A stretch of 51,359 nt of DNA, taken from the sequence record PZ452592.1; one strand, given 5' to 3'. The DNA comes from a phage. The notes under the pieces are model-generated. The model did not search any database. It was not told the origin of the DNA and worked only from the letters and a program-made list of their open reading frames with translations. This document shows positions 1 through 51,359 of the stretch, piece after piece (the first letter of the stretch is position 1; each line of letters begins with the position of its first letter). The position numbers were made by a program, and so were the translations under genes.

Positions 1-1569
1 ATGATCATATGGGAAGATTTGACGGCGGCGCAAAAGCGAGCCATTAAAGAAATCAGTGAGCATTCATTCGAAAAGATGATCAGAATCTGGTTTCAGTTAT
101 TGCAGGGGCAAAAATTCCAGAGCAACTGGCATTTTAGCTTATTGTGCAGTGAGGTAGAGAAGATCATCAATGGAGAGTCGCAGAATGTGATTTTCAACAT
201 TACGCCAGGTAGCGGTAAGACTGAGATTTTCTCGATCCACATGTCACCCTACGCGTCATTGAAAAGTCGTAAGGTGAGAAACCTTAACCTTTCGTTTAGT
301 GATGGACTTGTCCAGCAAAACAGCAACAGGATAAAGGAGATTATCGGTTCTCCTGAGTGGCAAGAGCTATGGCCAGGAAAACTGGCAAAGGCGAGCGCAA
401 AAGATCTCATAGTTACGGATGGCGGCAAGGTTAAATTGCAAGTTAACTCACGTTCTATTGGCGGACAGGTAACAGGTTTGCGTGGCGGCTATATGGATGA
501 TGGTTTTACTGGTATGCTGGTTCTGGACGATCCAGACAAGCCTGATGATATGCTTTCTAAGGTCAAGCGTGAGGCGATCCACATGAGGTTAAAAAACACA
601 GTGCGTTCTCGTCGAATGAAAGACACCACGCCAATTGTTATGGTGCAACAGCGACTACACGTTAATGATTCCACCTGGTTCATGCTTAATGGCGGGATGG
701 GCGGTATTGAGTTTAAAGTTGTGAGCATTCCTGCGCTGGTTACGAAAGAATACCGCGAAACGCTTCCTGATTGGTTGAAGCCTGAATTTGATCGTGATGT
801 GTTGTCAAGTAAGCCAGTGATGATAGATGGAGTTGCTCATTATTCATTTTGGCCTGCAAAGGAAAGCGCGGAGGAATTGCTTGCATTGCGCAATGCAGAT
901 CCTTACACGTTCGCCAGCCAATACCAACAACAACCCATCGCGCTTGGCGGCAACGTGTTTAAAACAGAGTGGTTCCAGTATTACGGCAGCGGCGAAAAAT
1001 GCGCACTTCCTAAACCGGATCGCTTTGAATACACATTTATTACTGGAGATACAGCACAGAAGGCCGGAGAGCTTAACGACTATTCAGTTTTTTGTTATTG
1101 GGGGATGTATAAAAATCGCGTTTACTTCATTGATGGCATTCGCGGCAAGTGGGAAGCGCCAGATCTTGAATTAAATTTTATTGCCTTCGTTAATCAGTGC
1201 TGGAAGCGCAATAAGGAGTGTGGCAGCTTGCGACGTATTCACATTGAGGATAAGGCCAGCGGCACGGGTTTGATTCAGGGGGCCAAAAAGAAGATCCCGA
1301 TTGATATAAATCCCGTTCAGCGAAGCAATGACAAGGTAACGCGAGCAATGGACGCCGCGCCAGTAATGAGGGCAGGACGTGTGGCACTGCCAGAAAGTCA
1401 TCCCATGTTACCTGAGATACTGGCAGAGGTTGCAGCGTTCACTTTTGACGATTCTCATCCCCATGATGATATTGTCGATAATATAGTTGATGCTGTTAAC
1501 GTCGAAATGAACTTGGCAGATGATCCGGTAGCAAGGATGAAAAAGCTGGCTGGTCTACGCAATAAATAG
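1..1569 (+). CDS. terL: terminase large subunit
   Basis: 522-aa ORF with P-loop-like TPGSGKTE; directly follows terS (wrapping from window end) and precedes portal. Confidence 0.85.
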   Translation: MIIWEDLTAAQKRAIKEISEHSFEKMIRIWFQLLQGQKFQSNWHFSLLCSEVEKIINGESQNVIFNITPGSGKTEIFSIHMSPYASLKSRKVRNLNLSFSDGLVQQNSNRIKEIIGSPEWQELWPGKLAKASAKDLIVTDGGKVKLQVNSRSIGGQVTGLRGGYMDDGFTGMLVLDDPDKPDDMLSKVKREAIHMRLKNTVRSRRMKDTTPIVMVQQRLHVNDSTWFMLNGGMGGIEFKVVSIPALVTKEYRETLPDWLKPEFDRDVLSSKPVMIDGVAHYSFWPAKESAEELLALRNADPYTFASQYQQQPIALGGNVFKTEWFQYYGSGEKCALPKPDRFEYTFITGDTAQKAGELNDYSVFCYWGMYKNRVYFIDGIRGKWEAPDLELNFIAFVNQCWKRNKECGSLRRIHIEDKASGTGLIQGAKKKIPIDINPVQRSNDKVTRAMDAAPVMRAGRVALPESHPMLPEILAEVAAFTFDDSHPHDDIVDNIVDAVNVEMNLADDPVARMKKLAGLRNK

Positions 1570-1595
1570 CACTAATTGCTAAAAAGTTATATAAT
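1567..1595 (+). promoter_or_regulatory. variant 19-mer box (TAGCACTAATTGCTAAAAAG) followed directly by TATATAAT
   Basis: box overlaps terL stop TAG; TATAAT at 1590-1595 but no 18-nt spacer as in canonical cassettes. Confidence 0.3.
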
Positions 1596-1597
1596 CA

Positions 1598-1622
1598 AGG
1601 CTGGATTTTTCCAGCCTTTTTT
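1598..1622 (+). terminator. intrinsic terminator
   Basis: hairpin AGGCTGGA-TTTT-TCCAGCCT followed by T-run. Confidence 0.7.
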
Positions 1623-1639
1623 ATTATGGAGATTTGACG

Positions 1640-2935
1640 ATGAGCGAAAAAACAAGGCTAGTTAAGGCCGATGGATACAACGAGATTTTCAAGGGCAGCA
1701 AGGGTAATGGGCGTGTAGAGTTGCCTTTCTTTATGCAAGGTTTCGAATACACCACGCACGCTGATTTTTACATTCGCGATGGACTAGCAAAACGAATTAT
1801 CGACGTTGTTCCAGAAGAAATGGTGACGCCTGGATTTAATATTGACGGCGTGGAAGACGAGGAAAGTTTTAGATCTTTGTGGGATGAGAAGCGACTAAAC
1901 GATAAAATCATTGATGCGCTTTGCTGGTCGCGTCTTTTTGGTGGCGCTGCAATCGTGGCAATCGTTCAGGATGGCAGGGCATTAAAGTCACCTGTAGCGC
2001 CTGGTGCAATCCTTGAAGATGTTCGCGTTTACGATCGCTTTCAGGTTCGCGTAGAAAAGCGAGAAACTAATCCGCGCAAGGTACGATATGGTGAGCCATT
2101 GATTTACACTATTACACCTGGTGCTGACCTGCCAGAATACCAGGTTCACTATTCGCGAGTCTGTATTATCGACGGTGAGCGGCTACCAAATCAGCGGCGT
2201 CAATCAAATGATGGTTGGGGTGAGTCAATCCTGAATAAGCGATTGGTTGAGGCTATTTGTGATTACAACTACTGCGAAAACTTAGCAACTCAATTGTTGC
2301 GACGTAAGCAACAGGCAGTATGGAAAGCTAAAGGACTTGCCGATCTTTGTGATGATGATGGTGATGGTGTTAACGCCGCGCGTTTGCGCCTTGCTCAAGT
2401 TGATGATGAGGGTGGCGTAGGCCGTGCGATCGGCATTGATGCGGAAGATGAGGAATATGATGTTTTAAATTCTGATATTTCCGGCGTCGATTCATTCCTG
2501 GAAAAGAAGATGGATCGCATTGTATCTCTTTCCGGCATCCATGAAATCATCCTCAAAAACAAGAACGTTGGCGGTGTTAGCGCGAGCCAAAACACGGCGC
2601 TTGAAACCTTCTACAAGCTGATCGATCGAAAGAGAAAGGAAGAATACAAACCAATCCTTGAATTTCTGATCCCGTTCCTGATTCAAGAAGAAGAATGGAG
2701 CATTCAGTTTGCGCCGTTAAGCGTTCCAAGCGAAAAGGACCAGGCCGAGATCTTGAACAAGAATATTGATTCTTTGAGCAAGGCCATTGACGGTCAATTC
2801 ATGGATACAGATGAGGCGCGCGACACATTGCGAGCCATTGCGCCTAACGTTAAACTAAAAGACGGCAATGACATTAAATTACCTGAGCAAGACGTAGAGC
2901 CGGAGCCAGGAACAACAGAGGGTAGCAATCAATGA
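1640..2935 (+). CDS. portal protein
   Basis: 432-aa ORF right after terL; GGAG 8 nt upstream of ATG 1640 (track start 1634 is TTG); acidic C-terminus; position-based call. Confidence 0.7.
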   Translation: MSEKTRLVKADGYNEIFKGSKGNGRVELPFFMQGFEYTTHADFYIRDGLAKRIIDVVPEEMVTPGFNIDGVEDEESFRSLWDEKRLNDKIIDALCWSRLFGGAAIVAIVQDGRALKSPVAPGAILEDVRVYDRFQVRVEKRETNPRKVRYGEPLIYTITPGADLPEYQVHYSRVCIIDGERLPNQRRQSNDGWGESILNKRLVEAICDYNYCENLATQLLRRKQQAVWKAKGLADLCDDDGDGVNAARLRLAQVDDEGGVGRAIGIDAEDEEYDVLNSDISGVDSFLEKKMDRIVSLSGIHEIILKNKNVGGVSASQNTALETFYKLIDRKRKEEYKPILEFLIPFLIQEEEWSIQFAPLSVPSEKDQAEILNKNIDSLSKAIDGQFMDTDEARDTLRAIAPNVKLKDGNDIKLPEQDVEPEPGTTEGSNQ

Positions 2936-3687
2936 TAGTGAAAGGCGTCGTTAAACAATGGCGCTTTCCTGAAGCAAGCGAGCGGCAATTGCGCCGCTCA
3001 ATTCAGGAGGCGATAAGGGATCTTGTTGTGCTGATGCGCAGCAAAACAAAGGAAATGAAATTTGACGCGGACACCGAAGAAATCAACGCCGCAGAGGATG
3101 AGATTAGTAGCTTCGCGTTAAAGCTAATAGCTGGCATCGCCGCATCACTTCCGGCTATCGGTCTTGCTGTTTATAAATTCAACGCGAAGCAATTTATTAA
3201 CGTAGCCAAATCAACGGGAGGCAAGTCAAATTCAGCCGTTATCATCCTTATGGCTATTGGGGCCAATGCGAATGAGAGTTGGTATAGGACGCTATACGGT
3301 CAATGGCATGACATGACGATCGCATCTCTTCAAAAGCTATTTGGAAACATCGTGTCTGACTGGTCAACCAATATTAGATTGGCAAACTTTCGCGGAATGA
3401 GAGATAGCCAGGTTAATGAATTGGCTGGTAAGAGGTTCGCAGTGTATAGCTCTTGGGGTAAGACCAGGGCGGAAAACATCATAGGCGCTTGGAATAGTAG
3501 ACTCATGCGCCAGCGTCTTTATGATTCAAAAGTAACTCATTATTTTTGGCATGGTATGCTTGATGACAGAGAGCGATTGCAGCATGTACAATGGGAAGGT
3601 AAGCGCATTGCGCTAGATTCTGAACATGATTTTCCTGGTGAGCCTTTCGGTTGTCGTTGTTGGGCCATACCAGATTGGAACAGTTAA
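2932..3687 (+). CDS. head morphogenesis (minor head) protein
   Basis: 251-aa ORF, ATGA overlap with portal stop; position after portal typical of F-like minor head protein. Confidence 0.5.
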   Translation: MIVKGVVKQWRFPEASERQLRRSIQEAIRDLVVLMRSKTKEMKFDADTEEINAAEDEISSFALKLIAGIAASLPAIGLAVYKFNAKQFINVAKSTGGKSNSAVIILMAIGANANESWYRTLYGQWHDMTIASLQKLFGNIVSDWSTNIRLANFRGMRDSQVNELAGKRFAVYSSWGKTRAENIIGAWNSRLMRQRLYDSKVTHYFWHGMLDDRERLQHVQWEGKRIALDSEHDFPGEPFGCRCWAIPDWNS

Positions 3688-3697
3688 GAGGTATTAA

Positions 3698-4813
3698 ATG
3701 AAGGCAAAACAAAGATTTGATAGCGCCAAAGTAAAGGCGCACTTTGATGATAACGGGTTTTTAGTTGATCGCCCTATAGTGGCGCGAATTGGTTTACAAG
3801 TCTATCAGACTCCTTTCGGTGAGCGCCGAGAATTTCGCCCTGCGTCCGAAGTATTCAAGGCCGACTCACTCGCCACCTTCGCAGGGAAGCCGGTCACGGT
3901 TGGTCACGTCACGGTAACGCCAGAAAACGCCGAAAAGGTTGTAGTTGGTTCTTGTGCTGGCGCTGGTGTGCCGAACGGGATCGGCGTAGAGGTTCCGTTA
4001 AGCATTTACTCAAAACGAGCAATCGAAAGCGCAAAGAAGCGAGACACGGCGGAAATTTCAGTTGGTTATACATCGGTTGATATTGATAAACCAGGCTGGG
4101 GCAATAATAAAACTGGTGAGTACTTTTTCGATGAGGACGTTAGCGAAGACTGGAAACCTGATTCTCATGATTGGGTTAAGTTTGATGCAATCCAGACTGA
4201 AATCAAGGTAAACCACATCGCGTTAGTTTTCCGAGGTCGGGCTGGCATTGCAAAATTAAACCTTGATAGCCAGCAAGATTTTCCGTATAGTGACGACGTT
4301 ATTAACAACAAAGAGGATCAAATAATGACTGTAAAAATTAAACTTGATGGCGCTGTAGAATTTGATGTGCCGAAAGCGGTTGCGGATCACATTGAGACGC
4401 TTAAAGCTGATGCCAAAGCACAGAAAGAAAAGGCGGACGGCCTGGAAGCTGAGCGCGATGCGCTGCAATCCAAAGTAGATGGCATTCAGGATCAGATTGA
4501 TGCCGCAGTCAAGAAGGCAAAAGAAGATGCCGAGCAATATGCTCAATTAGTGGCAGACGCTAAAGAGTTAGGCATCAAGTGCGACGGCCTGGACGCCAAA
4601 GCAATCAAGGTTGCATACATCAAGGAAGTTATGGGCAATGACGTTTCTGATAAAACTGATGCCTATATCGAAACAGCTTTCGACATCGCCAAAAACTCTG
4701 ATAAAATGGCGGCGCAGCGTAAGAGCATTAAAGGTGACTCTTTCGCGAATGAAAAGCAGGATGATGCAGGTTCTAAGCTGAATCCTAACGCTCGTTTTGA
4801 GAAACTGAAATAA
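3698..4813 (+). CDS. putative prohead protease/scaffolding protein
   Basis: 371-aa ORF; Ala/Lys/Glu-rich coiled-coil C-terminal half (KADAKAQKEKADGLEAERDALQSK...) typical of scaffolds. Confidence 0.45.
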   Translation: MKAKQRFDSAKVKAHFDDNGFLVDRPIVARIGLQVYQTPFGERREFRPASEVFKADSLATFAGKPVTVGHVTVTPENAEKVVVGSCAGAGVPNGIGVEVPLSIYSKRAIESAKKRDTAEISVGYTSVDIDKPGWGNNKTGEYFFDEDVSEDWKPDSHDWVKFDAIQTEIKVNHIALVFRGRAGIAKLNLDSQQDFPYSDDVINNKEDQIMTVKIKLDGAVEFDVPKAVADHIETLKADAKAQKEKADGLEAERDALQSKVDGIQDQIDAAVKKAKEDAEQYAQLVADAKELGIKCDGLDAKAIKVAYIKEVMGNDVSDKTDAYIETAFDIAKNSDKMAAQRKSIKGDSFANEKQDDAGSKLNPNARFEKLK

Positions 4814-4825
4814 GGAGTAATTAAA

Positions 4826-5335
4826 ATGGCTAAAATTGGAGCAAGTTATTTTGACACTATGGCGCGTGCGCTTCCTGGTCAGGTATCCGACACGTCAGCA
4901 TATAACATCGACGGCGCTTGCGTTCTTGACAAGGAAGACGGCATCCCAATCCTGGTTGGTGTGGCTGTTAAGCTAAAAGGCGTTGACTCAATGGGTAACA
5001 AGCTGATCGACTCCATTTCCGCTGGCGGTGATGTTCCTTATGGCGTTGGCATCCGTTCTCACTTTCAAACAACGGCTGATAATGGTCGAATGGTTTATGA
5101 GGTTGGCGGCGGAATCAACGTTATGACAGAGGGCCGCGTTTGGATGATTGGCGATGATTCAGATAAGGCCAAAAAGCCATCGTATCGTGAGCCTGTAAAA
5201 ATTGATGAAAACACTGGCAAGGTAAAAAGTGGTGGCGCTATCAATACCAACTGGATTTACACGGGAGATAAAACCACATTTGGAACTGGCGAAGATGTGT
5301 TGACTTTGTTTGAAGTTCAGGTCTTCCCAAGCTAA
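4826..5335 (+). CDS. virion structural protein (paralog 1, decoration-like)
   Basis: 169-aa ORF, strong RBS AAGGAG; shares N-terminal motifs with next gene (YNIDG, INxxTxGxVW, WIxTGD). Confidence 0.4.
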   Translation: MAKIGASYFDTMARALPGQVSDTSAYNIDGACVLDKEDGIPILVGVAVKLKGVDSMGNKLIDSISAGGDVPYGVGIRSHFQTTADNGRMVYEVGGGINVMTEGRVWMIGDDSDKAKKPSYREPVKIDENTGKVKSGGAINTNWIYTGDKTTFGTGEDVLTLFEVQVFPS

Positions 5336-5340
5336 AATTA

Positions 5341-5366
5341 AGGCGCTCGCTTGAGCGCCTTTTTTA
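5341..5366 (+). terminator. intrinsic terminator
   Basis: hairpin AGGCGCTC-GCTT-GAGCGCCT followed by T6. Confidence 0.7.
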
Positions 5367-5385
5367 TTATGTAAGGAGAAATGAA

Positions 5386-6168
5386 ATGGCTAAAGATTAT
5401 TCATCTGTTATGGGTCTTTCTTGCCCTGGTTGTTTGGTTGATTCTACTCGCTACAATATTGATGGAACTGGCGTTTGCGGATCTGAGTCGATCATTGCTG
5501 GCAAAGTTGTTTTCTTCAAAGAGAGAGTGGAAGGTTATAACATATTTGTTGATCATAAAGAGTATGATGCTGTGGTTGCTGGTGTTGCTATAAGGAGCAA
5601 TATCACGACAACGGTTAACGAGGAAGACGGATACTCTGACTATAAGGAAGGAGATTCTATCAACATTTTAACAAGAGGGGTTGTATGGTGCTTAACTCAA
5701 ACGATTGAGTCTGCGCCTGAACATGGCGATCTTGTTTATGTTAACAATGATGGTTTTGTAGCAAAAAGTGATGGCGATGAAATCGTCGATGGCTGGATTT
5801 TTACTGGTGACTTCTACAAGTTTGATGAAACAATAAACATAGTAGGAGTAAGGATAACGCCGCTTCATCATAGAAAATACCTTCTTACTGGTGCGATAAT
5901 TGAGGCTGAAAATGGCTACATAGAGGGAACAGAGACGATTAATAACGTTCAATTAAAGGTAACGGTTGTTCCTACTTGGGCTGATGACAAAACGGGTCAG
6001 TGGACAATTACAAACGAGCAAGATCCAAAGGTTGCCAGCGTTAGCCGTACAGGTCTTGTTGTTCCTACTGGTGTAGGAGGCAGAGTTAACGTCAACTGGA
6101 CTGCTAATGATGGTTCTGGAGTTGCTGACCAGTTTGATATTGTATTTAAGAAAACCGCTGGCGCATAA
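5386..6168 (+). CDS. virion structural protein (paralog 2) with C-terminal Ig-like domain
   Basis: 260-aa ORF; N-terminal half paralogous to 4826..5335; C-terminal beta-rich region resembles bacterial Ig-like fold. Confidence 0.4.
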   Translation: MAKDYSSVMGLSCPGCLVDSTRYNIDGTGVCGSESIIAGKVVFFKERVEGYNIFVDHKEYDAVVAGVAIRSNITTTVNEEDGYSDYKEGDSINILTRGVVWCLTQTIESAPEHGDLVYVNNDGFVAKSDGDEIVDGWIFTGDFYKFDETINIVGVRITPLHHRKYLLTGAIIEAENGYIEGTETINNVQLKVTVVPTWADDKTGQWTITNEQDPKVASVSRTGLVVPTGVGGRVNVNWTANDGSGVADQFDIVFKKTAGA

Positions 6169-6193
6169 CTGATAGCATAAAAAAACATTGCAC

Positions 6194-6212
6194 GTTTAAC
6201 AAAAAGTGCTAT
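6194..6212 (-). promoter_or_regulatory. inverted copy of conserved 19-mer box upstream of major capsid gene
   Basis: GTTTAACAAAAAGTGCTAT on + strand; no -10 at cassette spacing on either strand. Confidence 0.3.
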
Positions 6213-6217
6213 CATCT

Positions 6218-6244
6218 AGGCCGTTACATTTAACGGCCTTTTTT
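6218..6244 (+). terminator. intrinsic terminator
   Basis: hairpin AGGCCGTTA-CATT-TAACGGCCT followed by T6. Confidence 0.65.
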
Positions 6245-6258
6245 ATGGAGGAAGCAAA

Positions 6259-7230
6259 ATGGCTAAAAAATACGATGAATTAGATGCTACCATTGTAGCA
6301 AATCATTTACAGGTTCAGGGCGTTAAGGGTGATGCTTCTGATATGGGTATTTGGACCGCTCAAGAGCTACACAAGATCCGTTCAACGGCATACGAGAAAG
6401 AGTATCCGGCAGGTTCCGCACTTCGCGTATTCCCTGTAACAAACGAGCTTTCTGATACTGATAAGACTTTTGAGTATCAGACTTTTGATAAGGTTGGCTA
6501 CGCGAAAATTATCGCCGACTACACCGACGATCTGCCGACTGTGGACGCGCTGATGACTTCTGAGTTTGGCAAAGTGTTCCGCCTGGGTAACGCTTATCTG
6601 ATCTCCATTGATGAGATTAAAGCAGGTCAGCGAACTGGCAAGAGCCTGTCAACTCGCAAGGCTAACGCCGCGCAAAATGCACATGATCAGCTGATTAACT
6701 TCCTGGTGTTCAAAGGTTCCAAGCCTCATAAGATCGTTTCCGTTTTCGATCACCCTAACCTTACGAAAATTGTTTCTAAAGGATGGATGAGCCAGGATGG
6801 AAACACCAAGTTCCCTGATGTGGCAAGCGATGAACTGGAGGCTGCAATCGAGACTATCGAGGAAGTAACCAAAGGTCAGCACCGCGCGACTAACATCCTG
6901 ATCCCGCCGTCCATGCGTAAAGTCTTGACGGCTCGAATGGAAAATACCACTGAAAGTTATCTTGAATACTTCCAGAAGCAAAACGGCGGCATCACTATCG
7001 ACTCTATCGCAGAGCTTGAGGATATTAACGGCAAAGGTACGAAAGGTTGCTTGGTTTACGAAAAAGATCCAATGAACATGAGCATTGAGATTCCAGAAGC
7101 GTTTAATATGCTTCCGGCGCAACCAAAAGACCTTCACTTCAAGGTTCCTTGCACTTCCAAGTGTACTGGCCTTACAATTTATCGTCCGTTTACGATGGTG
7201 CTTATTACTGGCTTGAAAAAGTCAGATTAA
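6259..7230 (+). CDS. major capsid protein
   Basis: 323-aa ORF with strong RBS GGAGG, bracketed by strong terminators; position and size in head module. Confidence 0.7.
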   Translation: MAKKYDELDATIVANHLQVQGVKGDASDMGIWTAQELHKIRSTAYEKEYPAGSALRVFPVTNELSDTDKTFEYQTFDKVGYAKIIADYTDDLPTVDALMTSEFGKVFRLGNAYLISIDEIKAGQRTGKSLSTRKANAAQNAHDQLINFLVFKGSKPHKIVSVFDHPNLTKIVSKGWMSQDGNTKFPDVASDELEAAIETIEEVTKGQHRATNILIPPSMRKVLTARMENTTESYLEYFQKQNGGITIDSIAELEDINGKGTKGCLVYEKDPMNMSIEIPEAFNMLPAQPKDLHFKVPCTSKCTGLTIYRPFTMVLITGLKKSD

Positions 7231-7241
7231 TTAGATAACAT

Positions 7242-7271
7242 GGGGAGCCTTAAGGGTTCCCCTTTTTTTTT
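7242..7271 (+). terminator. intrinsic terminator
   Basis: hairpin GGGGAGCC-TTAA-GGGTTCCCC followed by T9. Confidence 0.75.
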
Positions 7272-7289
7272 ATTTATGGAGCACGCAAA

Positions 7290-7556
7290 ATGAGCAAAAA
7301 CTTAAAACTTAAAGTAACTGGCGTTTGCATGATCATTATGAACGGTAAGCGTTATCATCCTGGTGATGAAATTGAAATTGAATCCGATCGCATTAATGAT
7401 TCCGCAATTGAATACCTGATCGCTCGCGGCGATGTGGAAGTTAAAGACAATTCCGAAATTAACGAGCAAATCAAGGAGAAAGCGGAGAAGAAGCGCAAAA
7501 AAGATCCTACCGAGGGCAAGAGCCGCAAAGAGCTAGAGGATGGCGGCGAATATTAA
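7290..7556 (+). CDS. hypothetical protein (Lys/Glu-rich C-terminus)
   Basis: 88-aa ORF, RBS GGAG upstream. Confidence 0.5.
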
Positions 7557-7561
7557 TAATT

Positions 7562-7582
7562 GGGGCGCTTATGCGCCCCTTG
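7562..7582 (+). terminator. hairpin (weak terminator) in a repeated hairpin-RBS module
   Basis: GGGGCGC-TTAT-GCGCCCC then TTGTCAT; near-identical module at 23223. Confidence 0.35.
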
Positions 7583-7602
7583 TCATATCTGGAGAAAACA
7601 AA

Positions 7603-8022
7603 ATGGTAGATGAATTTTACACAGACGCTGAAATCGTTCAGCAAATCGTAAAGTTGGCCCCACCAATGCAGCAGGTTGATCCCGATTTAATTGTGGCATG
7701 GATTGAGCTTGCTAAAGAATTTGTTTGCAAAAAACGGTTTAAAAACTCATACCCTAAAGCGGTTGCGCTTTACACTCTTCACCTTATGACCTTAGACGGG
7801 GCAATGAAACAGGAAGGTGAAAGCGTAGAAAGCTACTCCCGACGCGTTGCCTCGTTCACTCTGACTGGTGAATTTAGTCAGACGTTTGATCGAATTTCTT
7901 CCGATACAAGCGGAAAGCAGATCCGACAAACGCCGTGGGGCAAAATGTACGAAGTGTTAAACCGTAAGCACGGTGGCGGCTTTGGCCTTGTGACTGGATT
8001 GCGCCGGAGATGCTGCCGATGA
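7603..8022 (+). CDS. putative head-tail connector protein
   Basis: 139-aa ORF from ATG 7603 with RBS GGAG (track start 7540 overlaps upstream gene); position between head and tail genes. Confidence 0.4.
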
Positions 8023-8393
8023 ACTACAATGAGATTGCAAGAATGGCTACGGCTGGGATTAACTTTTTCAGCGATGCTAACGGTATGTTTAAGTGCATCA
8101 CGCAGCAGGGAGGGGTTGAGATTATCGGCGGAGAGGAAGTTACCAAGCCGGAGATTTCAGTGATGATAAAGGGGCTTGTTAGATCTCCGAGGACTAGAGA
8201 GGTTGACGGTGAAGCAATCCGAGTAACCGACAAGTTGGGGATATTCACCAATGAAACTGAGATCAAAAATGGTTATCAGATTGAAATTGATGGCGATCGT
8301 TATGTTGTCGTTGAAGCAAGACCAGTCAGACAGACTAACATCACGGCAGCTTATCGTCCGATATTAAGGAGGATTGCTGTGCATGGCGGATAA
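8019..8393 (+). CDS. putative head closure/head-tail joining protein
   Basis: 124-aa ORF; ATG 8019 with GGAG 9 nt upstream; overlaps previous stop. Confidence 0.4.
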
Positions 8394-8826
8394 TTATAAG
8401 ATCAGGGAATTTCACGGTGATATAAGCAGATGGATTGATTCAGTAAGCAGCGGCCTTGTTGATTGCGTTGAAATGTTCGCGACAAACGTCCACGAGGATC
8501 TTGTAAAGCGTTCGCCAGTTGATACGGGCCGATATAAAGCTAACTGGCAGGTAACAGCAAACAAGCCGCCGCTATATGCGCTCAATCAATACGATCGCGA
8601 TGGTAGTAAAACCATTGCAGAAGGCAAGCGAGCAATATATGCAATCATGCGGGGCGGTGGCGCGGTGCGGTCAATCTATTTTTCAAACATGCTTATTTAC
8701 GCCAATGCGCTTGAATACGGGCATTCAAAACAAGCGCCGTCCGGCGTGCTGGGAATCGTGGCGGTAAAGCTGCGATCCTATATGACTAAGGCAATAAATG
8801 ATTCGAGGGCAAAAAATGCACTATGA
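8383..8826 (+). CDS. HK97 gp10-like tail completion/neck protein
   Basis: motif PVDTGRYKANW and YANALEYG resemble the HK97 gp10 family; RBS AAGGAGG. Confidence 0.55.
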   Translation: MADNYKIREFHGDISRWIDSVSSGLVDCVEMFATNVHEDLVKRSPVDTGRYKANWQVTANKPPLYALNQYDRDGSKTIAEGKRAIYAIMRGGGAVRSIYFSNMLIYANALEYGHSKQAPSGVLGIVAVKLRSYMTKAINDSRAKNAL

Positions 8827-9217
8827 TTTAATGTTAGCGGCAAGAAAGGCGCTGGCGGCGGAATATGAATCACGATTCAAGATCGCCTATGAAAACGTTG
8901 ATTTTGTTCCGCCTGGTGATGGTTCGATGTGGTTAAAATTTGACTACATGGAAGCCGACACAGATCGCATATCTCTTGATAGAAAATGCGTTTCTTATAT
9001 CGGATTGGTTCAGGTTGGAATTGTTATGCCTCCTGGCGGCGGCACTGATAAAGCGCGTTTGCTGGCTAAAGAGATTGCGAGATTTTTCTATGATGGTAGA
9101 ATGTTTGAAACTGGCTATATTAGCGAGGGGGCAAACGTCCACGCATTACTAAAAAGTGAAACAGGTTGGTTCTTACCGATCCGTTTCAGTGTTAGGCTTG
9201 ACACAAAGGAGGAATAA
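8816..9217 (+). CDS. putative tail terminator/tail completion protein
   Basis: 133-aa ORF just upstream of major tail gene; RBS GAGGG. Confidence 0.4.
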   Translation: MHYDLMLAARKALAAEYESRFKIAYENVDFVPPGDGSMWLKFDYMEADTDRISLDRKCVSYIGLVQVGIVMPPGGGTDKARLLAKEIARFFYDGRMFETGYISEGANVHALLKSETGWFLPIRFSVRLDTKEE

Positions 9218-9219
9218 TC

Positions 9220-9882
9220 ATGCACTTGCCTAATGGTTCTCAAATTTTCATCGGCGTTAATATGGGTGAGCCAATTAGCGCGACTCAAATCAGCAATGCT
9301 GATAATCCTGTTTTTACAACCGAAAACACTCAAAGCATCAAAAAAGGCGCTTATGTTCTTATTGAAACATCTTCTTGGGGCAAACTTGTTAGTCGAGTGC
9401 TTCGAGTTAAGGAAGTATCAGATAATGTAAGTGTTACTCTTGAGGGTGTTAGCACTAAAGATACAAACGTATTTCCAGAAGGACAGAACACAGCAACTTT
9501 CCGAGAAGTGAAATCTTGGGTAGAGGTTCCTTGCGTACAGGATCTTGCGCAGGACGGCGGCGAGCAACAGTATTACACTTATCAGTGTTTGGCTGATGAC
9601 CAGGAACAGCAGTTACCGACCTACAAGAGCGCGGTTTCTCTTACCTACACTTTCGCTCATGAATATGATAACCCGATTTATCCGATCTTGCGCGAGGCTG
9701 AGGAATCCGGCGACGTAACAGCTTTGCGTATGTACGTTCCTAAAGCTAAAGAGATGCGTTGCTGGGCTGGCGTATTGTCCTTTAATGACATTCCGCAAAC
9801 AACTATGAACGAAATGGAAACTGTTTCCCTTTCCGTATCTCTGAAAGGTCGATTCACGTTCTTACCTTCTGACGTTAAGTAA
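9220..9882 (+). CDS. major tail (tube) protein
   Basis: 220-aa ORF, RBS AAGGAGG, followed by strong terminator; immediately upstream of G/GT chaperones and tape measure. Confidence 0.65.
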   Translation: MHLPNGSQIFIGVNMGEPISATQISNADNPVFTTENTQSIKKGAYVLIETSSWGKLVSRVLRVKEVSDNVSVTLEGVSTKDTNVFPEGQNTATFREVKSWVEVPCVQDLAQDGGEQQYYTYQCLADDQEQQLPTYKSAVSLTYTFAHEYDNPIYPILREAEESGDVTALRMYVPKAKEMRCWAGVLSFNDIPQTTMNEMETVSLSVSLKGRFTFLPSDVK

Positions 9883-9887
9883 AACAA

Positions 9888-9908
9888 GGGGCGTTGCGCC
9901 CCTTTTTT
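9888..9908 (+). terminator. intrinsic terminator
   Basis: hairpin GGGGCG-TTG-CGCCCC followed by T6. Confidence 0.8.
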
Positions 9909-9947
9909 CATTCCTGTAAAATCAATCTATCAAATAAATCAATTTCA

Positions 9948-9966
9948 CTTTTAACAAAAAGTGCTA
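9948..9966 (-). promoter_or_regulatory. inverted copy of conserved 19-mer box abutting the RBS of the chaperone gene
   Basis: CTTTTAACAAAAAGTGCTA on + strand, then CAAGGAG RBS. Confidence 0.3.
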
Positions 9967-9981
9967 CAAGGAGATCTTGAG

Positions 9982-10299
9982 ATGGCAAAGATGAAACTAA
10001 CGTTAGGCCCACTGCCTGATTTTAAGCTGCCTGTTTCTTTCGTGCTTCCAAATGGTGATGAGCAAGTTATTGTTTTTACCGTGCGCCACAAGAAGGCAAG
10101 CGAAATTCACGAACGATACACGGCAGAAAAGCCGATGAGCGACGTAGAAATGATCACCTTCCTTGCTTCCGGTTGGGATTTGGAAGATGAATTTAACGAG
10201 GAAAACGTTGCTAAATTGCTGGATTATTACCCGTCTGCGTCATTATCGCTGACTGGTCATTATATGAAAGCACTTGCGGGGCAGCGGGTAAAAAACTAA
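9982..10299 (+). CDS. tail assembly chaperone (G-like)
   Basis: 105-aa ORF between major tail and tape measure genes; ends just after slippery heptamer. Confidence 0.6.
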   Translation: MAKMKLTLGPLPDFKLPVSFVLPNGDEQVIVFTVRHKKASEIHERYTAEKPMSDVEMITFLASGWDLEDEFNEENVAKLLDYYPSASLSLTGHYMKALAGQRVKN

Positions 10300-10616
10300 A
10301 GCGGGCGGTTTACCTGTTTTACCTCAAGCCGCCAACTGACGCACAATTAGAGGCCGTCGGCCTATCCCGTTCAGACTACGAAGGGGAGGATCCGCCGGAG
10401 GTAATTTTTGATGAATCAATGTTTCAATCTTGGGATCTGTTTTGCGCTATGCAGACGCAATGGAGATCGACTAGCGGCAGTGTGTATGGGTTCGACTATA
10501 ACGTTTTGCCTATGCTTTTTGACATTTACAAGATTGAGGATCGGGAGATGGCGCTAAATGATTTGCGCATCATGGAACAAAAGGCGCTAGAAATGATTCA
10601 TTCAAACAAAACATAA
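9982..10616 (+). CDS. tail assembly chaperone frameshift product (GT-like)
   Basis: A AAA AAC at 10290-10296; -1 frame open from 10281 to stop at 10614-10616 with no ATG until 10419. Confidence 0.5.
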
Positions 10617-10636
10617 GCGCCGCGAGGCGCTTTTTT
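10617..10636 (+). terminator. intrinsic terminator
   Basis: hairpin GCGCC-GCGA-GGCGC followed by T6. Confidence 0.6.
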
Positions 10637-10655
10637 AATATCTGGAGGTTTTAAA

Positions 10656-13337
10656 ATGGCTGAAAAATACGCTGGCCTAACGCTAGGCGTTGACGTGTCG
10701 CAGGTCAACAATGCTGTTAAATCATTGCAGCAATTCAAGAAGGCAAACGACGACGCAAAAAAAAGCGTTAATGAATTTGTTGATTCTGAGGTTGTGGCCC
10801 GACAGCAAGCAAAACATCTTGCCGAAGAACTGGCGCGCCAGAAAGCAGAATTTAAGAAAATCCAGGAGTCAATTGATCCCACTGCATCAAAGATGGATAA
10901 GCTGCGAAAGGCAGCGACACAGCTTGATGCGCTATGGAAAAAGGGCGTTGTTCCTGATCAGACTTTTTTTGAGCTTGGGGCAATTCTTGAGACGCAGCAA
11001 AACAAGCTGATCGCAACCAAAAAAGCGATGACAGAGGAAGGCCGCGCGGCACTTGAGGAATCAAAGAACAAAGCGCGTGCAGCGGAAGAGGCTAAAAAAT
11101 TCGTCCAGGCTTTGCGTGAGCAGGAAGAAGCAGCCGGAAAAAGCAAGTCTGAATTGCTGGAAATGAAAGCGGCACAGCTTGGTGTTAGCCAGGAGGCAGC
11201 GCCTTACATCGCAAGGCTGAAAGAGCAGGAAAAGCAGATCCAAAAACTTGGAATTTCTACGGGTCAATACAAACAAGCAATGGCGCAATTGCCAATGCAG
11301 ATCACAGACGTGGTGACTTCACTTGCTTCTGGAATGCCTGTTTGGTTGGTCGCAATCCAGCAGGGCGGACAGATTAAGGATTCTTTTGGTGGCGCATCCA
11401 ATGCTTTAAAAGCGTTGCTATCTTTCCTGAATCCGGCAAACGTGGCGTTTGGCTTACTTTCAGGCACGCTGGCAATTGCTGCATATAATGCCTACAAAAC
11501 ACAGACAGAGTTTGAAGCAATTAAAAAAACCGTTCAGGAAACAACTGGCTTGACTGGTGATTTTGCCGAAAAGATTGCTATAGGAATCCAGGAGCTTTCC
11601 GACAAGACAGGCGAAAGCGCCGAAGATCTTGCAAAGGCTTACATCACCACGAAAGACGGCGCGATCGAGGCGATTAAAAAACTGGTTGACGTTGGCATGA
11701 CTTATGATGACGCAAAAAAGAAAGTCAACGAGTACAAGGGCGCGTCTAGCTTTGTCAGCTTGAATAACGAAATTGCAAACCACAAAAACAAAGTCCTTGA
11801 GTTGGGCGATTCGTGGTATGAGGTTTTGAAAGCGAAGCGTGATTACGCTTCCCCGTCCGGCGGCCTGTTAGGTAAGGATCTTGGCTATGTTAACCCTATG
11901 CTTAAGTTTGCACTTAACACTTATGAAGACATTGGAAAGGTCGTAAAAGATGCGAATAAGGACATGGCGGAACGAGCGGAGCGAATCGACAAAGAAAACC
12001 TGGCCTTAAACAGAGTGCGCGCAGCACAGGAGGCTTTAAACAAAGCCATTGAGGATCAGAAAAATGTGGCGCGTTCGGCTGATGAAGAACTGAAAAAGCG
12101 CGCGGCTGAAAACGTGGAGTTTAGGCGCAAAGAGCTTGAGGAAATCAAGAAGCAGGAGCAGAAAAAGAAAGAGGCTAAAGGTGGAATAGTTCGCGGCCCG
12201 ACTGAGCAGCTTGATAAAGAGTTGTACGTTTTAAAAGCGCAACTGGAGATGCTTAAAGAGCATCGCACTGTTAACGATGTTATTTCTCGCCAGCGTAAAT
12301 CATTATGGAGTATCGAAAAGCAGATCGAGATCCTGGAGGAAGCGCAGAGCAAGCGTAAATTGACCGGAGCGGAACAGGCGCTACTAAACGAGCAAAAAGC
12401 CGTTCTTGAAATGGCAAGGCAAAAAGCGGAGCTAGGGGATCAGATTGTTTTACAGGAGCGCAAAAACAAGCTGGAGCAAGATAGCATTAAGTTTATCCGT
12501 GAAACTCAGGCGGCTATTGATGTGCTTGGCCTTAAGCAACTTGGCTACACTGAAAAGCAGATCGAGCGTGAGCTAGAGTTACGCAAGCTGCGCACCGACT
12601 ACGAGGCGCAAGGCGGAAGCGTTAGCGATGAAGTTTTTCAGCAAATGGAGGCGAAACTTAAGCAGTATTATCAGACACAGGATGAGGTTCAAGGCAACTG
12701 GTTGGCAGGAGCAAAAAACGCATGGGAGATGTTCGCGGAAGATGCAAACAATGCCTATGGCAATGTTCAGCAGATCGCAAGCGAGGCGTTAAACGGCCTT
12801 ACAAACCAATTAGCGAATTTTATCGCTACTGGCAAGGCAAACTTTAAAGACTTCTCGACGGCTATCATCAAAATGATTATTCAGATGATCACGAAAATGG
12901 TCGTCTTTAATGCGTTATCTGGCCTGATGGGTGGTCAAACCTGGACGATGGGGAGCTTGCTTAAGAATATTGGCGGATTTGCTGGCGGTGGATACACTGG
13001 AGACGGCGGGAAGTATGAGCCAGCCGGAATTGTCCATAAAGGTGAATTTGTCATGACGAAGGAGGCGACGCAGCGTATCGGGGTAGGAAACTTGTACCGC
13101 ATGATGCGAGGCTATGCTAACGGCGGCGTTGTTGGTAGTTCCGGCTATACTGGCGGTGACGCTGTAACTGGTGGAGCACCTCAATTTAACATCGGCGGGA
13201 TTGATGTTAGCATCACTAACGGAAACGATCCGAAGGGCATCGAAACTGGTGTTAAGATGATCTTTACTGATATGATTAAACGTTCCTGTATGCAGGGCGG
13301 CGAGGTTTACGAATTTGTTATGAGCAAGCGAGGTTGA
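10656..13337 (+). CDS. tail tape measure protein
   Basis: 893-aa ORF, long coiled-coil-rich Ala/Lys/Glu/Gln sequence, Gly-rich C-terminal region; after G/GT. Confidence 0.85.
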   Translation: MAEKYAGLTLGVDVSQVNNAVKSLQQFKKANDDAKKSVNEFVDSEVVARQQAKHLAEELARQKAEFKKIQESIDPTASKMDKLRKAATQLDALWKKGVVPDQTFFELGAILETQQNKLIATKKAMTEEGRAALEESKNKARAAEEAKKFVQALREQEEAAGKSKSELLEMKAAQLGVSQEAAPYIARLKEQEKQIQKLGISTGQYKQAMAQLPMQITDVVTSLASGMPVWLVAIQQGGQIKDSFGGASNALKALLSFLNPANVAFGLLSGTLAIAAYNAYKTQTEFEAIKKTVQETTGLTGDFAEKIAIGIQELSDKTGESAEDLAKAYITTKDGAIEAIKKLVDVGMTYDDAKKKVNEYKGASSFVSLNNEIANHKNKVLELGDSWYEVLKAKRDYASPSGGLLGKDLGYVNPMLKFALNTYEDIGKVVKDANKDMAERAERIDKENLALNRVRAAQEALNKAIEDQKNVARSADEELKKRAAENVEFRRKELEEIKKQEQKKKEAKGGIVRGPTEQLDKELYVLKAQLEMLKEHRTVNDVISRQRKSLWSIEKQIEILEEAQSKRKLTGAEQALLNEQKAVLEMARQKAELGDQIVLQERKNKLEQDSIKFIRETQAAIDVLGLKQLGYTEKQIERELELRKLRTDYEAQGGSVSDEVFQQMEAKLKQYYQTQDEVQGNWLAGAKNAWEMFAEDANNAYGNVQQIASEALNGLTNQLANFIATGKANFKDFSTAIIKMIIQMITKMVVFNALSGLMGGQTWTMGSLLKNIGGFAGGGYTGDGGKYEPAGIVHKGEFVMTKEATQRIGVGNLYRMMRGYANGGVVGSSGYTGGDAVTGGAPQFNIGGIDVSITNGNDPKGIETGVKMIFTDMIKRSCMQGGEVYEFVMSKRG

Positions 13338-13339
13338 TA

Positions 13340-13690
13340 ATGAAGCTGGATCAGTTTAAGTGGTGTACGCAGGTTCAGAATGGTGGCGGGGCCATGACGT
13401 CATCGAATAACGATCGAGAGATTGCATTCGGTAACGGATACACACAGGTAGCATCTGGAGGTTTTAACACAATCCGGCGAGAGTTCAGCATTGTTTACGC
13501 TGGGCTTGATTACAGAGATGTTGTCAAGTTCCTGAATGAGCACAGGCTAAAACCTTTCTTGTGGATCATGCCAGATGGAAGCCCTGGATTGTTTAGGGTG
13601 AAAAGCGGTAGCGTCGGCCTTACTCCATTGTCGCCAACCGTTCAGGAAGTAAAAGCCACTTTTACGGAACAATTTACATCAATGCAGTAA
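13340..13690 (+). CDS. minor tail protein (lambda M-like)
   Basis: 116-aa ORF directly after tape measure; first of M-L-K-I-J order. Confidence 0.6.
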   Translation: MKLDQFKWCTQVQNGGGAMTSSNNDREIAFGNGYTQVASGGFNTIRREFSIVYAGLDYRDVVKFLNEHRLKPFLWIMPDGSPGLFRVKSGSVGLTPLSPTVQEVKATFTEQFTSMQ

Positions 13691-13695
13691 TTTAA

Positions 13696-13718
13696 AGCCG
13701 CCTTTGTGCGGCTTTTTT
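13696..13718 (+). terminator. intrinsic terminator
   Basis: hairpin AGCCGC-CTTTGT-GCGGCT followed by T-run. Confidence 0.6.
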
Positions 13719-13752
13719 CTTGATGTTACAATGAGCAAAAAGGAGGTAGAAA

Positions 13753-14514
13753 ATGGCTAATAAAGAATCAGGTAGAGTTGAATTTGAGAACTGCCTACAA
13801 AGTTTGTACCCAGGCGAAATTATAACGCTTGTGGAGATTGACGGGACGAAGTTCGGGGCAAATATTTACCGATTTCACAATGAGAACATCTCTTATACTG
13901 CCGAGGAATTAATGCAAGCGCAGCAAACCGGAATCTTGCCGCCGAAAGATATTATTTTTCAGGGTGATGTTTACGGAGCGCGGCCTTTCGGTGTGAGCGG
14001 GATTAACTTCACAAGTAACGGCAGGGCAGATAAGCCTCAGCTTATAGTGTCAAACCTTGATAGCAGGGTGAGCGCCATGATCAGAAATTACAATGGCATG
14101 ATGCAAGCAAAGGTGACTTTCTGGATAACGGCAAAGGAATTTATCGGAGAAGGCGGAGCAATCAAAGATGGCGCTTACAGAAAATTGGTTTATTACATTG
14201 AGCGCCCAAGCCAGTACAATAGAGAGATAGCGAAATTTGATCTAACATCGCCTTACGATATGGATGGATTAATGATCCCGCCGCGCATCACTCAAAGCGT
14301 CTGCTATTGGGCGCAAAGGGGGTGGTACAGGAGCGGAAAGGGTTGCTCTTATAACGGATCGGCAATGTTCGATAAAGACAATAATCCAGTAACAGATCCA
14401 TCACAAGACTATTGCGCCGGGACTGTAACGGCTTGCAAATTGAGATTCGGTCAGCAAAACGAGTTGGATTTCGGCGGTTGCGCGGTGGCGTCACTGCTAC
14501 GGAGGAATCAATAA
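13753..14514 (+). CDS. minor tail protein (lambda L-like)
   Basis: 253-aa ORF with Cys-rich C-terminus (CYWAQ...GCSYNGS...CAGTVTAC...GGC) as in L-type tail tip proteins. Confidence 0.7.
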   Translation: MANKESGRVEFENCLQSLYPGEIITLVEIDGTKFGANIYRFHNENISYTAEELMQAQQTGILPPKDIIFQGDVYGARPFGVSGINFTSNGRADKPQLIVSNLDSRVSAMIRNYNGMMQAKVTFWITAKEFIGEGGAIKDGAYRKLVYYIERPSQYNREIAKFDLTSPYDMDGLMIPPRITQSVCYWAQRGWYRSGKGCSYNGSAMFDKDNNPVTDPSQDYCAGTVTACKLRFGQQNELDFGGCAVASLLRRNQ

Positions 14515-15245
14515 TGATTAGTGCAAAAATTAAACTTGAAATAATGCAGCACGTTAAAGAGGAATACCCTAAAGAGGCTTGCGGCGTCATAACTCAAAAG
14601 TCACGGGTACAGAAATATCACCGCATAACCAACGTGCATGACGATCCAGAAAATCACTTTGAAATGGACGCCGTAGAATACGCTGAATCGCTCGACAAAG
14701 GCGAATTAATCGCGGTGGTGCATTCCCATTGCGGGGATGGTGCTAGCACGATACCGAGCGCGCACGACTCATGTATGTGCGATGAAATGGGTGTGTCGTG
14801 GATTATAGTATCATGGCCCGAAGGTGATATGAGAATTGTCGAGCCGCAGGAGAGGCCGCTTATCGGTCGCCCGTGGTCGCTGGGGTCGTTCGATTGCTGG
14901 GGTCTTATCATGGCATGGCATAAACAGCACGGAGTAGTATTGAATGACTTCCGAAAGCCTTACGAGTGGTGGAAGTCAGAATATGGTGAAAATCTTTACC
15001 AGGATAATTATTTGAAAGAGGGATTTGTTGAAACTAACGAGCCTCCAAAACCTGGTGATATGGTGATTATGCAACTATCATCACCAGTCTGGAATCATGC
15101 GGGAATTTATTTGGGTAACAACCAGCTATTACATCATGCGTTTGGAAAGCTATCTCGCATCGACTTGTATTCTGGATGGTATCAGGAGCACACTGTAAAA
15201 ATTTGCCGACATAAGGATCTGAAATATGACATTGAAAGTAATTAA
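14514..15245 (+). CDS. tail assembly protein (lambda K-like; JAMM/MPN + NlpC/P60)
   Basis: HSHCGDGASTIPSAHD (JAMM-like) and FDCWGL (NlpC/P60-like Cys); ATG overlaps L stop (TAATG). Confidence 0.75.
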   Translation: MISAKIKLEIMQHVKEEYPKEACGVITQKSRVQKYHRITNVHDDPENHFEMDAVEYAESLDKGELIAVVHSHCGDGASTIPSAHDSCMCDEMGVSWIIVSWPEGDMRIVEPQERPLIGRPWSLGSFDCWGLIMAWHKQHGVVLNDFRKPYEWWKSEYGENLYQDNYLKEGFVETNEPPKPGDMVIMQLSSPVWNHAGIYLGNNQLLHHAFGKLSRIDLYSGWYQEHTVKICRHKDLKYDIESN

Positions 15246-15822
15246 GCTATCTGGTTCTCTGGGGCGTAGATTTGGCGTCTTTCACAAAATGGCGGTTGAC
15301 TCATACCCCGAAGCAATACGTGCGTTATCTTCCCAGGTTGAAGGGTTCAAAGACTACATGCAAAGCGAAGTAGGATCGCGCATGAAGTACGCTGTATTCG
15401 TTGACGGTAAAAACGTTGGTCAGCATGATGAAAAATCATGGAAGTGCGCGCGAGAGGTTCGAATAGTTCCCGTTCCAACTGGTTCTAAGTCCGGCGGCCT
15501 GTTTAATGTTGTTCTTGGCGCTGCAATTATGGCTACTGCGTTCTTTACTGGTGGTGCAAGTCTTGCTGCTATGGGTGCTTTTGCATCTTCCGCATTTATG
15601 ATGGGTGGTGCTATCGCGCTTGGCGGTGTCATGCAAATGATCTCGCCGCAGCAGGGAGGAATGAAACTGCAAAGCCAATCAGCAGAAAACAAGCCTTCTT
15701 ACGCTTTCGGCGGTGCTGTAAATACCACGGCGGCAGGTTATCCGGTTCCTTTGCCATATGGATATAGGACAGTAGGCGGCGCAATCTGGTCGGCTGGCAG
15801 CTACGCAGAAGATAAAGCATAA
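15226..15822 (+). CDS. tail assembly protein (lambda I-like)
   Basis: 198-aa ORF; Gly/Ala-rich hydrophobic C-terminal half; position between K and J. Confidence 0.65.
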   Translation: MTLKVIKLSGSLGRRFGVFHKMAVDSYPEAIRALSSQVEGFKDYMQSEVGSRMKYAVFVDGKNVGQHDEKSWKCAREVRIVPVPTGSKSGGLFNVVLGAAIMATAFFTGGASLAAMGAFASSAFMMGGAIALGGVMQMISPQQGGMKLQSQSAENKPSYAFGGAVNTTAAGYPVPLPYGYRTVGGAIWSAGSYAEDKA

Positions 15823-15829
15823 AAAAATA

Positions 15830-15851
15830 CCCGCCTTGCGCGGGTTTTTTT
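15830..15851 (+). terminator. intrinsic terminator
   Basis: hairpin CCCGC-CTTGC-GCGGG followed by T7. Confidence 0.75.
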
Positions 15852-15900
15852 GTGCATTTATAATGTGCAAACCAAGAAACAGCACAAAAGGTTAAAAGTC

Positions 15901-18900
15901 ATGGCTAAATATATGATAAGCGGCAGTAAGGGCGGAAGCAAAAAGCCATACGTGCCAAAAGAGATGGAAGATAACCTGATCTCGATAAACAAGATTAAAG
16001 TTTTGCTGGCTGTATCTGATGGCGAGTGCGATCCAGATTTCACGTTGCGCGATCTTTATCTTGATGATGTTCCGGTTATTGCCAGCGATGGCACTGTTAA
16101 CTACGAGGGGGTTACTGCTGAATATCGACCAGGTACGCAGACGCAAGATTACATCCAGGGGTTTACTGACACATCAAGCGAGGTGACAGTTTCGCGAGAT
16201 ATTACAGCAGACAATCCTTATGTTATATCTGTGACAAACAAAAATCTTTCTGCAATCAGAATCAAGATTCTGATGCCAGTTGGCATAAAACAGGAGGATA
16301 ACGGCGATCTTGTTGGCGTAAGGGTTGAGTATGCCGTAGATATGGCTATTGATGGCGGTTCTTATAGCGAGGTTATGAGAGATGCAATTGACGGCAAGAC
16401 AAGATCAGGATACGACCGCAGCAGAAGGATTGATCTTCCTAAGTTTGATGAGCGCGTTTTAATCCGAGTAAAGCGACTGACTCCAGACAGCACATCTTCA
16501 AAGGTGACTGATAAAATCAAGTTGCAAAGTTACGCTGAGGTTGTTGATGCAAAATTCCGTTATCCTCTGACTGGCCTTGTATTCGTAGAATTTGACAGCG
16601 AATTGTTTCCTACGCAAATCCCTAACATTTCTATAAAAAAGAAATGGAAGATTATTAATGTGCCAAGCAACTATGATCCAATATCAAGAGAATATCACGG
16701 GTCATGGGATGGGACTTTTAAAAAAGCGTGGTCAAATAATCCGGCTTGGGTTCTTTATGATCTGGTGACAAATCAGCGTTACGGACTTGATCAGCGAGAG
16801 TTAGGAATACAGATCGACAAGTGGAGCTTATACGAGGCGGGTGTTTACTGTGATCAGAAAGTTCCAGACGGCAAGGGCGGTACAGAGCCTCGCTACCTAT
16901 GCGATGTGGTGATTCAGAATCAAGTTGAGGCTTATCAGCTAATCCGTGACATTTGCTCAATCTTTCGCGGAATGAGTTTTTGGAATGGTGAGAGCTTATC
17001 AATCGTGATTGATAAGCCGCGCGATCCATCATACGTGTTTACTAATGAAAACGTCATCAACGGTGATTTTCAGTACACAAACGCAAGCGAAAAAAGCATG
17101 TACACGCAGTGTAACGTGACGTTTGACGACGAACAAAACATGTATCAGCAGGACGTAGAGGGTGTTTTTGATACTGAGGCTGCATTACGATTTGGATACA
17201 ATCCAACAAGCATTACAGCGATCGGTTGTACACGCAGGAGCGAAGCGAATCGTCGCGGTCGGTGGGTTTTGAAAACAAACCTTAGAAGCACTACTGTAAA
17301 CTTTGCTACCGGACTAGAGGGGATGATTCCATCAATAGGTGATGTGATTGCTATCGCTGATAATTTTCAGAGCAGCAACCTAACGTTAAACCTATCGGGC
17401 CGAGTGATGGAAGTTTCAGGATTGCAGGTTTTCGTTCCGTTTAAGGTTGATGCTCGTCCTGGTGATTTTATTATCATCAACAAGCCGGACGGAAAGCCAG
17501 TTAAGCGCACGATCTCAAAGGTTAGCGCAGACGGAAAAACCATTGAGTTAAATATTGGATTTGGTTTTGATGTTAAGCCTGATACTGTTTTTGCGATTGA
17601 CCGTACTGACCTTGCGTTGCAGCAATACGTTGTGACAACTATCAGCAAGGGTGATGACGAAAACGAGTTTACCTATTCAATCACTGCTGTGGAGTACGAT
17701 CCGAACAAATACGACGAGATTGATTATGGAGTAAACATTGATGACAGGCCGACTTCAATTGTTCAGCCTGACGTGATGGCAGCGCCGGAGAACGTTAAGA
17801 TCTCATCTTATTCTCGCGTCGTGCAGGGTGTTAGCGTTGAGACTATGGTTGTTTCATGGGATAAGGTTCCTTACGCATCGCTTTATGAAATGCAGTGGCG
17901 AAAAGGTGATGGTAACTGGCTGAATACGCCGCAGACCGCTAACAAAGAGATAGAGGTAGAAGGGATTTATTCAGGCAACTACCAAGTAAGGGTGAGATCA
18001 GTTTCTGCGAGCGGTAACACTTCCCCGTGGTCAAAGATTGCAACCGCAACCCTGACAGGTAAAGTTGGCGAGCCAGGAGCGCCGATTAATCTTACAGCCT
18101 CTGATAATGAAGTTTTTGGCATTCGTGTTAAATGGGGTATGCCGGAAGGTTCAGGCGATACTGCCTACATTGAGCTTCACCAATCGCCAGATGGAACGGT
18201 GGAAAACTCAAGTCTTCTTACGCTGATCCCATATCCGCAATATGAGTATTGGCATAGCACTTTACCAGCGGGGCAAGTTGTATGGTATAGAATCCGCAGC
18301 GTTGACAGAATAGGCAACGTTTCAAGCTGGACTGACTTTGTTCGCGGCATGGCGTCAGATGACGTTGAATCTGTTTTGGGCGACATTCTGGACAAGATTT
18401 TTGATACAGAAGCTGGTCAAGAAATCAAAGAGAACGCCATAGACAGTGCCAATAAAATCAAAGACCAGGCGCAATCAATCATACAGAACGCGTTGGCAAA
18501 TGATGCAGATGTGAAGTGGACGCGAGTGCAAAACGGAAAGCGCAAGGCTGAATATGGTCATGCTCTTGAGCTTATCGCCAATGAAACAGAAGCGCGCGTA
18601 ACTCAAATCGAAGAGTTAAGGGCTTCAATTGATGGCGAGATAACATCAAGCATCAAGACAGTGCAGGAGGCAATTGCCACTGAATCAGAGACGCGAGCGA
18701 CTCAAATTCAGCAGCTTGATTCTAAATTCACAAAAGAAATCGACGGCGTGCGCAAGGATACTTCTGCAAGCATTAGCGATGTAAGGCAGACAATCACTAA
18801 CGAGTCAGAAGCGCGCGCTCAGGCCGTTCAGCAGCTTGACGCTAAGTTCACGAAAGAGATAAACGACCTTGACGGAGTTATCAAAACAGAAGTCGAGGCT

Positions 18901-19479
18901 AACATCTCAGAAGTGAAACAGGCGATCGCCAATGAGACAGAGGCAAGGGTTCAGGCTGACCAGGCATTAACAGCACGATTTGGCGACGTTGAATCTGCAT
19001 TGGTTGAAAAGTTGGATTCTTGGGCGAGCGTTGATTCAGTTGGCGCTAAATACGCTATGAAACTTGGCCTTACTTACAAAGGCCAGCAATACAGCGCAGG
19101 AATGGTGATGCAGCTTTCGCAGGGTTCATCCGGCCTTATCTCGCAAATTTTGTTTGATGCTAACAGGTTCGCCATTATGACTAGCTCTACTGGAGGGACT
19201 TTTACTTTGCCTTTCGTGGTTGAGAATAATCAGGTTTTCATTAATAGTCTTTTGGTGAAGAACGGTTCAATCACTAATGCGATGATTGGTAATGTGATTC
19301 AGTCAAACAACTTTGTTCAAAACCAGCAAGGATGGAGGCTTGATAAAAACGGAATCTTTGAGAATTACGGATCAACGCCAGGAGAAGGAGCTACTAAATT
19401 CACGAATGAGGGATTGAAGGTAAAAGATGCAAACGGAGTATTGAGGGTTGAAGTCGGAAGGATTACCGGAAGCTGGTAA
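15901..19479 (+). CDS. central tail fibre/host specificity protein (lambda J-like)
   Basis: 1192-aa ORF from ATG 15901 (track start 15850 is upstream non-ATG); coiled-coil repeat region near C-terminus. Confidence 0.8.
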   Translation: MAKYMISGSKGGSKKPYVPKEMEDNLISINKIKVLLAVSDGECDPDFTLRDLYLDDVPVIASDGTVNYEGVTAEYRPGTQTQDYIQGFTDTSSEVTVSRDITADNPYVISVTNKNLSAIRIKILMPVGIKQEDNGDLVGVRVEYAVDMAIDGGSYSEVMRDAIDGKTRSGYDRSRRIDLPKFDERVLIRVKRLTPDSTSSKVTDKIKLQSYAEVVDAKFRYPLTGLVFVEFDSELFPTQIPNISIKKKWKIINVPSNYDPISREYHGSWDGTFKKAWSNNPAWVLYDLVTNQRYGLDQRELGIQIDKWSLYEAGVYCDQKVPDGKGGTEPRYLCDVVIQNQVEAYQLIRDICSIFRGMSFWNGESLSIVIDKPRDPSYVFTNENVINGDFQYTNASEKSMYTQCNVTFDDEQNMYQQDVEGVFDTEAALRFGYNPTSITAIGCTRRSEANRRGRWVLKTNLRSTTVNFATGLEGMIPSIGDVIAIADNFQSSNLTLNLSGRVMEVSGLQVFVPFKVDARPGDFIIINKPDGKPVKRTISKVSADGKTIELNIGFGFDVKPDTVFAIDRTDLALQQYVVTTISKGDDENEFTYSITAVEYDPNKYDEIDYGVNIDDRPTSIVQPDVMAAPENVKISSYSRVVQGVSVETMVVSWDKVPYASLYEMQWRKGDGNWLNTPQTANKEIEVEGIYSGNYQVRVRSVSASGNTSPWSKIATATLTGKVGEPGAPINLTASDNEVFGIRVKWGMPEGSGDTAYIELHQSPDGTVENSSLLTLIPYPQYEYWHSTLPAGQVVWYRIRSVDRIGNVSSWTDFVRGMASDDVESVLGDILDKIFDTEAGQEIKENAIDSANKIKDQAQSIIQNALANDADVKWTRVQNGKRKAEYGHALELIANETEARVTQIEELRASIDGEITSSIKTVQEAIATESETRATQIQQLDSKFTKEIDGVRKDTSASISDVRQTITNESEARAQAVQQLDAKFTKEINDLDGVIKTEVEANISEVKQAIANETEARVQADQALTARFGDVESALVEKLDSWASVDSVGAKYAMKLGLTYKGQQYSAGMVMQLSQGSSGLISQILFDANRFAIMTSSTGGTFTLPFVVENNQVFINSLLVKNGSITNAMIGNVIQSNNFVQNQQGWRLDKNGIFENYGSTPGEGATKFTNEGLKVKDANGVLRVEVGRITGSW

Positions 19480-19480
19480 A

Positions 19481-19501
19481 AAAGGGGGCATAGCCCCCTT
19501 T
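19481..19501. terminator. bidirectional intrinsic terminator
   Basis: hairpin GGGGGC-ATA-GCCCCC flanked by A-run and T-run between convergent genes. Confidence 0.75.
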
Positions 19502-19505
19502 AATT

Positions 19506-20120
19506 TTAATCATAGTGTGATGCATTTATAACCAAAACAGATGAAGCGGTGTAAATACCAACAGGTCCAGGAGTTTGTGCAACCTGCCTAGAAAAAGAGT
19601 AGATCCCGTTACCATACGCGGCAGCTTGAGACTCAAAAATCATGAATCCACCTAAAGCAGGATTAGGAACAGAGTTTAATGCTGTCAGTGATGGCATTAT
19701 GGCGCAAGGATAGCCCATGTTAACATCAAATGCGATCCCGCTTACGCCTACTTGCTTTGCATCTAGCGGCCTCATTTTTCCATGATAAACCATTTCACCA
19801 TGAGCATTATAAAACGCTATGCCGTGACTACCTGGGGGAGTCACCATATTACTAAAAGCATAAACAATAACCTCACCCTGATTATCAGATCTATCAAGTC
19901 TTATTGCGTGCCTTCCACCATTGTTAAATTGCGTGAATGATATGTATGATTTAGCGGTCAATCTAACAAAGAAAAAACATACCCTATCAACAGGAATTGA
20001 CGAAGTAAAAACGGTTCCGGTATTAGCAGATATTACGGCCCGATCAATTAGATTAACTGGAGTGAAATCTGGACTTAACCATAACGATCCGTCTGATTTT
20101 TTTATACTCATCCCGTACAT
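19506..20120 (-). CDS. hypothetical protein (possible receptor-binding/fibre accessory)
   Basis: 204-aa ORF from ATG at 20120 (track start 20132 is TTG); follows upstream stop TGA after 2 nt. Confidence 0.45.
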   Translation of the reverse strand: MYGMSIKKSDGSLWLSPDFTPVNLIDRAVISANTGTVFTSSIPVDRVCFFFVRLTAKSYISFTQFNNGGRHAIRLDRSDNQGEVIVYAFSNMVTPPGSHGIAFYNAHGEMVYHGKMRPLDAKQVGVSGIAFDVNMGYPCAIMPSLTALNSVPNPALGGFMIFESQAAAYGNGIYSFSRQVAQTPGPVGIYTASSVLVINASHYD

Positions 20121-20122
20121 TA

Positions 20123-20401
20123 TCACCCCCAAAAAGTATATATATATCTTGAATCAGATCCAGAAAGCCCACTCCATGTAACGGTGTCGCCACTTACCCC
20201 TAAGTTTGGTGCGCCAGGGTCGCCACCACGCCAGGAATTCATGCCAACATATATTGCTTTCAATGATTTACCTGGCGGCCTGTTTTGGTAAGTCTTGCTA
20301 CCTGATGGCTGAGTGAATTTATCAAGGAAGAAAACAGGCGTTAAAAGCCCTGTAACTTCCCTTCCTCGATCGTCATATATTGCATAACCATATTGCGCCA
20401 T
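20123..20401 (-). CDS. hypothetical protein
   Basis: 92-aa ORF, ATG overlaps lipoprotein stop (TAATG). Confidence 0.45.
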   Translation of the reverse strand: MAQYGYAIYDDRGREVTGLLTPVFFLDKFTQPSGSKTYQNRPPGKSLKAIYVGMNSWRGGDPGAPNLGVSGDTVTWSGLSGSDSRYIYTFWG

Positions 20402-20670
20402 TAATTACACCTCAAATCAATAAATTTACTTTCATTTTGCCAACGGTTGATAAATTTAACTTCTTTATTGTCAACGCTCAACCTGTATTGCTTTTGGCTG
20501 AATCTGTTTTCTCGGACTGCATTAATTTTGACTTCATGTAATCCGTTAACAGGGAATGTTTTAACGTTAAATTTTGCCGTGCAATCGATCTCCTTGAAGT
20601 TGCCAGTAGGCGACGCTGCGCATCCTGTCAGAGCGGCTACAGTGGCGATAACTGCGATTAACTTTTTCAT
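20401..20670 (-). CDS. lipoprotein, putative Cor/Llp-like superinfection exclusion protein
   Basis: signal peptide plus lipobox MKKLIAVIATVAALTGC; RBS AAGGAG 8 nt upstream of ATG 20670; adjacent to tail genes. Confidence 0.55.
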   Translation of the reverse strand: MKKLIAVIATVAALTGCAASPTGNFKEIDCTAKFNVKTFPVNGLHEVKINAVRENRFSQKQYRLSVDNKEVKFINRWQNESKFIDLRCN

Positions 20671-20701
20671 CTTCAATACTCCTTAGTTGTTGTTGGCTGC
20701 A

Positions 20702-20743
20702 ACTATACACGATCTTGGGCATCGCGTTTAGCAAAAAGTGCTA
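20702..20743 (-). promoter_or_regulatory. 19-mer promoter cassette
   Basis: minus strand: TAGCACTTTTTGCTAAAC + 18 nt + TATAGT, then RBS and lipoprotein ATG. Confidence 0.5.
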
Positions 20744-20865
20744 TTTGTTATTTTTTGTTTTCCGGTGTTATAGAATTTAAGACGGCGTAAATTTAGCGCA
20801 AATTTTAGACAACATAAGATCAATAAACAATCAATAAAATAGATATATACATATAAAATCAATAG

Positions 20866-21032
20866 TTTATTTATTTATGTATGTATATTTGTTTTTTCTT
20901 GTTATCTGCGTTTCTTGTGGTTTTGGTTGTTTGTGGTGATTTTTCTTTCTGAGTATCTGTATATGCCATCATTCATGTGTATTTATATAATCCGGCGTAC
21001 CTGAGAGAACAGGGGAACAAGAAAAATAACAC
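20866..21032. repeat. AT-rich diverged repeat, copy A
   Basis: shares TTATTTATTTAT..., TTTTCTT, GTTGTTTGTGGTG/GTGTGGTTGTG, CCGGCG...GAACAG.AAAAATAACA blocks with 41977..42155. Confidence 0.45.
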
Positions 21033-21059
21033 ATATTAATCATTAACTTATGAGTCAAA

Positions 21060-21097
21060 TCTGTTTTCTTGCCATCTGAGAACGTTTAGAAAACAGA
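21060..21097. promoter_or_regulatory. 10-bp inverted repeat, candidate operator
   Basis: TCTGTTTTCT...AGAAAACAGA, perfect 10-bp arms 18 bp apart, 17 bp upstream of -35 of promoter at 21114. Confidence 0.35.
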
Positions 21098-21113
21098 AAA
21101 AACAAAACAGCTA

Positions 21114-21141
21114 TTGACTAAATCAACCAAATGGCTACAAT
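21114..21141 (+). promoter_or_regulatory. sigma70-type promoter
   Basis: TTGACT - 16 nt - TACAAT, about 30 nt upstream of RBS/ATG at 21172. Confidence 0.6.
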
Positions 21142-21171
21142 GCACGCATAAAGCAACAAGGAGCATTAAAG

Positions 21172-22227
21172 ATGAGTGATTTTAACGCCTACACTAGCGA
21201 AGAAATGAGCAACGAGCTTTATCATGATCCTAACGCGTGGACGGCTGAATATGTCAGCGGTTCCAGCCTGGCGGAGATTTACAGCACTTGCCCGGCGTAC
21301 TGGAAGTACAAGCCGCGCCAGGAAACTAAAGCACTTGTTTTCGGTACGCAGTCGCATACCAACTTTGAAAGCAAGGAGCTATTCGAAAAAACATATCGCC
21401 GCGCACCGTCGCAGGATGATTTTAAAGATCTGATCACTAGTCAAACGGCGTTAGCATCAAAGCTGAAATCTTTTGGCCTGAAAGGTACGACGGGTAAACA
21501 ATACCCTGAATTACTGGAAATGCTGTACAAGTGCGGCGAGGATCTCAATGTGTGGTGGCTTATCGAAATGATGGCAGAATGCCAGGCCGCAGCGGACGGA
21601 GTGCAGTTAATAGGCGCTAAAGATTATGATGCCTGTGTAGCGATGCGGCGCGTACTTGAGGCCATACCGGAGCATAACGCTTGCATGAACAGCCCAACCG
21701 CGCAGCGTGAAATGTCAATATTTGGGATCATCAACGGCGTAAAAGTAAAAGTGCGTCTTGATCACGTTGACGTAAACAAGGATGTAAAGGCAACAATCAT
21801 TAACGGTTACGACGAAAAAGGCAGGCCGATTTATGAAGAAGTCACCTATCCAGAAGCGGTGATTATCACTGACTACAAAACAACGGTTAGCGCAAATCCG
21901 GTTGACTTCCAGCGCCTGGCTTACAATCACGGCTATTATCTTAAAATGGCTTTGCAACATGATTTATTCAAAAAGGCGTATCCAGACGAGGAAAGGCCAG
22001 TAATTGTGAGATTGCTTGCTCAAGAGAAGAAAGAGCCTTACTTGCCGCTCGCATTCCGCATGAACATTGAGCAGTTGAAGATTGGGCGTATCCAGTACAT
22101 GAGCGTGATCAACAAGTTCAACGTTTGCCAGCAGTTAGATGAATGGCCTTCGTATGCAAACGGACAACCAGAAATTGATCTTGATACTCCTGATTGGGTC
22201 CGTGCTCAATTCAGGCAGTATCTGTGA
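21172..22227 (+). CDS. recombination exonuclease (PD-(D/E)XK family)
   Basis: 351-aa ORF; RLDHVD...ITDYKT resembles D...(D/E)xK nuclease core; lies upstream of Erf-like gene and SSB. Confidence 0.55.
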   Translation: MSDFNAYTSEEMSNELYHDPNAWTAEYVSGSSLAEIYSTCPAYWKYKPRQETKALVFGTQSHTNFESKELFEKTYRRAPSQDDFKDLITSQTALASKLKSFGLKGTTGKQYPELLEMLYKCGEDLNVWWLIEMMAECQAAADGVQLIGAKDYDACVAMRRVLEAIPEHNACMNSPTAQREMSIFGIINGVKVKVRLDHVDVNKDVKATIINGYDEKGRPIYEEVTYPEAVIITDYKTTVSANPVDFQRLAYNHGYYLKMALQHDLFKKAYPDEERPVIVRLLAQEKKEPYLPLAFRMNIEQLKIGRIQYMSVINKFNVCQQLDEWPSYANGQPEIDLDTPDWVRAQFRQYL

Positions 22228-22302
22228 CAAACTAAACAAATAGCTAAACTTTTATAATGGTTGGTGATATAATTCGCCAACCAGATAACGGGAGAATGAG
22301 AA

Positions 22303-22560
22303 ATGACAGATAAAGACAATGCCACATTATTGCATTTAGAACGATTCATTGATCGAGTAACCATTGCAATGAAAGAATTTATTAAGCCGATGAACATTAA
22401 AGAGTCGGAAGAAATGAAGACTTATATCAAGGACGTGGTTGCATCCATTGACAACGTTATCCTTGTTGCAACGATGAGCAAGGGAAACAAAGAGCGCGAG
22501 AGGTTGGTTGCTGAATCAACAGAAGAATTTATTAAAATGCTTGAAAGCGAGAAGGAATAA
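22303..22560 (+). CDS. hypothetical protein
   Basis: 85-aa ORF with RBS GGAG. Confidence 0.5.
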   Translation: MTDKDNATLLHLERFIDRVTIAMKEFIKPMNIKESEEMKTYIKDVVASIDNVILVATMSKGNKERERLVAESTEEFIKMLESEKE

Positions 22561-23217
<657 letters not shown>

Positions 23218-23222
23218 TAAAC

Positions 23223-23243
23223 GGGGCGCTTGCGCCCCTTTTG
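23223..23243 (+). terminator. intrinsic terminator in repeated hairpin-RBS module
   Basis: GGGGCGC-TT-GCGCCCC followed by TTTTG; near-identical to module at 7562. Confidence 0.6.
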
Positions 23244-23260
23244 TCATAGGAGAAAACAAA

Positions 23261-23713
23261 ATGCACGTTATTACAGGTGAGATTCGAAAAGAGCCAAAAG
23301 TAAAGCAAATGCCTAACGGCAGCACGCTATATGTTATTGAGCTTTCCGAGCGATACAAAGACCGAGAAGGAAATTGGCAGTATACAAACTATGTGTTTTT
23401 CTTTAACGCGAAAACAGACGGCCTGAATGGTTGGTATGCCGAGGCGTTCCAGGTAGGCAAGGTTGTTTCTGTTTCCTGCGATACCTTGCGAGTTGAAACG
23501 CGAGAATACAACGGAAAGATTTACAGCACCGTGCAGCCTGGCGGATTTGCAAACTTGCTATTTAGCCAGAGAGGTGAAAGCCAGCAACAATATCAGCAGC
23601 GAACGCAAGGAGGCTGGGGGCAACCACAACAGCAACAGCAACAAAATACTCAACAGCAGCCGCAGCAAAGCAATCAGCCTCCGATTGACTTTGACGACGA
23701 TATACCATTCTGA
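23261..23713 (+). CDS. ssb: single-stranded DNA-binding protein
   Basis: C-terminal tail DFDDDIPF identical to the E. coli SSB acidic tip; Gln-rich linker; RBS AGGAG. Confidence 0.85.
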   Translation: MHVITGEIRKEPKVKQMPNGSTLYVIELSERYKDREGNWQYTNYVFFFNAKTDGLNGWYAEAFQVGKVVSVSCDTLRVETREYNGKIYSTVQPGGFANLLFSQRGESQQQYQQRTQGGWGQPQQQQQQNTQQQPQQSNQPPIDFDDDIPF

Positions 23714-23722
23714 TAACAAAAA

Positions 23723-23747
23723 GCCCCGCATATGCGGGGCATTTTTT
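23723..23747. terminator. bidirectional intrinsic terminator
   Basis: hairpin GCCCCGC-ATAT-GCGGGGC flanked by A5 and T6 between convergent genes. Confidence 0.8.
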
Positions 23748-24270
23748 AGTCTAACGTGGTTGGTTTGTTTACCAGTGCCGCTACAACCGCTTTTAGCTCG
23801 TCAATTTCTTTTCTCATCTCATCGTTTTCCGCTTTCAGTTTCTTAACGTGGTGAATCAGTGGAACAGTGAGGCGGTCATACATAACGCCTTCCGCCACCA
23901 TGCCATTACTTGAAGCAATGGCAGGATCTTCTCCTTCTTGCAGCGGTCGCCAGTGAACGTACTCCGGCGCAACCTCTCCAACTTCCTCTGCAATCAGTCC
24001 GTACCATCCCCAATCTTTACGGTCGCTTTCACAAGTTGACCGATACCACACAGGACGCATTTCAAGCATCAGATCCGCATATTCATCAATAACCGATTCT
24101 ACGCTGCGCTTATAACGAGAAGAGGAAGTGGAGCGTAAAACTTGCGACACTCCAGCATTTGGATCAAGCCATAAGTTTGCTGATTGAGCGGTTGTGTTAA
24201 TATTAAATAAATAAAATGCATCGTTACCAGTTAGGGGGTAAAAACTCCCACTATACCTTCCGCTACCCAA
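23746..24270 (-). CDS. protein with C-terminal intramolecular chaperone (peptidase S74-like) domain
   Basis: SSRYKRSVESV...EMRPVWYRS...GLIAEEVGEVAPEYV matches S74 pattern; no ATG near 5-prime end (TTG at 24270). Confidence 0.5.
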   Translation of the reverse strand: MGSGRYSGSFYPLTGNDAFYLFNINTTAQSANLWLDPNAGVSQVLRSTSSSRYKRSVESVIDEYADLMLEMRPVWYRSTCESDRKDWGWYGLIAEEVGEVAPEYVHWRPLQEGEDPAIASSNGMVAEGVMYDRLTVPLIHHVKKLKAENDEMRKEIDELKAVVAALVNKPTTLD

Positions 24271-24288
24271 CTCGGATGATAGATCAGT

Positions 24289-24441
24289 TTATTTTAGATA
24301 CGGTTTCAACTTATTGTCAACATCAGCAGTTGATGCTTTTCCGGCAACATCCTGTTTTAGTGTCGAAACATCCTGTTTTAGTGTCGAAACATCACTTTTC
24401 AGCTTCGTTATATCACTAGGTATAACAGTGACTGTAGCCAT
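24289..24441 (-). CDS. mini-ORF with heptad repeats, in frame with S74-domain ORF
   Basis: 50 codons, RBS GGAG 8 nt upstream of ATG 24441; contains 21-bp tandem repeats; a single TAA separates it from the next ORF. Confidence 0.35.
   Translation of the reverse strand: MATVTVIPSDITKLKSDVSTLKQDVSTLKQDVAGKASTADVDNKLKPYLK
24346..24408. repeat. 21-bp tandem repeat x3 (third copy degenerate)
   Basis: AACATCCTGTTTTAGTGTCGA at 24346 and 24367, degenerate copy at 24388. Confidence 0.8.
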
Positions 24442-24453
24442 TTTCCTAACTCC

Positions 24454-24732
24454 TTAAGCCCATTCTCTAATAGGCTGATCTAACTCAACCACGTATCCAT
24501 TAAAAATTACGGCATCAAACTTATCATCAATGATTCGCACATTGACGAAATAGCCGTCGTTCTTTCGCGCAATCTCATCGCCATCGTCAGATCGTGCAAT
24601 TACTGTGTAAGTATTGCCGATTACATCGAGCAGGATTGCATCCTGAATGGATTCGTTTTCGTTCCATTCAATTTCTTCCAGAAAGGCGGAAAACTCCGCC
24701 TTGTCTACAAATTTCAGTGTTAAATCACGCAT
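24454..24732 (-). CDS. hypothetical protein (fibre-associated)
   Basis: 92-aa ORF from ATG 24732, overlapping fibre stop (TAATG). Confidence 0.45.
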   Translation of the reverse strand: MRDLTLKFVDKAEFSAFLEEIEWNENESIQDAILLDVIGNTYTVIARSDDGDEIARKNDGYFVNVRIIDDKFDAVIFNGYVVELDQPIREWA

Positions 24733-26708
24733 TATACAATTTCCCCCAATTGATGATCTGTTAGTGCCTTGTGCCATATACGGAAGTTTCTAACGTGCCC
24801 GAAAAGATGACGTTCGCCCGTAGTTGTTTGTCCGCCAATCCTTATAGTAGCCGTTGATTCTATGTATCTCCATTCCGTTTTTGTTTCGCTTGATATTCTG
24901 GCATTACTTACACAGCAATTATTGTAATCACTCTTTACTCTCATTCCCATGATCATCTTTTTTAGTTTTGCATTCTCGTAAACCCTTCTGTTTGATCCAC
25001 CTATATCGCAATAAGGGAATCCATCATTATCGCCCTCGGCAGATCCGAAAGCAAGAATAATTGCCGCACCAGATTGATGACCTCCAGTATCAAAAACACG
25101 AGGAGCAGCATTTGGCGTTATACTCCAGTTTTTATTAGCTTCCACAAGTACTGTAAACGGCAAATTGTAAAGGTTGTTTTTTATTGGTAATGTAACCATA
25201 TCGCTTGCCCGTGTTACTGGAGTCTCTTCTGTAATAATAAAGGATGAAGCGCACGCCCCACCTTCAACTTGAGGGGTCGCAATATAAATATAATCATCCG
25301 CGCCAGTGCCCACTCCTTTTGCCGGGGCATACTGAACCATTCCACCTATCATATTTTCTGTATCAAGTGCCTTAATTGTCGCCTCAAAAAAGATCCATTT
25401 GCTTGCTTCATCTTTAACAGCCCTTGCAGTAATACGATTTGCAGCGACGCCAGTTTTTTCAATTGATAAATCTGTCAGATTTACGTAAGCATCACCCAAA
25501 AATGCATAAGCAGATCCATCGTAGTTTTCAAATCGTAATCGGCATCTTAAATTTGGAGTCCCACTTTGCGCCCTGCATGATATGGTTACATACTTTTCAT
25601 TTCCTGTTACATCAAAACCTCTACTGCCGGAAACGGTTACTATGTTAATCGCTGAAGTTTGCCCTACCATTTCTGGTTTTAATGTAAATTTTGCGTACTG
25701 GAATCCGAAATTATCCACACCTGATCTATCTAAGATCATATTTGATGACTTGTTCCATTTTGAAGGATTGACGCTATTTATAAGAAGGTTTGTTCTTTGC
25801 CCCTCAATGAGCAGACCATCCTTTTCAAATCTAGGTTCATCAATAGCAGCATTAGTAAGCACCCCAGACTTATTAATGTAAGTAGCGGTTGATGCGCGTT
25901 TAAACTTAACAATCTTGTCACCTGGCATCGTGATCTCATCGTCACCTATAACAATCTTTTTATATGACGGAGAGAATCCGGTGATCATATCCAGGGAATC
26001 ATTAAACGGTATCCACACGTCCGGCAACGGTTGCAATAAATCTTTGTAAGGTTCTGCGGCCTGCTTTGCGTATTCCTCCGCTTGATCTCGCGCACTTTCA
26101 GCTCCTGCCTTTGCAGTGTTCGCAGCGTCACGCGCGGATTCAGCGCCTTTTCTTGCAGTTTCAGCGCCAGTCTTTGCAGTGTTTGCAGCGTCGCGCGCGG
26201 ATTCAGCGGCAGCCTTTGCAGTGTCAGCACCTTTCTTGCTATTCTCTGCATTTGTTGCGCTTGTCTTTGCGTTATTCTCGCTAGTTTTAGCTGCCTTCTG
26301 GCTTGCTGCGGCTGCGTCAGCATTTGTCTTTACGTCTTCCTGGATCTTCTGTAGCTTATCCCAATCAAAATCCTTGATGATCTCAATAAATCCAGCAAGC
26401 TCAGACTCCTTTCCCTGGTAATAACGCAACGTTTCCGCTACGTCTTGCGCAAGACCGTCAACCGTTAACGAGTCATGAAGCAAGATCAGGTAATTTGTCT
26501 TCTGGACTACCGCGCCGCCAGTAGTAATTGCGCGAATGCTTGTATCGCTAATCACTTCTGTAATCACAGCAGCTTGCAAAGGTTGAGCAAGAAAGAAAAT
26601 AGTTGCGCCTGGGCGAATCAAGGTTAATTGCTCACGCCATTTTGTACCGTAACCAGTTACATAACCTTGCGCGTCCATAGACGCTTGGCCTTGTCTGTAA
26701 ATCGCCAT
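24732..26708 (-). CDS. side tail fibre protein
   Basis: 658-aa ORF from ATG 26708 with RBS AGGAGG; Ala-rich 21-aa repeats; beta-rich lectin-like C-terminal domain. Confidence 0.65.
   Translation of the reverse strand: MAIYRQGQASMDAQGYVTGYGTKWREQLTLIRPGATIFFLAQPLQAAVITEVISDTSIRAITTGGAVVQKTNYLILLHDSLTVDGLAQDVAETLRYYQGKESELAGFIEIIKDFDWDKLQKIQEDVKTNADAAAASQKAAKTSENNAKTSATNAENSKKGADTAKAAAESARDAANTAKTGAETARKGAESARDAANTAKAGAESARDQAEEYAKQAAEPYKDLLQPLPDVWIPFNDSLDMITGFSPSYKKIVIGDDEITMPGDKIVKFKRASTATYINKSGVLTNAAIDEPRFEKDGLLIEGQRTNLLINSVNPSKWNKSSNMILDRSGVDNFGFQYAKFTLKPEMVGQTSAINIVTVSGSRGFDVTGNEKYVTISCRAQSGTPNLRCRLRFENYDGSAYAFLGDAYVNLTDLSIEKTGVAANRITARAVKDEASKWIFFEATIKALDTENMIGGMVQYAPAKGVGTGADDYIYIATPQVEGGACASSFIITEETPVTRASDMVTLPIKNNLYNLPFTVLVEANKNWSITPNAAPRVFDTGGHQSGAAIILAFGSAEGDNDGFPYCDIGGSNRRVYENAKLKKMIMGMRVKSDYNNCCVSNARISSETKTEWRYIESTATIRIGGQTTTGERHLFGHVRNFRIWHKALTDHQLGEIV
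26109..26231. repeat. 63-bp tandem repeat (about 2.3 copies) inside fibre gene
   Basis: CTTTGCAGTGTT(C/T)GCAGCGTC(A/G)CGCGCGGATTCAGCG(C/G)C at 26109 and 26172, partial copy at 26214. Confidence 0.75.
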
Positions 26709-26726
26709 TTGTAAAATCCTCCTAAA

Positions 26727-26746
26727 TAGCACTTTTTGCTAATGAC
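26727..26746 (+). promoter_or_regulatory. off-pattern copy of 19-mer box (TAGCACTTTTTGCTAATGAC)
   Basis: on + strand between fibre gene start and a minus-strand terminator; no -10 at cassette spacing. Confidence 0.3.
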
Positions 26747-26773
26747 AATGCAGATAATAGCATTTTCAAGTGC

Positions 26774-26798
26774 AAAAAAAAACCCCGCATAAGCGGGG
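26774..26798 (-). terminator. intrinsic terminator (minus strand)
   Basis: A8 on + strand then hairpin CCCCGC-ATAA-GCGGGG; reads hairpin + U-run on minus strand. Confidence 0.75.
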
Positions 26799-26814
26799 CA
26801 ATACTAGCGGAGTT

Positions 26815-27744
26815 TTATAGCAGTGATTCGGGCTTGTAGAGTTTTCTTTCTACTCCCTGTTTAAAATTATCGTTAACAGGCATCATTATGTCAAGCCCTC
26901 TTTCCTCTGCCGCGATTATCACATCACGATCATCTTTCCGGCAGACTACGCGCATTCTTCTTTCTCCTTTATATCTATGCGCAACCATTTCAAGATTTGA
27001 AGGAGTAAAACAGGCCCACACCTCTTGACCAGTTGATAAATGAACATGCTGAGAATCAACCCAATCAAGGCACAAATAGATCGTCTTATCTGTGCTACCT
27101 GTTTTAACAACAGATCCGCGCGTGTAGTCGCGAGCTAAAAACCAATCCTTTCCATCCTCATCAATGAAAAGCACGTTACACATTTCATCATCCAGCCCGT
27201 CATCATGCACCAGGTGACAAGGTAGCGCGTGAATGTATCGACCATCCTTGACGCCGCAATCATAATGACAATCTTCCGGCGGATATATCCCCTCATAAAC
27301 GCTTAAAGGTGTGCGATCGAATTTTAATGTTTTTGCCATCACTTTTTCGCAACATTCATGACTTGCCTGTTTCCCGAACGAGTAACCAGAAGAACGCGAA
27401 GCGCGTTTGTTTGCTCTGATCCTGTAATCTTGTGGCACTTTTCCGAGGAAGCGGCCCAAAATGTTGATGGCCTCGCTGTAAGGTTCGCCAGTTAATTTCA
27501 TTAACCAACCGATCCCCGTGTCGTTGCCGCATACGTTGCAGATCGCGCCGCCGTCGCCCTCTTCATTTAGCTTATCAGTCCATCTAAAACGATCCTTACC
27601 GCCGCAGTGTGGGCAAGGTTGATGCTTTTTGTTGAAAACATCGCTATGCAGTCCGCAAATGCTTTGTAGTGCTTCACGCCATAACCCCTTCATATATGGC
27701 AAAACATCTTCTTTCTGATAGGTCATAAAGTTTTCAGTATTCAT
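26815..27744 (-). CDS. DNA primase (zinc-ribbon type)
   Basis: CPHCGG...CNVCG zinc ribbon; ATG 27744 with RBS GAGG (track start 27822 lies further upstream). Confidence 0.6.
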   Translation of the reverse strand: MNTENFMTYQKEDVLPYMKGLWREALQSICGLHSDVFNKKHQPCPHCGGKDRFRWTDKLNEEGDGGAICNVCGNDTGIGWLMKLTGEPYSEAINILGRFLGKVPQDYRIRANKRASRSSGYSFGKQASHECCEKVMAKTLKFDRTPLSVYEGIYPPEDCHYDCGVKDGRYIHALPCHLVHDDGLDDEMCNVLFIDEDGKDWFLARDYTRGSVVKTGSTDKTIYLCLDWVDSQHVHLSTGQEVWACFTPSNLEMVAHRYKGERRMRVVCRKDDRDVIIAAEERGLDIMMPVNDNFKQGVERKLYKPESLL

Positions 27745-27799
27745 GGCAAACCTCAATAAAAAAGCCCAGCAAATATTATCATTTCGCTGAGCCTTATCA

Positions 27800-28276
27800 T
27801 TAGCTATTTGTGCTGTTATCACCTTTGTAGAATCGTCCGCCTGGTTCGTAGTCTGAATTTTTGACTACGCGCAACATCTCGTATTTGTCGCAACGGGTAG
27901 TAAGAGGCTTACCGTTAGAATCAAACCGCAGATCTGGACGACAAAATGATGCGCGGTATCCTTTGCATCCATTATATTTGTAGTCGTTATGCACCTTTTG
28001 TGCTCCAGCGGCTGAAATCATACCACGCTTTCGCCATTGGTTAACGACTTGCTGAGATACGCGTAGACGTCGAGCCATAGCAGGAACACCGCCATAATAC
28101 TCGATCAGAATATCCAAGCGAGATTTCAGGCTTGCTTTTACCTCATCTCGCAGGATAAGAAATCCGGTTCGGTGTTTTCGTGGCTTTTTGTCTTTACCTC
28201 GTCGCGTTCCGTTGTTACCGTTAATAGTGCGCTTGTCGATCTCACCCGTAGACACCGCAATTCGTGCATCTTTCAT
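27800..28276 (-). CDS. HTH DNA-binding protein
   Basis: 158-aa ORF; basic N-terminus and helix-turn-helix-like segment GVPAMARRLRVSQQVVNQWRKRG. Confidence 0.5.
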   Translation of the reverse strand: MKDARIAVSTGEIDKRTINGNNGTRRGKDKKPRKHRTGFLILRDEVKASLKSRLDILIEYYGGVPAMARRLRVSQQVVNQWRKRGMISAAGAQKVHNDYKYNGCKGYRASFCRPDLRFDSNGKPLTTRCDKYEMLRVVKNSDYEPGGRFYKGDNSTNS

Positions 28277-28288
28277 CTAGTCACCTCA

Positions 28289-28331
28289 TAGCATTTTTTG
28301 TTAAAACAGTTTATTGTAATGAGTCTATTAT
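28289..28331 (+). promoter_or_regulatory. 19-mer promoter cassette
   Basis: TAGCATTTTTTGTTAAAAC + 18 nt + TATTAT in a divergent intergenic region, 33 nt upstream of helicase ATG. Confidence 0.5.
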
Positions 28332-28363
28332 ATACTCCAAATGGCATTTTTTAAAGGTTTAAG

Positions 28364-30361
28364 ATGATTCCAAATATCGAAAAACAAATATCAGCGTTAG
28401 GCGAGGCAGTAATAAAAAGCATCCAAGAGCGATTCACGGTTGGCAATATAGTGCCTTATCCTTATCAGTGCGTTGCGTATGCCGAGATCGCAAAGCGCAT
28501 GAAAAACTATGAGCATCCTTTCTTTGTTAAGGCTTCTGTGTCGGCTGGCAAAACATTGATGTTTGCGATGGTTGCGGCGCAATGCCGCAAAATGGGATTG
28601 AAAATGATGGTCCTTGCTCGCCAGGCTGAAATTGTTGATCAGGATTCGGAAGAGATCAGCAATCTTGGAGTGCCAAACTCAATCTATTGCGCCGGACTGA
28701 AAACAAAAAGCGCATACTTTCCGATCGTGGTCGGTTCTGAGGGCACTGTAGTAAACGGATTGTTTAAGTCGTTAGGTGATTATGTTCCGCACGTTATCGG
28801 TATTGATGAATGTCACCAGGTGGATTGGGAGGATCTCGCGGACGCGATAGAAAATAATGAATCTTACCAGCAGATGACCACTAAGAAGGATTTGCCAGTA
28901 CTGATTGGAGAAGAACAGCAATTTGATTCCAATGGCGATCCAATGTTCGGAACAGGACGCACACAGTACACCGTAATAATCATGGAAATGATGCGCAGGT
29001 GTCGCGAGGCATACGGGCACGAATTGCGAATATTCGGTATGACTGGATCTGAATTTCGCGGCGTGGTTCCAATACTGGTTGAAGATAAGAACAAAAAGGG
29101 ATTCTGGCGTGAGCAGGTGACTAACATAGACACAAACTACTTAATCAAATTCGGTTCGGTAGTGCCAACAAACTTCGGCGACGTAGGCGACCTGGGTTAT
29201 GACCTTTCAGAGTTCGAAGCCAGTAGCGAGGATGGCGTTTCAGACTTTGACGCTAAAACATTGCGCAAGATGGAAGAAAAGATCCATCAAGACGCAACAA
29301 TGACACAGAAAATCATGGCTAAAGTCCATGAGATATGCAAAGACAGGAACGGAGTTTTAGTTACATGCGCAGGGGAAAGGCACTGCAAGGAGGCCGCCGC
29401 CGCACTGCCGCCAGGCGTTGAATACAGGATCATAACTGGCAAGACTGGAGATAATCAGCGTAAAGAGTGGCTGAGGGAGGCATACGAGGGAAAAGTAAAA
29501 TACATCTTCCAGGTACAGGCGCTTACCACTGGCGTTAACGTTCCGTTTTGGGATACTTCGGTAATACTGAGAAAGATAGGATCTCTAACATTGCTTATCC
29601 AGCTTTTGGGGCGCGGCATGCGACTGCTTAAGCAATGGCACATTGAGCAGGGATTCAAGAAAAAAGATCATCTTGTATTGGATTTTGCAGGTACTATGGA
29701 TGAGTTAGGTGATTTGTATTTCGATCCAATCCTTGAGCAAGCGCAATTCCAAAAGAGATTTACAAACGGGAAAGAGCCTAAGACTTGTCCGATATGTGGA
29801 ACGCTAAACAGCTTTTACGCTCGCCGATGTATGCACGTAGACGATAACGGGAAGCGATGTGAGCATTTTTGGACTTACAGAATTTGCGAGGACCAGGTAG
29901 ATCCGAGAACGAAAAAGATAATCAAGCGCGGTTGCGGAACAAAAAACGACGTAGTGGCGAGAGTATGCCGTTGTTGCGATATTTCTCTTGTCGATCCTAA
30001 CGAGAAGTTAAGCGGTAAGCACTACACCAAAAACGATTGGTGCAACGTTAAATCTTTCCGCGTTGATATGACGAAAAACCAGAAAGGAATTATTTTTTGC
30101 TATGAGCTTGAGGCCAACGGCGACACGTTCAAGGCATACGAAAGATTTTTCCCTGAGTCAGAAAGCAACATTTGCCGGACGATATGGAGAAAAATAGCAT
30201 TGCAGCACATACCGGATCGCAAGATTGCTGGTATGGTGGCGAGCTATAGAAATGCTCGTAAAATAATGTCATACGCTCATCACATCATGCCGCCTGTACG
30301 CGTAACGCATCGCAAAAACGGCAAAGGTGAGGATAACATTGCAAAACGGGAGTTTGTTTAA
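28364..30361 (+). CDS. DNA helicase (SF2, DExH-box)
   Basis: Walker A SAGKT, motif II GIDECHQ; Cys-rich zinc-ribbon-like C-terminal part. Confidence 0.8.
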   Translation: MIPNIEKQISALGEAVIKSIQERFTVGNIVPYPYQCVAYAEIAKRMKNYEHPFFVKASVSAGKTLMFAMVAAQCRKMGLKMMVLARQAEIVDQDSEEISNLGVPNSIYCAGLKTKSAYFPIVVGSEGTVVNGLFKSLGDYVPHVIGIDECHQVDWEDLADAIENNESYQQMTTKKDLPVLIGEEQQFDSNGDPMFGTGRTQYTVIIMEMMRRCREAYGHELRIFGMTGSEFRGVVPILVEDKNKKGFWREQVTNIDTNYLIKFGSVVPTNFGDVGDLGYDLSEFEASSEDGVSDFDAKTLRKMEEKIHQDATMTQKIMAKVHEICKDRNGVLVTCAGERHCKEAAAALPPGVEYRIITGKTGDNQRKEWLREAYEGKVKYIFQVQALTTGVNVPFWDTSVILRKIGSLTLLIQLLGRGMRLLKQWHIEQGFKKKDHLVLDFAGTMDELGDLYFDPILEQAQFQKRFTNGKEPKTCPICGTLNSFYARRCMHVDDNGKRCEHFWTYRICEDQVDPRTKKIIKRGCGTKNDVVARVCRCCDISLVDPNEKLSGKHYTKNDWCNVKSFRVDMTKNQKGIIFCYELEANGDTFKAYERFFPESESNICRTIWRKIALQHIPDRKIAGMVASYRNARKIMSYAHHIMPPVRVTHRKNGKGEDNIAKREFV

Positions 30362-30780
30362 TGGCTATAACTGATAAAGGAGATTATCTTGAGTTTTACG
30401 AAAGAGATCCAACCGACACGAGAAAGGAAGTTAATCACCAGATAGATAGCTTTCAGTGGTTGACTTATGCTCATCCTTATTTGCTAGCGTGGCATACGGT
30501 AAACGAGAATGAGAAGTCGAAAGTAACGGCGATGATTGATCAGCAGTCCGGCTTGGTTAAGGGGGTAAGCGATTTCATCATCCTGATTGGTTCAAACGGA
30601 AAATACCCCTTTGCAGCGATTGAGATCAAACGAGTGAATAAATCAGGCAAGGGGAAAGCATCACCAGTCAGCGATGAACAAAAGGCTTTTTTGCGTCGCG
30701 TTCGCAGCTTAGGAGGATTCGCTGCGGTCGCCTACGGATTTAATCAGTTTAAGTTAGCTATTGAATACATGCTTAAATAG
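30361..30780 (+). CDS. VRR-NUC domain nuclease
   Basis: GVSDFIILIGSNGKYPFAAIEIK...SDEQKAFL matches the VRR-NUC D...ExK pattern; ATG overlaps helicase stop. Confidence 0.65.
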   Translation: MAITDKGDYLEFYERDPTDTRKEVNHQIDSFQWLTYAHPYLLAWHTVNENEKSKVTAMIDQQSGLVKGVSDFIILIGSNGKYPFAAIEIKRVNKSGKGKASPVSDEQKAFLRRVRSLGGFAAVAYGFNQFKLAIEYMLK

Positions 30781-30820
30781 CACTTTTTGTTAAAACTGGC
30801 GCGATGGATTGCGCCATAAT
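30778..30820 (+). promoter_or_regulatory. 19-mer promoter cassette
   Basis: TAGCACTTTTTGTTAAAAC (TAG is the stop of the upstream gene) + 18-nt inverted repeat + CATAAT. Confidence 0.5.
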
Positions 30821-30860
30821 TCAATAACACGAGATGGCTTTTAATAGCGGAGAAATGAAA

Positions 30861-31586
30861 ATGGCTAAAGATATTTTAGATAAAGACACCCATGACGCAT
30901 TCGTTAGCTTTGAGCAGTTGGAGAGAGAAACGTTTATAGGAAATGCTCTTGCAACTGGAGGCCATTACCAGGCAGTAAAGCCAAATCAATATTATAAGGT
31001 AAGCGGCAACCGATACGCTGGAAGCACTACGCCGGACGTTGTGCGCGATATGTGGAGCACGCCTCAAGAGATCGTGGAGTGGATGGAATCAGAATTTGGT
31101 GAATACGATCTCGACGCGGCAGCAAGCCAGGAAAACGCAGTTTGCGAGAAGTTCTACAGCAAGGAAACAAATTGCTTAAAGCGTTGGTGGGGTAGCAACA
31201 AGCACGTATGGCTTAACCCGCCGTACAGCAACCCAACTCCATTTATCAAGAAAGCAATTGAGCAAATGGAGCACAACAACCAAATTGATGTTTTGTTGCC
31301 ATCCGACAACTCTACAGCATGGTTTTATGAGGCGCAGAAAAACGCGGCTGAAATCATCTGGATCACTGGCGAGGTTTACGAAGAGGGTGGAGTAGAATAC
31401 TCCCGCACAGGAAGAATCGCCTTTGTGTCTGGATTGACTGGCGAGCCTGTACAGGGCAACAACAAGGGAAGCGTGATTTTTGTCATGCGCAAACTTAAAG
31501 AAGGAGAGGAGCAGAAAACGCGATACGTTAAGATCAGCGATATTTGCCCCTCTGTAACCGAACGCCGCGCGCGCAAACGGAGCTAA
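30861..31586 (+). CDS. dam: DNA N6-adenine methyltransferase (Dam-like)
   Basis: motif LNPPYS ((D/N)PPY) and DLDAAAS; start taken at ATG 30861 after GGAG (alternatives 30834, 30855). Confidence 0.7.
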   Translation: MAKDILDKDTHDAFVSFEQLERETFIGNALATGGHYQAVKPNQYYKVSGNRYAGSTTPDVVRDMWSTPQEIVEWMESEFGEYDLDAAASQENAVCEKFYSKETNCLKRWWGSNKHVWLNPPYSNPTPFIKKAIEQMEHNNQIDVLLPSDNSTAWFYEAQKNAAEIIWITGEVYEEGGVEYSRTGRIAFVSGLTGEPVQGNNKGSVIFVMRKLKEGEEQKTRYVKISDICPSVTERRARKRS

Positions 31587-31590
31587 CACG

Positions 31591-31848
31591 ATGAAAAAAG
31601 AGAGAAGCGTTTATTTAAATGAAACTGGCGAGTGGTTGTTATTTCGCGCTATGGTGTGCGATGCACTTGATAAAAACCCTAACGTGAAAAAGATGATTGA
31701 TTGCGATCCGTGGGAATTTTCAAGCGCATTAGATATTAGCTTTGATGAGACAAGAAAACTCCCTCTTGAAAAATGGCACGAACAAATCAGAAATGATATG
31801 CAAGAGTTTGTAGATTCGTGGAATTTTCAGAACGGAATGATCCACTAA
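31591..31848 (+). CDS. hypothetical protein
   Basis: 85-aa ORF, GGAG 8 nt upstream. Confidence 0.5.
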   Translation: MKKERSVYLNETGEWLLFRAMVCDALDKNPNVKKMIDCDPWEFSSALDISFDETRKLPLEKWHEQIRNDMQEFVDSWNFQNGMIH

Positions 31849-31891
31849 TAGCACTTTTTGTTAAAACGCCCGGCATTTTGTCGGGCATAAT
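31849..31891 (+). promoter_or_regulatory. 19-mer promoter cassette
   Basis: TAGCACTTTTTGTTAAAAC + 18-nt hairpin GCCCGGC...GTCGGGC + CATAAT, then TTCATCGAAACGAA leader. Confidence 0.5.
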
Positions 31892-31917
31892 TATTTCATC
31901 GAAACGAACGTGAGGAA

Positions 31918-32103
31918 ATGAAAATGGTAGTATATAGCAAGAAAGCATTTGACAAGGCGCAACAAGCCGCACGCGAGGCGGTAAAAGGTGGAACGAAAAA
32001 CAATATGCAGCTTGATTGGGGCGCTGCAATGATTCTACTTCGCGTTGCATATGGTCACTACCCATTAGAATTTGCGGAGGCATATTATAAGCATGAAGGT
32101 TGA
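31918..32103 (+). CDS. hypothetical protein
   Basis: 61-aa ORF after RBS GAGG (start 31918 or 31924). Confidence 0.5.
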   Translation: MKMVVYSKKAFDKAQQAAREAVKGGTKNNMQLDWGAAMILLRVAYGHYPLEFAEAYYKHEG

Positions 32104-32335
32104 ACAAGGTAGAGAGGCGGTATGGAATCACGCTAAAGAATGCGGAATAGCCGACGATATAAAGAAGATCGCGCAATACTTTGATATTGCAGATGTGAGC
32201 ATAATTAGCGGCGATAAGATGACTTTCCTCAAGGAAAGGCCGCGAAAAATGGTAAGAGTTCCAGCAGTTCCAACAAAAATTGATTTCAAAGAGGCAATGG
32301 CTAAAATCCGAGAGCCTCGCAAATATTATAAATGA
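32093..32335 (+). CDS. hypothetical protein
   Basis: 80-aa ORF from ATG 32093, GGAGG 12 nt upstream; overlaps previous stop. Confidence 0.45.
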   Translation: MKVEQGREAVWNHAKECGIADDIKKIAQYFDIADVSIISGDKMTFLKERPRKMVRVPAVPTKIDFKEAMAKIREPRKYYK

Positions 32336-32429
32336 GGATAGTTATCATGTGGCGCTTGTTTGTTCTACCGTTACCCGTTATCATCGCTGTTACAGTTATG
32401 TACCATATAGTGATGAGATAGGTAGCAGA

Positions 32430-33545
32430 ATGAAAAATGTAAAAATTACAGATGAGCAATTCAAGATCGAACGGGCGGCGGGTAAGACATATAAACAGAT
32501 CGCTCAAGAGTACGGAATGAATGTGAGAAGCGTCGAGCGTCGCGCGGCGCGACTTGCAAAGCAAGGCCAGGTATCCACCATTGGAGCGCCTGGTTTTGGC
32601 GTTCATGGTGAGTCAGTAATGACTGACAAAGAAGGCAACATAATCCTAAAGTGGACTAAAACCAGCAAGGATAAAGAGCAATTAGAAGCATTAATGCGCG
32701 CAGCAATGGAGGCATTTAGCGAGGAAGTGCCGCGATTAGATCCGGTTCCATTACAGGAGCGCGACTATAACGAAACGCTTTCCTTGTATCCGATCTTTGA
32801 CATGCACTTAGGCGCTATGGCCCATAAGCACGAATGCGGCGAAAATTGGGATACTGCCACGGCAGAGCGCGTTATGAATAACTTTATCGACTATGCTTTA
32901 ATGTGCGCACCGGATAGCGAAAAGGCTGTCATCCTGATTGGTGGCGATATGCTGCATAGCGACGGCCTGGAGGCGGTTACACCTGCAAGCGGTCACGTAC
33001 TGGATCAAGATAGTCGATATGCAAAATTGGTTTACGTTGCCATCCGTGCAATGCGACGCGCAATCAATAAAATGTTGTTAAAGCATAAACATGTTGAAGT
33101 CCAGATCGTAGAGGGCAATCATGACCAATCAGGAATGATTTGGCTGCGCGCAGCAATGGCGGCAGCATATGAAAACGAGCCGCGCGTTTACGTTGATGTT
33201 TCACCTCGCGTTGTGCACCATACGCAATACGGAAAAACTTTCCTTGCGTACCATCACGGGCACACAGTGCGCAAGCCTGAAACGTTGCTAATGATGTGCG
33301 CGTCCGATTGGCGGGAGGACTTCGGAAACTCAAAAACTATGTATGCGCACGTAGGGCATTGGCATCACCAGACCGTAACGGAAACGTCGCTTGGCATCGT
33401 GGAAGTACATAGCACCCTGGCGGCAAAAGACGCATACGCCGCGCGCGGTGGCTGGAGATCTCGACGCCGTGCGGCGGTTATCATTTACGACAAAGAGCAT
33501 GGAGAGGTGGGGCGATTTGTTCACTATCCAGAAATGATGAATTGA
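32430..33545 (+). CDS. metallophosphoesterase with N-terminal HTH
   Basis: motifs FDMHLG, GGDMLHSDG, GNHD, GHWHH; N-terminal HTH-like KTYKQIAQEYGMNVRSVERRAARL; start ATG 32430 uncertain. Confidence 0.55.
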   Translation: MKNVKITDEQFKIERAAGKTYKQIAQEYGMNVRSVERRAARLAKQGQVSTIGAPGFGVHGESVMTDKEGNIILKWTKTSKDKEQLEALMRAAMEAFSEEVPRLDPVPLQERDYNETLSLYPIFDMHLGAMAHKHECGENWDTATAERVMNNFIDYALMCAPDSEKAVILIGGDMLHSDGLEAVTPASGHVLDQDSRYAKLVYVAIRAMRRAINKMLLKHKHVEVQIVEGNHDQSGMIWLRAAMAAAYENEPRVYVDVSPRVVHHTQYGKTFLAYHHGHTVRKPETLLMMCASDWREDFGNSKTMYAHVGHWHHQTVTETSLGIVEVHSTLAAKDAYAARGGWRSRRRAAVIIYDKEHGEVGRFVHYPEMMN

Positions 33546-33591
33546 TGAATTTTTATTTAAATCAATGACAAATTAAATCAAAAACTTGCAA

Positions 33592-33620
33592 GGGGGCGGC
33601 GTTTGTCGCCTCTTTTTTTT
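33592..33620 (+). terminator. intrinsic terminator
   Basis: short GC stem GGCG-TTTGT-CGCC followed by T8. Confidence 0.5.
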
Positions 33621-33691
33621 GTTTAATTTTTTTACCATGTACGTTTATCATGCGGTCAATATATTGACTTTAATTAATATGGAGAATAAAA

Positions 33692-33907
33692 ATGAAAGAT
33701 TTTATTAACGCAGCTACCGCCGGATCTGGCGGTTCATCTATCGCAAGCGCCGCTACAGGGCAGTTAACCATTGCTATTGCCAGCTTTGTTTTAATGGCTG
33801 CATTCGGTGCATGGGGCGCTTACCTTCGCTGGCGTGATAGTAAAAAATTCCACGAGGCGATCGAAAAAGGTGATATTCAAAAAGCTATTGAGATCAGGGG
33901 CAAGTAA
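33692..33907 (+). CDS. holin
   Basis: 71-aa ORF with one hydrophobic helix ([21 protein letters not shown]) and charged C-terminus; directly upstream of endolysin. Confidence 0.6.
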
Positions 33908-34398
33908 TGAGCATAAAGAACAGGGTAGCGGCTGCGGCCTTTGGCGTTGCGGTTGCCTTGACTTCTCCACTTCTTGAAGAGATCGAAGGGGTAAGATACA
34001 AGCCATACAAAGATATTGCGGGGGTATGGACGGTTTGCGCAGGAATCACCGGACCCGATGTTATCCTGGGGAAAACGTACACTAAAAAAGAGTGTGATGC
34101 TTTGTTGGCTAAGCATATCCAGGTTGCTAAAAAGGAAGTTGACAAGCAAGTTAATGTTGACATTCCTGATAGTATGCGTGCAGCAATGTACTCATTCACT
34201 TACAATGCAGGTGTGGGAGCTTTCAGAAATTCAACAATGCTGAAACTCATCAACCAGGGGAAATTAAACGAGGCTTGCGATCAGCTTTATCGTTGGACTT
34301 ATTACCATAACCCAAAAACAGGAAAGCGCGAGAAGTCTAAAGGCTTACTTAACAGGCGCAAGGTCGAATACAAATATTGCACAATGGATCTGAAATGA
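33907..34398 (+). CDS. SAR endolysin (T4-lysozyme-like)
   Basis: catalytic E-x8-D-x5-T ([16 protein letters not shown]); Ala/Gly-rich N-terminal signal-anchor [16 protein letters not shown]. Confidence 0.85.
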
Positions 34399-34790
34399 TG
34401 AAGAAATTTTTAATCGCACCAATCGCAATGGCGGTGATCTTGTCTGGATGTTCAAGCGTTACGCCACTGACCGGATTAATCGGCAGTAAGCCGGAAATCA
34501 CAGCACAGGCTGGCGCGGAGAACGTGAAGCAGACAGTTGGCATTACAGCAAAGCAGGACGCCAGCACAAAACAGGAAACCACAATAAAGGAATCTGCGGT
34601 TGACAAGGTGGACACGTCCATCAAGAAGGATTTCACAACATCAACCATTCAGGCCAATACCATCAAGGCAGACAAAATTCAGGTCGTGCAGGGTAATAAC
34701 GGCAGATGGTACGATCCGGTAATCATATGCGTGGTTGTGTTAATTGTGCTGATTTGTCTTTACTGGAGAGAAAAGAAAAAGGAGGCTTAA
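34395..34790 (+). CDS. unimolecular spanin (u-spanin)
   Basis: N-terminal lipoprotein signal with lipobox LSGC plus C-terminal transmembrane helix [16 protein letters not shown]; overlaps endolysin stop. Confidence 0.75.
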
Positions 34791-34806
34791 TGCCTCCTTT
34801 ATTTTT
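34779..34806. terminator. bidirectional intrinsic terminator
   Basis: hairpin AAGGAGGC-TTAAT-GCCTCCTT with A-run before and T-run after, between convergent genes. Confidence 0.7.
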
Positions 34807-35029
34807 ATGCGTCGGGCCACATATGAGTTTCGTTTGTTGGCTTGTTCGATTCGTCGTACTGCCTTACTTCAATGCTGCAAGTGTCGCCATACATTTCTGC
34901 AATCTTGCGCTCATTTTCAACCGCCGATTGCTCACTCCATCCAAAACCTCTGTCGTAAATTGTCGGGATTTCAGCAGAAGATCCGTTGTCATGATTATAT
35001 ACGCGAACTACTAAAAACTTGCTGGACAT
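34805..35029 (-). CDS. hypothetical protein
   Basis: 74-aa ORF downstream of cassette at 35066. Confidence 0.5.
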   Translation of the reverse strand: MSSKFLVVRVYNHDNGSSAEIPTIYDRGFGWSEQSAVENERKIAEMYGDTCSIEVRQYDESNKPTNETHMWPDA

Positions 35030-35065
35030 AATTTTACCTTTTGGTTGTTTCGTTTCGATGAAACA

Positions 35066-35108
35066 AATATACCCGACACTAGGCCGGGCGTTTTAACAAA
35101 AAATGCTA
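35066..35108 (-). promoter_or_regulatory. 19-mer promoter cassette
   Basis: minus strand: TAGCATTTTTTGTTAAAAC + 18-nt hairpin + TATATT + TTTCATCGAAACGAA leader. Confidence 0.5.
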
Positions 35109-35226
35109 TTCCATACGCTTTACCGTAACCAGTAATACACCATCATCATTGCATAAAACATGTTCAGTGGTGCTAAAAGCGCGCATATCTGAATAAAGTA
35201 GCGTAAGTAAAGCATGAATAAAATCC

Positions 35227-35622
35227 TCATGTGATATTGAATTTACGGCGCAGTGCTTCAAGATCTTGTCTATTAGCTTTTGCCTGGAACAATTCATCAT
35301 CGCCCATCTCCCCTATTCTAGCCATATCCCTGATCCAGTCGTTGCGCATACCATCCAGGCTATAAAATTCGAATCCGAAAGGCCGCTTTGACGATCCTTT
35401 GGACCAGTATTTACCGCAGACCCCATCTATATAGCCAGCCGTCATCATTCTTGCGCAAAATTCCTTAGATGCAAGGCTGGCGAACATTCGCGGAGTAAGT
35501 CCGGCGGCCCGTGCGAGCCGCTCACATTCTCTATGCTGATAGATAAATTTGGCTATGTGCTGCCTGTTAAACCAGTCGTATGACTCACACCATTTATACA
35601 GATCAAGCAAAAACATAATCAT
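35227..35622 (-). CDS. hypothetical protein
   Basis: 131-aa ORF, start overlaps stop of upstream gene. Confidence 0.5.
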   Translation of the reverse strand: MIMFLLDLYKWCESYDWFNRQHIAKFIYQHRECERLARAAGLTPRMFASLASKEFCARMMTAGYIDGVCGKYWSKGSSKRPFGFEFYSLDGMRNDWIRDMARIGEMGDDELFQAKANRQDLEALRRKFNIT

Positions 35623-37199
35623 CCCAGCAGTATTGGATTGACAAAAATAACACCATTAATCACACAAACATAATTTCTTTCTTCCAGCATTGGCAGCAAG
35701 TGCCCTTCTATCCTCTTCATTACGCCAGCCTGACCAACGAAAGGTTTTACCTTTCTCGCTGATTCGTACAGGGCGCGAATATTCAGGATCCCTTTGTTAG
35801 CCTTGCCGTGCCTCGTGATCAATTCAATCAATTTACCCATTTCAGCATCATCACCAGCATAACCAGAAGCATTGGCGGCGCTAATGTATGTTTTGCTCAA
35901 CTCCTGAAACATGATCAGAGCCTCTTGCATTGTATCTACGTCGATCTCTTTCGACTTCTGCGGGTATCCAGCAGGATTAAACCAGTTGCGTATAACATGC
36001 AGGACGGAAGCAAGCCTGATCACCTGTTTATCCATTTTACCCAGCGCACCGCGTAACATTGTATGAGAATACTTTCCTCCGTCTGCAAGATGCGGTTCCA
36101 TATCCTGGCGAGCAATGTTGAGCACTCGCATAGCTGAACGGCTTATTTTCAGCGATATATTTGATTCGCTCATGATGTTATGCACCAATTGATAATATTG
36201 GGCTTTCAATTCAGAATCCACCGCCTCATAGGTAGAATCACCATTTTCATCAATGAATGAGCGACGGCCTAAGAATGATTCCTCGCGGACCAACAAAAAA
36301 CGCTCACTAACACCGATGCCTCGCGATCCAGCGTCCATTATTCCGCTTATCGTTTCATCCTGGGCTATAACGCTCATACATCCAAGCGCGCGAAAACTCA
36401 TATTATTGTCAGCATTAGCGCGGGCAATTGATACGTGACCATTATCCCACGCCTTAAGCACTAACTCACTGTTAGTCTTCCTTTCGCTATTTGCATAGGT
36501 CAAGCCTAACAGACTGTTAATACTTGTTGCTTCATCAGATATTACGGCAAAGTTACCTTGCTTGTTGTTGATTTTCGCCAAGCCTTCTGGAGTTGTATCT
36601 GAAACAGGAAAAGTTATATCACACATTTTTTCCAGTTTTTCCTCCAGATCCTCTTTTTCCTGGTATAGAGATTCCATATCAGCGCCGGATCTTTCGCTTT
36701 TCATCTCCTTTGCAAGACCTGCCAGCTTTGCCTGTATTTTCTTTCTTTCCTTGCGGCGTTGCTCGTTGATCTTCTCAACTTCCGCAATCATCGGAGCAAT
36801 AGCCATGCTGTTGATCGCAGATTTACCAGTTGACGGCGGCTGGCTTGTAACGACGTAAAGCGCAGTCGGCTGATCGGTTCCGTGATAGTCAACCGTAAAG
36901 CGTCCAAGCATAGCGGCAGAAATGCAGCCGATAAAGTGCATGTAAGCCGATGATTCAGGGAATTGAACGGATCGCGCAATGCTGCGTGATAACTTGCCGA
37001 CAACATCAATATCATTACCAAGAGAAATAACGGGGTAGCGATCGTGACCGCTATTCACATCCTTTACGTCGCCCCAAAAGCTGGACGACTGGCGATAGCC
37101 GTTAGCCTGAATTGATACGCGAACTGGTGAGAGGTTCTGGCTTTCAGCCATAGCGATTATTTGCTGTGGAGTTAATTTGTTCGTTTCTAATGAAAACAT
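35619..37199 (-). CDS. P-loop NTPase (DUF3987-like), putative replication protein
   Basis: 526-aa ORF; P-loop SQPPSTGKSAI; RBS AAGGAG upstream of ATG 37199. Confidence 0.5.
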   Translation of the reverse strand: MFSLETNKLTPQQIIAMAESQNLSPVRVSIQANGYRQSSSFWGDVKDVNSGHDRYPVISLGNDIDVVGKLSRSIARSVQFPESSAYMHFIGCISAAMLGRFTVDYHGTDQPTALYVVTSQPPSTGKSAINSMAIAPMIAEVEKINEQRRKERKKIQAKLAGLAKEMKSERSGADMESLYQEKEDLEEKLEKMCDITFPVSDTTPEGLAKINNKQGNFAVISDEATSINSLLGLTYANSERKTNSELVLKAWDNGHVSIARANADNNMSFRALGCMSVIAQDETISGIMDAGSRGIGVSERFLLVREESFLGRRSFIDENGDSTYEAVDSELKAQYYQLVHNIMSESNISLKISRSAMRVLNIARQDMEPHLADGGKYSHTMLRGALGKMDKQVIRLASVLHVIRNWFNPAGYPQKSKEIDVDTMQEALIMFQELSKTYISAANASGYAGDDAEMGKLIELITRHGKANKGILNIRALYESARKVKPFVGQAGVMKRIEGHLLPMLEERNYVCVINGVIFVNPILLG

Positions 37200-37227
37200 T
37201 CGTTAGCTTCTCCTTTGTGGGCCGTAA

Positions 37228-37271
37228 ATTTTAACGGCCCAATACTACCCCGTTTTGTCAAAAAGTGCTAT
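37228..37271 (-). promoter_or_regulatory. 19-mer promoter cassette
   Basis: minus strand: TAGCACTTTTTGACAAAAC + 18 nt + TAAAAT (in hairpin loop), then RBS. Confidence 0.5.
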
Positions 37272-37489
37272 TTGATCCGCTCTATTGCAACCAGAAGTCG
37301 ATCAGGCTGGCGGTCGCTGTAGCATTCTCCTGTAATCCCATCCTTAAACGTAAAGTAAAGCGCCTTATGATATGAAAAACCAATCAGCCAACCTACCGCC
37401 GTTTTTTTGATGGGCCTGACTATATCGCCAGGCTTGAAAGTCTTTGTGGTAGAATGCGTTACTTTGTAACGGTTCTCACTGTTTATCAC
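37268..37489 (-). CDS. hypothetical protein
   Basis: 73-aa ORF; stop TAG lies in the 19-mer; start overlaps upstream stop. Confidence 0.5.
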   Translation of the reverse strand: MINSENRYKVTHSTTKTFKPGDIVRPIKKTAVGWLIGFSYHKALYFTFKDGITGECYSDRQPDRLLVAIERIK

Positions 37490-37872
37490 AGATATTTGCC
37501 CTCAAACAGATAACATCCGCCAGCAGAGAATCCGACCTCTTCACGGTACAGGTTCCAGCGGTCGCCGCACTCATCAAAAACATAACCCGCAACGCTTCCA
37601 AGCGGTCGCCCTTTCTCGATCTGGTATCGCTTGCCCTGCTTAAAGTGCTTTTTGCACGGCATGTTATGATCTACAAACGTGCAAAGAACGGTTTTTGTGT
37701 TAATGGTGCGGTAATCATCTCGGTTTGCTGGAAGCCAGCGGCTACCCTTAACAAGCGTCTTAACCTGGAACTCTTCCACCTCGATCACATCATTACTTCC
37801 TGCAATCTTCTGATAAACCGTTTTAAAACGGCCTTTCATCAATACGTTGGTTTCATTACAGATAACATTCAT
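37486..37872 (-). CDS. hypothetical protein
   Basis: 128-aa ORF with RBS AAGGAG, downstream of cassette at 37902. Confidence 0.5.
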   Translation of the reverse strand: MNVICNETNVLMKGRFKTVYQKIAGSNDVIEVEEFQVKTLVKGSRWLPANRDDYRTINTKTVLCTFVDHNMPCKKHFKQGKRYQIEKGRPLGSVAGYVFDECGDRWNLYREEVGFSAGGCYLFEGKYL

Positions 37873-37901
37873 GATTAGATCTCCTTTGTTTGTTCGATGT
37901 G

Positions 37902-37945
37902 ATTATGCCAGGTTTTTACACCTGGCTTTTAACAAAAAGTGCTAT
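37902..37945 (-). promoter_or_regulatory. 19-mer promoter cassette
   Basis: minus strand: TAGCACTTTTTGTTAAAAG + 18-nt hairpin CCAGGTGTAAAAACCTGG + CATAAT. Confidence 0.5.
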
Positions 37946-38652
37946 TTTGAGTTTGACTCAAAGACGGCGCGAGCAAAGCCGCGCGGAGTGAGGGAGCGGA
38001 TCATCTTTGTGCGCGATGACTTACCGCCAGTTTTGGCCCAGCCTGGATTATCTTTGTCTTCCTCTTTCGGCAGGATTAAAGCGCGTGGAGGAATAACAAA
38101 GCCGTTGCCAGTCCAGAGGCACGTTTTCTTAAAATAGCGATCACGCGCCGGAATAATATCAGGGAAGTCGGGATGTTTATCATCTTCCGGCAGATAGCCA
38201 GCGTAATCGCACGGATGGAACGTATAATCAGGCTTTCGCCATAACGTTGACAACTTGCCAACCGGATTTTCGATCATGTAAGGAACGCCGAAATAATCAG
38301 CTATATCAGCCGCGATCCTGCAAGTGTCGGCGGCCTCATCCTGGAAAGATGGATTCTCAAGGCGTTTTTTGGCCCAATGGCGAGATCCGCTATTTGCAAG
38401 GTCAGTGCACGGCGGAAATGCCATAATAAAGTCAGGAATGCCCCATTCCTCCCAGCGCGCGCGGTGGTAAAATCTTTCATCAATCCAGACGTTAACGTAT
38501 TCGATATTCTCATGCTGTATGCGCACTGACTGGTAATCACCGTGATCGCCGCCGTCAGCATTAAAGCAAATGCACTTATAGCCATTATCAGCCCAATCTT
38601 TAACGGCTTTACCAGATCCATCAAATAGGGAGAATATTAAACCTTTATACAT
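37942..38652 (-). CDS. putative DNA cytosine-5 methyltransferase-like protein
   Basis: motifs FDGSGKA, FPPCTDLANSG, IENPVG resemble C5-MTase motifs I, IV, VI; small (236 aa); ATG 38652 with GAGG. Confidence 0.4.
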   Translation of the reverse strand: MYKGLIFSLFDGSGKAVKDWADNGYKCICFNADGGDHGDYQSVRIQHENIEYVNVWIDERFYHRARWEEWGIPDFIMAFPPCTDLANSGSRHWAKKRLENPSFQDEAADTCRIAADIADYFGVPYMIENPVGKLSTLWRKPDYTFHPCDYAGYLPEDDKHPDFPDIIPARDRYFKKTCLWTGNGFVIPPRALILPKEEDKDNPGWAKTGGKSSRTKMIRSLTPRGFARAVFESNSK

Positions 38653-38662
38653 CGTCATTACC

Positions 38663-38887
38663 TCAAAACGGAAAACAGCGCGGACAACCAGGATCGAAAT
38701 CGCATCCACAATCATTAACAATCATATTGGGATCTGCAAATATTGCGCTTGATTCAAGATCCATATCCATATCACCTAAAGCCTCATCAAGAGTCTTAAT
38801 TTTATATGCCACTTCAAGCGCCGCCTCTTTATTTAGTCCGGCATCTTCTGCCATTTGAAGGCGCTCAAAAAAACCGTCCTGACTCAT
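38663..38887 (-). CDS. hypothetical protein (acidic, C-terminal Cys cluster)
   Basis: 74-aa ORF; ATG overlaps stop of upstream mini-gene. Confidence 0.45.
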   Translation of the reverse strand: MSQDGFFERLQMAEDAGLNKEAALEVAYKIKTLDEALGDMDMDLESSAIFADPNMIVNDCGCDFDPGCPRCFPF

Positions 38888-39000
38888 CGCATAACTCCCT
38901 TAATAACAGCCAAGATAATAGCCAGGCCAGCAGCAGTAACCAAAAATCCAACCGCGCCAATAATCGAATAAAAAAAGAAATCAATAGCTTTATCTATCAT
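38884..39000 (-). CDS. small hydrophobic membrane peptide (38 aa)
   Basis: not in ORF track; RBS GAGGTGA upstream of ATG 39000; MIDKAIDFFFYSIIGAVGFLVTAAGLAIILAVIKGVMR. Confidence 0.3.
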   Translation of the reverse strand: MIDKAIDFFFYSIIGAVGFLVTAAGLAIILAVIKGVMR

Positions 39001-39010
39001 TTTTCACCTC

Positions 39011-39035
39011 ATTTAAAAGGCGGCAAAACGCCGCC
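39011..39035 (-). terminator. intrinsic terminator (minus strand)
   Basis: hairpin GGCGGC-AAAAC-GCCGCC; U-run follows on minus strand. Confidence 0.5.
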
Positions 39036-39042
39036 AGATTAA

Positions 39043-39270
39043 TTAAAGAGCGCGCCAACTTTGAATATAGAAAGCGTTTTCTTCCAGTAATTCTTTTACC
39101 TGATCTTTATTGTATTTGCGCACCTTACCGCCTGGATGGATACCAATAAGATAGCCGCCTTTGCCCTCGGTGATAGTGATTTGGCTAATTCCGCAGGACT
39201 TATCAAGTTTTACAGCCACGCGGTGATGAGCGTCAATAGTTGCCATAATGTTTAAAACTTTTGCTTTCAT
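39043..39270 (-). CDS. hypothetical protein
   Basis: 75-aa ORF, RBS GAGG 8 nt upstream. Confidence 0.5.
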   Translation of the reverse strand: MKAKVLNIMATIDAHHRVAVKLDKSCGISQITITEGKGGYLIGIHPGGKVRKYNKDQVKELLEENAFYIQSWRAL

Positions 39271-39378
39271 TTAAATATCCTCAATTGAAATATGAATGAC
39301 GTGGCGCTCTTTTTCCGTCGCCGCCGTAATGGTCATTTGCAACCGCCACCATCCAAGCGTTTTTGAAAATAAATAGCC

Positions 39379-39591
39379 TCATTTCTTATTTTTCAGCTTA
39401 AATTTATGACCTGGAACACCAGCGCCAATATACCCATCGTTGTATTCCATTAAATAAAGGTGAAGACCATTATCTGAAATTACATGAGGATCTTCTTTGA
39501 GATTTCCCATTAGTGGATATTCTTTTCCGCGCGTAAATTTCCAAATTGAGTTATAAGTTTCTACGCATTTAAGTTTTAATTGCTTTGCCAT
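39379..39591 (-). CDS. hypothetical protein
   Basis: 70-aa ORF, start overlaps upstream stop. Confidence 0.5.
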   Translation of the reverse strand: MAKQLKLKCVETYNSIWKFTRGKEYPLMGNLKEDPHVISDNGLHLYLMEYNDGYIGAGVPGHKFKLKNKK

Positions 39592-39788
39592 TAAATGATC
39601 TCCATGTATGTTTCAAAGCCATTTAACTTGAACAGGCCGTTTTCACATTTGCGCACATTCCAAGTTAGCCCTGAGTGGTACGCCTCCATATCATCAAGGT
39701 CAATGGTGATTTCAGCACCTTTCTTAAACAAACCTTTTTCGTGAGACTTGTCGCGCTTAACAACTTTAACATCAACCTGATTTTCCAT
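39591..39788 (-). CDS. hypothetical protein
   Basis: 65-aa ORF from ATG 39788 (track start 39839 is GTG inside the promoter cassette). Confidence 0.45.
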   Translation of the reverse strand: MENQVDVKVVKRDKSHEKGLFKKGAEITIDLDDMEAYHSGLTWNVRKCENGLFKLNGFETYMEII

Positions 39789-39819
39789 CTTTAAATCCTC
39801 GCTTGTTGTCGATGGGTGT

Positions 39820-39863
39820 AATATACCATTCAGGCGCACATCGTTTTTAACAAAAAGTGCTAT
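39820..39863 (-). promoter_or_regulatory. 19-mer promoter cassette
   Basis: minus strand: TAGCACTTTTTGTTAAAAAC + 17 nt + TATATT + CATCGACAACA leader. Confidence 0.5.
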
Positions 39864-40150
39864 TCAACAACTTTTCCAGTTAAAGAGATAAGTTGCCTTG
39901 TAATCTTGTGGCGGCGATACTTACGCGCAACAACAGGAAGGCTTTCACCGCTTTGATGACCAAAGCAGATCGGCAATTCACCTTCAAGCGAACGGAAGCC
40001 ACCAAATTCAAGATCCCGCACTGGCTTCGTGCGCCAGGCTTCAATAAATCCTCGCTCGTCACGAGTGATATAGCGGTATATATTTGGGAGGGGCAATTGT
40101 ATCCCCTCAAAATCCACTGTGTCGGTGTAGCTGTAAAACTTAGAACTCAT
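39860..40150 (-). CDS. hypothetical protein
   Basis: 96-aa ORF from ATG 40150 with GGAG upstream; stop TAG in 19-mer. Confidence 0.45.
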   Translation of the reverse strand: MSSKFYSYTDTVDFEGIQLPLPNIYRYITRDERGFIEAWRTKPVRDLEFGGFRSLEGELPICFGHQSGESLPVVARKYRRHKITRQLISLTGKVVE

Positions 40151-40292
40151 AGTCAACAACTCCAAACTCGTTAACGATTTGCGCCTTGTAGAATCCGCCA
40201 TTTTTCGCCAGGTTGTAACAAGCGGCTACGGTTTCAAATTCGCGCGCTTCCGGCTGGCTGTTTTCGTGTTCCCAGGTAATCAGAGTAACCAT
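40140..40292 (-). CDS. small hypothetical protein (50 aa)
   Basis: not in ORF track; RBS GAGG upstream of ATG 40292; downstream of cassette at 40326. Confidence 0.4.
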   Translation of the reverse strand: MVTLITWEHENSQPEAREFETVAACYNLAKNGGFYKAQIVNEFGVVDYEF

Positions 40293-40325
40293 TTTCAAAT
40301 CCTCGCATTCGTTGTCGATGCGTGT

Positions 40326-40369
40326 AATGTACAGGAATGCGAGGATTGAGTTTTAACAAAAAGTGCTAT
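40326..40369 (-). promoter_or_regulatory. 19-mer promoter cassette
   Basis: minus strand: TAGCACTTTTTGTTAAAAC + 18 nt + TACATT + CATCGACAACG leader. Confidence 0.5.
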
Positions 40370-40633
40370 TTAGTCCAGGAATTCGATTTCACGCTCTCCA
40401 GTTAACGGATCCACAAGCCAGAATCCGAGCGATTCGCCGTGAACACCGCCATAGAATCCAAGCGCCGTCAGATCTTCACCTTTAACAAATACCAGGTTTC
40501 CGCTACGGCTTACGTGAGACACGTTAACGATAACCGGAAATGTGCGATCCTTAAATGCGGGCCGCAGGGCGTAACATCCGTTATTGAGCAAACGTGCTTT
40601 GCGCTTAACTGGAATAGGTGCATTAATTTTCAT
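40370..40633 (-). CDS. hypothetical protein
   Basis: 87-aa ORF, RBS AAGGAG upstream of ATG 40633. Confidence 0.5.
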   Translation of the reverse strand: MKINAPIPVKRKARLLNNGCYALRPAFKDRTFPVIVNVSHVSRSGNLVFVKGEDLTALGFYGGVHGESLGFWLVDPLTGEREIEFLD

Positions 40634-40645
40634 GGTTATTACTCC

Positions 40646-40858
40646 TTATCGTAAAGATTTAAAGACGTATAGTTTATTGCGGTAACTATATATCCGCATT
40701 GTTATTTCTCGCAGTGCAATATATTCCTTCCTGTTTTCCGGTAGACTGGCGAGCAACAACAGGCAGTATTTATAAGCGCGGTCAAGATTTCTTTCCGTGC
40801 CCCTGCAATATCCATTATTGCGCCTGGAGCGGTACAGCCATAACAATTTCTTGAACAT
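40646..40858 (-). CDS. small basic hypothetical protein
   Basis: 70-aa ORF from ATG 40858, 1 nt after upstream stop; frame choice uncertain. Confidence 0.3.
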   Translation of the reverse strand: MFKKLLWLYRSRRNNGYCRGTERNLDRAYKYCLLLLASLPENRKEYIALREITMRIYSYRNKLYVFKSLR

Positions 40859-40859
40859 T

Positions 40860-41069
40860 TCAGATCCGCCCATACAGATCGCAAACTTCATTGATAAAGC
40901 AGCGTTGAGACTCTTTATCCTGCTTCTCAAACATCGCACGGCACTCATAGCGGTGATTATGCACGATGACAACAACCATATTTTCAGGCGCTGACGGGTG
41001 ACGCGCGGAAGCGTCGCAGATTGAAACATCCATACCCATCTCACGGGCTTTCTTGATCACATCAAGCAT
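40860..41069 (-). CDS. hypothetical protein
   Basis: 69-aa ORF from ATG 41069 with RBS AGGAG 8 nt upstream (track start 41093 is TTG). Confidence 0.5.
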   Translation of the reverse strand: MLDVIKKAREMGMDVSICDASARHPSAPENMVVVIVHNHRYECRAMFEKQDKESQRCFINEVCDLYGRI

Positions 41070-41323
41070 TTTTTCTTCTCCTGCAATAAGCAAACATCAT
41101 TGATAAAATCAGCACGGCCCTTAATGTTGCTGATGTGGAACGTCTTTTCAGCGTACAGGCCATCACCTTCAATCACGATCATTACGCGAGTCGGTTTATT
41201 CACGGGCGCACGAGAAAAGGGTTGGCGCACCGGAAGAAATTTAGTAGCCACATCCAGGTTAGACCTGGCGGCCCTGCAAAATGCCTCCGCCAGATCCAAA
41301 TCATTTTCGGTAATCACCGCCAT
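41057..41323 (-). CDS. hypothetical protein
   Basis: 88-aa ORF, start overlaps upstream stop. Confidence 0.45.
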   Translation of the reverse strand: MAVITENDLDLAEAFCRAARSNLDVATKFLPVRQPFSRAPVNKPTRVMIVIEGDGLYAEKTFHISNIKGRADFINDVCLLQEKKKCLM

Positions 41324-41595
41324 TACTTCTTGATCTCCTTACTGATAAATTTCAGCACCTGGCGCAAGAAAACTTCGTTGTTGATAGTCGCTGGCAATTC
41401 TTCTTTCACTTCTTGCGGCAGATAGATATTGCCGTGCCAGGTCAAGCAATCGTAGTTGATACGATAAGAGCAAAGCCACTCGCAATCGTTATCTGCTTCC
41501 CAAATGCAGAGTTGCAGAACATCGCCAAAATCTTCAACAGTCAGATCCAGACCGTGACGCTTAGCGAAATTGAAAGTGGTTTTGCTGATGTTCAT
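41323..41595 (-). CDS. hypothetical protein
   Basis: 90-aa ORF, first gene downstream of cassette at 41630; RBS AGGAG. Confidence 0.5.
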   Translation of the reverse strand: MNISKTTFNFAKRHGLDLTVEDFGDVLQLCIWEADNDCEWLCSYRINYDCLTWHGNIYLPQEVKEELPATINNEVFLRQVLKFISKEIKK

Positions 41596-41629
41596 TGCTA
41601 TCTCCTGAGCGGTTCGTTTTGATGTGTGT

Positions 41630-41673
41630 AATGTACCCGATCAGGTGGCCTGAGTTTTAACAAAAAGCGCTAT
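41630..41673 (-). promoter_or_regulatory. 19-mer promoter cassette
   Basis: minus strand: TAGCGCTTTTTGTTAAAAC + 18 nt + TACATT + CATCAAAACGAA leader. Confidence 0.5.
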
Positions 41674-41704
41674 TTGACGGTTAGCGCCAGGATTGTGATC
41701 GAAA

Positions 41705-41730
41705 TAATCAAAAGTAATCATTCGTAATCA
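41705..41730. repeat. iteron-like array, TAATCA x3 at 10-bp phase
   Basis: TAATCA at 41705, 41715, 41725; further AATCAC/TAATCA copies at 41731-41793. Confidence 0.55.
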
Positions 41731-41976
41731 AATCACGTCAAAATGATGATTGCCTTTGCAAATTTGATGAGGAAAGCAATCACGTTTAATCATTGGTTGC
41801 AGGGGAGATAGTGAAACATTCCCCTCTTGCCTCACTTTTCAGCCTGGCTGTCAGTGGTTGTTGTCTTTTGTTCACCACTGTTACCGATTTCAGGCGGCGT
41901 GTTTCCGCGCGGTTTTCCGGTGTAGCGAAAACGGAAAAAACAAAGAAAATCCTCTATAATACATTGAAAATAAAGA

Positions 41977-42155
41977 TTATTTATTTATATATATCTATAA
42001 TGTTTTCTTTTTGTTCTCACTGTTACAGTGCTTTTTGTTGGTTATGGTGTGGTTGTGTGTGGGTATATATGGATAGTTGCGCGCGCGGCGGATTGCATAT
42101 GTATATATACTTTTTCCGGCGGATTGCGTTAACAGCGTGAACAGAAAAATAACAG
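41977..42155. repeat. AT-rich diverged repeat, copy B
   Basis: collinear sequence blocks shared with 20866..21032. Confidence 0.45.
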
Positions 42156-42228
42156 CCGCGAAATCAATAACTTGCGCATGATTTTGTAGTTTTTCGATAT
42201 TGGTAACGTTTTGAATACAACAAAAACA

Positions 42229-42256
42229 TTGACACGCACCAAATAGCTTTTATAAT
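42229..42256 (+). promoter_or_regulatory. sigma70-type promoter (consensus hexamers)
   Basis: TTGACA - 16 nt - TATAAT, 32 nt upstream of ATG 42288. Confidence 0.65.
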
Positions 42257-42287
42257 GCGCCAACAGTCAACAACCGGAGGAAAGGAA

Positions 42288-42752
42288 ATGGAACAGAAAA
42301 CCACTAAGGACTATTGCGATTGGCTTCGCGAGCTTGGTCGCCGCCTGGCTAGTGGAGATATTGAAGAGTATAAAATGTCACTAATTGACCTGGCCGGAAT
42401 GTTAAGCGGTGACGACTGCTACAAGATCACGCGCAGTTCATCCTACAGCCGGACCATTATCAACCGCATTCCAGAAGTAAGGGCCGCAGGTCGGGTAAGC
42501 ATCAAGGTAGAGGAAACGGAAGATGATAAATTTTACGTTTTCCGCATGGTCCGCGAATCGAAAAGGAAAATCATCACACCCGAAGAATTGCCAGCCATCA
42601 AGGCAAGGGCGATCAAAAAGTTTGCCGATCGCTTGCTGGCAGCAATCCCGAATATCGTTGACCTGGAAGGGGATAAACTGGCTGGAGCTTGTGAGGGCGT
42701 AAGCCGCTACCAGGATATGATCCGCGAAATCATCAAAGAGGAAGAGCAATGA
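42288..42752 (+). CDS. hypothetical early protein
   Basis: 154-aa ORF from ATG 42288 with RBS GGAGG (track start 42255 lies inside the promoter). Confidence 0.5.
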   Translation: MEQKTTKDYCDWLRELGRRLASGDIEEYKMSLIDLAGMLSGDDCYKITRSSSYSRTIINRIPEVRAAGRVSIKVEETEDDKFYVFRMVRESKRKIITPEELPAIKARAIKKFADRLLAAIPNIVDLEGDKLAGACEGVSRYQDMIREIIKEEEQ

Positions 42753-43021
42753 AAAAGGCATTAATCAGCGTTTTGGTGGCAATGGCATTCCTGACCGGAT
42801 GCAAAGAAGATGGCGCGCATGTTGGCAATGTGCAGATGGCTAACCCTGGCGATGACTACAGCGTAAGGGAGCTATTCACCGCTGACGGTTGCACAGTTTA
42901 CCGATTCTATGACGATCGCACTGTTTACTTCACCAACTGCAAGGGAACGACTAGCTGGGAAGTGTCGAAAAGCAACGGTAAAGGCACAACAACAGAATAT
43001 ATGACCGTCGAGACAAAATAG
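42749..43021 (+). CDS. lipoprotein
   Basis: signal peptide with lipobox MKKALISVLVAMAFLTGC; ATGA overlap with upstream stop. Confidence 0.55.
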   Translation: MKKALISVLVAMAFLTGCKEDGAHVGNVQMANPGDDYSVRELFTADGCTVYRFYDDRTVYFTNCKGTTSWEVSKSNGKGTTTEYMTVETK

Positions 43022-43061
43022 CACTTTTTGTTAAAACGCCAGGTGCAAAGCCTGGCATAAT
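43019..43061 (+). promoter_or_regulatory. 19-mer promoter cassette
   Basis: TAGCACTTTTTGTTAAAAC + 18-nt perfect hairpin GCCAGG...CCTGGC + CATAAT + TCATCGAAACGA leader. Confidence 0.5.
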
Positions 43062-43093
43062 AGCCTCATCGAAACGAGATTGAGGAAACAAAA

Positions 43094-43279
43094 ATGGCAC
43101 GTCGCATCACCAAAGACCTTAAAGTCCTGAACAAAGAAAACGTAGTTAAAATCCTGGTTATATGGGGCTACAACGAAGAAGCAGCAAAGCAGAAGGTAGA
43201 GGCAGGTTATGACCTGGCTGTAAAAGCAATGCCAAACGACGACGCCAAAGGCATTGCAAACTATGTAGCGTTCTTTTAA
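43094..43279 (+). CDS. hypothetical protein
   Basis: 61-aa ORF, RBS GAGG. Confidence 0.5.
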   Translation: MARRITKDLKVLNKENVVKILVIWGYNEEAAKQKVEAGYDLAVKAMPNDDAKGIANYVAFF

Positions 43280-43294
43280 TTAGCAGGTGAATAA

Positions 43295-43480
43295 ATGAAA
43301 ACGAAATTAGTCCATAAATCAGAAATCAAGATCGGCGATACTGTGATTCACAACGGCGAGCTTAGAACGGTTGGCAAAGAGTCAATAAGCCGCGATGAAT
43401 TTATGGGGATCTTGTTGTTCGGTGACTCTTATCGTCTTGGTTACAAGATGGTTGAGCTTGTGGAAGAGGTCAAATTCTAA
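43295..43480 (+). CDS. hypothetical protein
   Basis: 61-aa ORF, RBS AGGTGA. Confidence 0.5.
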   Translation: MKTKLVHKSEIKIGDTVIHNGELRTVGKESISRDEFMGILLFGDSYRLGYKMVELVEEVKF

Positions 43481-43481
43481 A

Positions 43482-43524
43482 TAGCACTTTTTGTTAAAAC
43501 TAGAAAACGATAACCAGGCATAAT
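43482..43524 (+). promoter_or_regulatory. 19-mer promoter cassette
   Basis: TAGCACTTTTTGTTAAAAC + 18 nt + CATAAT; hairpin GGGCGGC...GTCGCCC follows. Confidence 0.5.
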
Positions 43525-43578
43525 AAATCACATAGGGCGGCACGGCGTCGCCCACAAAACCAATCAGGAGAAAGCACC

Positions 43579-44472
43579 ATGTTAAAACTTGCTGACATTA
43601 AATTCCCGATCACCTTCGAATCTCGCGGCATTGGTCATTACATTTTTACCGATGAAAAAACATGCCATAAAGTTGATTTGCATAGCTACAAGCGTGCGCC
43701 ATCAAGCATGGAGATTGAACACTTCATTGATGCACATAACAAGCACTACAACGCACTTAAAGACTATGGCTATGCAATGCCAGGCTACACATGTTTGCAC
43801 TACAAGCCATATAAGGGACAGGTGTTACCAGTACGCTCACCGGAACGCGCAGAGATTCCGATGGTCAATATGAAAACCTGCGACTACAAAAAGCTGTGGT
43901 GCTTAAGTCTGGACAATATCAAGTATCCGATCACGTTCCACACGACTGGTAAGTCAACGATTCGCTACACATCGCGCGAAAATGGCGTTTATAGCGATGG
44001 TACGAAATCAGAGTTGAAAGTTGATTTCTTTGTCAACGGTCACAACAAATTCAATCCGCACAACGAAGAGGATAAAGTGTACTACGTGGAAGACATTACA
44101 AAACACTTGTTTGGAGAAACTCCATTCGGCGGCGGTAAGACGTCAATTCAAAAAATCATTGGCGATGAGATCCACAAAGCGGCTGCCGAAATGAAAGCGC
44201 CTGGAGGCTGGCGTATTGACAAGAGCGCATTTGCAAATCAAGAAATCGTAACGCAGGGCGCAATTGAAGATATGCCAGTTGCAGCCACGCTAAAAGGAGT
44301 CCGGCTTGATGATGGTGTGTGGTTTGAAGTAACGGCTACACCAAAGACGATCGAGATTCATGATGACGTTGTTATTCTTCTGCTTCACTACGGCGGCTAT
44401 AAAAACCGGACGATTGCAGGTGAGATCAGCATCAAGCGCGGAACGATGGTTAAGTGGAAGGTCAAAGTGTAA
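43579..44472 (+). CDS. hypothetical protein with internal duplication
   Basis: 297 aa; two related segments (LADIKFPITFESRGIGHYIF / LDNIKYPITFHTTGKSTIRY); RBS AGGAG. Confidence 0.55.
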   Translation: MLKLADIKFPITFESRGIGHYIFTDEKTCHKVDLHSYKRAPSSMEIEHFIDAHNKHYNALKDYGYAMPGYTCLHYKPYKGQVLPVRSPERAEIPMVNMKTCDYKKLWCLSLDNIKYPITFHTTGKSTIRYTSRENGVYSDGTKSELKVDFFVNGHNKFNPHNEEDKVYYVEDITKHLFGETPFGGGKTSIQKIIGDEIHKAAAEMKAPGGWRIDKSAFANQEIVTQGAIEDMPVAATLKGVRLDDGVWFEVTATPKTIEIHDDVVILLLHYGGYKNRTIAGEISIKRGTMVKWKVKV

Positions 44473-44473
44473 A

Positions 44474-44515
44474 TAGCACGAATTGTTAAAACTCAAATGT
44501 GGGGCCAGGTATAAT
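44474..44515 (+). promoter_or_regulatory. 19-mer promoter cassette
   Basis: TAGCACGAATTGTTAAAAC + 17 nt + TATAAT inside hairpin GTGGGGCC...GGCCCCAC. Confidence 0.5.
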
Positions 44516-44545
44516 GGCCCCACTTTCAACGAAGGAGATAAAACG

Positions 44546-44767
44546 ATGTACATTAGCAAGAAGATGAAATGTGTTTCCGTTAACTATGCTTGCTCTGGCA
44601 TGTTCAAGCCTGGCGAAATCTATACGGCGCAAAAACTGAAATCATCAACCGGATCTTTTTACGTGAGCAATAGTAAGGGGCATCGCATGTTCCTGAACGG
44701 CGGCGAAGGCACTAAGGTTATGGCACACGCTATGGTAATGGCTGAATTTGAGGAAGTGAAACAATGA
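44546..44767 (+). CDS. hypothetical protein (paralog 1)
   Basis: 73-aa ORF from ATG 44546 with RBS AAGGAG; C-terminal half paralogous to next gene. Confidence 0.5.
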   Translation: MYISKKMKCVSVNYACSGMFKPGEIYTAQKLKSSTGSFYVSNSKGHRMFLNGGEGTKVMAHAMVMAEFEEVKQ

Positions 44768-44813
44768 TCATTGATGCGTTAAGAGCAATAGACCATTCTT
44801 CACGCCTGGCAAG

Positions 44814-44996
44814 GTGTACCAGGGCAAGAAGGACAAAAGAGATGGTCACTCTTATCATGTTTACTGCAACAACGGATACAAGTTTTACCTTAACGGCGAG
44901 AATGGAACTGAGATCGTTGCGTTTGAAAACGTAGTTGCCGAGTTCGAGCAGGTTACAGACGCGGAATTTGAGGAAGTGAAAGATGAAAACAAATAA
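44814..44996 (+). CDS. hypothetical protein (paralog 2, N-terminally disrupted)
   Basis: frame homologous to 44546 gene is open from 44775 but lacks ATG (GTG at 44814); an ATG at 44764 is in another frame. Confidence 0.35.
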   Translation: MYQGKKDKRDGHSYHVYCNNGYKFYLNGENGTEIVAFENVVAEFEQVTDAEFEEVKDENK

Positions 44997-45204
44997 GCGC
45001 GTCAAGCACAGGTTTACTGATAACCACGGCGACGCGATTGATGTATACAAGTTCGGCGATCGCGTGTTTATTGATGGCACGTTTGAAGGTGGGCGTAGGC
45101 CGGATTTTAGGTCGATACTTACCGTTGACCAAGTGCGCAAGCTGGCAGATAAGTTAAATGATCTGGCAGATGAAATAGAATACAAGCAAATCCATTTTAA
45201 TTGA
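44983..45204 (+). CDS. hypothetical protein
   Basis: 73-aa ORF overlapping upstream stop. Confidence 0.5.
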   Translation: MKTNKRVKHRFTDNHGDAIDVYKFGDRVFIDGTFEGGRRPDFRSILTVDQVRKLADKLNDLADEIEYKQIHFN

Positions 45205-45215
45205 TAGGTTTGATA

Positions 45216-45755
45216 ATGAAAAAATACACTTTCGAACTGTGGGGCAAGAAGTACGAATTAATCACCAGCAAGCCGATTGTTATCGTTGACCTGGACGGCA
45301 CACTATCGGACGGATCGCATCGTTTGCATTTGCTGCCAACTGAAAACTTGCACCTTACGGAATCGTGGCGCGAGTTTAACAGGGCCGCAGCAGGAGATTC
45401 ACCGATTAAAAGCACGATCGCGATTGTTAACGGTTTGTGGGTGTCGGGATTTGCCATCGTCATCTTGACCGGACGCAGCGACGAGGTGCGCTATGAAACC
45501 TGCAAATGGTTGAATGAGAGCGGCGTGAAGTTTGACGAAATCATCATGCGCCGCCAGGAGGACAACCGAAAGGATACGGTTATTAAAGAAGAAGCCTTGC
45601 GCGCTATTGGCCTGGACAATATTGTTTGCGCCTTTGACGATTCGCCGAACGTTGTTAAGCACTTCCGCAGCCTGGGAATCACAACCTATCAGGTCACGGA
45701 ATACGACAAGCCACACGCTCACCTGCAATCTCACGGCGTGGAGTGTTTAAAATGA
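45216..45755 (+). CDS. HAD-superfamily phosphatase
   Basis: HAD motif I VIVDLDGTL; 179 aa from ATG 45216 (track start 45201 is TTG). Confidence 0.55.
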   Translation: MKKYTFELWGKKYELITSKPIVIVDLDGTLSDGSHRLHLLPTENLHLTESWREFNRAAAGDSPIKSTIAIVNGLWVSGFAIVILTGRSDEVRYETCKWLNESGVKFDEIIMRRQEDNRKDTVIKEEALRAIGLDNIVCAFDDSPNVVKHFRSLGITTYQVTEYDKPHAHLQSHGVECLK

Positions 45756-45913
45756 CTTGGTTGCTTTTAATCTTTGTCACAAGTTACAACTCCGCAGCTA
45801 TTGAGTCGCAGGAGTTCCACGGCGAATCAAGATGCCAGGAAGCGCGAAAGCAAGTTGTTCTCCACATGTCAGATAGTGGGAAGGATGTAACAGCGTTATG
45901 CGTTCGTAAATAG
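45752..45913 (+). CDS. small hypothetical protein with hydrophobic N-terminus (53 aa)
   Basis: not in ORF track; ATGA overlap with upstream stop; stop TAG is the first triplet of the 19-mer. Confidence 0.4.
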   Translation: MTWLLLIFVTSYNSAAIESQEFHGESRCQEARKQVVLHMSDSGKDVTALCVRK

Positions 45914-45954
45914 CACTTTTTGCAAAAAACAGATTAACGGGCTTGCGGTATAGT
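45911..45954 (+). promoter_or_regulatory. 19-mer promoter cassette
   Basis: TAGCACTTTTTGCAAAAAAC + 18 nt + TATAGT in loop of hairpin GGGCTT...AAGCCC. Confidence 0.5.
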
Positions 45955-45985
45955 AAGCCCATCAACAACAAACGAGGATTAAATC

Positions 45986-46249
45986 ATGGCTAACAAGATC
46001 GAGTTTTTTAAAGCTGTAGACATTATCGACGGCGCGCCTAGCTTCTTTGCTATCCATTCTATTGACGGCAAGGATATTGGGTACAACGTTATCCGTCGAG
46101 ATGGAATCTCAAAACTTAGTGACCTGGTAGGCCATATTGTGTCAAACGGGAAATGCGCATGGCCCGATTCGCCACGAGAGCCACGCCGCCGCGACATGGT
46201 AGAGCCTGTTCTGCTTTACACTCTGGTAGTAGAAGGAGAAAATAAATGA
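45986..46249 (+). CDS. hypothetical protein
   Basis: 87-aa ORF, RBS GAGG. Confidence 0.5.
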   Translation: MANKIEFFKAVDIIDGAPSFFAIHSIDGKDIGYNVIRRDGISKLSDLVGHIVSNGKCAWPDSPREPRRRDMVEPVLLYTLVVEGENK

Positions 46250-46431
46250 TTTGGTTACTTGCTTTTTTGGTTGCTTTTCTCTACATTTCAGGCTTATTTA
46301 CGTTCCGCGCGTTTGTGAAATATTCTGGCACGACAGACAAGGACGATAAAATCGTTCTCGCTTTCTGGTTTGTTTGGGTGTGGTTAGCAATTTACGAGAT
46401 CATCAGAGACAAACAGAAATTTGAGTGGTGA
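46246..46431 (+). CDS. small membrane protein
   Basis: 61 aa, two hydrophobic helices (LLAFLVAFLYISGLF, IVLAFWFVWVWLAIY); ATGA overlap. Confidence 0.5.
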   Translation: MIWLLAFLVAFLYISGLFTFRAFVKYSGTTDKDDKIVLAFWFVWVWLAIYEIIRDKQKFEW

Positions 46432-46490
46432 TTCTTGCTATGGCGCATTCATGCAGTGCGCCATGTTGAGAAAACCTAAAGGGGGAAATG

Positions 46491-46631
46491 ATGCGTAACT
46501 TTGAAAAAATCATTACCAAAAAGAAGCGTCGCGGGTACGATGAGCATGTGGAGTTTGTGAACAAACAGCGCAAGAAGCGCCATAGACGCGAAATGCTGCA
46601 TAATATCAACTCACGCTATGGAGAAAAATAA
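46491..46631 (+). CDS. small basic protein (46 aa)
   Basis: not in ORF track; RBS AAGGGGG upstream; Lys/Arg-rich. Confidence 0.4.
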   Translation: MRNFEKIITKKKRRGYDEHVEFVNKQRKKRHRREMLHNINSRYGEK

Positions 46632-46823
46632 ATGCAATTGCCACCATTTGACAAAAAAAGCGAAGAGATTGCCAAAACTGCATGTCACCTTCGAGAGCTT
46701 GCCGACATGATAGAGCGCGGTCAGGTTATGATTGTCAATATGACGATTAAAAGCGAGAATAGAAATTTCAAGGTTTTAAGCGAGACAACAGAAATTACTG
46801 TGTTGAAAGCAAGGGGAGAATAA
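46632..46823 (+). CDS. hypothetical protein
   Basis: 63-aa ORF starting 1 nt after upstream stop. Confidence 0.5.
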   Translation: MQLPPFDKKSEEIAKTACHLRELADMIERGQVMIVNMTIKSENRNFKVLSETTEITVLKARGE

Positions 46824-46825
46824 TC

Positions 46826-47416
46826 ATGAAACGAGACATTATCATCCTTAATGGGCCGCCAGGTTGCGGGAAGGACACTATTGCAGCTTACCTAACGGGC
46901 CATCGTTACCCTGCTGTCAAGGCGTCATTCAAACAGCCGATGTTCGATATTGCTTTTTCTATGCTGGGCGTGTACCGATACGATGAATTTATGGACCTGT
47001 ATAACGACAGAGAGCAAAAAGAAAAGCCTCAAGTTATCTTAGGCGGCAAGTCACCTAGACAATTCATGATCTGGATTAGCGAGGATGTAATGAAGCCAGT
47101 TTTTGGAGATCACTATTTCGGGCGTCGAATGGTTGAAGAGATTCACGAGATGTACCGAGATTTAGCGGTTGTGATCAGCGATGGAGGATTCCCCGAAGAA
47201 GTCAAGCCGCTTGTTAAGGCAGGGCATGAGGTGCATATTTGCCGATTGCATCGCGACGGCTTCACGTTTGCTGGCGATTCGAGAGACTACATTGACCTGA
47301 GCGGTTATCACTATCGAATCCATCACTATGACTTCCACTTGCAGGACGGCAAGCCGGAACTGGCTGTAAACGAGATCGTCAATGCTGTCAAATGGAAGCA
47401 CACAAAGATTAAATAG
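46826..47416 (+). CDS. P-loop nucleotide kinase (dNMP-kinase-like)
   Basis: N-terminal Walker A MKRDIIILNGPPGCGKDT resembles phage dNMP kinases; RBS AAGGGGAG. Confidence 0.55.
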   Translation: MKRDIIILNGPPGCGKDTIAAYLTGHRYPAVKASFKQPMFDIAFSMLGVYRYDEFMDLYNDREQKEKPQVILGGKSPRQFMIWISEDVMKPVFGDHYFGRRMVEEIHEMYRDLAVVISDGGFPEEVKPLVKAGHEVHICRLHRDGFTFAGDSRDYIDLSGYHYRIHHYDFHLQDGKPELAVNEIVNAVKWKHTKIK

Positions 47417-47456
47417 CACGAATTGCTAAACGCGAGGCGCAATGCCTCGCTATAAT
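47414..47456 (+). promoter_or_regulatory. 19-mer promoter cassette
   Basis: TAGCACGAATTGCTAAAC + 19-nt hairpin GCGAGGCGCAATGCCTCGC + TATAAT. Confidence 0.5.
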
Positions 47457-47486
47457 GCAAACACCAATCAACGAGAGGAAATCACA

Positions 47487-47867
47487 ATGGTTAACATCAG
47501 AAAAATCCGCGTCGGCACTAAATTCTTAGTTACTTACGCAATTCCAGATAGCGGAATGAAGAAGGGCCAGATTGTTAAGGTTGATAGCAAAAGATTTGGA
47601 ATCCCTGGTATCAATGGCTATCTAATCAATAAAGATCTTGGATTCGACGGATTCGCTATCCGTTCGCTTGAGGGTATTGTTGCCACCCTTAAACGAATCA
47701 CCAATCATCGCGGCTGCCCAATCAAGACGATTAAAGCGCCAACCAATTACGGCAAACTGGATAATCGTCGAATCCGCCGCCTGGCGCGTAACGCGTTAAA
47801 ATTCCGTGGCGTAGGCGATGATTTCTACTATGGATACAAGAGGATTGCGCGCAATGCTGGGAAATAA
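47487..47867 (+). CDS. hypothetical protein
   Basis: 126-aa ORF from ATG 47487 with RBS GAGAGGAA (track start 47442 lies in the cassette). Confidence 0.5.
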   Translation: MVNIRKIRVGTKFLVTYAIPDSGMKKGQIVKVDSKRFGIPGINGYLINKDLGFDGFAIRSLEGIVATLKRITNHRGCPIKTIKAPTNYGKLDNRRIRRLARNALKFRGVGDDFYYGYKRIARNAGK

Positions 47868-47966
47868 CAATAACGCAACGAATCCTAAGCCACCTTTTGA
47901 TTTTCATTCCGCAATGATTGCGGTATTATCAATGCTACTTTTTCTTTATAGCATGAGGGCGCCACT

Positions 47967-48215
47967 ATGGTTTTTAACGCATTGAAACGACTGTTTAAGC
48001 TGGAATACCGGATCGTATTTTGCCGCGACTGTTCTACTTATCATGTGCAGCGACGCAGCTTAGGCGGCAATTGGCACTATGTTACAGATGACTTTTTCGG
48101 CATCATTGCCACTGAATTTAAGTGTTATAGCGATGCTTATATGTACGTCAAGAAGCGCCACCGCTTACGCAAGTGTCGTTTTTCCGCACTGATTCACGTT
48201 AATGATTGTTACTGA
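47967..48215 (+). CDS. hypothetical protein (Cys-containing, basic)
   Basis: 82-aa ORF, RBS GAGGG. Confidence 0.5.
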   Translation: MVFNALKRLFKLEYRIVFCRDCSTYHVQRRSLGGNWHYVTDDFFGIIATEFKCYSDAYMYVKKRHRLRKCRFSALIHVNDCY

Positions 48216-48222
48216 GGTGAAA

Positions 48223-48405
48223 ATGAAAACTGGTATTATTATTCTTTTTCTGATCCTTTTCGGCAGCCATTTAACCATTAACTATGAGGGCATTATGGCC
48301 TTTTGGGGCAACTTGATGATGTTTGCCGCTGGTTCAATTGCTGGCTACTCTGACGGGAAAAAGGATGGTGTGCGCAAGATGCTGATGGGGCTTAAACAAA
48401 AATAA
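48223..48405 (+). CDS. small membrane protein
   Basis: 60 aa from ATG 48223 with RBS GAGGTGA; two hydrophobic segments. Confidence 0.5.
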   Translation: MKTGIIILFLILFGSHLTINYEGIMAFWGNLMMFAAGSIAGYSDGKKDGVRKMLMGLKQK

Positions 48406-48416
48406 GGGGATATGAA

Positions 48417-48707
48417 ATGGCAAACAAAACTTACCGCAAACTACTGGTTAACGCTTTTGAAAACATCGCGCAGTGTAACAAGTGGAACGACTCTAAACAC
48501 TCGCCAATCACAATGAAGCGCGCCGGATTCAAAAATGCTCGTTCATGGGCGCGAGCTTTCGCAGCTTGCTATATGCCGGATGGCGGACTAGGGGCGATGA
48601 ACGATTTTTTGATCAACATGATAGAGGAAGCGGCGCGAGAGGATCGGCCGCTGACACAGCGAGATTTTGACGACTTCGCGCGCGATGAGCTTTACTATCT
48701 GAGCTAA
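48417..48707 (+). CDS. hypothetical protein
   Basis: 96-aa ORF, RBS AAGGGGA. Confidence 0.5.
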   Translation: MANKTYRKLLVNAFENIAQCNKWNDSKHSPITMKRAGFKNARSWARAFAACYMPDGGLGAMNDFLINMIEEAAREDRPLTQRDFDDFARDELYYLS

Positions 48708-48750
48708 TAGCACTTTTTGTTAAAACTTCCGCAAGGGCATTTGGTAAAGT
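48708..48750 (+). promoter_or_regulatory. 19-mer promoter cassette
   Basis: TAGCACTTTTTGTTAAAAC + 18 nt + TAAAGT in loop of hairpin AAGGGCA...TGCCCTT. Confidence 0.45.
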
Positions 48751-48782
48751 GCCCTTATTGAAGCGAAACAGAGGAAAGCGCA

Positions 48783-48995
48783 ATGAAAATCAAAATCACC
48801 AAAATCGACACTATCAACGGCGACGGATCAATCACTCTTGAGCAATGTGGCTTGGTTGTTGGTGATGTGCTGGAAGTTGACGGACATTTCAGCGACGGAT
48901 CTTATTGTGTTATTGCGCCGCGCAACAGCGAGTTTATCAAGGCTGGCGACAATATTAGTGTTAACCATGACGAATGCGAGGTAGTAGAAGAATGA
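48783..48995 (+). CDS. hypothetical protein
   Basis: 70-aa ORF, RBS GAGGAAAG. Confidence 0.5.
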   Translation: MKIKITKIDTINGDGSITLEQCGLVVGDVLEVDGHFSDGSYCVIAPRNSEFIKAGDNISVNHDECEVVEE

Positions 48996-49255
48996 TCACG
49001 ATTAACCTGTCAGAGCAGCAAGCGCGCATTATATTAGCGGCCTTTGGCTGGCGAGATGATGACGGCATCCAGGCAACGGTTAAAATTCCTGAGCCAGTGG
49101 CGCGTGAAGTTTTCAGCCAGCTAGAACACGCATTTGATCCTGCTGGGACTGAGCAAGCGGAAACTGCCGCATGGTTCGGAGAGAACGGATACAGAGATCA
49201 GCAAGTCGAAAACTGGAAGCGCATAAACGAGACTATGGAGGAATCAGGTTTATGA
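48992..49255 (+). CDS. hypothetical protein
   Basis: 87-aa ORF from ATG 48992 (ATGA overlap with upstream stop). Confidence 0.5.
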   Translation: MITINLSEQQARIILAAFGWRDDDGIQATVKIPEPVAREVFSQLEHAFDPAGTEQAETAAWFGENGYRDQQVENWKRINETMEESGL

Positions 49256-49566
49256 TTTATATTCACTACTACCAAATCGGAACTAACGAGAACAAGAAAG
49301 AGCATCGTTTCATCCATGATGATTTGGACAAGGCAAAGGCACAGCAACAGGTTTTAGGCGGTGTCATTCAGGCTTTTGAGCCTGTAGAAGATATTGAGTA
49401 CCGCGAGCATTTAAAAGATGTTGTTATTGATGAGATCTCTTGCTTGATTGATGATATGACAAATCACGGCCCTGGTTCCCCGTGGGAAGATGCAGGATCT
49501 GTAACGTGGGATAAGGCCAAAGTTAAGACGCTAAACAACTTTCGAGAGATTCTCGACGGTTTTTAA
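49252..49566 (+). CDS. hypothetical protein
   Basis: 104-aa ORF from ATG 49252 (ATGA overlap; RBS GGAGG upstream). Confidence 0.5.
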   Translation: MIYIHYYQIGTNENKKEHRFIHDDLDKAKAQQQVLGGVIQAFEPVEDIEYREHLKDVVIDEISCLIDDMTNHGPGSPWEDAGSVTWDKAKVKTLNNFREILDGF

Positions 49567-49636
49567 TTAAAAACGCATAGCCGTTAGAGCGCCTAAATCG
49601 CATTCTAACGAGCTATTTTTCTGGTAAGGTGATTTA

Positions 49637-49765
49637 ATGGATGAGTACAAGCAACCTTCGCAATGGTGCAAAGAGAAGCAGGAGGAAGCACTTGAGCGCG
49701 GAGATGTAGAAGAAGCTATGAACTATTTCAAACTTGCGGAAGAATGGAAGGTGAGAGGATACTGA
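49637..49765 (+). CDS. small acidic protein (42 aa)
   Basis: not in ORF track; RBS AAGGTGA 5 nt upstream of ATG 49637; stop overlaps next ATG. Confidence 0.3.
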   Translation: MDEYKQPSQWCKEKQEEALERGDVEEAMNYFKLAEEWKVRGY

Positions 49766-49995
49766 TGTTCGGCATGAACGAGGCGCAATTCAACGCAGCT
49801 AAACGCCAGGCTAAAAAGTGCGGCGAGGCAATGAAAGCGGATGTGGAAAAGCGCGGGAAGTATGTTGATGAAGTAATGAAGGGCATCATTGCAGAACACT
49901 ACCAGCCAATCGCGCCAATGTTGACGATCACTCAATTCATTTGGCTATGTGGTTACTTGCGCGGACGTTGGGGGAACGCTTTCGACAGGGAATGA
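49765..49995 (+). CDS. hypothetical protein
   Basis: 76-aa ORF from ATG 49765 with RBS GGTGAGAGGA. Confidence 0.5.
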   Translation: MFGMNEAQFNAAKRQAKKCGEAMKADVEKRGKYVDEVMKGIIAEHYQPIAPMLTITQFIWLCGYLRGRWGNAFDRE

Positions 49996-50024
49996 TTGAC
50001 AACTCTTTCCTGATTGGTTAGCAT
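49996..50024 (+). promoter_or_regulatory. sigma70-like promoter
   Basis: TTGACA - 17 nt - TAGCAT. Confidence 0.4.
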
Positions 50025-50157
50025 GGCGTCGTTTACATAAGAGCGGCTTTGTCCGAACGCGTGACGCGATAGTCACACAACAACGGCGATATGCAGGAGG
50101 TTTTTGCAATGCAAAATAATCCGTAAGACGTATCGCCTTTTTTAATGGAGATCCAAA

Positions 50158-50391
50158 ATGATTAAATACAAATTAACCGTTTCTTTCCGTGATACCGTTA
50201 TTCATCCTTTCTACAATAGCTTTGTTAACAGCTTTACAGTAGAAGCGACAAAGGATCAGCTTGACGGTGACGAAACTTGCATTTCTATCGGCAATGTTGC
50301 TTATCCGATTCACAACATTACCAGCATTAAGCGTGAGGTTGTCGCTGATGAATTACAAAGTGAAGATGACGATCCGGCGAATGGGGCGTAA
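50158..50391 (+). CDS. hypothetical protein
   Basis: 77-aa ORF, RBS GGAG; preceded by hairpin/U-run leader. Confidence 0.5.
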   Translation: MIKYKLTVSFRDTVIHPFYNSFVNSFTVEATKDQLDGDETCISIGNVAYPIHNITSIKREVVADELQSEDDDPANGA

Positions 50392-50533
50392 TTGCCAATC
50401 ATGCAAACAGGAATATGAATGCGTAGTTGATGCTCTTGATGAACTGGAAGCAGTAGCAAAAGCAAAAGAGCAATCGGGCGCTAATCCTGAAACACATCAA
50501 TTTTCAATTAATCTTGTGAGGGCTTTACAATGA
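50381..50533 (+). CDS. small Cys-rich hypothetical protein (50 aa)
   Basis: ATG 50381 overlapping upstream gene end; CxxC pair (CQSCKQEYEC); weak RBS. Confidence 0.3.
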   Translation: MGRNCQSCKQEYECVVDALDELEAVAKAKEQSGANPETHQFSINLVRALQ

Positions 50534-50754
50534 TCGCATTATCTTTCTGCATTGGTTTTATCATGGCTATCATTATCTTTTCCGTTGTCATGCGCTTTGC
50601 TTATAAGTTCGTGATTAATAAAGGTTGGTACGCTTCTGCAATCTGGAGCGAAAAACAAAAGAAATGGCTTGTCCGTGGTCAATACCTGATGATCGGCAGC
50701 AAGATCCTAAATTCCATTCGAGCCAAAGATGGAAAAGTAAAATATACAGCTTAA
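50530..50754 (+). CDS. small membrane protein
   Basis: 74 aa, N-terminal hydrophobic helix (IALSFCIGFIMAIIIFSVVM); ATGA overlap. Confidence 0.5.
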   Translation: MIALSFCIGFIMAIIIFSVVMRFAYKFVINKGWYASAIWSEKQKKWLVRGQYLMIGSKILNSIRAKDGKVKYTA

Positions 50755-50760
50755 AAATTA

Positions 50761-50782
50761 CCCGCCGCACGGCGGGTTTTTT
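50761..50782 (+). terminator. intrinsic terminator
   Basis: hairpin CCCGCC-GCAC-GGCGGG followed by T6. Confidence 0.75.
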
Positions 50783-50795
50783 ATTGCCCGTTGTC

Positions 50796-50804
50796 TGGTA
50801 TAAT
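50796..50804 (+). promoter_or_regulatory. extended -10 promoter element (TGGTATAAT)
   Basis: TGnTATAAT consensus 28 nt upstream of terS ATG; no clear -35. Confidence 0.45.
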
Positions 50805-50832
50805 CAGGCATCTAACCAAAGGAGGATTAATA

Positions 50833-51359
50833 ATGGCTAAAAATGTTGAGCCTGCTGTAAAGGCATTAAATTTCAAAGAGTTATACAATAAAACTTATGG
50901 CGATATTGTCACGCTAAACAACCGCCACAAGTACACGCCGGAACAGGTTTTTGATATGGCGATCCGCTATTTCACTTGGGCCGAAGAGAATCACATCCAG
51001 GCGGCTGAAACTGCTTCCTTTCAGGGTGACGTGTACGAGAGCAGAGTTTACAAGCCTCGCGTTTTCACGGTTAACGGATTCAGCTTGTATCTCGGCGTGA
51101 CTGAGGCTGCCGTAAGCAAATGGCGTAAAGAGCCTGGATTCTGCGATGTGATGGAGTTTGTTGATAAAGTAATTTACGAGCAAAAATTCCAGCTTGCGGC
51201 AAATAACATGATTAACGCTGGATTTATCGGTAAAGAGATCGGAGTAGAGAAGCCAGCAACAGTGAGCGTTGAAGCGAGCGCGGCAGCTAATGCAAGCATT
51301 GACGCAGTAACTGCCGATGAGGTGAAAGAGGCTGTGATTGATATTCTGGAGCAACTTTA
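50833..51359 (+). CDS. terS: terminase small subunit (3-prime partial in window)
   Basis: ORF from ATG 50833 with RBS AAAGGAGG runs off window end; last 2 nt TA plus nt 1 (A) form TAA overlapping terL ATG. Confidence 0.65.
   Translation, partial: MAKNVEPAVKALNFKELYNKTYGDIVTLNNRHKYTPEQVFDMAIRYFTWAEENHIQAAETASFQGDVYESRVYKPRVFTVNGFSLYLGVTEAAVSKWRKEPGFCDVMEFVDKVIYEQKFQLAANNMINAGFIGKEIGVEKPATVSVEASAAANASIDAVTADEVKEAVIDILEQL

What the first reader, a model, noticed from the sequence alone, without database searches (positions are those of the whole stretch)
9982..10616. Programmed -1 frameshift site in the tail assembly chaperone pair
The G-like ORF (9982..10299) ends 1 nt after the slippery heptamer A AAA AAC (10290..10296). 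The -1 frame is open from 10281 to the stop at 10614..10616 and has no ATG until 10419, so it is reachable only by frameshifting. This gives a G (105 aa) and a GT fusion (about 211 aa), as in lambda-like tail operons. The T part extends about 320 nt beyond the G stop.
Basis: partly seen in the sequence, partly recalled or inferred. Interest (0 to 1): 0.4.

Follow-up and report, generated by a model that had tools for sequence, protein, structure and literature searches.

The report
Tail chaperone G/GT frameshift site
This is the usual programmed -1 ribosomal frameshift that lets a T1-like E. coli phage make a short and a long tail-assembly chaperone from one gene pair; it is real and strongly conserved, but it is already known for this phage family.

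Summary
The window is a Warwickvirus (Drexlerviridae, T1-like) coliphage. G (9982..10299, 105 aa, Pfam Phage_TAC_4) ends with the in-phase heptamer A AAA AAC (10290..10296), directly followed by TAA. The -1 frame runs on to 10616 with no ATG/GTG/TTG before 10419, and encodes a DUF1799 domain. The predicted 211-aa fusion matches PHROG 17368 end to end (E 5.6e-99). One correction: the -1 frame opens at 10215, not 10281.

Evidence that the shift is used:
- The 41 codons between the G stop and the first ATG are as conserved as the rest of the protein.
- Substitutions in that stretch fall mainly on the third codon position of the -1 frame.
- The Met at 10419 is not conserved and has no usable Shine-Dalgarno.
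- The -1 architecture occurs in 78 of 80 IMG/VR relatives and about 1086 phage records.
- A AAA AAC plus stop is identical in 72 of the 80, down to about 35% protein identity.

Curated records of the relatives Stevie and Sushi already annotate the joined CDS. Genome papers on T1-like phages cite the conserved frameshift of Xu et al. 2004. Records of this genus simply omit it. A downstream hairpin is weak here and lineage-specific. Verdict: correct, ordinary, already known; no protein data exist.

The parts
9220..9882 (+). Major tail (tube) protein gene, upstream neighbour that defines the synteny
   Evidence: Pfam Phage_tail_3, E 2.2e-62; annotated as major tail protein in relatives
9886..9904 (+). 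Terminator-like hairpin plus T-run between the tube gene and G
   Evidence: Consensus scan, 8 pairs of which 6 are G-C; a terminator is annotated at the same place in Stevie and Sushi
9968..9973 (+). Shine-Dalgarno AAGGAG, 8 nt before the G start codon
   Evidence: Read from the sequence
9982..10299 (+). G: short tail assembly (tape measure) chaperone, 105 aa, 11.9 kDa
   Evidence: Translation; Pfam Phage_TAC_4 5.2e-31 over residues 1-105; predicted mass
10290..10296 (+). Slippery heptamer A AAA AAC in the X XXY YYZ phase of G
   Evidence: identical in the Tempevirinae, Tunavirinae, Braunvirinae (Veterinaerplatzvirus), Nouzillyvirus and Dhillonvirus phages sampled, and in 72 of 80 IMG/VR relatives
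10297..10299 (+). G stop codon TAA directly abutting the heptamer; a possible 'shifty stop' contributor
   Evidence: a stop (TAA or TGA) directly follows the heptamer in every relative that has the heptamer
10296..10616 (+). T extension in the -1 frame (106 codons plus stop), made only as the C-terminal half of the 211-aa, 24.3-kDa GT fusion (9982..10296 joined to 10296..10616)
   Evidence: Translation; Pfam DUF1799 1.5e-12 starting at T residue 23, before the first Met at residue 42; fusion matches phrog_17368 over 1-209 against 1-211 of 213, E 5.6e-99; coding periodicity and conservation upstream of the ATG
10304..10333 (+). Candidate stimulatory hairpin (8 bp, 14-nt loop) 7 nt after the heptamer; weak in this phage
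   Evidence: Fold (z -0.44). The homologous 7+4 bp hairpin is strong in L040 (probably T1), Stevie (L033) and most Tempevirinae and Tunavirinae (z about -2 to -5) but absent in other lineages
10419..10616 (+). The 65-aa ATG ORF that public records call as a separate gene; judged here to be an annotation artefact inside T
   Evidence: Annotated separately; the Met is not conserved; the nearest GGAGG is 17 nt upstream
10615..10632 (+). Terminator-like hairpin plus T-run overlapping the T stop codon
   Evidence: Consensus scan; a terminator is annotated at the same place in Stevie and Sushi
10656..13337 (+). Tape measure protein gene, downstream neighbour and presumed client of G/GT
   Evidence: Pfam TMP_2 4.8e-35 and Tape_meas_lam_C 4e-22

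Best explanation
Most ribosomes that translate G from ATG 9982 terminate at TAA 10297 and release the 105-aa chaperone G. A minority slip back one nucleotide on A AAA AAC (10290..10296): the tRNAs on AAA-AAC re-pair with AAA-AAA. Those ribosomes continue in the -1 frame to TAA 10614 and produce a 211-aa GT fusion with the predicted junction ...QRVKN-LKRAVYL.... By analogy with lambda (inferred, not shown here), many G copies and a few GT copies coat the tape measure protein through their shared G part. The T domain (DUF1799) recruits the tail tube protein. Neither protein ends up in the virion. The fixed low shift frequency sets the G:GT ratio. What the sequence shows: the frames, the heptamer, its conservation, and coding selection on T from the slip site onward. 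What is inferred: that slippage occurs, its efficiency, and the assembly role.
For: - Anatomy.
- G is Phage_TAC_4 and T is DUF1799. T homology begins 19 residues before the only Met.
- The fusion matches the 213-position phrog_17368 end to end.
- Synteny is tube gene, G/GT, tape measure, then M-, L-, K- and I-like genes.
- T residues 106-146 (upstream of the ATG) are 62% identical to the window across 16 relatives, against 55% for G and 59% for the rest of T. LKRAVY directly after the slip site is invariant in Drexlerviridae despite synonymous changes.
- Differences at codon positions 1/2/3 of the -1 frame over 10296..10418 are 10.8/7.5/22.8.
- T is in the -1 frame in all 21 loci fetched by hand, and in 78 of 80 IMG/VR loci; none has a long +1 extension. 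A AAA AAC plus stop is present in 72 of the 80.
- A Pseudomonas phage has G GGA AAC TGA at the same place.
- 1086 of 1129 phage records have both halves adjacent in two frames.
- Curated joined CDS exist in Sushi and Stevie. Stevie has the identical GTA AAA AAC TAA.
[quoted passage not shown] A_AAA_AAC is a known -1 site, less shift-prone in E. coli than A_AAA_AAG, and the lambda G:GT ratio of about 30:1 is required for tail assembly (PMC5009743).
Against: - There is no protein-level evidence for this phage or, as far as I could find, for any Drexlerviridae member.
- The downstream hairpin is not better than shuffled sequence in this window and is not conserved family-wide.
- No conserved upstream Shine-Dalgarno-like stimulator is seen.
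- Webervirus, Rogunavirus and two unclassified Klebsiella phages lack the heptamer and keep only an A-AAR tetramer, so the exact site is not universal.
- Conservation of the heptamer is partly confounded by dual coding in the overlap.
Confidence: 0.9

Rival explanations
1. T is an independent small protein (65 aa, 7.8 kDa) initiated at ATG 10419, as most public records annotate it. No fusion is made.
For: Gene callers and depositors annotate it this way. The 65-aa sequence is in public protein collections. Some relatives have a start codon in the T frame closer to the G stop (ATG in BrunoManser, GTG in 2005IV).
Against: The 41 codons upstream of the ATG are as conserved as the rest and show third-position periodicity in the T frame. 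DUF1799 and phrog_680 homology begins upstream of the Met. The Met is replaced by T, N, W, I or Y in relatives. The nearest GGAGG lies 17 nt upstream. No ATG/GTG/TTG lies between 10215 and 10419.
Confidence: 0.03
2. The frame change is made by RNA polymerase, not the ribosome. Slippage on the A6 run adds one A to a fraction of transcripts, and these then encode GT in one frame.
For: The site is a homopolymeric A run: A6 here and A7 in Dhillonvirus and the distant prophage-like group. One extra A gives exactly the GT frame, as the A8 variant L054 shows. Transcriptional slippage is an established recoding route (PMC5009743).
Against: From general knowledge, efficient slippage by bacterial RNA polymerase needs runs of about 8-9 or more, and A6 is short. 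Homologous sites without any run still keep the two-frame architecture: G GGA AAC in the Pseudomonas phage, and GCA AAA GTT / GCA AAG GTC in Webervirus and Rogunavirus. This points to a tRNA-slippage mechanism. The run is always in the X XXY YYZ phase.
Confidence: 0.04
3. This is a mechanistic variant of the same event. The shift is not a tandem two-tRNA slip. Instead a single peptidyl-tRNA(Asn) slips from AAC to AAA while the ribosome waits with the slowly decoded stop codon TAA in the A site (a 'shifty stop'). The abutting stop codon, rather than an RNA structure, would then be the stimulator.
For: A stop codon directly follows the heptamer in every relative that has the heptamer: 72 of 72 in IMG/VR and all hand-picked ones, TAA or TGA. 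In lambda the heptamer lies 5 codons before the G stop. The relatives that lack the heptamer keep a one-tRNA A-AAR slip site one codon before the stop. The hairpin is dispensable in several lineages. 'Shifty stops' are a described class (Weiss et al. 1987, cited in PMC5009743).
Against: The full heptamer, not just A AAC, is conserved, which suggests that two tRNAs matter. The adjacency of the stop could simply reflect where the G domain ends. No experiment bears on this.
Confidence: 0.25
4. The two-frame arrangement is a sequencing or assembly error, or a pseudogene, of what is really a single ORF.
For: Homopolymer runs are error-prone. One IMG/VR relative (L054) does have the two halves in one frame.
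Against: The same two-frame arrangement with the same run length occurs in about 1086 independently sequenced phage records and in 78 of 80 IMG/VR loci. L054 carries a second frame break inside T, so it looks damaged.
Confidence: 0.01

Closest known systems
Tape measure chaperone frameshift annotated in T1-like phages: Citrobacter phage Stevie KM236241 (CPT_Stevie15/16), Klebsiella phage Sushi KT001920 (CPT_Sushi14/15), Escherichia phage U136B
   Same: Homologous proteins: about 74% identity for Stevie (L033) and about 49% for Sushi. Same position between the tube and tape measure genes, with the same flanking terminators. Stevie has the identical GTA AAA AAC TAA and the homologous downstream hairpin (PMC4319613, PMC8104045).
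   Different: This window belongs to another genus (Warwickvirus), whose public records I inspected do not annotate the join. Its hairpin has lost the inner helix through a CAG to CTC change. Sushi has only an A-AAA tetramer instead of the heptamer.
Bacteriophage lambda G / GT (Levin, Hendrix & Casjens 1993; Xu, Hendrix & Duda 2004, 2013, 2014)
   Same: Two overlapping ORFs lie between the major tail gene V and the tape measure gene H. The second ORF is in the -1 frame without its own initiation. A canonical X XXY YYZ heptamer sits near the 3' end of G. The short and long products share the N-terminal chaperone part (PMC5009743).
   Different: Different Pfam families: Phage_TAC_4 and DUF1799 here, Phage_TAC_2 and Phage_tail_T in lambda. 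There is no detectable profile homology (hhalign probability 0.5%). The proteins are smaller (105/211 aa against 140/279 aa). The heptamer is A AAA AAC rather than G GGA AAG, and it abuts the stop instead of lying 5 codons before it.
E. coli dnaX tau/gamma -1 frameshift (A AAA AAG)
   Same: A lysine-codon-rich A-run heptamer is decoded by E. coli ribosomes, and the -1 slip makes two products from one gene (PMC5009743).
   Different: dnaX uses the far more shift-prone A AAA AAG, with an upstream Shine-Dalgarno-like element and a strong downstream hairpin, and shifts at about 50% (from general knowledge). Here the last codon is AAC, no conserved upstream Shine-Dalgarno-like element is seen, the hairpin is weak, and the shifted product is the longer one.

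Membership tests
G/GT-type tail assembly chaperone pair with conserved programmed frameshift (Xu et al. 2004 class) | Two overlapping ORFs located between the major tail (tube) protein gene and the tape measure protein gene | tested here: met
   Tube protein 9220..9882 (Phage_tail_3), G/T 9982..10616, tape measure 10656..13337 (TMP_2 + Tape_meas_lam_C)
G/GT-type tail assembly chaperone pair with conserved programmed frameshift (Xu et al. 2004 class) | The downstream ORF is in a shifted frame and lacks its own start codon and ribosome-binding site near its 5' end | tested here: met
   -1 frame open 10215..10616. First ATG/GTG/TTG at 10419, which is 122 nt past the G stop, with GGAGG 17 nt upstream
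G/GT-type tail assembly chaperone pair with conserved programmed frameshift (Xu et al. 2004 class) | A slippery sequence in the correct phase inside the overlap of the two frames | tested here: met
   A AAA AAC at 10290..10296 is the only in-phase X XXY YYZ in the 28-codon overlap
G/GT-type tail assembly chaperone pair with conserved programmed frameshift (Xu et al. 2004 class) | Architecture and slip site conserved among diverged relatives | tested here: met
   -1 extension of 100-106 codons in 78 of 80 IMG/VR loci and in all 21 hand-picked loci. The heptamer plus stop is identical in 72 of the 80. 1086 phage records show the two-piece match
G/GT-type tail assembly chaperone pair with conserved programmed frameshift (Xu et al. 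2004 class) | The shifted-frame region is translated from the slip site onward (coding selection upstream of any start codon) | tested here: met
   Residues 106-146 are 62% conserved. The third-position excess is 22.8 against 10.8 and 7.5. LKRAVY is invariant with synonymous variation
G/GT-type tail assembly chaperone pair with conserved programmed frameshift (Xu et al. 2004 class) | The fusion protein is actually produced at a low fixed ratio to G | not testable with these tools
   Needs a western blot, mass spectrometry or ribosome profiling. I found no such data for Drexlerviridae
G/GT-type tail assembly chaperone pair with conserved programmed frameshift (Xu et al. 2004 class) | G and GT are required for tail assembly, bind the tape measure protein, and are absent from virions | not testable with these tools
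   Inferred from lambda (PMC5009743) and from synteny only
Pfam Phage_TAC_4 (PF08748) / DUF1799 (PF08809); PHROG 17368 | Score above the curated Pfam gathering thresholds; full-length match to the fusion profile | tested here: met
   107.9 bits against a cut-off of 21.1; 48 bits against a cut-off of 26; phrog_17368 at 331 bits covering 1-209 of 211 residues
Lambda gpG / gpT sequence families (Pfam Phage_TAC_2 PF06894, Phage_tail_T PF06223) | Detectable sequence homology to lambda G and T | tested here: not met
   Window G and T hit neither family, whereas lambda G and T do. hhalign of the family alignment against lambda GT gives probability 0.5%. The window pair works like lambda G/GT but is not a member of its sequence families
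Canonical -1 PRF cassette (heptamer + spacer + stimulatory RNA structure) | A stable, conserved downstream stem-loop or pseudoknot 5-9 nt after the heptamer | tested here: inconclusive
   An 8-bp hairpin lies 7 nt downstream but is no better than shuffles. The homologous hairpin is strong in Tempevirinae and Tunavirinae (z -2 to -5) and absent in the Braunvirinae, Rogunavirus and distant lineages.

The most novel reading that the evidence does not exclude
The strictly conserved contact between the heptamer and the G stop codon (A AAA AAC-TAA/TGA, unlike lambda) is itself the frameshift stimulator. The ribosome would pause on the slowly decoded stop with tRNA(Asn) in the P site, and the slip would compete with release-factor binding. 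The G:GT ratio, and hence tail assembly, would then be tuned by the host's termination efficiency rather than by an RNA structure. This would explain why the hairpin can decay, as it has in this window, without loss of the system.
Probability: 0.2. Interest if true: 0.35.

Novelty: already known. Interest (0 to 1): 0.1.

Why it matters
The biology is textbook: tailed phages set the ratio of two tail-assembly chaperones by a fixed low-frequency -1 frameshift. The practical value here is curatorial.

- The Warwickvirus records I inspected, including RefSeq entries, list G plus a truncated 65-aa ORF instead of the 211-aa GT protein.
- PHROG-derived annotations mislabel both ORFs as 'tail length tape measure protein'.
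- The exact fusion sequence is absent from a collection of about 15 billion proteins.

Correct GT models matter for proteomics searches and for structural modelling of tail assembly. They also matter for work on defence systems that sense tail assembly chaperones; the Avs17 preprint notes that the short and long isoforms share the N-terminal core (bioRxiv 10.64898/2026.01.04.697583).

The only mildly interesting mechanistic point is the invariant heptamer-stop adjacency, together with the choice of the less shift-prone AAC over AAG.

Tried and rejected
- Downstream stimulatory structure. I folded 84-nt and 181-nt segments. I tested the hairpin on a 15-sequence alignment with pair counts and RNAalifold, and folded 69 unique downstream regions against shuffles. 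The hairpin is lineage-specific, weak in this window and confounded by conserved codons, so I do not claim it as part of the signal.
- Upstream Shine-Dalgarno-like stimulator. GGGG/GCGGG lies upstream of the heptamer in the window but is not conserved (GCTGGTCAACGAGT in BubbaBully). Rejected.
- An alternative slip at G GGG (10278..10281) inside the overlap. It is possible in principle but not conserved in relatives. Rejected as the programmed site.
- First genome-wide control. It was too loose, because neighbouring genes often overlap in the -1 frame. I refined it by the position of the first start codon.
- Minus-strand ORF 32176..31787 with a start-less -1 extension. It is antisense to plus-strand genes and starts with TTG, so I judged it an artefact.
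- Solved structures by sequence: no hit.
- Structure prediction and fold search were not run. They would have needed the costly protein database search for an admissible alignment, and the Pfam and PHROG matches already settle the family.
- Xu et al. 2004 could not be read in the library. No paper links Warwickvirus to the frameshift.
- Homology to lambda GT: none.

Full report
**What the window is.** The stretch 9200..10700 is 98-99% identical to Escherichia phages vB_EcoS-G3B1, tunus, orkinos and others. These are Drexlerviridae, Tempevirinae, genus Warwickvirus, that is, T1-like siphophages. The finding lies in a lambda-like tail module confirmed by Pfam:
- tail terminator 8798..9217
- tail tube protein 9220..9882
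- the two ORFs in question
- tape measure protein 10656..13337
- M-, L-, K- and I-like genes after that

**Check of the observation.** The sequence reads ...GCG GGG CAG CGG GTA AAA AAC TAA A....
- G runs from ATG 9982, with AAGGAG 8 nt upstream, to TAA 10297..10299 and encodes 105 aa.
- AAAAAAC at 10290..10296 is in the X XXY YYZ phase of G, and the stop codon abuts it.
- The -1 frame is open from 10215 to TAA 10614..10616.
- The -1 frame contains no ATG, GTG or TTG before the ATG at 10419.
- The +1 frame is full of stops.
- A slip on the heptamer gives 105 + 106 = 211 aa. The predicted masses are 11.9 kDa for G and 24.3 kDa for GT.
- The heptamer alone is not remarkable, since AAAAAAC occurs 18 times on the + strand.
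- The combination is unique in the window. Of 113 ORFs of at least 80 aa on both strands, only this one has a heptamer abutting its stop, a long -1 extension, and a first start codon more than 100 nt (122 nt) past the stop.

**What the two halves are.**
- G matches Pfam Phage_TAC_4 (tail assembly chaperone) over its whole length, E 5.2e-31.
- The T extension matches DUF1799, E 1.5e-12, from T residue 23. The first Met is residue 42, so the homology begins before it.
- In PHROGs the T extension matches phrog_680 from residue 9.
- The predicted fusion matches the 213-position phrog_17368 from end to end (residues 1-209 against profile 1-211, E 5.6e-99). That family is built from fused proteins of this kind.

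**Is the -1 frame translated from the slip site?** I rebuilt the fusion in 16 relatives that are 30-74% identical to the window and aligned them.
- The 41 residues between the slip site and the window's first Met are 62% identical to the window on average. G scores 55% and the rest of T scores 59%.
- The Met itself is replaced by T, N, W, I or Y in various relatives.
- The first residues after the slip, L-K-R-A-V-Y, are invariant in Drexlerviridae, while their codons vary synonymously: AAG/AAA, CGG/AGG/CGC, GCG/GCC/GCA, GTT/GTC/GTA/GTG, TAC/TAT.
- Over 10296..10418 in 12 gap-free Drexlerviridae sequences, summed pairwise differences at codon positions 1, 2 and 3 of the -1 frame are 10.8, 7.5 and 22.8.
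- The only Shine-Dalgarno-like sequence near ATG 10419 (GGAGG 10397..10401) is 17 nt away.

This stretch is therefore translated in the T frame. No start codon can account for that, so ribosomes must arrive from G.

**Conservation of the site.**
- tblastn with the fusion finds 1129 phage records. In 1086 of them both halves lie adjacent as two pieces, which means two frames.
- In all 21 loci I fetched by hand, T is in the -1 frame and extends 102-106 codons past the G stop.
- A AAA AAC followed at once by a stop is identical in Warwickvirus, Hanrivervirus, Henuseptimavirus, Changchunvirus, Sertoctavirus, Tunavirus, Nouzillyvirus, the Braunvirinae phage (Veterinaerplatzvirus) and the more distant Dhillonvirus. 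The synonymous positions just upstream of it vary.
- A Pseudomonas phage has G GGA AAC TGA at the same place.
- Webervirus (GCA AAA GTT TAA), Rogunavirus (GCA AAG GTC TAA) and two unclassified Klebsiella phages keep only an A-AAR one-tRNA slip motif.
- An independent scan of IMG/VR gave 80 loci down to about 34% identity. Of these, 78 have a -1 extension of at least 90 codons, none has a long +1 extension, and 72 carry A AAA AAC plus TAA or TGA. They include L040, a 48,836-bp contig that I take to be T1 from its length (from memory, not verified with a tool). Many of the 80 are close relatives of one another, so they are not 80 independent events, but several deep lineages are represented.

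**Stimulatory elements.**
- An 8-bp hairpin (10304..10311 with 10326..10333, 14-nt loop) starts 7 nt after the heptamer, which is the canonical spacing. Its energy is not better than that of shuffled sequence (z -0.44).
- In L040 (probably T1), L033 (Stevie) and most Tempevirinae and Tunavirinae, the homologous hairpin has an extra inner helix (7+4 bp, -16 to -20 kcal/mol, z about -2 to -5).
- In the window that inner helix is lost because CAG (Gln) is CTC (Leu).
- The hairpin is absent in the Braunvirinae and Rogunavirus phages and in the distant prophage-like group.
- RNAalifold finds no consensus structure. Pair counts are only modestly above the controls (77.5% paired against 72% in shuffles).
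- The stem is made of conserved codons: (R/K)-A-V and P-P.

I therefore treat the hairpin as a possible, lineage-specific enhancer and not as an established part of the signal. No conserved upstream Shine-Dalgarno-like element is present. The one invariant flanking feature is the stop codon touching the heptamer. In lambda, by contrast, G GGA AAG lies 5 codons before the G stop.

**Mechanism proposed.** This is a -1 ribosomal frameshift on A AAA AAC in a minority of ribosomes. According to the review PMC5009743, A_AAA_AAC is a recognised -1 site but is much less shift-prone in E. coli than A_AAA_AAG. That fits a system which in lambda needs a G:GT ratio of about 30:1. The roles are inferred from lambda: G and the G part of GT coat the tape measure protein, the T domain recruits the tube protein, and both are absent from virions. 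Whether the slip is a tandem slip, or a P-site slip with the stop codon in the A site, cannot be decided from sequence. I give the second variant about 0.25.

**Rivals.**
- Independent initiation at 10419 is contradicted by the conservation upstream of it.
- Transcriptional slippage on A6 would give the same protein. However, the run is short, and homologous sites without any run (G GGA AAC; A-AAR) keep the same architecture.
- A sequencing error is excluded by the number of independent genomes. One IMG/VR locus (L054) has A8 instead of A7 and so a fused frame with junction REKK-LRQ, but it has a second frame break inside T and looks damaged.

**Comparison with what is known.**
- The curated records of Citrobacter phage Stevie (Tempevirinae, identical GTA AAA AAC TAA) and Klebsiella phage Sushi (Webervirus) carry a two-piece joined CDS named 'tape measure chaperone' alongside the short one.
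- U136B was annotated in the same way (PMC8104045), and the Rogue1 paper proposed a G-T fusion (PMC3496638).
- The phenomenon is therefore already known for this family.
- The Warwickvirus records I inspected list G plus a 65-aa ORF, or G alone. The exact 211-aa fusion is absent from the collection of about 15 billion proteins, while G and the 65-aa ORF are present.
- Relative to lambda, the system works the same way but is not a member of lambda's sequence families. Lambda G and T are Phage_TAC_2 and Phage_tail_T, and the profile comparison finds no homology.

**Verdict.** The feature is a genuine and very well conserved programmed -1 frameshift. It is ordinary and already described for T1-like phages. 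The remaining uncertainty is experimental: no product has been shown, and the stimulator is unknown. Interest is low.

Noticed in passing
window 9982..10616; L001-L003, L008: Public Warwickvirus records, including RefSeq entries, annotate G plus a truncated 65-aa ORF (or G alone) and no joined GT CDS. PHROG/pharokka-style records label both chaperone ORFs 'tail length tape measure protein', following the descriptions of phrog_17368, phrog_569 and phrog_680. The exact 211-aa fusion is absent from the collection of about 15 billion proteins.
   Followed up: yes
L054 about 1225..1240 (IMGVR_UViG_2619619144_000009); L053: L054 has A8 instead of A7 at the slip site, so G and T are fused in one frame (junction REKK-LRQVAAA). 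That is exactly the product expected from a -1 shift. A second frame break occurs later in T. L053 also has a break inside T. These are either decaying prophages or homopolymer sequencing errors.
   Followed up: partly
window 10304..10333 compared with L040 (probably T1), L033 (Stevie) and others: Most Tempevirinae and Tunavirinae have a strong 7+4 bp hairpin 7-8 nt after the heptamer (z -2 to -5). In this window the inner helix is lost through a Gln (CAG) to Leu (CTC) change, leaving an 8-bp stem with a 14-nt loop. If the hairpin matters, frameshift efficiency might differ between genera.
   Followed up: partly
window 10479..10517 (T residues YGFDYNVLPMLFD) against lambda T: The only stretch that hhalign aligns between this family and lambda GT is the conserved T-domain core motif, YGFDYNVLPMLFD against SGLTYTVLSLFFS. 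It is not significant (E 0.12) but hints that DUF1799 and Phage_tail_T may be distantly related.
   Followed up: no
window 9886..9904 and 10615..10632: Terminator-like hairpins with T-runs bracket the G/GT cassette, one right after the tube gene and one overlapping the T stop codon. Both are annotated as terminators in Stevie and Sushi. They may attenuate transcription into the chaperone and tape measure genes.
   Followed up: partly
cluster members of window G and of the 65-aa ORF: Proteins in the same 90%-identity clusters as G and the 65-aa ORF are deposited under Xanthomonas hyacinthi DSM 19077 (a partial 100-aa G on an 848-bp contig, and the identical 65-aa ORF) and under Shigella flexneri assemblies (including a 100-aa version of the T ORF). 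This is most likely phage carry-over or contamination in bacterial assemblies.
   Followed up: no
window 31787..32176 (- strand): This ORF has a 58-codon -1 extension with no start codon at all. It starts with TTG and lies antisense to plus-strand ORFs, so I judged it a chance ORF.
   Followed up: yes
L104 (lambda NC_001416 9711..10549): Even the lambda RefSeq record in this collection lists G and T as two separate CDS (T from 10115) without a joined GT feature.
   Followed up: no

What the first reader, a model, noticed from the sequence alone, without database searches (positions are those of the whole stretch)
23746..24441. Orphan S74-type intramolecular chaperone domain ORF lacking an ATG, in frame with an upstream repeat-containing mini-ORF across a single TAA
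The minus-strand ORF 23746..24270 carries a recognisable fibre/spike intramolecular chaperone signature (SSRYKRSVESV...EMRPVWYRS...GLIAEEVGEVAPEYV plus coiled coil) but only about 50 residues precede the presumed autocleavage serine, and its 5-prime end has no ATG (TTG at 24270, weak RBS). Upstream, a 50-codon mini-ORF (24289..24441) with a good RBS and 21-bp tandem repeats encoding heptads (DVSTLKQ x2) is in the same frame; one TAA (24289..24291) plus 6 sense codons separate them. This may be a fibre gene split by a nonsense codon, a programmed readthrough, or an unusually short fibre module served in trans by the adjacent 658-aa fibre (24732..26708).
Basis: partly seen in the sequence, partly recalled or inferred. 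Interest (0 to 1): 0.6.

Follow-up and report, generated by a model that had tools for sequence, protein, structure and literature searches.

The report
Side-fibre gene broken by a stop codon
A small tail-fibre gene of this T1-like coliphage is knocked out by a single C-to-T change that makes a stop codon. That alone is ordinary, but the same gene is broken at 11 other places in 14 of 35 sequenced relatives, and at two more in other assemblies, so losing it looks tolerated or favoured.

Summary
On the minus strand, a 50-codon ORF (24289..24441) and a 174-codon TTG-ORF (23746..24270) share one frame. A single TAA (24289..24291) and six sense codons separate them.

Together they are the 696-nt orthologue of a 231-aa gene that is one intact ORF in many Warwickvirus (Drexlerviridae) phages. 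Relatives have CAA (Gln) where the window has TAA.

The intact protein is natively short:
- an N-terminal heptad stalk (the 21-bp repeats);
- a small tip region;
- a C-terminal Peptidase_S74 intramolecular-chaperone domain with the Ser-x4-Lys motif.

It is the third gene of a conserved cassette (about 660-aa lateral fibre, about 90-aa protein, about 230-aa S74 protein). The cassette also occurs in an E. coli prophage and another phage.

So this is a nonsense-inactivated allele, not an orphan domain and not programmed readthrough: the stop is private, it is an ochre codon, and the window has no tRNA genes.

Unexpectedly, 14 of 35 GenBank relatives carry other private lesions, at 11 sites. Two further assemblies add two more sites. 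Flanking genes stay intact and intact copies have dN/dS of about 0.2.

The likeliest reason, by inference, is selection for or tolerance of side-fibre loss, as with lambda PaPa stf.

The parts
23746..24441 (-). Whole short side-fibre / S74 gene, the orthologue of the 231-aa gene of relatives, here interrupted at codon 51
   Evidence: One-frame translation with a single internal stop. The orthologous 696-nt ORFs in PeterMerian, JLBYU16, BEBK14 and WaterSpirit are intact.
24289..24291 (-). Premature ochre stop TAA (codon 51), where relatives have CAA (Gln); a C-to-T change at 24291
   Evidence: Nucleotide alignment and codon table. The allele was not found elsewhere.
24292..24441 (-). 50-codon N-terminal fragment that is still translatable: a conserved N-terminal peptide plus the heptad stalk
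   Evidence: ORF list. Residues 1-46 match the N-terminus of tail-fibre family phrog_4563.
24346..24393 (-). 21-bp tandem repeat, 2.3 copies, encoding DVSTLKQ heptads
   Evidence: Tandem Repeats Finder. Relatives carry in-frame 675-, 696- and 738-nt alleles that differ in this region.
24450..24455 (-). Shine-Dalgarno sequence AAGGAG for the gene's ATG; it overlaps the stop codon of the 92-aa gene
   Evidence: Read directly from the sequence.
23746..24270 (-). Downstream remnant: a TTG-initiated 174-codon ORF with no Shine-Dalgarno sequence, holding the tip region and the whole chaperone domain
   Evidence: Gene callers produce the same artefactual 174-aa ORF in another phage that has a different upstream lesion (P0012).
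24109..24126 (-). Predicted autocleavage motif, Ser106-x4-Lys111 (STS|SSRYK)
   Evidence: K111 is invariant and S106 nearly invariant across 30 homologues. The motif aligns with TSGIEYK of DT57C LtfA. Cleavage itself was not tested.
23749..24123 (-). C-terminal intramolecular chaperone (Peptidase_S74 / ICA) domain ending in a long helix
   Evidence: Pfam PF13884, PDB profile hit to 8hqz_d, an AlphaFold model with pLDDT 74-95 across this half, and Foldseek hits to 7dc3, 3gud and 3gw6.
23723..23740 (.). Bidirectional intrinsic terminator shared with the convergent SSB gene
   Evidence: A 7-bp all-GC stem with T-runs on both strands.
24454..24732 (-). Conserved 92-aa gene of unknown function, the middle gene of the fibre cassette
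   Evidence: Annotated as a 279-nt CDS in all 24 annotated relatives fetched, with one longer call in KMB46. It matches phrog_1361. Homologues are 76-102 aa, nearly all 92-93 aa, and occur only in E. coli phages and prophages.
24732..26708 (-). 658-aa lateral tail fibre gene, the first gene of the cassette, with no S74 domain
   Evidence: phrog_1419 'tail protein' at 8e-242, with the N-terminus shared by several tail-fibre families. NCBIfam GTA_spike_fiber domain. Only a weak Laminin_G_3 match at the C-terminus. Intact in every annotated relative fetched.

Best explanation
The two ORFs are the halves of one gene, a natively short (about 231-aa) side-fibre protein of a Warwickvirus-like T1-family coliphage. 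A single C-to-T substitution (CAA to TAA, codon 51) inactivated it.

The intact protein has three parts: a conserved N-terminal peptide with a heptad coiled-coil stalk of variable length, a tip region of about 50 residues, and a C-terminal S74 intramolecular chaperone. By analogy with T5 and DT57C Ltf and K1F endosialidase, the chaperone would drive trimer folding and then cut itself off after Ser106. It is the last gene of a conserved three-gene lateral-fibre cassette.

In this genome, translation should stop after 50 residues. The TTG-ORF has no ribosome-binding site and lacks the N-terminal stalk. At best a trace of an unattached fragment would be made, so the phage is effectively null for this fibre component.

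Shown here: orthology, the private stop, the domain identity, the conserved cassette, purifying selection on intact copies, and recurrent independent disruption in relatives.

Inferred: loss is tolerated because lateral fibres of these phages are accessory on rough hosts. Loss may even be favoured during plaque or enrichment propagation, as documented for lambda stf.
For: Orthology and private stop. PeterMerian, JLBYU16, BEBK14, WaterSpirit and others have one intact ORF over the same 696 nt, with CAA at codon 51. The TAA allele is absent from IMG/VR and the 174-aa product is absent from the protein collection.

Domain identity. Pfam S74, the DT57C LtfA C-terminal domain, an ICA/chaperone fold, and a conserved Ser-x4-Lys motif.

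Natively short. Homologues are mostly 208-315 aa (shorter entries are partial or truncated), including E. coli prophage clusters with 2,928 and 650 members.

Conserved cassette. An E. coli prophage (L067) and a 60.8-kb phage contig (L069) carry the same fibre / ~90-aa / S74 order at 31-60% amino-acid identity.

Modular fibre-tip origin. In IMG/VR contigs L005 and L006, residues 41-231 (78% identity) form the C-terminus of a single 1187-aa fibre that has the same N-terminus as the window's fibre.

Purifying selection. Intact copies give dN/dS of 0.13-0.21.

Recurrent loss.
- 14 of 35 distinct GenBank relatives are disrupted, at 11 different sites.
- A Logan assembly and an IMG/VR contig from a 68%-identical lineage add two more sites.
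- Among the 26 relatives fetched, 13 are disrupted while the flanking fibre, 92-aa and SSB genes are intact in all annotated records; taking 0 of 26 for the flanks gives Fisher p=3e-5.
- In the window, tuinn and Phunderstruck, this is the only real gene of 90 aa or more with an internal lesion, and the site differs in each.
- Private nonsense changes exceed even the neutral expectation: 5-6 observed against 1.1-1.9 expected, P=0.001-0.045.

Precedent. Lambda carrying a functional Stf quickly yields large-plaque stf frameshift mutants (PMC2762979). Lateral fibres of T5-like and Drexlerviridae phages are dispensable on rough K-12 (PMC10713586, PMC8594841).
Against: - No read-level data are available, so a consensus or sequencing error at 24291 cannot be excluded.
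- There are no expression or virion data. Low-level ochre readthrough, or reinitiation at the TTG 18 nt downstream, cannot be ruled out.
- The reason for recurrent loss is inferred. Broken alleles also occur in phages isolated on non-K-12 hosts (AV105 on ESBL128, KMB46 on KMB575) and in one IMG/VR contig whose provenance could not be checked. Laboratory adaptation is therefore not the only possible cause.
- The excess of nonsense changes over neutrality is only moderately significant.
- If the selected trait were simply lower adsorption, it is unexplained why the three-times-larger long-fibre gene is never hit.
- The protein's actual role (branch, distal tip or independent whisker) and its receptor are unknown.
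Confidence: 0.82

Rival explanations
1. Natural on/off polymorphism (contingency or bet-hedging). Null alleles of this gene would arise and persist in wild populations because the fibre helps on some hosts and costs on others, or because it triggers a host defence. They would not be products of laboratory propagation. The window's TAA would be one such wild allele.
For: One null allele is in an IMG/VR contig of a 68%-identical lineage. Others are in phages isolated on wild E. coli strains. Three phages share a +C in a C5 run, and the repeat region generates frameshifts. A preprint reports hypermutable repeat loci in phages and ranks Warwickvirus highest for repeat density among BASEL genera (10.1101/2025.10.21.683753).
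Against: The window's lesion, and five other lesion sites, are base substitutions. These are not readily reversible slippage events. The C run has only five bases. Every lesion is private or nearly so, which means they are very recent. Too few close uncultured relatives were found to compare wild and cultured populations: 1 intact and 1 partial in metagenomes.
Confidence: 0.25
2. Sequencing or assembly error. The phage really has CAA and an intact 231-aa gene.
For: The difference is a single base. No reads are available to check it.
Against: It is a substitution, not a homopolymer indel, and substitutions are rare in consensus assemblies. Fourteen GenBank relatives from several laboratories and platforms carry comparable lesions, five of them at substitution sites.
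Confidence: 0.07
3. Programmed or host-dependent readthrough. The TAA would be decoded at useful efficiency, for example by an ochre suppressor host inserting Gln, giving full-length protein at a reduced dose.
For: The two parts are in frame. The wild-type residue is Gln, which glutamine-inserting suppressors would restore.
Against: The stop is not conserved in any of the 26 relatives translated. TAA is the most efficiently terminated stop codon in E. coli (general knowledge). The window has no tRNA gene. No recoding structure was sought or seen. Relatives' lesions include frameshifts, which cannot be read through.
Confidence: 0.04
4. Two functional products. The 50-aa peptide and a reinitiated (or newly promoted) 174-aa protein would both be made, and the latter would act as a free S74 chaperone for the neighbouring fibre. 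This follows the 'lateral tail fiber chaperone' annotation of the orthologues.
For: The TTG lies 18 nt after the stop, so reinitiation is conceivable. The same C-to-T change creates an 11/12 sigma-70-like site (TTGACA, 18-nt spacer, TAAAAT) just upstream. Orthologues are annotated as a chaperone in the BASEL records.
Against: There is no Shine-Dalgarno sequence before the TTG. Characterised S74 chaperones act in cis on the segment immediately N-terminal to them (PMC4728585). In L005 and L006 this very module sits in cis at the end of a long fibre. The 658-aa fibre has no S74 cleavage motif. Promoter-like sites are not enriched in the region: 4 found against 7.0 expected.
Confidence: 0.04

Closest known systems
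Intact orthologues in Warwickvirus phages, e.g. PeterMerian Bas05_0029 'putative lateral tail fiber chaperone', JK16 and XY3 'chaperone of endosialidase', BEBK14 'tail fiber protein'
   Same: Same locus, between the lateral fibre plus 92-aa genes and the convergent SSB gene. Nucleotide identity is 94-99%, with the same domains and terminator.
   Different: The window has TAA at codon 51 where these have CAA. The relatives' annotations disagree with one another, and none rests on an experiment.
Branched L-shaped tail fibres of T5-like phages DT57C and DT571/2 (LtfA and LtfB), and T5 Ltf (pb1)
   Same: These are accessory lateral fibres with a C-terminal autocleavable pfam13884 chaperone. The family profile matches LtfA residues 955-1074. 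In DT57C a second fibre protein docks on the first through a short N-terminal peptide, and the fibres are dispensable on rough hosts (PMC4728585, PMC10713586).
   Different: Here the second protein is only about 231 aa, giving a mature part of about 106 aa. The long fibre has no S74 domain. A 92-aa gene lies between the two. Attachment of the short protein to the long fibre is untested.
Lambda PaPa stf frameshift, and laboratory-selected stf null mutants
   Same: A non-essential side-fibre gene knocked out by point lesions. Many independent null alleles are spread along the gene; 19 of 21 large-plaque lambda isolates had mutated stf, 15 of them by frameshift (PMC2762979).
   Different: In lambda the selective cause (plaque size and adsorption rate) was demonstrated. 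Here it is inferred from comparative genomics only. The gene family is different (S74 short fibre against Stf/Tfa).
Intramolecular chaperone / ICA domains of K1F endosialidase (3gw6), GA-1 gp12 (3gud) and MyRF (7dc3)
   Same: The fold and Ser-x4-Lys motif of the C-terminal half.
   Different: Sequence identity is only 13-26%. The passenger here is a very short fibre, not an enzyme or a long spike.

Membership tests
Peptidase_S74 / intramolecular chaperone auto-processing domain | Significant match to the family profile | tested here: met
   PF13884 scores 22.6 bits against a cut-off of 22, which is marginal. The family profile matches 8hqz_d (DT57C LtfA) residues 955-1074 at E=2.4e-6. Most homologues carry a precomputed PF13884 hit.
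Peptidase_S74 / intramolecular chaperone auto-processing domain | Conserved cleavage Ser and catalytic Lys five residues later | tested here: met
   S106 is conserved in 90% or more, and K111 is invariant, among 30 homologues. The motif aligns with TSGIEYK of LtfA.
Peptidase_S74 / intramolecular chaperone auto-processing domain | Chaperone fold at the extreme C-terminus, ending in a long helix | tested here: met
   The AlphaFold model has pLDDT 74-95 over residues 111-220 and a helix at 188-224. Foldseek gives 7dc3 at probability 1.00, with weaker matches to 3gud (0.89) and 3gw6 (0.30 or less).
Peptidase_S74 / intramolecular chaperone auto-processing domain | Trimerisation-dependent autoproteolysis | not testable with these tools
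   This needs protein biochemistry. The N-terminal half was modelled at pLDDT below 50 as a monomer.
Functional short S74 side-fibre gene of the Warwickvirus lateral-fibre cassette | Synteny: fibre gene, about 90-aa gene, S74 gene, terminator, convergent SSB gene | tested here: met
   The same cassette is present in a prophage and another phage.
Functional short S74 side-fibre gene of the Warwickvirus lateral-fibre cassette | Uninterrupted ORF of 224-245 codons | tested here: not met
   TAA at codon 51. The window carries a null allele of the gene, not a working member.
Programmed stop-codon readthrough / recoding site | The stop codon is conserved at that position among relatives | tested here: not met
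   Of 26 relatives, 24 have Gln (CAA), one has Lys (AAA) and one is frameshifted upstream.
Programmed stop-codon readthrough / recoding site | A phage-encoded suppressor tRNA or other decoding aid | tested here: not met
   ARAGORN finds no tRNA gene in the 51-kb window.
Branched lateral fibre (DT57C LtfA/LtfB type) | Both fibre proteins end in an S74 chaperone | tested here: not met
   The 658-aa fibre has no PF13884 hit, only a weak Laminin_G_3 match and a GTA_spike_fiber domain.
Branched lateral fibre (DT57C LtfA/LtfB type) | The second protein docks on the first through a short conserved N-terminal peptide | tested here: inconclusive
   The N-terminal 46 residues are conserved. They are shared with phrog_4563 and with short S74 proteins of other small siphoviruses (KurtStettler, JenP2). 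Physical attachment is not testable here.
Culture-selected side-fibre null alleles (lambda PaPa stf type) | Many independent loss-of-function alleles in one accessory fibre gene while neighbouring genes stay intact | tested here: met
   Fourteen distinct lesion sites in all. 14 of 35 GenBank relatives are disrupted. Flanking genes are intact in every annotated relative fetched. A genome-wide control in three genomes found no other broken gene.
Culture-selected side-fibre null alleles (lambda PaPa stf type) | The null allele gives larger plaques, lower adsorption or higher fitness in culture | not testable with these tools
   This needs isogenic phages and phenotyping.

The most novel reading that the evidence does not exclude
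The short S74 fibre gene may be a hot spot of adaptive loss in T1-like coliphages. About 40% of sequenced Warwickvirus genomes carry independent, very recent null alleles, while the long fibre gene next to it is never hit. That would imply this small protein, rather than the long fibre, sets a costly trait. Candidates are over-fast or non-productive adsorption, or recognition by a host defence. The gene would then behave as a natural on/off (contingency-like) locus. A practical consequence follows: many 'wild-type' reference genomes and therapeutic isolates of this genus would be fibre mutants with altered host range.
Probability: 0.3. Interest if true: 0.55.

Novelty: new member of a known kind. 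Interest (0 to 1): 0.35.

Why it matters
For this genome, the practical result is an annotation fix. The region should be called as one disrupted gene for a short lateral-fibre protein with an S74 chaperone domain. It should not be called as a 50-aa hypothetical protein plus an 'endosialidase chaperone'. GenBank relatives are annotated inconsistently, as two ORFs, as 'chaperone', as 'tail fiber' or not at all.

More broadly, the comparative pattern resembles a replicated natural experiment. It suggests that an accessory fibre component of Drexlerviridae is repeatedly lost in sequenced isolates. If so, host-range, adsorption and receptor studies of this genus may unknowingly compare fibre-plus and fibre-minus strains. 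The same applies to phage-therapy candidates. The pattern also points to the short S74 protein, rather than the long fibre, as the component with a fitness cost, and that is directly testable.

Tried and rejected
- Wild versus cultured comparison. A metagenome scan for close relatives returned only one full-length close relative (intact) and one partial, too few to compare. IMG/VR gave one intact close relative and one disrupted distant one.
- The exact TAA allele in IMG/VR and an identity look-up of the 174-aa product both found nothing, so the source genome and allele are not on record.
- AlphaFold on the intact 231-aa protein as a monomer. The N-terminal stalk and tip were modelled at pLDDT below 50, so nothing can be said about the tip fold.
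- Literature search for a prior description of this gene's function or its recurrent disruption. None was found. Only general statements were found on Drexlerviridae lateral fibres, the DT57C and lambda analogies, and a preprint on phage repeat loci.
- Suppressor tRNA: none in the window.
- Apparent in-frame stops in other genes in the genome-wide control. All fell in spurious 5' extensions or antisense ORFs, not in real coding sequence.
- The sigma-70-like site created by the mutation was treated as a probable coincidence, because such sites are not enriched in the region.

Full report
**The observation**

On the minus strand there is a 50-codon ATG-ORF (24289..24441) and a 174-codon TTG-ORF (23746..24270). 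Translating 23746..24441 in one frame gives a single internal stop. That stop is TAA at 24289..24291. Six sense codons (TDLSSE) follow before the TTG.

The ATG has an AAGGAG Shine-Dalgarno sequence (24450..24455). The TTG has none. A perfect 21-bp repeat, 2.3 copies, lies at 24346..24393 and encodes DVSTLKQ heptads. A GC-rich bidirectional terminator (23723..23740) ends the gene opposite the convergent SSB gene.

**What the region is**

The window is a Warwickvirus-like member of the Drexlerviridae (T1 family). 63 phage records match the 1.2-kb region at more than 80% identity, and 41 records carry this gene.

In PeterMerian the same 696 nt form one annotated 231-aa CDS, 'putative lateral tail fiber chaperone'. 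Twenty-six relatives were fetched and translated. At the window's codon 51, 24 have Gln (CAA), one has Lys and one is frameshifted just upstream. The window's two ORFs are therefore one gene carrying a private CAA-to-TAA nonsense mutation.

The allele was not found in IMG/VR, and the 174-aa product is not in the protein collection. The window has no tRNA gene. Programmed readthrough is thus unsupported on every point that could be checked.

**The intact protein**

The C-terminal half is a Peptidase_S74 intramolecular chaperone:
- Pfam PF13884 scores just above threshold, 22.6 against 22 bits.
- A profile of 30 homologues matches the C-terminal 120 residues of DT57C LtfA (8hqz_d, E=2.4e-6).
- The AlphaFold model is confident over this half, with pLDDT 74-95.
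- Foldseek finds the MyRF ICA domain (probability 1.00) and, more weakly, the phage chaperones 3gud and 3gw6.
- The Ser-x4-Lys motif is conserved: S106 nearly invariant, K111 invariant.

The protein is natively short. Homologues are mostly 208-315 aa (shorter entries are partial or truncated) and include E. coli prophage clusters with thousands of members. The N-terminal 46 residues match the N-terminus of another tail-fibre family (phrog_4563). The remainder matches the extreme C-terminal ends of long-fibre families. The heptad region varies in frame among relatives, giving 675-, 696- and 738-nt alleles.

**The surroundings**

The gene is the third member of a cassette: a 658-aa lateral fibre (24732..26708), a 92-aa protein (24454..24732) and this gene. 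The same order recurs at 31-60% amino-acid identity in two other places. One is next to an integrase in an E. coli chromosome (L067). The other is in a 60.8-kb phage contig (L069).

In another T1-like contig with the same synteny (L005 and L006), residues 41-231 of this protein (78% identity) are instead the C-terminus of a single 1187-aa fibre. That fibre's N-terminus equals the window's fibre N-terminus. The module is therefore a genuine fibre tip plus its cis chaperone. In Warwickvirus it exists as a separate short protein.

Intact copies are under purifying selection, with dN/dS of 0.13-0.21.

The 92-aa protein gave no functional lead.

**The unexpected part: recurrent disruption**

Among the 35 distinct GenBank phages carrying the gene, 14 are disrupted, at 11 different sites.

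Nonsense substitutions:
- TAC to TAA in JLBYU07 and in EC195/EC125
- GGA to TGA in Phunderstruck
- GAG to TAG in tuinn
- GAA to TAA in JLBYU01

Frameshifts:
- +C in a C5 run in AV105, orkinos and JLBYU19
- +CC in JLBYU10
- -A in brachmannus
- -G in ityhuna
- -A in SECphi27
- a 13-nt deletion in the repeats of KMB46

A Logan assembly has yet another frameshift. An IMG/VR contig of a 68%-identical lineage has a further nonsense codon. With the window, that makes 14 distinct lesion sites.

Three controls put this in context:
- The flanking fibre, 92-aa and SSB genes are full-length in every annotated relative fetched. Against 13 of 26 disrupted for this gene, taking 0 of 26 for the flanks gives Fisher p=3e-5.
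- In a genome-wide comparison of the window, tuinn and Phunderstruck, this is the only real gene of 90 aa or more with an internal lesion, and the site differs in each genome. All other flagged cases were spurious 5' extensions or antisense ORFs.
- Private nonsense substitutions (5-6) exceed what even a neutrally evolving sequence would give for the 9 private synonymous changes (1.1-1.9 expected; P=0.001-0.045 depending on the transition/transversion ratio). This significance is only moderate.

**Mechanism**

Shown: the gene is broken, the break is private, the family is functional and conserved, and breaks recur.

Inferred consequences in this phage:
- Translation ends after 50 residues.
- The TTG-ORF lacks a ribosome-binding site and the N-terminal stalk, so this component of the lateral fibre apparatus is missing.

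Inferred reasons for recurrence:
- Lateral fibres of T5-like and T1-like phages are thought to bind O-antigen or other glycans, and are dispensable on rough K-12 (PMC8594841, PMC10713586).
- Lambda carrying functional side fibres rapidly yields large-plaque stf null mutants on agar, with 19 of 21 isolates mutated (PMC2762979).

Isolation by enrichment and plaque purification could therefore select or fix null alleles. Several things do not fit neatly:
- Null alleles also occur in phages isolated on wild strains, and in one IMG/VR contig whose provenance could not be checked.
- The larger long-fibre gene is never hit.
- The data therefore cannot exclude wild on/off polymorphism, or a cost specific to this protein.

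**Comparison with what is known**

The gene family is already annotated, inconsistently, in GenBank. Its chaperone domain belongs to the well-studied S74/ICA family.

The nearest functional analogue is the two-protein branched lateral fibre of DT57C (PMC4728585). However, the long fibre here has no S74 domain, and attachment between the two proteins is untested.

The nearest evolutionary analogue is the lambda PaPa stf frameshift.

No paper describing the recurrent disruption was found.

**Verdict**

It is an ordinary explanation, a nonsense pseudogene of a known accessory fibre gene, with a moderately interesting comparative pattern that can be tested experimentally.

Noticed in passing
window 24291..24320 (minus strand): The C-to-T change that creates the TAA also converts TAAAAC to TAAAAT. 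This completes an 11/12 sigma-70-like site (TTGACA 24320..24315, 18-nt spacer, TAAAAT 24296..24291) about 20 nt upstream of the TTG at 24270. Such sites are not enriched in the region (4 found against 7.0 expected), so it is probably a coincidence.
   Followed up: partly
window 24454..24732 (minus strand): A conserved 92-aa gene lies between the long fibre gene and the short S74 gene. Its start overlaps the fibre stop (TAATG) and its stop overlaps the next gene's Shine-Dalgarno sequence. Homologues (76-102 aa, nearly all 92-93) occur only in E. coli phages and prophages. The AlphaFold model is good (pLDDT 84.5), but no structural or family match indicates a function.
   Followed up: yes
window 24234..24238 (minus strand, C5 run in 'TACCCCCTAA'): Three relatives with different sequence backgrounds (AV105, orkinos, JLBYU19) carry the same +C frameshift in this run. 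It could be a slippage hot spot, recombination spreading one allele, or homopolymer sequencing error. The window has the in-frame C5.
   Followed up: partly
window 24346..24393 and the orthologous region in relatives: The N-terminal heptad region changes length in frame among close relatives, by units of 21, 42 and 63 nt, giving 224-, 231- and 245-aa proteins. More distant homologues reach 268-269 aa with extra heptads. The same region also produced two of the frameshift lesions (KMB46 and Logan contig L065).
   Followed up: partly
L005 and L006 (IMG/VR 3300045988_036915 and _025133), locus 1034..4597: A related T1-like phage has one 1187-aa lateral fibre. It shares the window fibre's N-terminus and carries the short gene's residues 41-231 (78% identity) as its own C-terminus. 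It has no 92-aa gene. This is a clear example of one-gene versus three-gene fibre architectures built from shared modules.
   Followed up: partly
window 26092..26228 and 23627..23643: A 63-bp tandem repeat (2.2 copies, 82% matches) lies in the Ala-rich stalk of the 658-aa fibre gene. CAACAG repeats encode the Gln-rich C-terminal tail of the SSB gene.
   Followed up: no
GenBank records of relatives: Annotation of this gene is inconsistent across records. It appears as 'chaperone of endosialidase', 'putative lateral tail fiber chaperone', 'tail fiber protein' and 'hypothetical protein'. Elsewhere it is split into two CDSs, not annotated at all (KMB46), or truncated without a pseudogene flag (JLBYU01, SECphi27).
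   Followed up: yes

Follow-up and report, generated by a model that had tools for sequence, protein, structure and literature searches.

Two solitary DNA methyltransferase genes, for a Dam-family enzyme and a minimal Dcm-like enzyme, in a T1-like Warwickvirus coliphage

Background

Phage T1 encodes a Dam of its own, a GATC methyltransferase with no sequence relationship to the Dam of the host (PMC10470545). When T1 lacks dam, GATC stays unmethylated in a dam- host and the burst size is ~60% of wild type (~40% lower) in a host without a restriction system; this loss occurs even when host Dam is present, and host Dam methylates T1 DNA only partly (PMC10470545). In phage TLS, which belongs to the same subfamily as the phage described here, more than 200 GATC sites are methylated in virion DNA, the enzyme not having been assigned (PMC11447400).

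A cytosine methyltransferase has been studied in K42, a KarlJaspers-like Hanrivervirus, whose Dcm is the trigger of retron Ec86/Eco1. K42 Dcm raises the 5mC content of msDNA in vivo as measured by LC-MS, the quadruple mutant C82A/E128A/K175A/K176A does not, and changing either C of the CCTGG in msDNA abolishes retron triggering by the enzyme. The target site was assumed in that study, not mapped, and the host was dcm+; the msDNA of dcm+ MG1655 was poor in 5mC before expression of the phage enzyme. K42 mutants with dcm deleted remain viable, so dcm is an accessory gene.

Results and Discussion

Phage identity

The DNA analysed here, called the window below, is the whole 51,359-nucleotide stretch of sequence record PZ452592.1. 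It shows 98% nucleotide identity to Warwickvirus genomes, in which the same two genes are annotated as dam and dcm. The phage whose genome it represents is virulent, a T1-like coliphage of the genus Warwickvirus (Drexlerviridae, Tempevirinae). A first-pass annotation had proposed two DNA methyltransferase genes of different classes, and this reading holds, since one product belongs to the Dam family and the other has a C5 fold and a counterpart in K42. The motifs recognized in both ORFs are not due to chance, given the profile E values of Dam, the phrog_757 match of the second protein and the invariance of its motif residues in homologs. It is very likely that this T1-like Warwickvirus carries two solitary methyltransferases with no partner nuclease, a Dam acting on GATC and a C5 enzyme acting most probably on CCWGG. 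Both genes are real and already known: dozens of near-identical GenBank phages have them annotated. Their counterparts in close relatives have also been studied experimentally, so the finding is an ordinary one; with the orthologs T1 Dam and K42 Dcm, the retron Ec86 trigger, already characterized, its discovery value is small. In the work of Olsen et al. (2020), dam and dcm are mentioned in the preprint only, and the journal version contains no methylation text.

The adenine methyltransferase gene

The dam gene (30861..31586, + strand) encodes a 241-aa protein that profile matches, identity to T1 Dam and synteny place in the phage Dam family. Its ATG at 30861, given in the first-pass annotation, is the best-supported start, with a Shine-Dalgarno sequence GGAG (30849-30852, +) 8 nt before it. 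The N6-adenine signature reported earlier for this ORF is present, with the SAM-binding motif DLDAAAS at residues 83-89 (nt 31107-31127, +) followed by LNPPYS at residues 118-123 (nt 31212-31229, +), which includes the catalytic NPPY (residues 119-122); this is the D-x-D-A-A-A then (D/N)PPY arrangement of the family. The matches to the family profiles lie far above the cutoffs, with E 1.6e-61 and 207.3 bits for PF05869 (Pfam; cutoff 28.1) and E 2.1e-53 and 180.2 bits for the TIGR01712 equivalog (NCBIfam; cutoff 97.05), and the protein also matches phrog_111 (PHROGs; E 1.5e-87). A sequence search of the PDB found no solved structure related to Dam.

The window protein is 66% identical over 218 residues to T1 Dam (M.EcoT1Dam, YP_003925.1; E 4e-115), with its N-terminal 23 residues unaligned and with DLDAAAS and NPPY identical in both. 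T1 belongs to the Tunavirinae, whereas the window phage is one of the Tempevirinae; the gene order helicase, VRR-NUC, dam is common to the two, and dam is preceded in both by a 20-mer repeat plus a hairpin. Judged by its sequence, the first gene is thus that of a phage Dam-family N6-adenine methyltransferase. We infer that the GATC specificity of T1 Dam would carry over to the window enzyme, although PF05869 also takes in enzymes of relaxed specificity.

The cytosine methyltransferase gene

The second gene (37942..38652, - strand) encodes a 236-aa Dcm-like protein, a predicted minimal C5-cytosine DNA methyltransferase by its phrog_757 match, predicted fold and likeness to K42 Dcm. Here too the ATG given earlier (38652) is the best-supported start, preceded at 8 nt by a Shine-Dalgarno sequence GAGG (38661-38664, -); the annotated start of genes of this family is often 21 codons too long. 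The C5 motifs described for this ORF are all found on the minus strand, namely motif I as FDGSGKA (residues 10-16, nt 38605-38625), motif IV as FPPCTDLANSG (residues 79-89, nt 38386-38418; PPC, with catalytic C82) and motif VI as IENPVG (residues 127-132, nt 38257-38274; ENP, with E128). In 38 aligned homologs D11, G12, S13, G14, P81, C82, E128, N129 and P130 are invariant and F10 is nearly so, and C82 and E128 are still invariant in 50 more distant homologs.

The protein matches phrog_757, 'DNA methyltransferase', with E 1.5e-85 (PHROGs). Its homologs number 3033, falling into at least 1175 clusters at 50% identity and nearly all 210-260 aa long, and the phrog_757 family occurs in 1499 phage records, ~3% of GenBank phage records. 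The window protein shares with this family and with K42 Dcm the profile match, a length in the range ~210-260 aa and the conserved residues C82, E128, K175 and K176, the two lysines being encoded at nt 38113-38130 (-) and the C-terminal RSLTPRGFARAV at nt 37963-37998 (-). The K42 gene is 711 bp long, its four residues are numbered as in the window protein, its neighbourhood is that of the Dcm-like gene, and Hanrivervirus is the sister genus of Warwickvirus. The ortholog of phage FritzSarasin is 96.6% identical and is labelled in BASEL as 'Dcm-like C5 cytosine methyltransferase'. KarlJaspers was absent among the 60 matches listed (all at least 91.5% identical) when a phage collection was searched with the window protein, which puts its Dcm at probably less than about 91% identity to the window protein. 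No Vsr-domain match was found adjoining the Dcm-like gene, and the flanking ORFs have no Pfam matches.

The profile searches that had been suggested as a check thus gave different answers for the two genes. Dam is recognized by PF05869 and TIGR01712; the second ORF matches phrog_757 and has no Pfam or NCBIfam match, even at E <= 10, and for this reason its identification came from PHROGs, fold searching and the literature. Among its relatives PF00145 was the sole recurrent Pfam match, a weak one (7 of 50, best E 0.0039), and the window protein itself stays below the gathering threshold of that family. This blind spot of Pfam and NCBIfam explains why members of the Dcm-like family are often labelled 'hypothetical protein'. 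It is also a point in favour of the view that the second ORF encodes no DNA methyltransferase of any kind, but an inactive relic, an RNA methyltransferase or an enzyme introducing another base modification; in addition, PDB sequence searches with the single protein and with a 50-sequence profile matched solved C5 enzymes marginally (DNMT3B at E 0.056, M.HaeIII at E 0.06). We consider such a view highly improbable. The catalytic Cys, the ENP and the residues of the SAM loop are invariant in the aligned homologs of this family of more than 3000 sequences, the matches by fold point specifically to C5 DNA methyltransferases, and the production of 5mC by the K42 ortholog, lost in the quadruple mutant, essentially refutes it.

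The AF2 model of the protein is confident (pLDDT 88.6, pTM 0.88), and its best 50 PDB matches in Foldseek are all DNMT3A, DNMT3B or DNMT3C methyltransferase domains, with E values down to 2e-7 and a probability of 1.00, while its viral fold neighbours in BFVD are overwhelmingly cytosine methyltransferases. The first-pass annotation had named a non-methyltransferase fold as the result that would undo its weaker, cytosine assignment, and the best fold matches proved to be C5 methyltransferases. From the fold, and from 5mC formation by K42 Dcm, we predict that the Dcm-like protein, though short and without a canonical target-recognition domain, is a C5-cytosine methyltransferase.

Both of these peculiarities had been remarked on before and are borne out here. 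Motifs I (FxGxG), IV (PC) and VI of the C5 class are present, VI being ENP instead of ENV. There is no QxRxR motif VIII, whose place is taken by KK175-176, and no target-recognition domain of appreciable size. Only ~30 residues (183-212) lie between strand 7 (177-182) and the C-terminal helices, and there is an extra conserved insert of ~30 residues at 146-176. The DNMT3A/DNMT3B catalytic domain, the closest match both by sequence (phmmer E 0.056) and by structure (Foldseek E 2e-7, TM ~0.5), likewise has a very small target-recognition region; however, the identity is 12-18%, the DNMT3 catalytic domain is ~50 residues longer, and DNMT3 reads CpG and acts as an oligomer with regulatory domains. 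The comparison of sequence and structure showed no specific evolutionary link between the two.

E. coli Dcm and M.EcoRII (PF00145) share the C5 chemistry and probably the target CCWGG with the window protein, and motifs I, IV and VI together with an RxLTPRExARL-like C-terminal motif of E. coli Dcm can be aligned to it. However, E. coli Dcm is 472 aa long against 236 aa, and its large target-recognition domain is missing from the phage protein. We rejected orthology to the host Dcm, the best BLASTP E value being 2.5 and hhalign giving a probability of 1.2% over motifs I-VI only. On sequence comparison the Dcm-like protein is an analogue of E. coli Dcm by name and not an ortholog, and as the similarity is not significant, CCWGG specificity is not transferable by homology.

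Target site of the cytosine enzyme

The window contains 310 GATC sites, 1.59 times the expectation from base composition, so that GATC is not avoided. CCWGG occurs 137 times (1.95 times expectation) and CCSGG 5 times (0.09 times expectation); CTAG, GGWCC and CCSGG are strongly depleted, and GATC and CCWGG are not. In all 14 of 14 CCSGG-depleted loci with the Dcm-like gene (13.6-20.7 kb), CCWGG is kept at 27-66 copies per locus. One further locus, which ends early, has one CCWGG and one CCSGG. In T1 the Dcm-like gene is missing, and CCWGG is nevertheless not avoided.

A locus with 0 CCWGG sites and a 'divergent' methyltransferase was considered as a natural control for CCWGG avoidance and was rejected, since it comes from Shigella phage 2019SD1, whose unpolished nanopore assembly miscalls CCWGG systematically. 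In this Albacore-only assembly of a Hanrivervirus, whose ortholog is ~90% identical to the window protein, 0 of the 36 CCWGG sites present in a relative are retained, compared with 77% retention of 5-mers as a whole, and CCWGG is the only extreme outlier among the 462 5-mers tested. Miscalling of CCWGG is a known nanopore signature of Dcm-type 5mC (PMC6591954); Dcm of the host itself could account for the signal.

By analogy with K42, and with indirect support from the retention of CCWGG beside the loss of CCSGG and from the 2019SD1 miscalls, CCWGG is most probably the target of the Dcm-like enzyme. The protein could instead be an active C5 methyltransferase with a different or broader site, its tiny recognition region bearing no relation to those of E. 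coli Dcm and M.EcoRII. Consistent with this, no similarity to E. coli Dcm is detectable beyond the catalytic motifs, the recognition region comprises ~30 residues (183-212) plus the 146-176 insert, the nearest structures are the DNMT3 enzymes, which read 2-bp sites, and the msDNA of dcm+ MG1655 was low in 5mC before the phage enzyme was expressed. We nevertheless regard a different or broader site as unlikely, since retron triggering is lost when either C of the msDNA CCTGG is changed, the single outlier of 2019SD1 argues against further 5mC motifs, and the 14 CCSGG-depleted loci with the gene all keep CCWGG.

We put forward, as a tentative conjecture, that a phrog_757-type family absent from Pfam and NCBIfam and nearly without a target-recognition domain reads the 5-bp CCWGG by a structurally undescribed mechanism, and that in Warwickviruses and Hanriverviruses this activity is coupled with CCSGG purging as a methylation-plus-avoidance defence against EcoRII-type and CCNGG-type (SsoII/Ecl18kI-like) enzymes. 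With CCWGG methylated and CCSGG almost completely purged (5 sites in 51 kb), each CCNGG site would be either methylated or absent.

Possible role of the two enzymes

Dam would use SAM to methylate the N6 of the GATC adenine in replicating phage DNA, for which host Dam may be too slow, while the 236-aa enzyme would use Cys82 (motif IV), Glu128 (motif VI) and the FDGSG SAM pocket to form 5-methylcytosine, most probably at CCWGG. Together they could give virion DNA a complete 'E. coli-like' Dam+Dcm pattern whatever the methylation state of the host, a pattern that would block GATC-specific (MboI/DpnII-type) and CCWGG-specific (EcoRII-type) endonucleases and, at the CCWGG subset of their sites, CCNGG-type endonucleases. 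That the phage methylates its own DNA in both ways to counter restriction is the conventional hypothesis and a plausible one. The cytosine enzyme would have its cost, as retron Ec86/Eco1 may detect its activity on msDNA and abort the infection; being sensed in this way makes a cytosine methyltransferase also a liability. The window gene accordingly predicts, by analogy, a phage sensitive to retron Ec86/Eco1 and resistant to EcoRII-type cleavage.

Dam may also help phage yield apart from restriction, and a possible but doubtful alternative is that the main benefit of both methyltransferases, real as they are, lies in phage DNA metabolism and not in restriction evasion, for example because full methylation would prevent host GATC-dependent systems from handling the fast-replicating DNA as unmethylated or hemimethylated, or would aid replication and packaging. 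The reduced burst of T1 without dam, seen with host Dam present and no added restriction system, points this way, as does the viability of the K42 dcm deletions, which mark the gene as accessory. In BASEL most Drexlerviridae were very sensitive to restriction-modification systems, and restriction phenotypes had no simple relation to methyltransferase genes. However, the related phage pSf-1 is reported to be resistant to several restriction enzymes, and the depletion of CTAG, GGWCC and CCSGG, sparing both presumed methylated motifs, fits restriction pressure with protection by methylation.

Intergenic repeats and expression

The Drexlerviridae intergenic repeat AATAGCACTTTTTGTTAAAA (20/21 nt) occurs in 19 copies in the window, where 0 are expected by chance. 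The same repeat is present in TLS, T1 and Rtp, its function being given as unknown (PMC11447400); a literature query with the repeat sequence itself returned no match, the repeat being described in the TLS paper. A hexamer (T/C)AnnnT lies 18-20 nt downstream of the repeat in 15 of the 19 copies. When 30300-40300 was scanned for sigma-70 promoters, matches were no more numerous than in shuffles, and the repeat-associated sites were missed.

The first-pass annotation had given each methyltransferase gene its own 19-mer cassette, and this stands for dam but not for the Dcm-like gene. A copy at 30776..30795 (+) immediately precedes dam and supplies, with its TAG (30778-30780), the stop codon of the VRR-NUC gene before it. 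Next come a GC-rich hairpin, GGCGC...GCGCC (30798..30815, +), whose T1 equivalent is annotated as a rho-independent terminator, and, 19 nt after the repeat, a -10-like hexamer CATAAT (30815..30820, +), which we propose as a candidate promoter element for dam. The copy at 37927..37946 (-) runs across the TAG (37942-37944) that terminates the Dcm-like gene. A hairpin and CATAAT come after this copy as well, which assigns it to the next gene (37486-37872) and not to the Dcm-like gene. Between 37946 and 39845 both strands are free of copies, also when the pattern is relaxed. The closest upstream copy on the same strand (39845..39864, -) is ~1.2 kb and four small ORFs away and is a possible start for a transcription unit with the Dcm-like gene as its last member; between the two, at 39019-39035, there is a terminator-like hairpin. 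Position -9 of the Dcm-like gene (38661), a G of its Shine-Dalgarno sequence, corresponds to the position at which two retron Ec86 escape mutants of K42 carry a point mutation.

Identity of the two methyltransferase genes

Along its entire length, the 9-kb region around the two methyltransferase genes shares 97–98.6% identity with many coliphages in GenBank, including Phunderstruck, orkinos, tonn, swan01 and vB_EcoS-95, all classified as Drexlerviridae, Tempevirinae, Warwickvirus. The curated annotation of BASEL phage FritzSarasin lists a "Dam-like N6-adenine methyltransferase" and a "Dcm-like C5 cytosine methyltransferase", and the essentials of both genes have already been annotated and published. 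The first-pass annotation had reached the same two classes from five peptide motifs; both open reading frames and all five motifs lie where it placed them, and both assignments are correct.

The first gene (30861–31586, plus strand, 241 aa) is a phage Dam. Its product scores 207 bits against PF05869 (cutoff 28) and 180 bits against the equivalog model TIGR01712 (cutoff 97) and is 66% identical to T1 Dam. The gene order helicase, VRR-NUC, dam is common to the window and T1, and in both the same repeat and hairpin precede dam. T1 Dam methylates GATC; GATC is unmethylated when a T1 phage with a CRISPR deletion of dam is grown in a dam- host, and T1 DNA is only partly methylated by the host Dam (PMC10470545). 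In phage TLS, which belongs to the same subfamily as the window phage, adenine is methylated at more than 200 GATC sites (PMC11447400). GATC occurs 310 times in the window, 1.6 times as often as base composition predicts.

The second gene (37942–38652, minus strand, 236 aa) encodes a minimal C5-cytosine methyltransferase. The protein has no match in Pfam or NCBIfam at E ≤ 10 and only marginal matches to PDB sequences, and it belongs to PHROGs family phrog_757, "DNA methyltransferase" (E 1.5e-85). This is a very large family of 210–260-aa proteins, with 3033 matches in 90% clusters, 1175 clusters at 50% identity and relatives in 1499 phage records from many lineages; the only Pfam family to recur among the relatives is PF00145, weakly, in 7 of 50. 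Across 38 homologs D11 G12 S13 G14, P81 C82 and E128 N129 P130 are invariant and K175 K176 nearly so, and C82 and E128 remain invariant in a more divergent set. A confident alignment-based AlphaFold model (pLDDT 88.6, pTM 0.88) finds DNMT3-family (DNMT3A/3B/3C) catalytic domains as all of its best 50 PDB fold matches, with E values down to 2e-7 and probability 1.00, and its neighbours among viral structures are overwhelmingly cytosine methylases. Only about 30 residues separate strand 177–182 from the C-terminal helices, and a conserved 30-residue insert lies at 146–176; the small protein therefore has no canonical target-recognition domain, as had been noticed earlier. Comparison with E. coli Dcm gave no significant match, and "Dcm-like" here denotes function, not orthology. 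Some relatives occur as domains within much longer proteins, namely P0210, P0224, P0245 and P0260 (401–563 aa) and BFVD A0A6J5SE15 (1397 aa); one of these, from an uncultured phage, joins the domain to an N-terminal region resembling helicase/UvrB.

Experimental evidence comes from K42, a phage similar to KarlJaspers, which is a Hanrivervirus, the sister genus of Warwickvirus. Wang et al. isolated K42 mutants that escape retron Ec86, and the 711-bp dcm was disrupted in all four; expression of K42 Dcm raised 5mC in Ec86 msDNA as measured by LC-MS, and the protein was toxic only together with the retron (10.1101/2023.08.16.553469). The C82A/E128A/K175A/K176A mutant was inactive, and altering the CCTGG motif of the msDNA abolished Ec86 defence (10.1101/2023.08.16.553469). 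K42 Dcm is identical to the window protein in length and residue numbering, and the Hanrivervirus proteins that we examined are 88–97% identical to the window protein. The C5 call, which the first-pass annotation had considered the weaker of its two, is stronger than thought.

Probable methylation at CCWGG and its possible role

The window contains 137 CCWGG sites, 1.95 times expectation, and only 5 CCSGG sites, versus 57 expected from base composition (0.09 times) and 20 from a Markov model. GGWCC (12 versus 70 expected) and CTAG (34 versus 195) are also depleted. T1, which lacks the Dcm-like gene, differs in having 83 CCWGG and 65 CCSGG sites. Of 54 IMG/VR loci centred on Dam, 14 are depleted of CCSGG and of sufficient length for a verdict; every one of these has the Dcm-like gene and retains 27–66 CCWGG sites, and two loci with no detectable Dcm-like gene have only a single CCWGG site. 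This pattern is suggestive only, since many lineages bearing the gene do not deplete CCSGG. That the phage combines CCWGG methylation with CCSGG purging as one strategy is possible but less likely than not. One Drexlerviridae-like locus (L038, IMGVR_UViG_3300048920_000084; Dam 65% identical) has 1 CCWGG, 1 CCSGG and 98 GATC sites in 16.7 kb. No Dcm-like gene occurs within those 16.7 kb, which end before its expected position, and the locus might serve as a natural control in which CCNGG is avoided but cytosine is not methylated.

A further indication of CCWGG modification comes from Shigella phage 2019SD1 (NC_049820.1/MT360681.1), whose unpolished RefSeq/GenBank assembly was produced with nanopore R9.4 and Albacore only. 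Of the 36 CCWGG sites in a relative, locus L040, 2019SD1 keeps none and has CCGGG, CCGTG or CC-GG instead, in many cases with 1-nt deletions, against an overall 5-mer conservation of 77% and 70 of 77 GATC sites kept. No other 5-mer is as strongly lost, and the loss is absent from a control pair, L040 versus locus L014. Dcm-methylated CCWGG is miscalled by the default Albacore models (PMC6591954), so this sequencing artefact unintentionally reports complete CCWGG modification of virion DNA in a closely related phage, a modification to which the host's own Dcm could contribute. The deletions probably frameshift genes of 2019SD1, including its own Dcm-like open reading frame (33.6% apparent identity).

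The most likely mechanism is that these two solitary enzymes would keep replicating phage DNA fully methylated at GATC and CCWGG, whatever the host genotype. Such methylation is usually explained as protection from restriction, a plausible but unproven role here; the resistance to restriction enzymes reported for the related phage pSf-1 fits it, as do the motif statistics. The main benefit could instead lie outside restriction evasion, in phage DNA metabolism. T1 deleted for dam reaches only about 60% of the normal burst size even when no restriction is at work (PMC10470545), and the BASEL work found no simple correlation of methyltransferase genes with restriction phenotypes; we regard this explanation as the less likely one. 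The cytosine enzyme would also expose the phage to retron Ec86, as it does K42 (10.1101/2023.08.16.553469).

Start codons and the intergenic repeat

The start codons chosen in the first-pass annotation proved to be the best ones, with a Shine-Dalgarno-like GGAG 8 nt upstream of the dam ATG at 30861 (plus strand) and GAGG 8 nt upstream of the Dcm-like ATG at 38652 (minus strand). In many GenBank records the second gene is 774 bp long and overlaps the upstream gene. GenBank/RefSeq records often begin it 21 codons upstream (38653–38721, minus strand), with a 53-nt overlap with the preceding gene, and the cluster representative P0001 (257 aa) also uses this longer start. In two of the K42 mutants that escape the retron, a point mutation lies 9 bp before the 711-bp dcm (10.1101/2023.08.16.553469), a position that corresponds to the last G of GAGG in the window. 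The Shine-Dalgarno position, homolog N-termini and this mutation at -9 favour the ATG at 38652 (236 aa).

Both genes had been credited with their own 19-mer cassette. The element is a 20-mer, AATAGCACTTTTTGTTAAAA, present in 19 copies in the window, where none is expected by chance, and in 11 copies in the T1 locus. The claim holds for dam, which a copy at 30776–30795 (plus strand) immediately precedes, and fails for the Dcm-like gene, as no copy turns up from 37946 to 39845, also when the pattern is made degenerate. The copy at 37927–37946 (minus strand) overlaps the TAG stop of the Dcm-like gene and, together with a hairpin and a CATAAT hexamer, lies in front of the next gene. Other copies lie at 31847–31866, 43017–43036 and 48706–48725 (plus strand) and at 39845–39864 (minus strand). 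The 20-mer corresponds to a 21-nt intergenic repeat of T1-like phages, listed among the open questions in the TLS paper (PMC11447400). In 15 of the 19 copies a (T/C)AnnnT -10-like hexamer follows 18–20 nt downstream, a spacing at which the repeat would span roughly -52 to -32, and the spacer often holds GC hairpins, of the kind that the T1 annotation treats as terminators. Together these features suggest promoters with a factor-binding element in place of the -35 box. The TAG within the repeat doubles as the stop codon of two upstream genes.

What the first reader, a model, noticed from the sequence alone, without database searches (positions are those of the whole stretch)
41705..41793. Helically phased TAATCA iteron array
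TAATCA occurs at 41705, 41715 and 41725 (exact 10-bp period, same helical face), with further AATCAC/TAATCA copies at 41731, 41777 and 41788. It lies just outside a 19-mer cassette and upstream of repeat copy B. Phased short repeats like this are typical of origin iterons or cooperative binding sites for a regulator.
Basis: partly seen in the sequence, partly recalled or inferred. Interest (0 to 1): 0.45.

Follow-up and report, generated by a model that had tools for sequence, protein, structure and literature searches.

The report
Phased TAATCA repeats beside phage pac cut
A cluster of short TAATCA repeats in this T1-like coliphage is real and sits 18-105 bases to one side of the spot where the phage most likely cuts its DNA to start filling heads, so it is more likely a docking site for the packaging enzyme than a replication origin.

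Summary
TAATCA occurs at 41705, 41715 and 41725, exactly 10 bp apart, with related copies at 41731, 41747 (inverted), 41777/8 and 41787. It is the only such hexamer triple in the 51-kb genome and the densest AATCA/TGATT cluster (7 per 100 bp; reached in 1 of 500 shuffles).

The window is a complete T1-like phage (Drexlerviridae, Warwickvirus tunus type). The array lies in the 690-bp divergent intergenic region that holds the T1-type pac site. The read-end-mapped pac cut of phage Chapo falls in a conserved box. Its homologue here is GGGGAGATA|GTGAAAC, which places the cut at 41810|41811. Two independent GenBank records (XY3, PHB17) start at exactly that base.

The same pentamer (TGATTR/YAATCA) is enriched between the leftward promoter repeat and the cut in seven genomes from five genera (3-7 copies, about 0.75 expected). 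It is absent from the first 150 bp on the packaged side in all but T1.

Best reading (about 0.45): the array is the non-packaged arm of the pac site, read by the P22-gp3-type small terminase. Rivals are an upstream regulator site for the leftward promoter (0.25), no function (0.15), host-factor bending (0.08) and origin iterons (0.07). Binding is inferred, not shown.

The parts
41705..41730 (+). Three exact TAATCA hexamers at 41705, 41715 and 41725 (10-bp period). Their centres lie 82-103 bp left of the predicted pac cut.
41731..41736 (+). AATCAC, a degenerate copy 5 bp out of phase with the triple.
41747..41752 (-). TGATTG, an inverted copy of the pentamer core (CAATCA on the minus strand).
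41777..41792 (+). Cut-proximal pair CAATCAC-gtt-TAATCA with a 10-bp period. It reads TAATCAC in tunus, JK16 and XY3. Centres lie 20-31 bp left of the predicted cut. Positional counterparts: TGATTAATCA in MatMar, TAATCAgGTGATTA in Hanrivervirus, aTGATTGtgaga in T1/Chapo, TGATTAttacTGATTG in PHB17.
41802..41817 (+). Conserved G-rich box GGGGAGATA|GTGAAAC. The predicted pac cleavage is between 41810 and 41811, with packaging proceeding rightward.
   Evidence: Chapo cut 68|69 (PMC7471380) and its sequence; XY3 record ends at 41810 and starts at 41811; PHB17 record starts GTGAAAC; T1 terminal repeat 1-2800
41653..41675 (-). Copy of the genome-wide 21-nt repeat (aaATAGCACnnnTTGnTAAAA) that precedes the leftward gene starting at 41595. 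It is the left boundary of the array slot.
   Evidence: TLS paper PMC11447400
50833..51359 (+). Small terminase gene (175 aa; the stop codon is completed by base 1 of the window). P22 gp3 family. Proposed reader of the array.
1..1569 (+). Large terminase gene, the presumed nuclease that makes the cut.

Best explanation
The TAATCA array is the non-encapsidated arm of this phage's pac site, comparable to SPP1 pacL or the hexamer arms of P1 pac.

Proposed mechanism:
1. Late in infection the ring-shaped small terminase (P22 gp3 family) docks on concatemeric DNA by reading (T/C)AATCA elements. Three lie at 41705/15/25 and two at 41777/87.
2. Within each group the elements are one helical turn apart, so neighbouring subunits of the ring can contact successive elements on one face of the DNA and bend or wrap about 100 bp.
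3. This positions the large terminase to cut at GGGGAGATA|GTGAAAC (41810|41811).
4. DNA to the right of the cut is pumped into the head by the headful mechanism.

Shown: the array itself, its uniqueness in the genome, the position of the cut by homology and by record termini, and the family-wide, one-sided enrichment of the pentamer next to the cut.

Inferred: that the small terminase is the binding protein, and that the DNA wraps around it.
For: 1. Identity and setting. The window is a T1-like headful phage, 98-99% identical to Warwickvirus tunus. Its TerS matches PF16677 and P22 gp3 structure 3P9A at E=1.7e-15.

2. Cut site. In Chapo the pac cut was mapped from identical read ends to 68|69 (PMC7471380). 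That position lies inside GGGGGGATTTA|GTGTTACC. The box is conserved in T1, Hanrivervirus, MatMar and the window. The XY3 record (98.7% identical here) ends ...GGGGAGATA and starts at the base equal to 41811. The PHB17 record, from another genus, starts GTGAAAC.

3. One-sided, family-wide motif. AATCA/TGATT counts between the 21-mer and the cut are window 7, T1 5, Chapo 5, herni 4, vojen 3, MatMar 3 and PHB17 3, against about 0.75 expected. The 150 bp right of the cut holds none in any genome except T1, which has 3. GATTA/TAATC is enriched in this intergenic region when four genomes are pooled: 25 observed against 6.7 expected, p=5e-8.

4. Conserved position. A copy sits 19.5-20.5 bp from the cut in window, T1, Chapo and MatMar, although the surrounding DNA does not align.

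5. Uniqueness. The cluster occurs once in the genome, as a pac site should.

6. Geometry. Neighbouring HTH motifs on small-terminase rings are about one turn of B-DNA apart, and about 100 bp is proposed to wrap around the ring (PMC4737164).

7. Linkage with TerS. All 61 records with a TerS at least 98% identical include every array-bearing phage examined, while MatMar and BabyEgg carry a different cassette together with a 65-66% identical TerS. In MatMar the neighbouring leftward genes are 92-96% identical.
Against: - No binding or cleavage data exist for this phage.
- P22 gp3 recognises a single 22-bp site inside its own gene, and its HTH-like motif is reported to be occluded. No P22-like pac sequence is present in this region.
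- The helical phase of the pentamers relative to the cut, pooled across lineages, is not significant: p=0.06-0.09, and 0.55 without the window.
- Pentamer orientation differs between lineages: TGATT in T1, Chapo and PHB17, AATCA here.
- In T1, Hanrivervirus and MatMar the slot occupied by the triple holds a TATTCC/GGAATA cluster of unknown function. That slot could therefore serve the adjacent leftward promoter rather than packaging.
- The putative TerS recognition helix does not co-vary cleanly with cassette type.
- The TerS linkage may simply reflect overall relatedness of the phages.
Confidence: 0.45

Rival explanations
1. The array is an upstream binding site for a phage or host transcription factor, either activator or repressor. 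The factor would control the leftward promoter associated with the 21-mer at 41653-41675, and perhaps time early versus late expression.
For: The triple lies 30-55 bp beyond the 21-mer, about 80-105 bp upstream of the likely start of transcription. Direct repeats one turn apart fit winged-helix regulators that bind tandem sites (general knowledge). In relatives the same slot, directly after the 21-mer, holds a different repeat cluster (TATTCC x4), like an exchangeable operator cassette. In atuna and JK16 the array travels with the leftward gene module. T1 has CGATTAACA x3 just upstream of its rightward sigma-70 promoter. A Cro/YdaS-like HTH protein is encoded at 27800-28276.
Against: None of the other 16 or more copies of the 21-mer has an AATCA cluster. 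The motif extends to 20 bp from the cut, about 110 bp from the 21-mer (about 160 bp upstream of the likely transcription start). It keeps its position relative to the cut, not the promoter, in T1, Chapo, MatMar and PHB17. No early protein beside the region has a recognisable DNA-binding domain. The Cro-like protein shows no unusual divergence between phages with different cassettes.
Confidence: 0.25
2. The array has no specific function. It would be a chance or drift product in an A+T-rich non-coding spacer.
For: The exact triple alone is only moderately unlikely, arising in 3-7.5% of shuffled genomes. Within the clade everything to the left of about 41860 is at least 94% identical, so conservation of the array carries no information. 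Cross-lineage phasing is not significant.
Against: The local pentamer density is reached in 1 of 500 shuffles. The hexamers are identical while their spacers are random. The same pentamer is enriched on the same side of the cut in lineages whose DNA cannot be aligned.
Confidence: 0.15
3. The array is a bending or host-factor site (IHF, Fis or intrinsic curvature) that shapes the pac or promoter region without a phage-specific reader.
For: P1 pac and lambda cosB use IHF (general knowledge). Predicted curvature peaks at 27-28 degrees, the 99th percentile of the genome, at 41735-41745 beside the triple. TAATCAA contains the WATCAA core of the IHF consensus.
Against: No full IHF consensus lies in the array; the nearest is at 42162. 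Predicted curvature over the triple itself is average, about 14 degrees. The wedge parameters were recalled from memory.
Confidence: 0.08
4. The repeats are origin-of-replication iterons bound by a phage initiator.
For: The region is non-coding and has A+T-rich blocks 140-300 bp to the right. The origin of T1-like phages is unknown (PMC11447400, PMC7718038). Nearby TGTTCAC(C) motifs at 41869 and 42137 resemble P4 type I iterons (from memory), and the phage primase is P4-alpha-like according to the T1 annotation.
Against: The unit is 6 bp rather than the usual 17-22 bp. There is no DnaA box. No initiator gene is adjacent; primase and helicases are 5-15 kb away. The motif tracks the pac cut across the family. 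If an origin lies here, other repeats (TGTTA, TGTTCAC) are better candidates.
Confidence: 0.07

Closest known systems
Bacteriophage P1 pac site (TGATCA/G hexamer arms bound by PacA)
   Same: Both have several copies of a short hexamer clustered next to a headful-packaging cut and present once per genome. The hexamers differ by one base (TGATTA/G here, TGATCA/G in P1). This comparison rests on my knowledge of Sternberg and Coulby 1987/1990 and was not checked with the tools.
   Different: P1 has hexamers on both sides of the cut, and they carry Dam sites whose methylation controls cleavage. Here the repeats lack GATC and lie on one side only. The TerS proteins are unrelated.
SPP1/SF6 pac site (pacL, pacC, pacR with box A/B/C direct repeats)
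   Same: Both have direct repeats in a non-encapsidated left arm about 100 bp from the cut. In SPP1 the small-terminase ring has DNA-binding modules one helical turn apart and gives regularly spaced protection (PMC4737164).
   Different: In SPP1 the site overlaps the terS gene and also has a right arm, and binding of isolated domains was largely sequence-independent. Here the site is 9 kb from terS, and no repeats lie on the packaged side.
P22 pac (22-bp site recognised by gp3)
   Same: The small terminase belongs to the same protein family (PF16677; 3P9A at E=1.7e-15), and both phages package by the headful mechanism.
   Different: P22 uses one asymmetric 22-bp site inside gene 3. No match to it exists in this region, and the cut here is intergenic.
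T1-type pac region as described for T1, TLS, SU57 and Chapo
   Same: The genomic location is the same: the divergent intergenic region between the two early gene clusters. The Chapo cut lies in the homologous box.
   Different: None of the papers I could read (TLS, SU57, Chapo) defines recognition elements. TLS was assigned AGATTT by analogy with P22, and the SU57 paper says the pac site was not identified. The pentamer lattice is not described in those papers.

Membership tests
pac site (headful packaging initiation site) | Contains or adjoins the terminase cleavage site that creates the first genome end | tested here: met
   By homology only. The Chapo cut 68|69 (PMC7471380) lies in the conserved box, and the XY3 and PHB17 records start at the homologous base. 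No read data for this phage were available.
pac site (headful packaging initiation site) | Present once per genome | tested here: met
   There is a single AATCA/TGATT cluster and a single hexamer triple in 51 kb.
pac site (headful packaging initiation site) | The phage encodes TerS and TerL of a headful type | tested here: met
   TerS matches PF16677 and the P22 gp3 homologue; TerL is at 1-1569.
pac site (headful packaging initiation site) | The repeats are bound specifically by the small terminase | not testable with these tools
   Needs EMSA or footprinting. The co-variation test was ambiguous.
pac site (headful packaging initiation site) | The sequence is necessary and sufficient for packaging initiation (pac-plasmid transduction) | not testable with these tools
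   Needs genetics.
Replication-origin iterons | Three or more direct repeats of initiator-site length (typically 17-22 bp) next to an A+T-rich unwinding element | tested here: not met
   The repeat unit is 6 bp with unrelated spacers. The nearest strongly A+T-rich block starts about 220 bp away, on the other side of the pac cut.
Replication-origin iterons | An initiator gene overlaps or adjoins the repeats; DnaA boxes are often present | tested here: not met
   The neighbouring genes are small proteins of unknown function. No DnaA box lies in the region.
Operator array of a transcription regulator | Sites overlap or adjoin the regulated promoter and recur at co-regulated promoters | tested here: inconclusive
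   The array is about 80-105 bp upstream of the leftward promoter. No other 21-mer promoter has such sites.
IHF binding site | Match to WATCAANNNNTTR | tested here: not met
   There is no match in 41690-41800; the nearest is at 42162-42174.
P22-type pac sequence | Match to the AAGATTTATCTG core | tested here: not met
   No match with two or fewer mismatches in the intergenic region.

The most novel reading that the evidence does not exclude
TGATTR/YAATCA pentamers, set one or more helical turns apart on the non-packaged side of a conserved G-rich cut box, would be the so far undefined recognition code of Drexlerviridae (T1-type) pac sites. They would be read by a P22-gp3-family small terminase 9 kb from its own gene. 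The distal part of the site would be an exchangeable cassette (TAATCA x3 here, TATTCC x4 in T1, Hanrivervirus and MatMar) that sits against the leftward promoter, so terminase binding could also switch that promoter off late in infection.
Probability: 0.35. Interest if true: 0.6.

Novelty: new member of a known kind. Interest (0 to 1): 0.45.

Why it matters
T1-like phages are common laboratory contaminants, candidates for phage therapy and generalised transducers, yet their pac recognition sequence has not been defined. The TLS pac site was assigned by analogy with P22, and the SU57 paper calls its pac site 'not identified'.

A defined cut box plus a recognition motif would allow four things: genomes could be opened at their true ends, transduction frequencies could be predicted, pac plasmids or non-transducing phages could be engineered, and one could test how a gp3-type terminase ring reads a multi-repeat site. 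For the scan itself, the result moves an 'iteron' call to a different process, DNA packaging.

Tried and rejected
- **IMG/VR scan for the phased pattern.** It returned only unrelated tandem repeats.
- **IMG/VR scan with a 15-mer promoter anchor.** Hits were mostly chance, with few relatives.
- **Rfam and tRNA scans.** Nothing relevant.
- **Sigma-70 scan.** No promoter lies inside the array.
- **Intrinsic curvature.** The triple is average, with only an adjacent 99th-percentile peak. The parameters were recalled from memory.
- **Conservation within the clade.** No power, because the whole left module is at least 94% identical.
- **TerS recognition-helix co-variation and a reverse proteome search for a protein shared by TATTCC phages but changed here.** No clear candidate. 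The small protein vojen_19 is 90% identical in MatMar and 45% here, but has no T1 homologue.
- **Pfam and PHROGs on 30 early, TerS and regulator proteins.** No DNA-binding domain apart from the Cro/YdaS-like protein at 27800-28276 and TerS.
- **P22 pac consensus and GATTWATC.** Chance level.
- **Pooled helical-phase test relative to the cut.** Not significant.
- **Fur, CpxR, ArcA and CRP resemblances.** Considered by eye only, weak, and not pursued.
- **Literature search for T1-like transcript maps.** Nothing found.
- **Roberts et al. 2004, the T1 genome paper.** Not held in the library.

Full report
**1. Observation**

The sequence at 41700-41800 reads cgaaaTAATCAaaagTAATCAttcgTAATCAAATCACgtcaaaatgaTGATTGcctttgcaaatttgatgaggaaagCAATCACgttTAATCAttgg.

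- Exact TAATCA lies at 41705, 41715, 41725 and 41787.
- AATCAC lies at 41731 and 41778.
- An inverted TGATTG lies at 41747.
- Base 41777 is C here but T in tunus, JK16 and XY3. Those phages therefore have five perfect hexamers and a second exact 10-bp pair.

Tests against chance:

- The triple is the only hexamer repeated three times at a fixed period of 7-15 bp anywhere in the window. Such a triple arises in 7.5% of dinucleotide shuffles, and in 3% at period 10-11.
- The pentamer core AATCA/TGATT reaches 7 copies per 100 bp here and at most 4 elsewhere. Only 1 of 500 shuffles reaches 7.
- The hexamers are identical while the three 4-nt spacers are unrelated. This does not look like recent slippage.

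**2. What the window is**

The window is a complete, circularly closed genome of a T1-like siphophage. It belongs to Drexlerviridae, Tempevirinae, Warwickvirus, and is 98-99% identical to phage tunus and about 45 other records.

- It starts at the large terminase gene.
- It ends in the small terminase gene, whose stop codon is completed by base 1.
- TerS belongs to the P22 gp3 family: PF16677, phrog_606, and 3P9A at E=1.7e-15.

The array lies in a 690-bp non-coding region (41596-42287) between leftward genes that start at 41595 and rightward genes that start at 42288. On its left is a copy of the genome-wide 21-nt repeat (41653-41675, reading leftward). This repeat was published for TLS and T1 as aaATAGCACnnnTTGnTAAAA, with unknown function (PMC11447400). 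Far to the right is a perfect sigma-70 consensus promoter, TTGACA-16-TATAAT at 42229-42256.

**3. The region holds the pac site**

- The T1 reference record starts inside the homologous region and annotates a terminal repeat at 1-2800.
- The SU57 paper states that the pac site of T1-like phages lies in this untranslated region but was not identified (PMC7718038).
- For the T1 relative Chapo, the pac cut was located between positions 68 and 69 from identical ends in about 20% of reads (PMC7471380).
- In the Chapo sequence that position is ...gcaaTGATTGtgagaGGGGGGATTTA | GTGTTACCcgg.
- The box is conserved:
  - T1: GGGGGGATCTA|GTGTTACC
  - Hanrivervirus: GGAGGGGATAGA|GAAAC
  - MatMar: GGCGGGGTGTATA|GAAAG
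  - this window: GGGGAGATA|GTGAAAC, at 41802-41817
- This predicts a cut between 41810 and 41811.

Two independent records support the prediction. The vB_EcoS_XY3 record is of the same species and 98.7% identical here. It begins at exactly the base that corresponds to 41811 and ends ...GGTTGCAGGGGAGATA. The PHB17 record, genus Changchunvirus, begins GTGAAACCTGG and ends ...TGATTGtgaggggaatc. By chance a record start would hit that base about once in 50,000.

Packaging runs rightward from the cut, as shown by the T1 terminal repeat. The array, 18-105 bp to the left, is therefore on the non-encapsidated side.

**4. The motif follows the cut across the family**

The table gives the distance from the cut to the centre of each AATCA/TGATT copy lying between the 21-mer and the cut.

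| Genome | Distances (bp) |
|---|---|
| window | 102.5, 92.5, 82.5, 77.5, 61.5, 30.5, 20.5 |
| Chapo | 100.5, 90.5, 70.5, 41.5, 19.5 |
| T1 | 105.5, 94.5, 70.5, 40.5, 19.5 |
| herni | 102.5, 82.5, 33.5, 26.5 |
| vojen | 102.5, 33.5, 26.5 |
| MatMar | 37.5, 25.5, 20.5 |
| PHB17 | 55.5, 24.5, 14.5 |

- About 0.75 copies are expected per 140-150 bp.
- The first 150 bp on the packaged side holds none in any genome except T1, which has three.
- Pooled over four complete genomes, GATTA/TAATC is enriched in this intergenic region: 25 observed against 6.7 expected, p=5e-8, with counts of 5, 4, 5 and 11.
- Spacings of 10, 20-21 and 30-31 bp recur: Chapo 10, 20, 29, 22; PHB17 31, 10; window 10, 10 and 10.
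- A pooled test of helical phase relative to the cut is not significant: p=0.06-0.09, and 0.55 without the window. Phasing is therefore established only locally.

**5. The slot under the triple is an exchangeable cassette**

- In MatMar and BabyEgg (same genus), in eight Hanrivervirus phages and in T1/Chapo, the DNA directly after the 21-mer carries a cluster of four (three in Chapo) TATTCC/GGAATA elements. That cluster is unique in each complete genome examined (MatMar, vojen, T1) and absent here.
- Against MatMar, the swap begins right after the 21-mer and ends near 41780-41800, while the adjacent leftward genes are 92-96% identical.
- Against atuna and JK16, identity stays at 94% or more up to about 41860 and then collapses.
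- PHB17 and SU57 have neither cassette, but both keep TGATT copies near their ends.

The universal element is therefore TGATTR/YAATCA near the cut. The phased triple is a clade-specific expansion of that element into the distal slot.

**6. Which protein binds it?**

- All 61 records with a TerS at least 98% identical to this one include every array-bearing phage examined. The next-best TerS is 80% identical or less, with MatMar and BabyEgg at 65-66%. This fits TerS-cassette linkage but may only reflect relatedness.
- The putative HTH recognition helix is not shared among the TATTCC phages.
- A reverse search found no protein conserved in MatMar, vojen and T1 but changed here.
- Pfam and PHROGs found no DNA-binding domain in the flanking early proteins. 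The only ones in the genome are TerS and a Cro/YdaS-like protein at 27800-28276, which is not unusually divergent.

Small-terminase rings present DNA-binding modules about one turn of B-DNA apart and are proposed to wrap about 100 bp (PMC4737164). That geometry matches hexamers 10 bp apart spread over about 85 bp. The same paper cautions that the HTH-like motif of P22 gp3 is occluded.

**7. Alternatives**

- Origin iterons: the unit is 6 bp, no initiator gene is nearby, and there is no DnaA box.
- IHF: no consensus site lies in the array.
- Intrinsic bend: predicted curvature is average over the triple, with a 99th-percentile peak at 41735-41745 (using parameters recalled from memory).
- P22-type pac sequence: absent.
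- Structured RNA or tRNA: none.
- Regulator of the leftward promoter: still open because of proximity. However, no other 21-mer carries such an array, and the motif keeps register with the cut rather than with the promoter.

**8. Verdict**

The array is real and probably functional. Its most likely role is the non-packaged recognition arm of a T1-type pac site, whose cut is predicted at 41810|41811 (confidence about 0.45). It is a new member of a known kind, namely pac sites with clustered short repeats as in P1 and SPP1. It is not an origin.

It offers a concrete, testable candidate for the undefined pac recognition sequence of Drexlerviridae. Interest is moderate (0.45).

Noticed in passing
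window, 17 or more sites, e.g. 30776, 31847, 43017, 43480, 48706 (+) and 35083, 37919, 39837, 40343, 41647 (-): The genome-wide 21-nt repeat AATAGCACTTTTTGTTAAAAC is always oriented with the downstream genes. It is often followed by a short hairpin and a CATAAT-like -10 element about 22 bp later, which is too far for TTGTTA to act as a normal -35. It is published for TLS and T1 with unknown function.
   Followed up: partly
window 42229-42256 (+): A perfect sigma-70 consensus promoter (TTGACA, 16 bp, TATAAT) lies in front of the first rightward gene. It is presumably the immediate-early promoter of the DNA end that enters first.
   Followed up: no
window 20680-21170: A second divergent A+T-rich intergenic region lies between the lipoprotein/cor-like genes and the recombination genes. 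It resembles 41974-42017, has ATCAATA three times (20819, 20830, 20857), holds the highest predicted curvature in the genome (20797), and carries an IHF consensus at 20857. It is a candidate origin or control region.
   Followed up: no
window 41927-42060: This block is conserved well beyond the genus, with blastn hits in Citrobacter, Salmonella and other Escherichia Drexlerviridae. It contains TCTATAAT twice and an A+T-rich run. It lies 120-250 bp inside the packaged end, and its function is unknown.
   Followed up: partly
window 41869-41876 (+), 42137-42143 (-), 42086-42096 and 42117-42127: TGTTCAC(C) occurs in inverted orientation on either side of the A+T-rich block and resembles P4 type I iterons (from memory). 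CGGCGGATTGC is repeated 31 bp apart. TGTTA/TAACA is enriched in this region in all four genomes (34 observed, 7.9 expected).
   Followed up: partly
L166 (MatMar) about 40322, L167 (vojen) about 1170, L168 (T1) about 48749: A cluster of four TATTCC/GGAATA elements, arranged as two direct plus two inverted in Hanrivervirus, is unique in each genome and sits directly after the leftward 21-mer. It occupies the slot that holds the TAATCA triple in this window.
   Followed up: partly
window 42288-42752 and about 41860 onward: There is a sharp mosaic breakpoint near 41860 relative to atuna and JK16. The first rightward gene (DUF7174) is very divergent: 68% identical in MatMar and 24-26% in vojen.
   Followed up: partly
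L168 (T1) 398-424: T1 has CGATTAACA three times in tandem (9-bp period) about 30 bp upstream of the -35 element of its rightward promoter. It also has CGATTA twice next to a second leftward 21-mer at about 120-150.
   Followed up: no
search results: About 20 records named 'Campylobacter phage' (A143, A112a, A14a and others; host C. jejuni) are T1-like coliphage genomes. They are probably contaminants or mislabelled.
   Followed up: no
window 39591-39839 (-): A small early protein matches Pfam PF25180, 'Phage antiviral trigger protein Gp54', at E=4e-38.
   Followed up: no
window 41728-41835 (-) and neighbouring small ORFs: Some relatives' records (tunus OR912983, MatMar, BabyEgg) annotate several 30-50-aa 'hypothetical proteins' inside this non-coding pac region. 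One overlaps the array and the cut box. They are not conserved and are probably over-annotation.
   Followed up: partly
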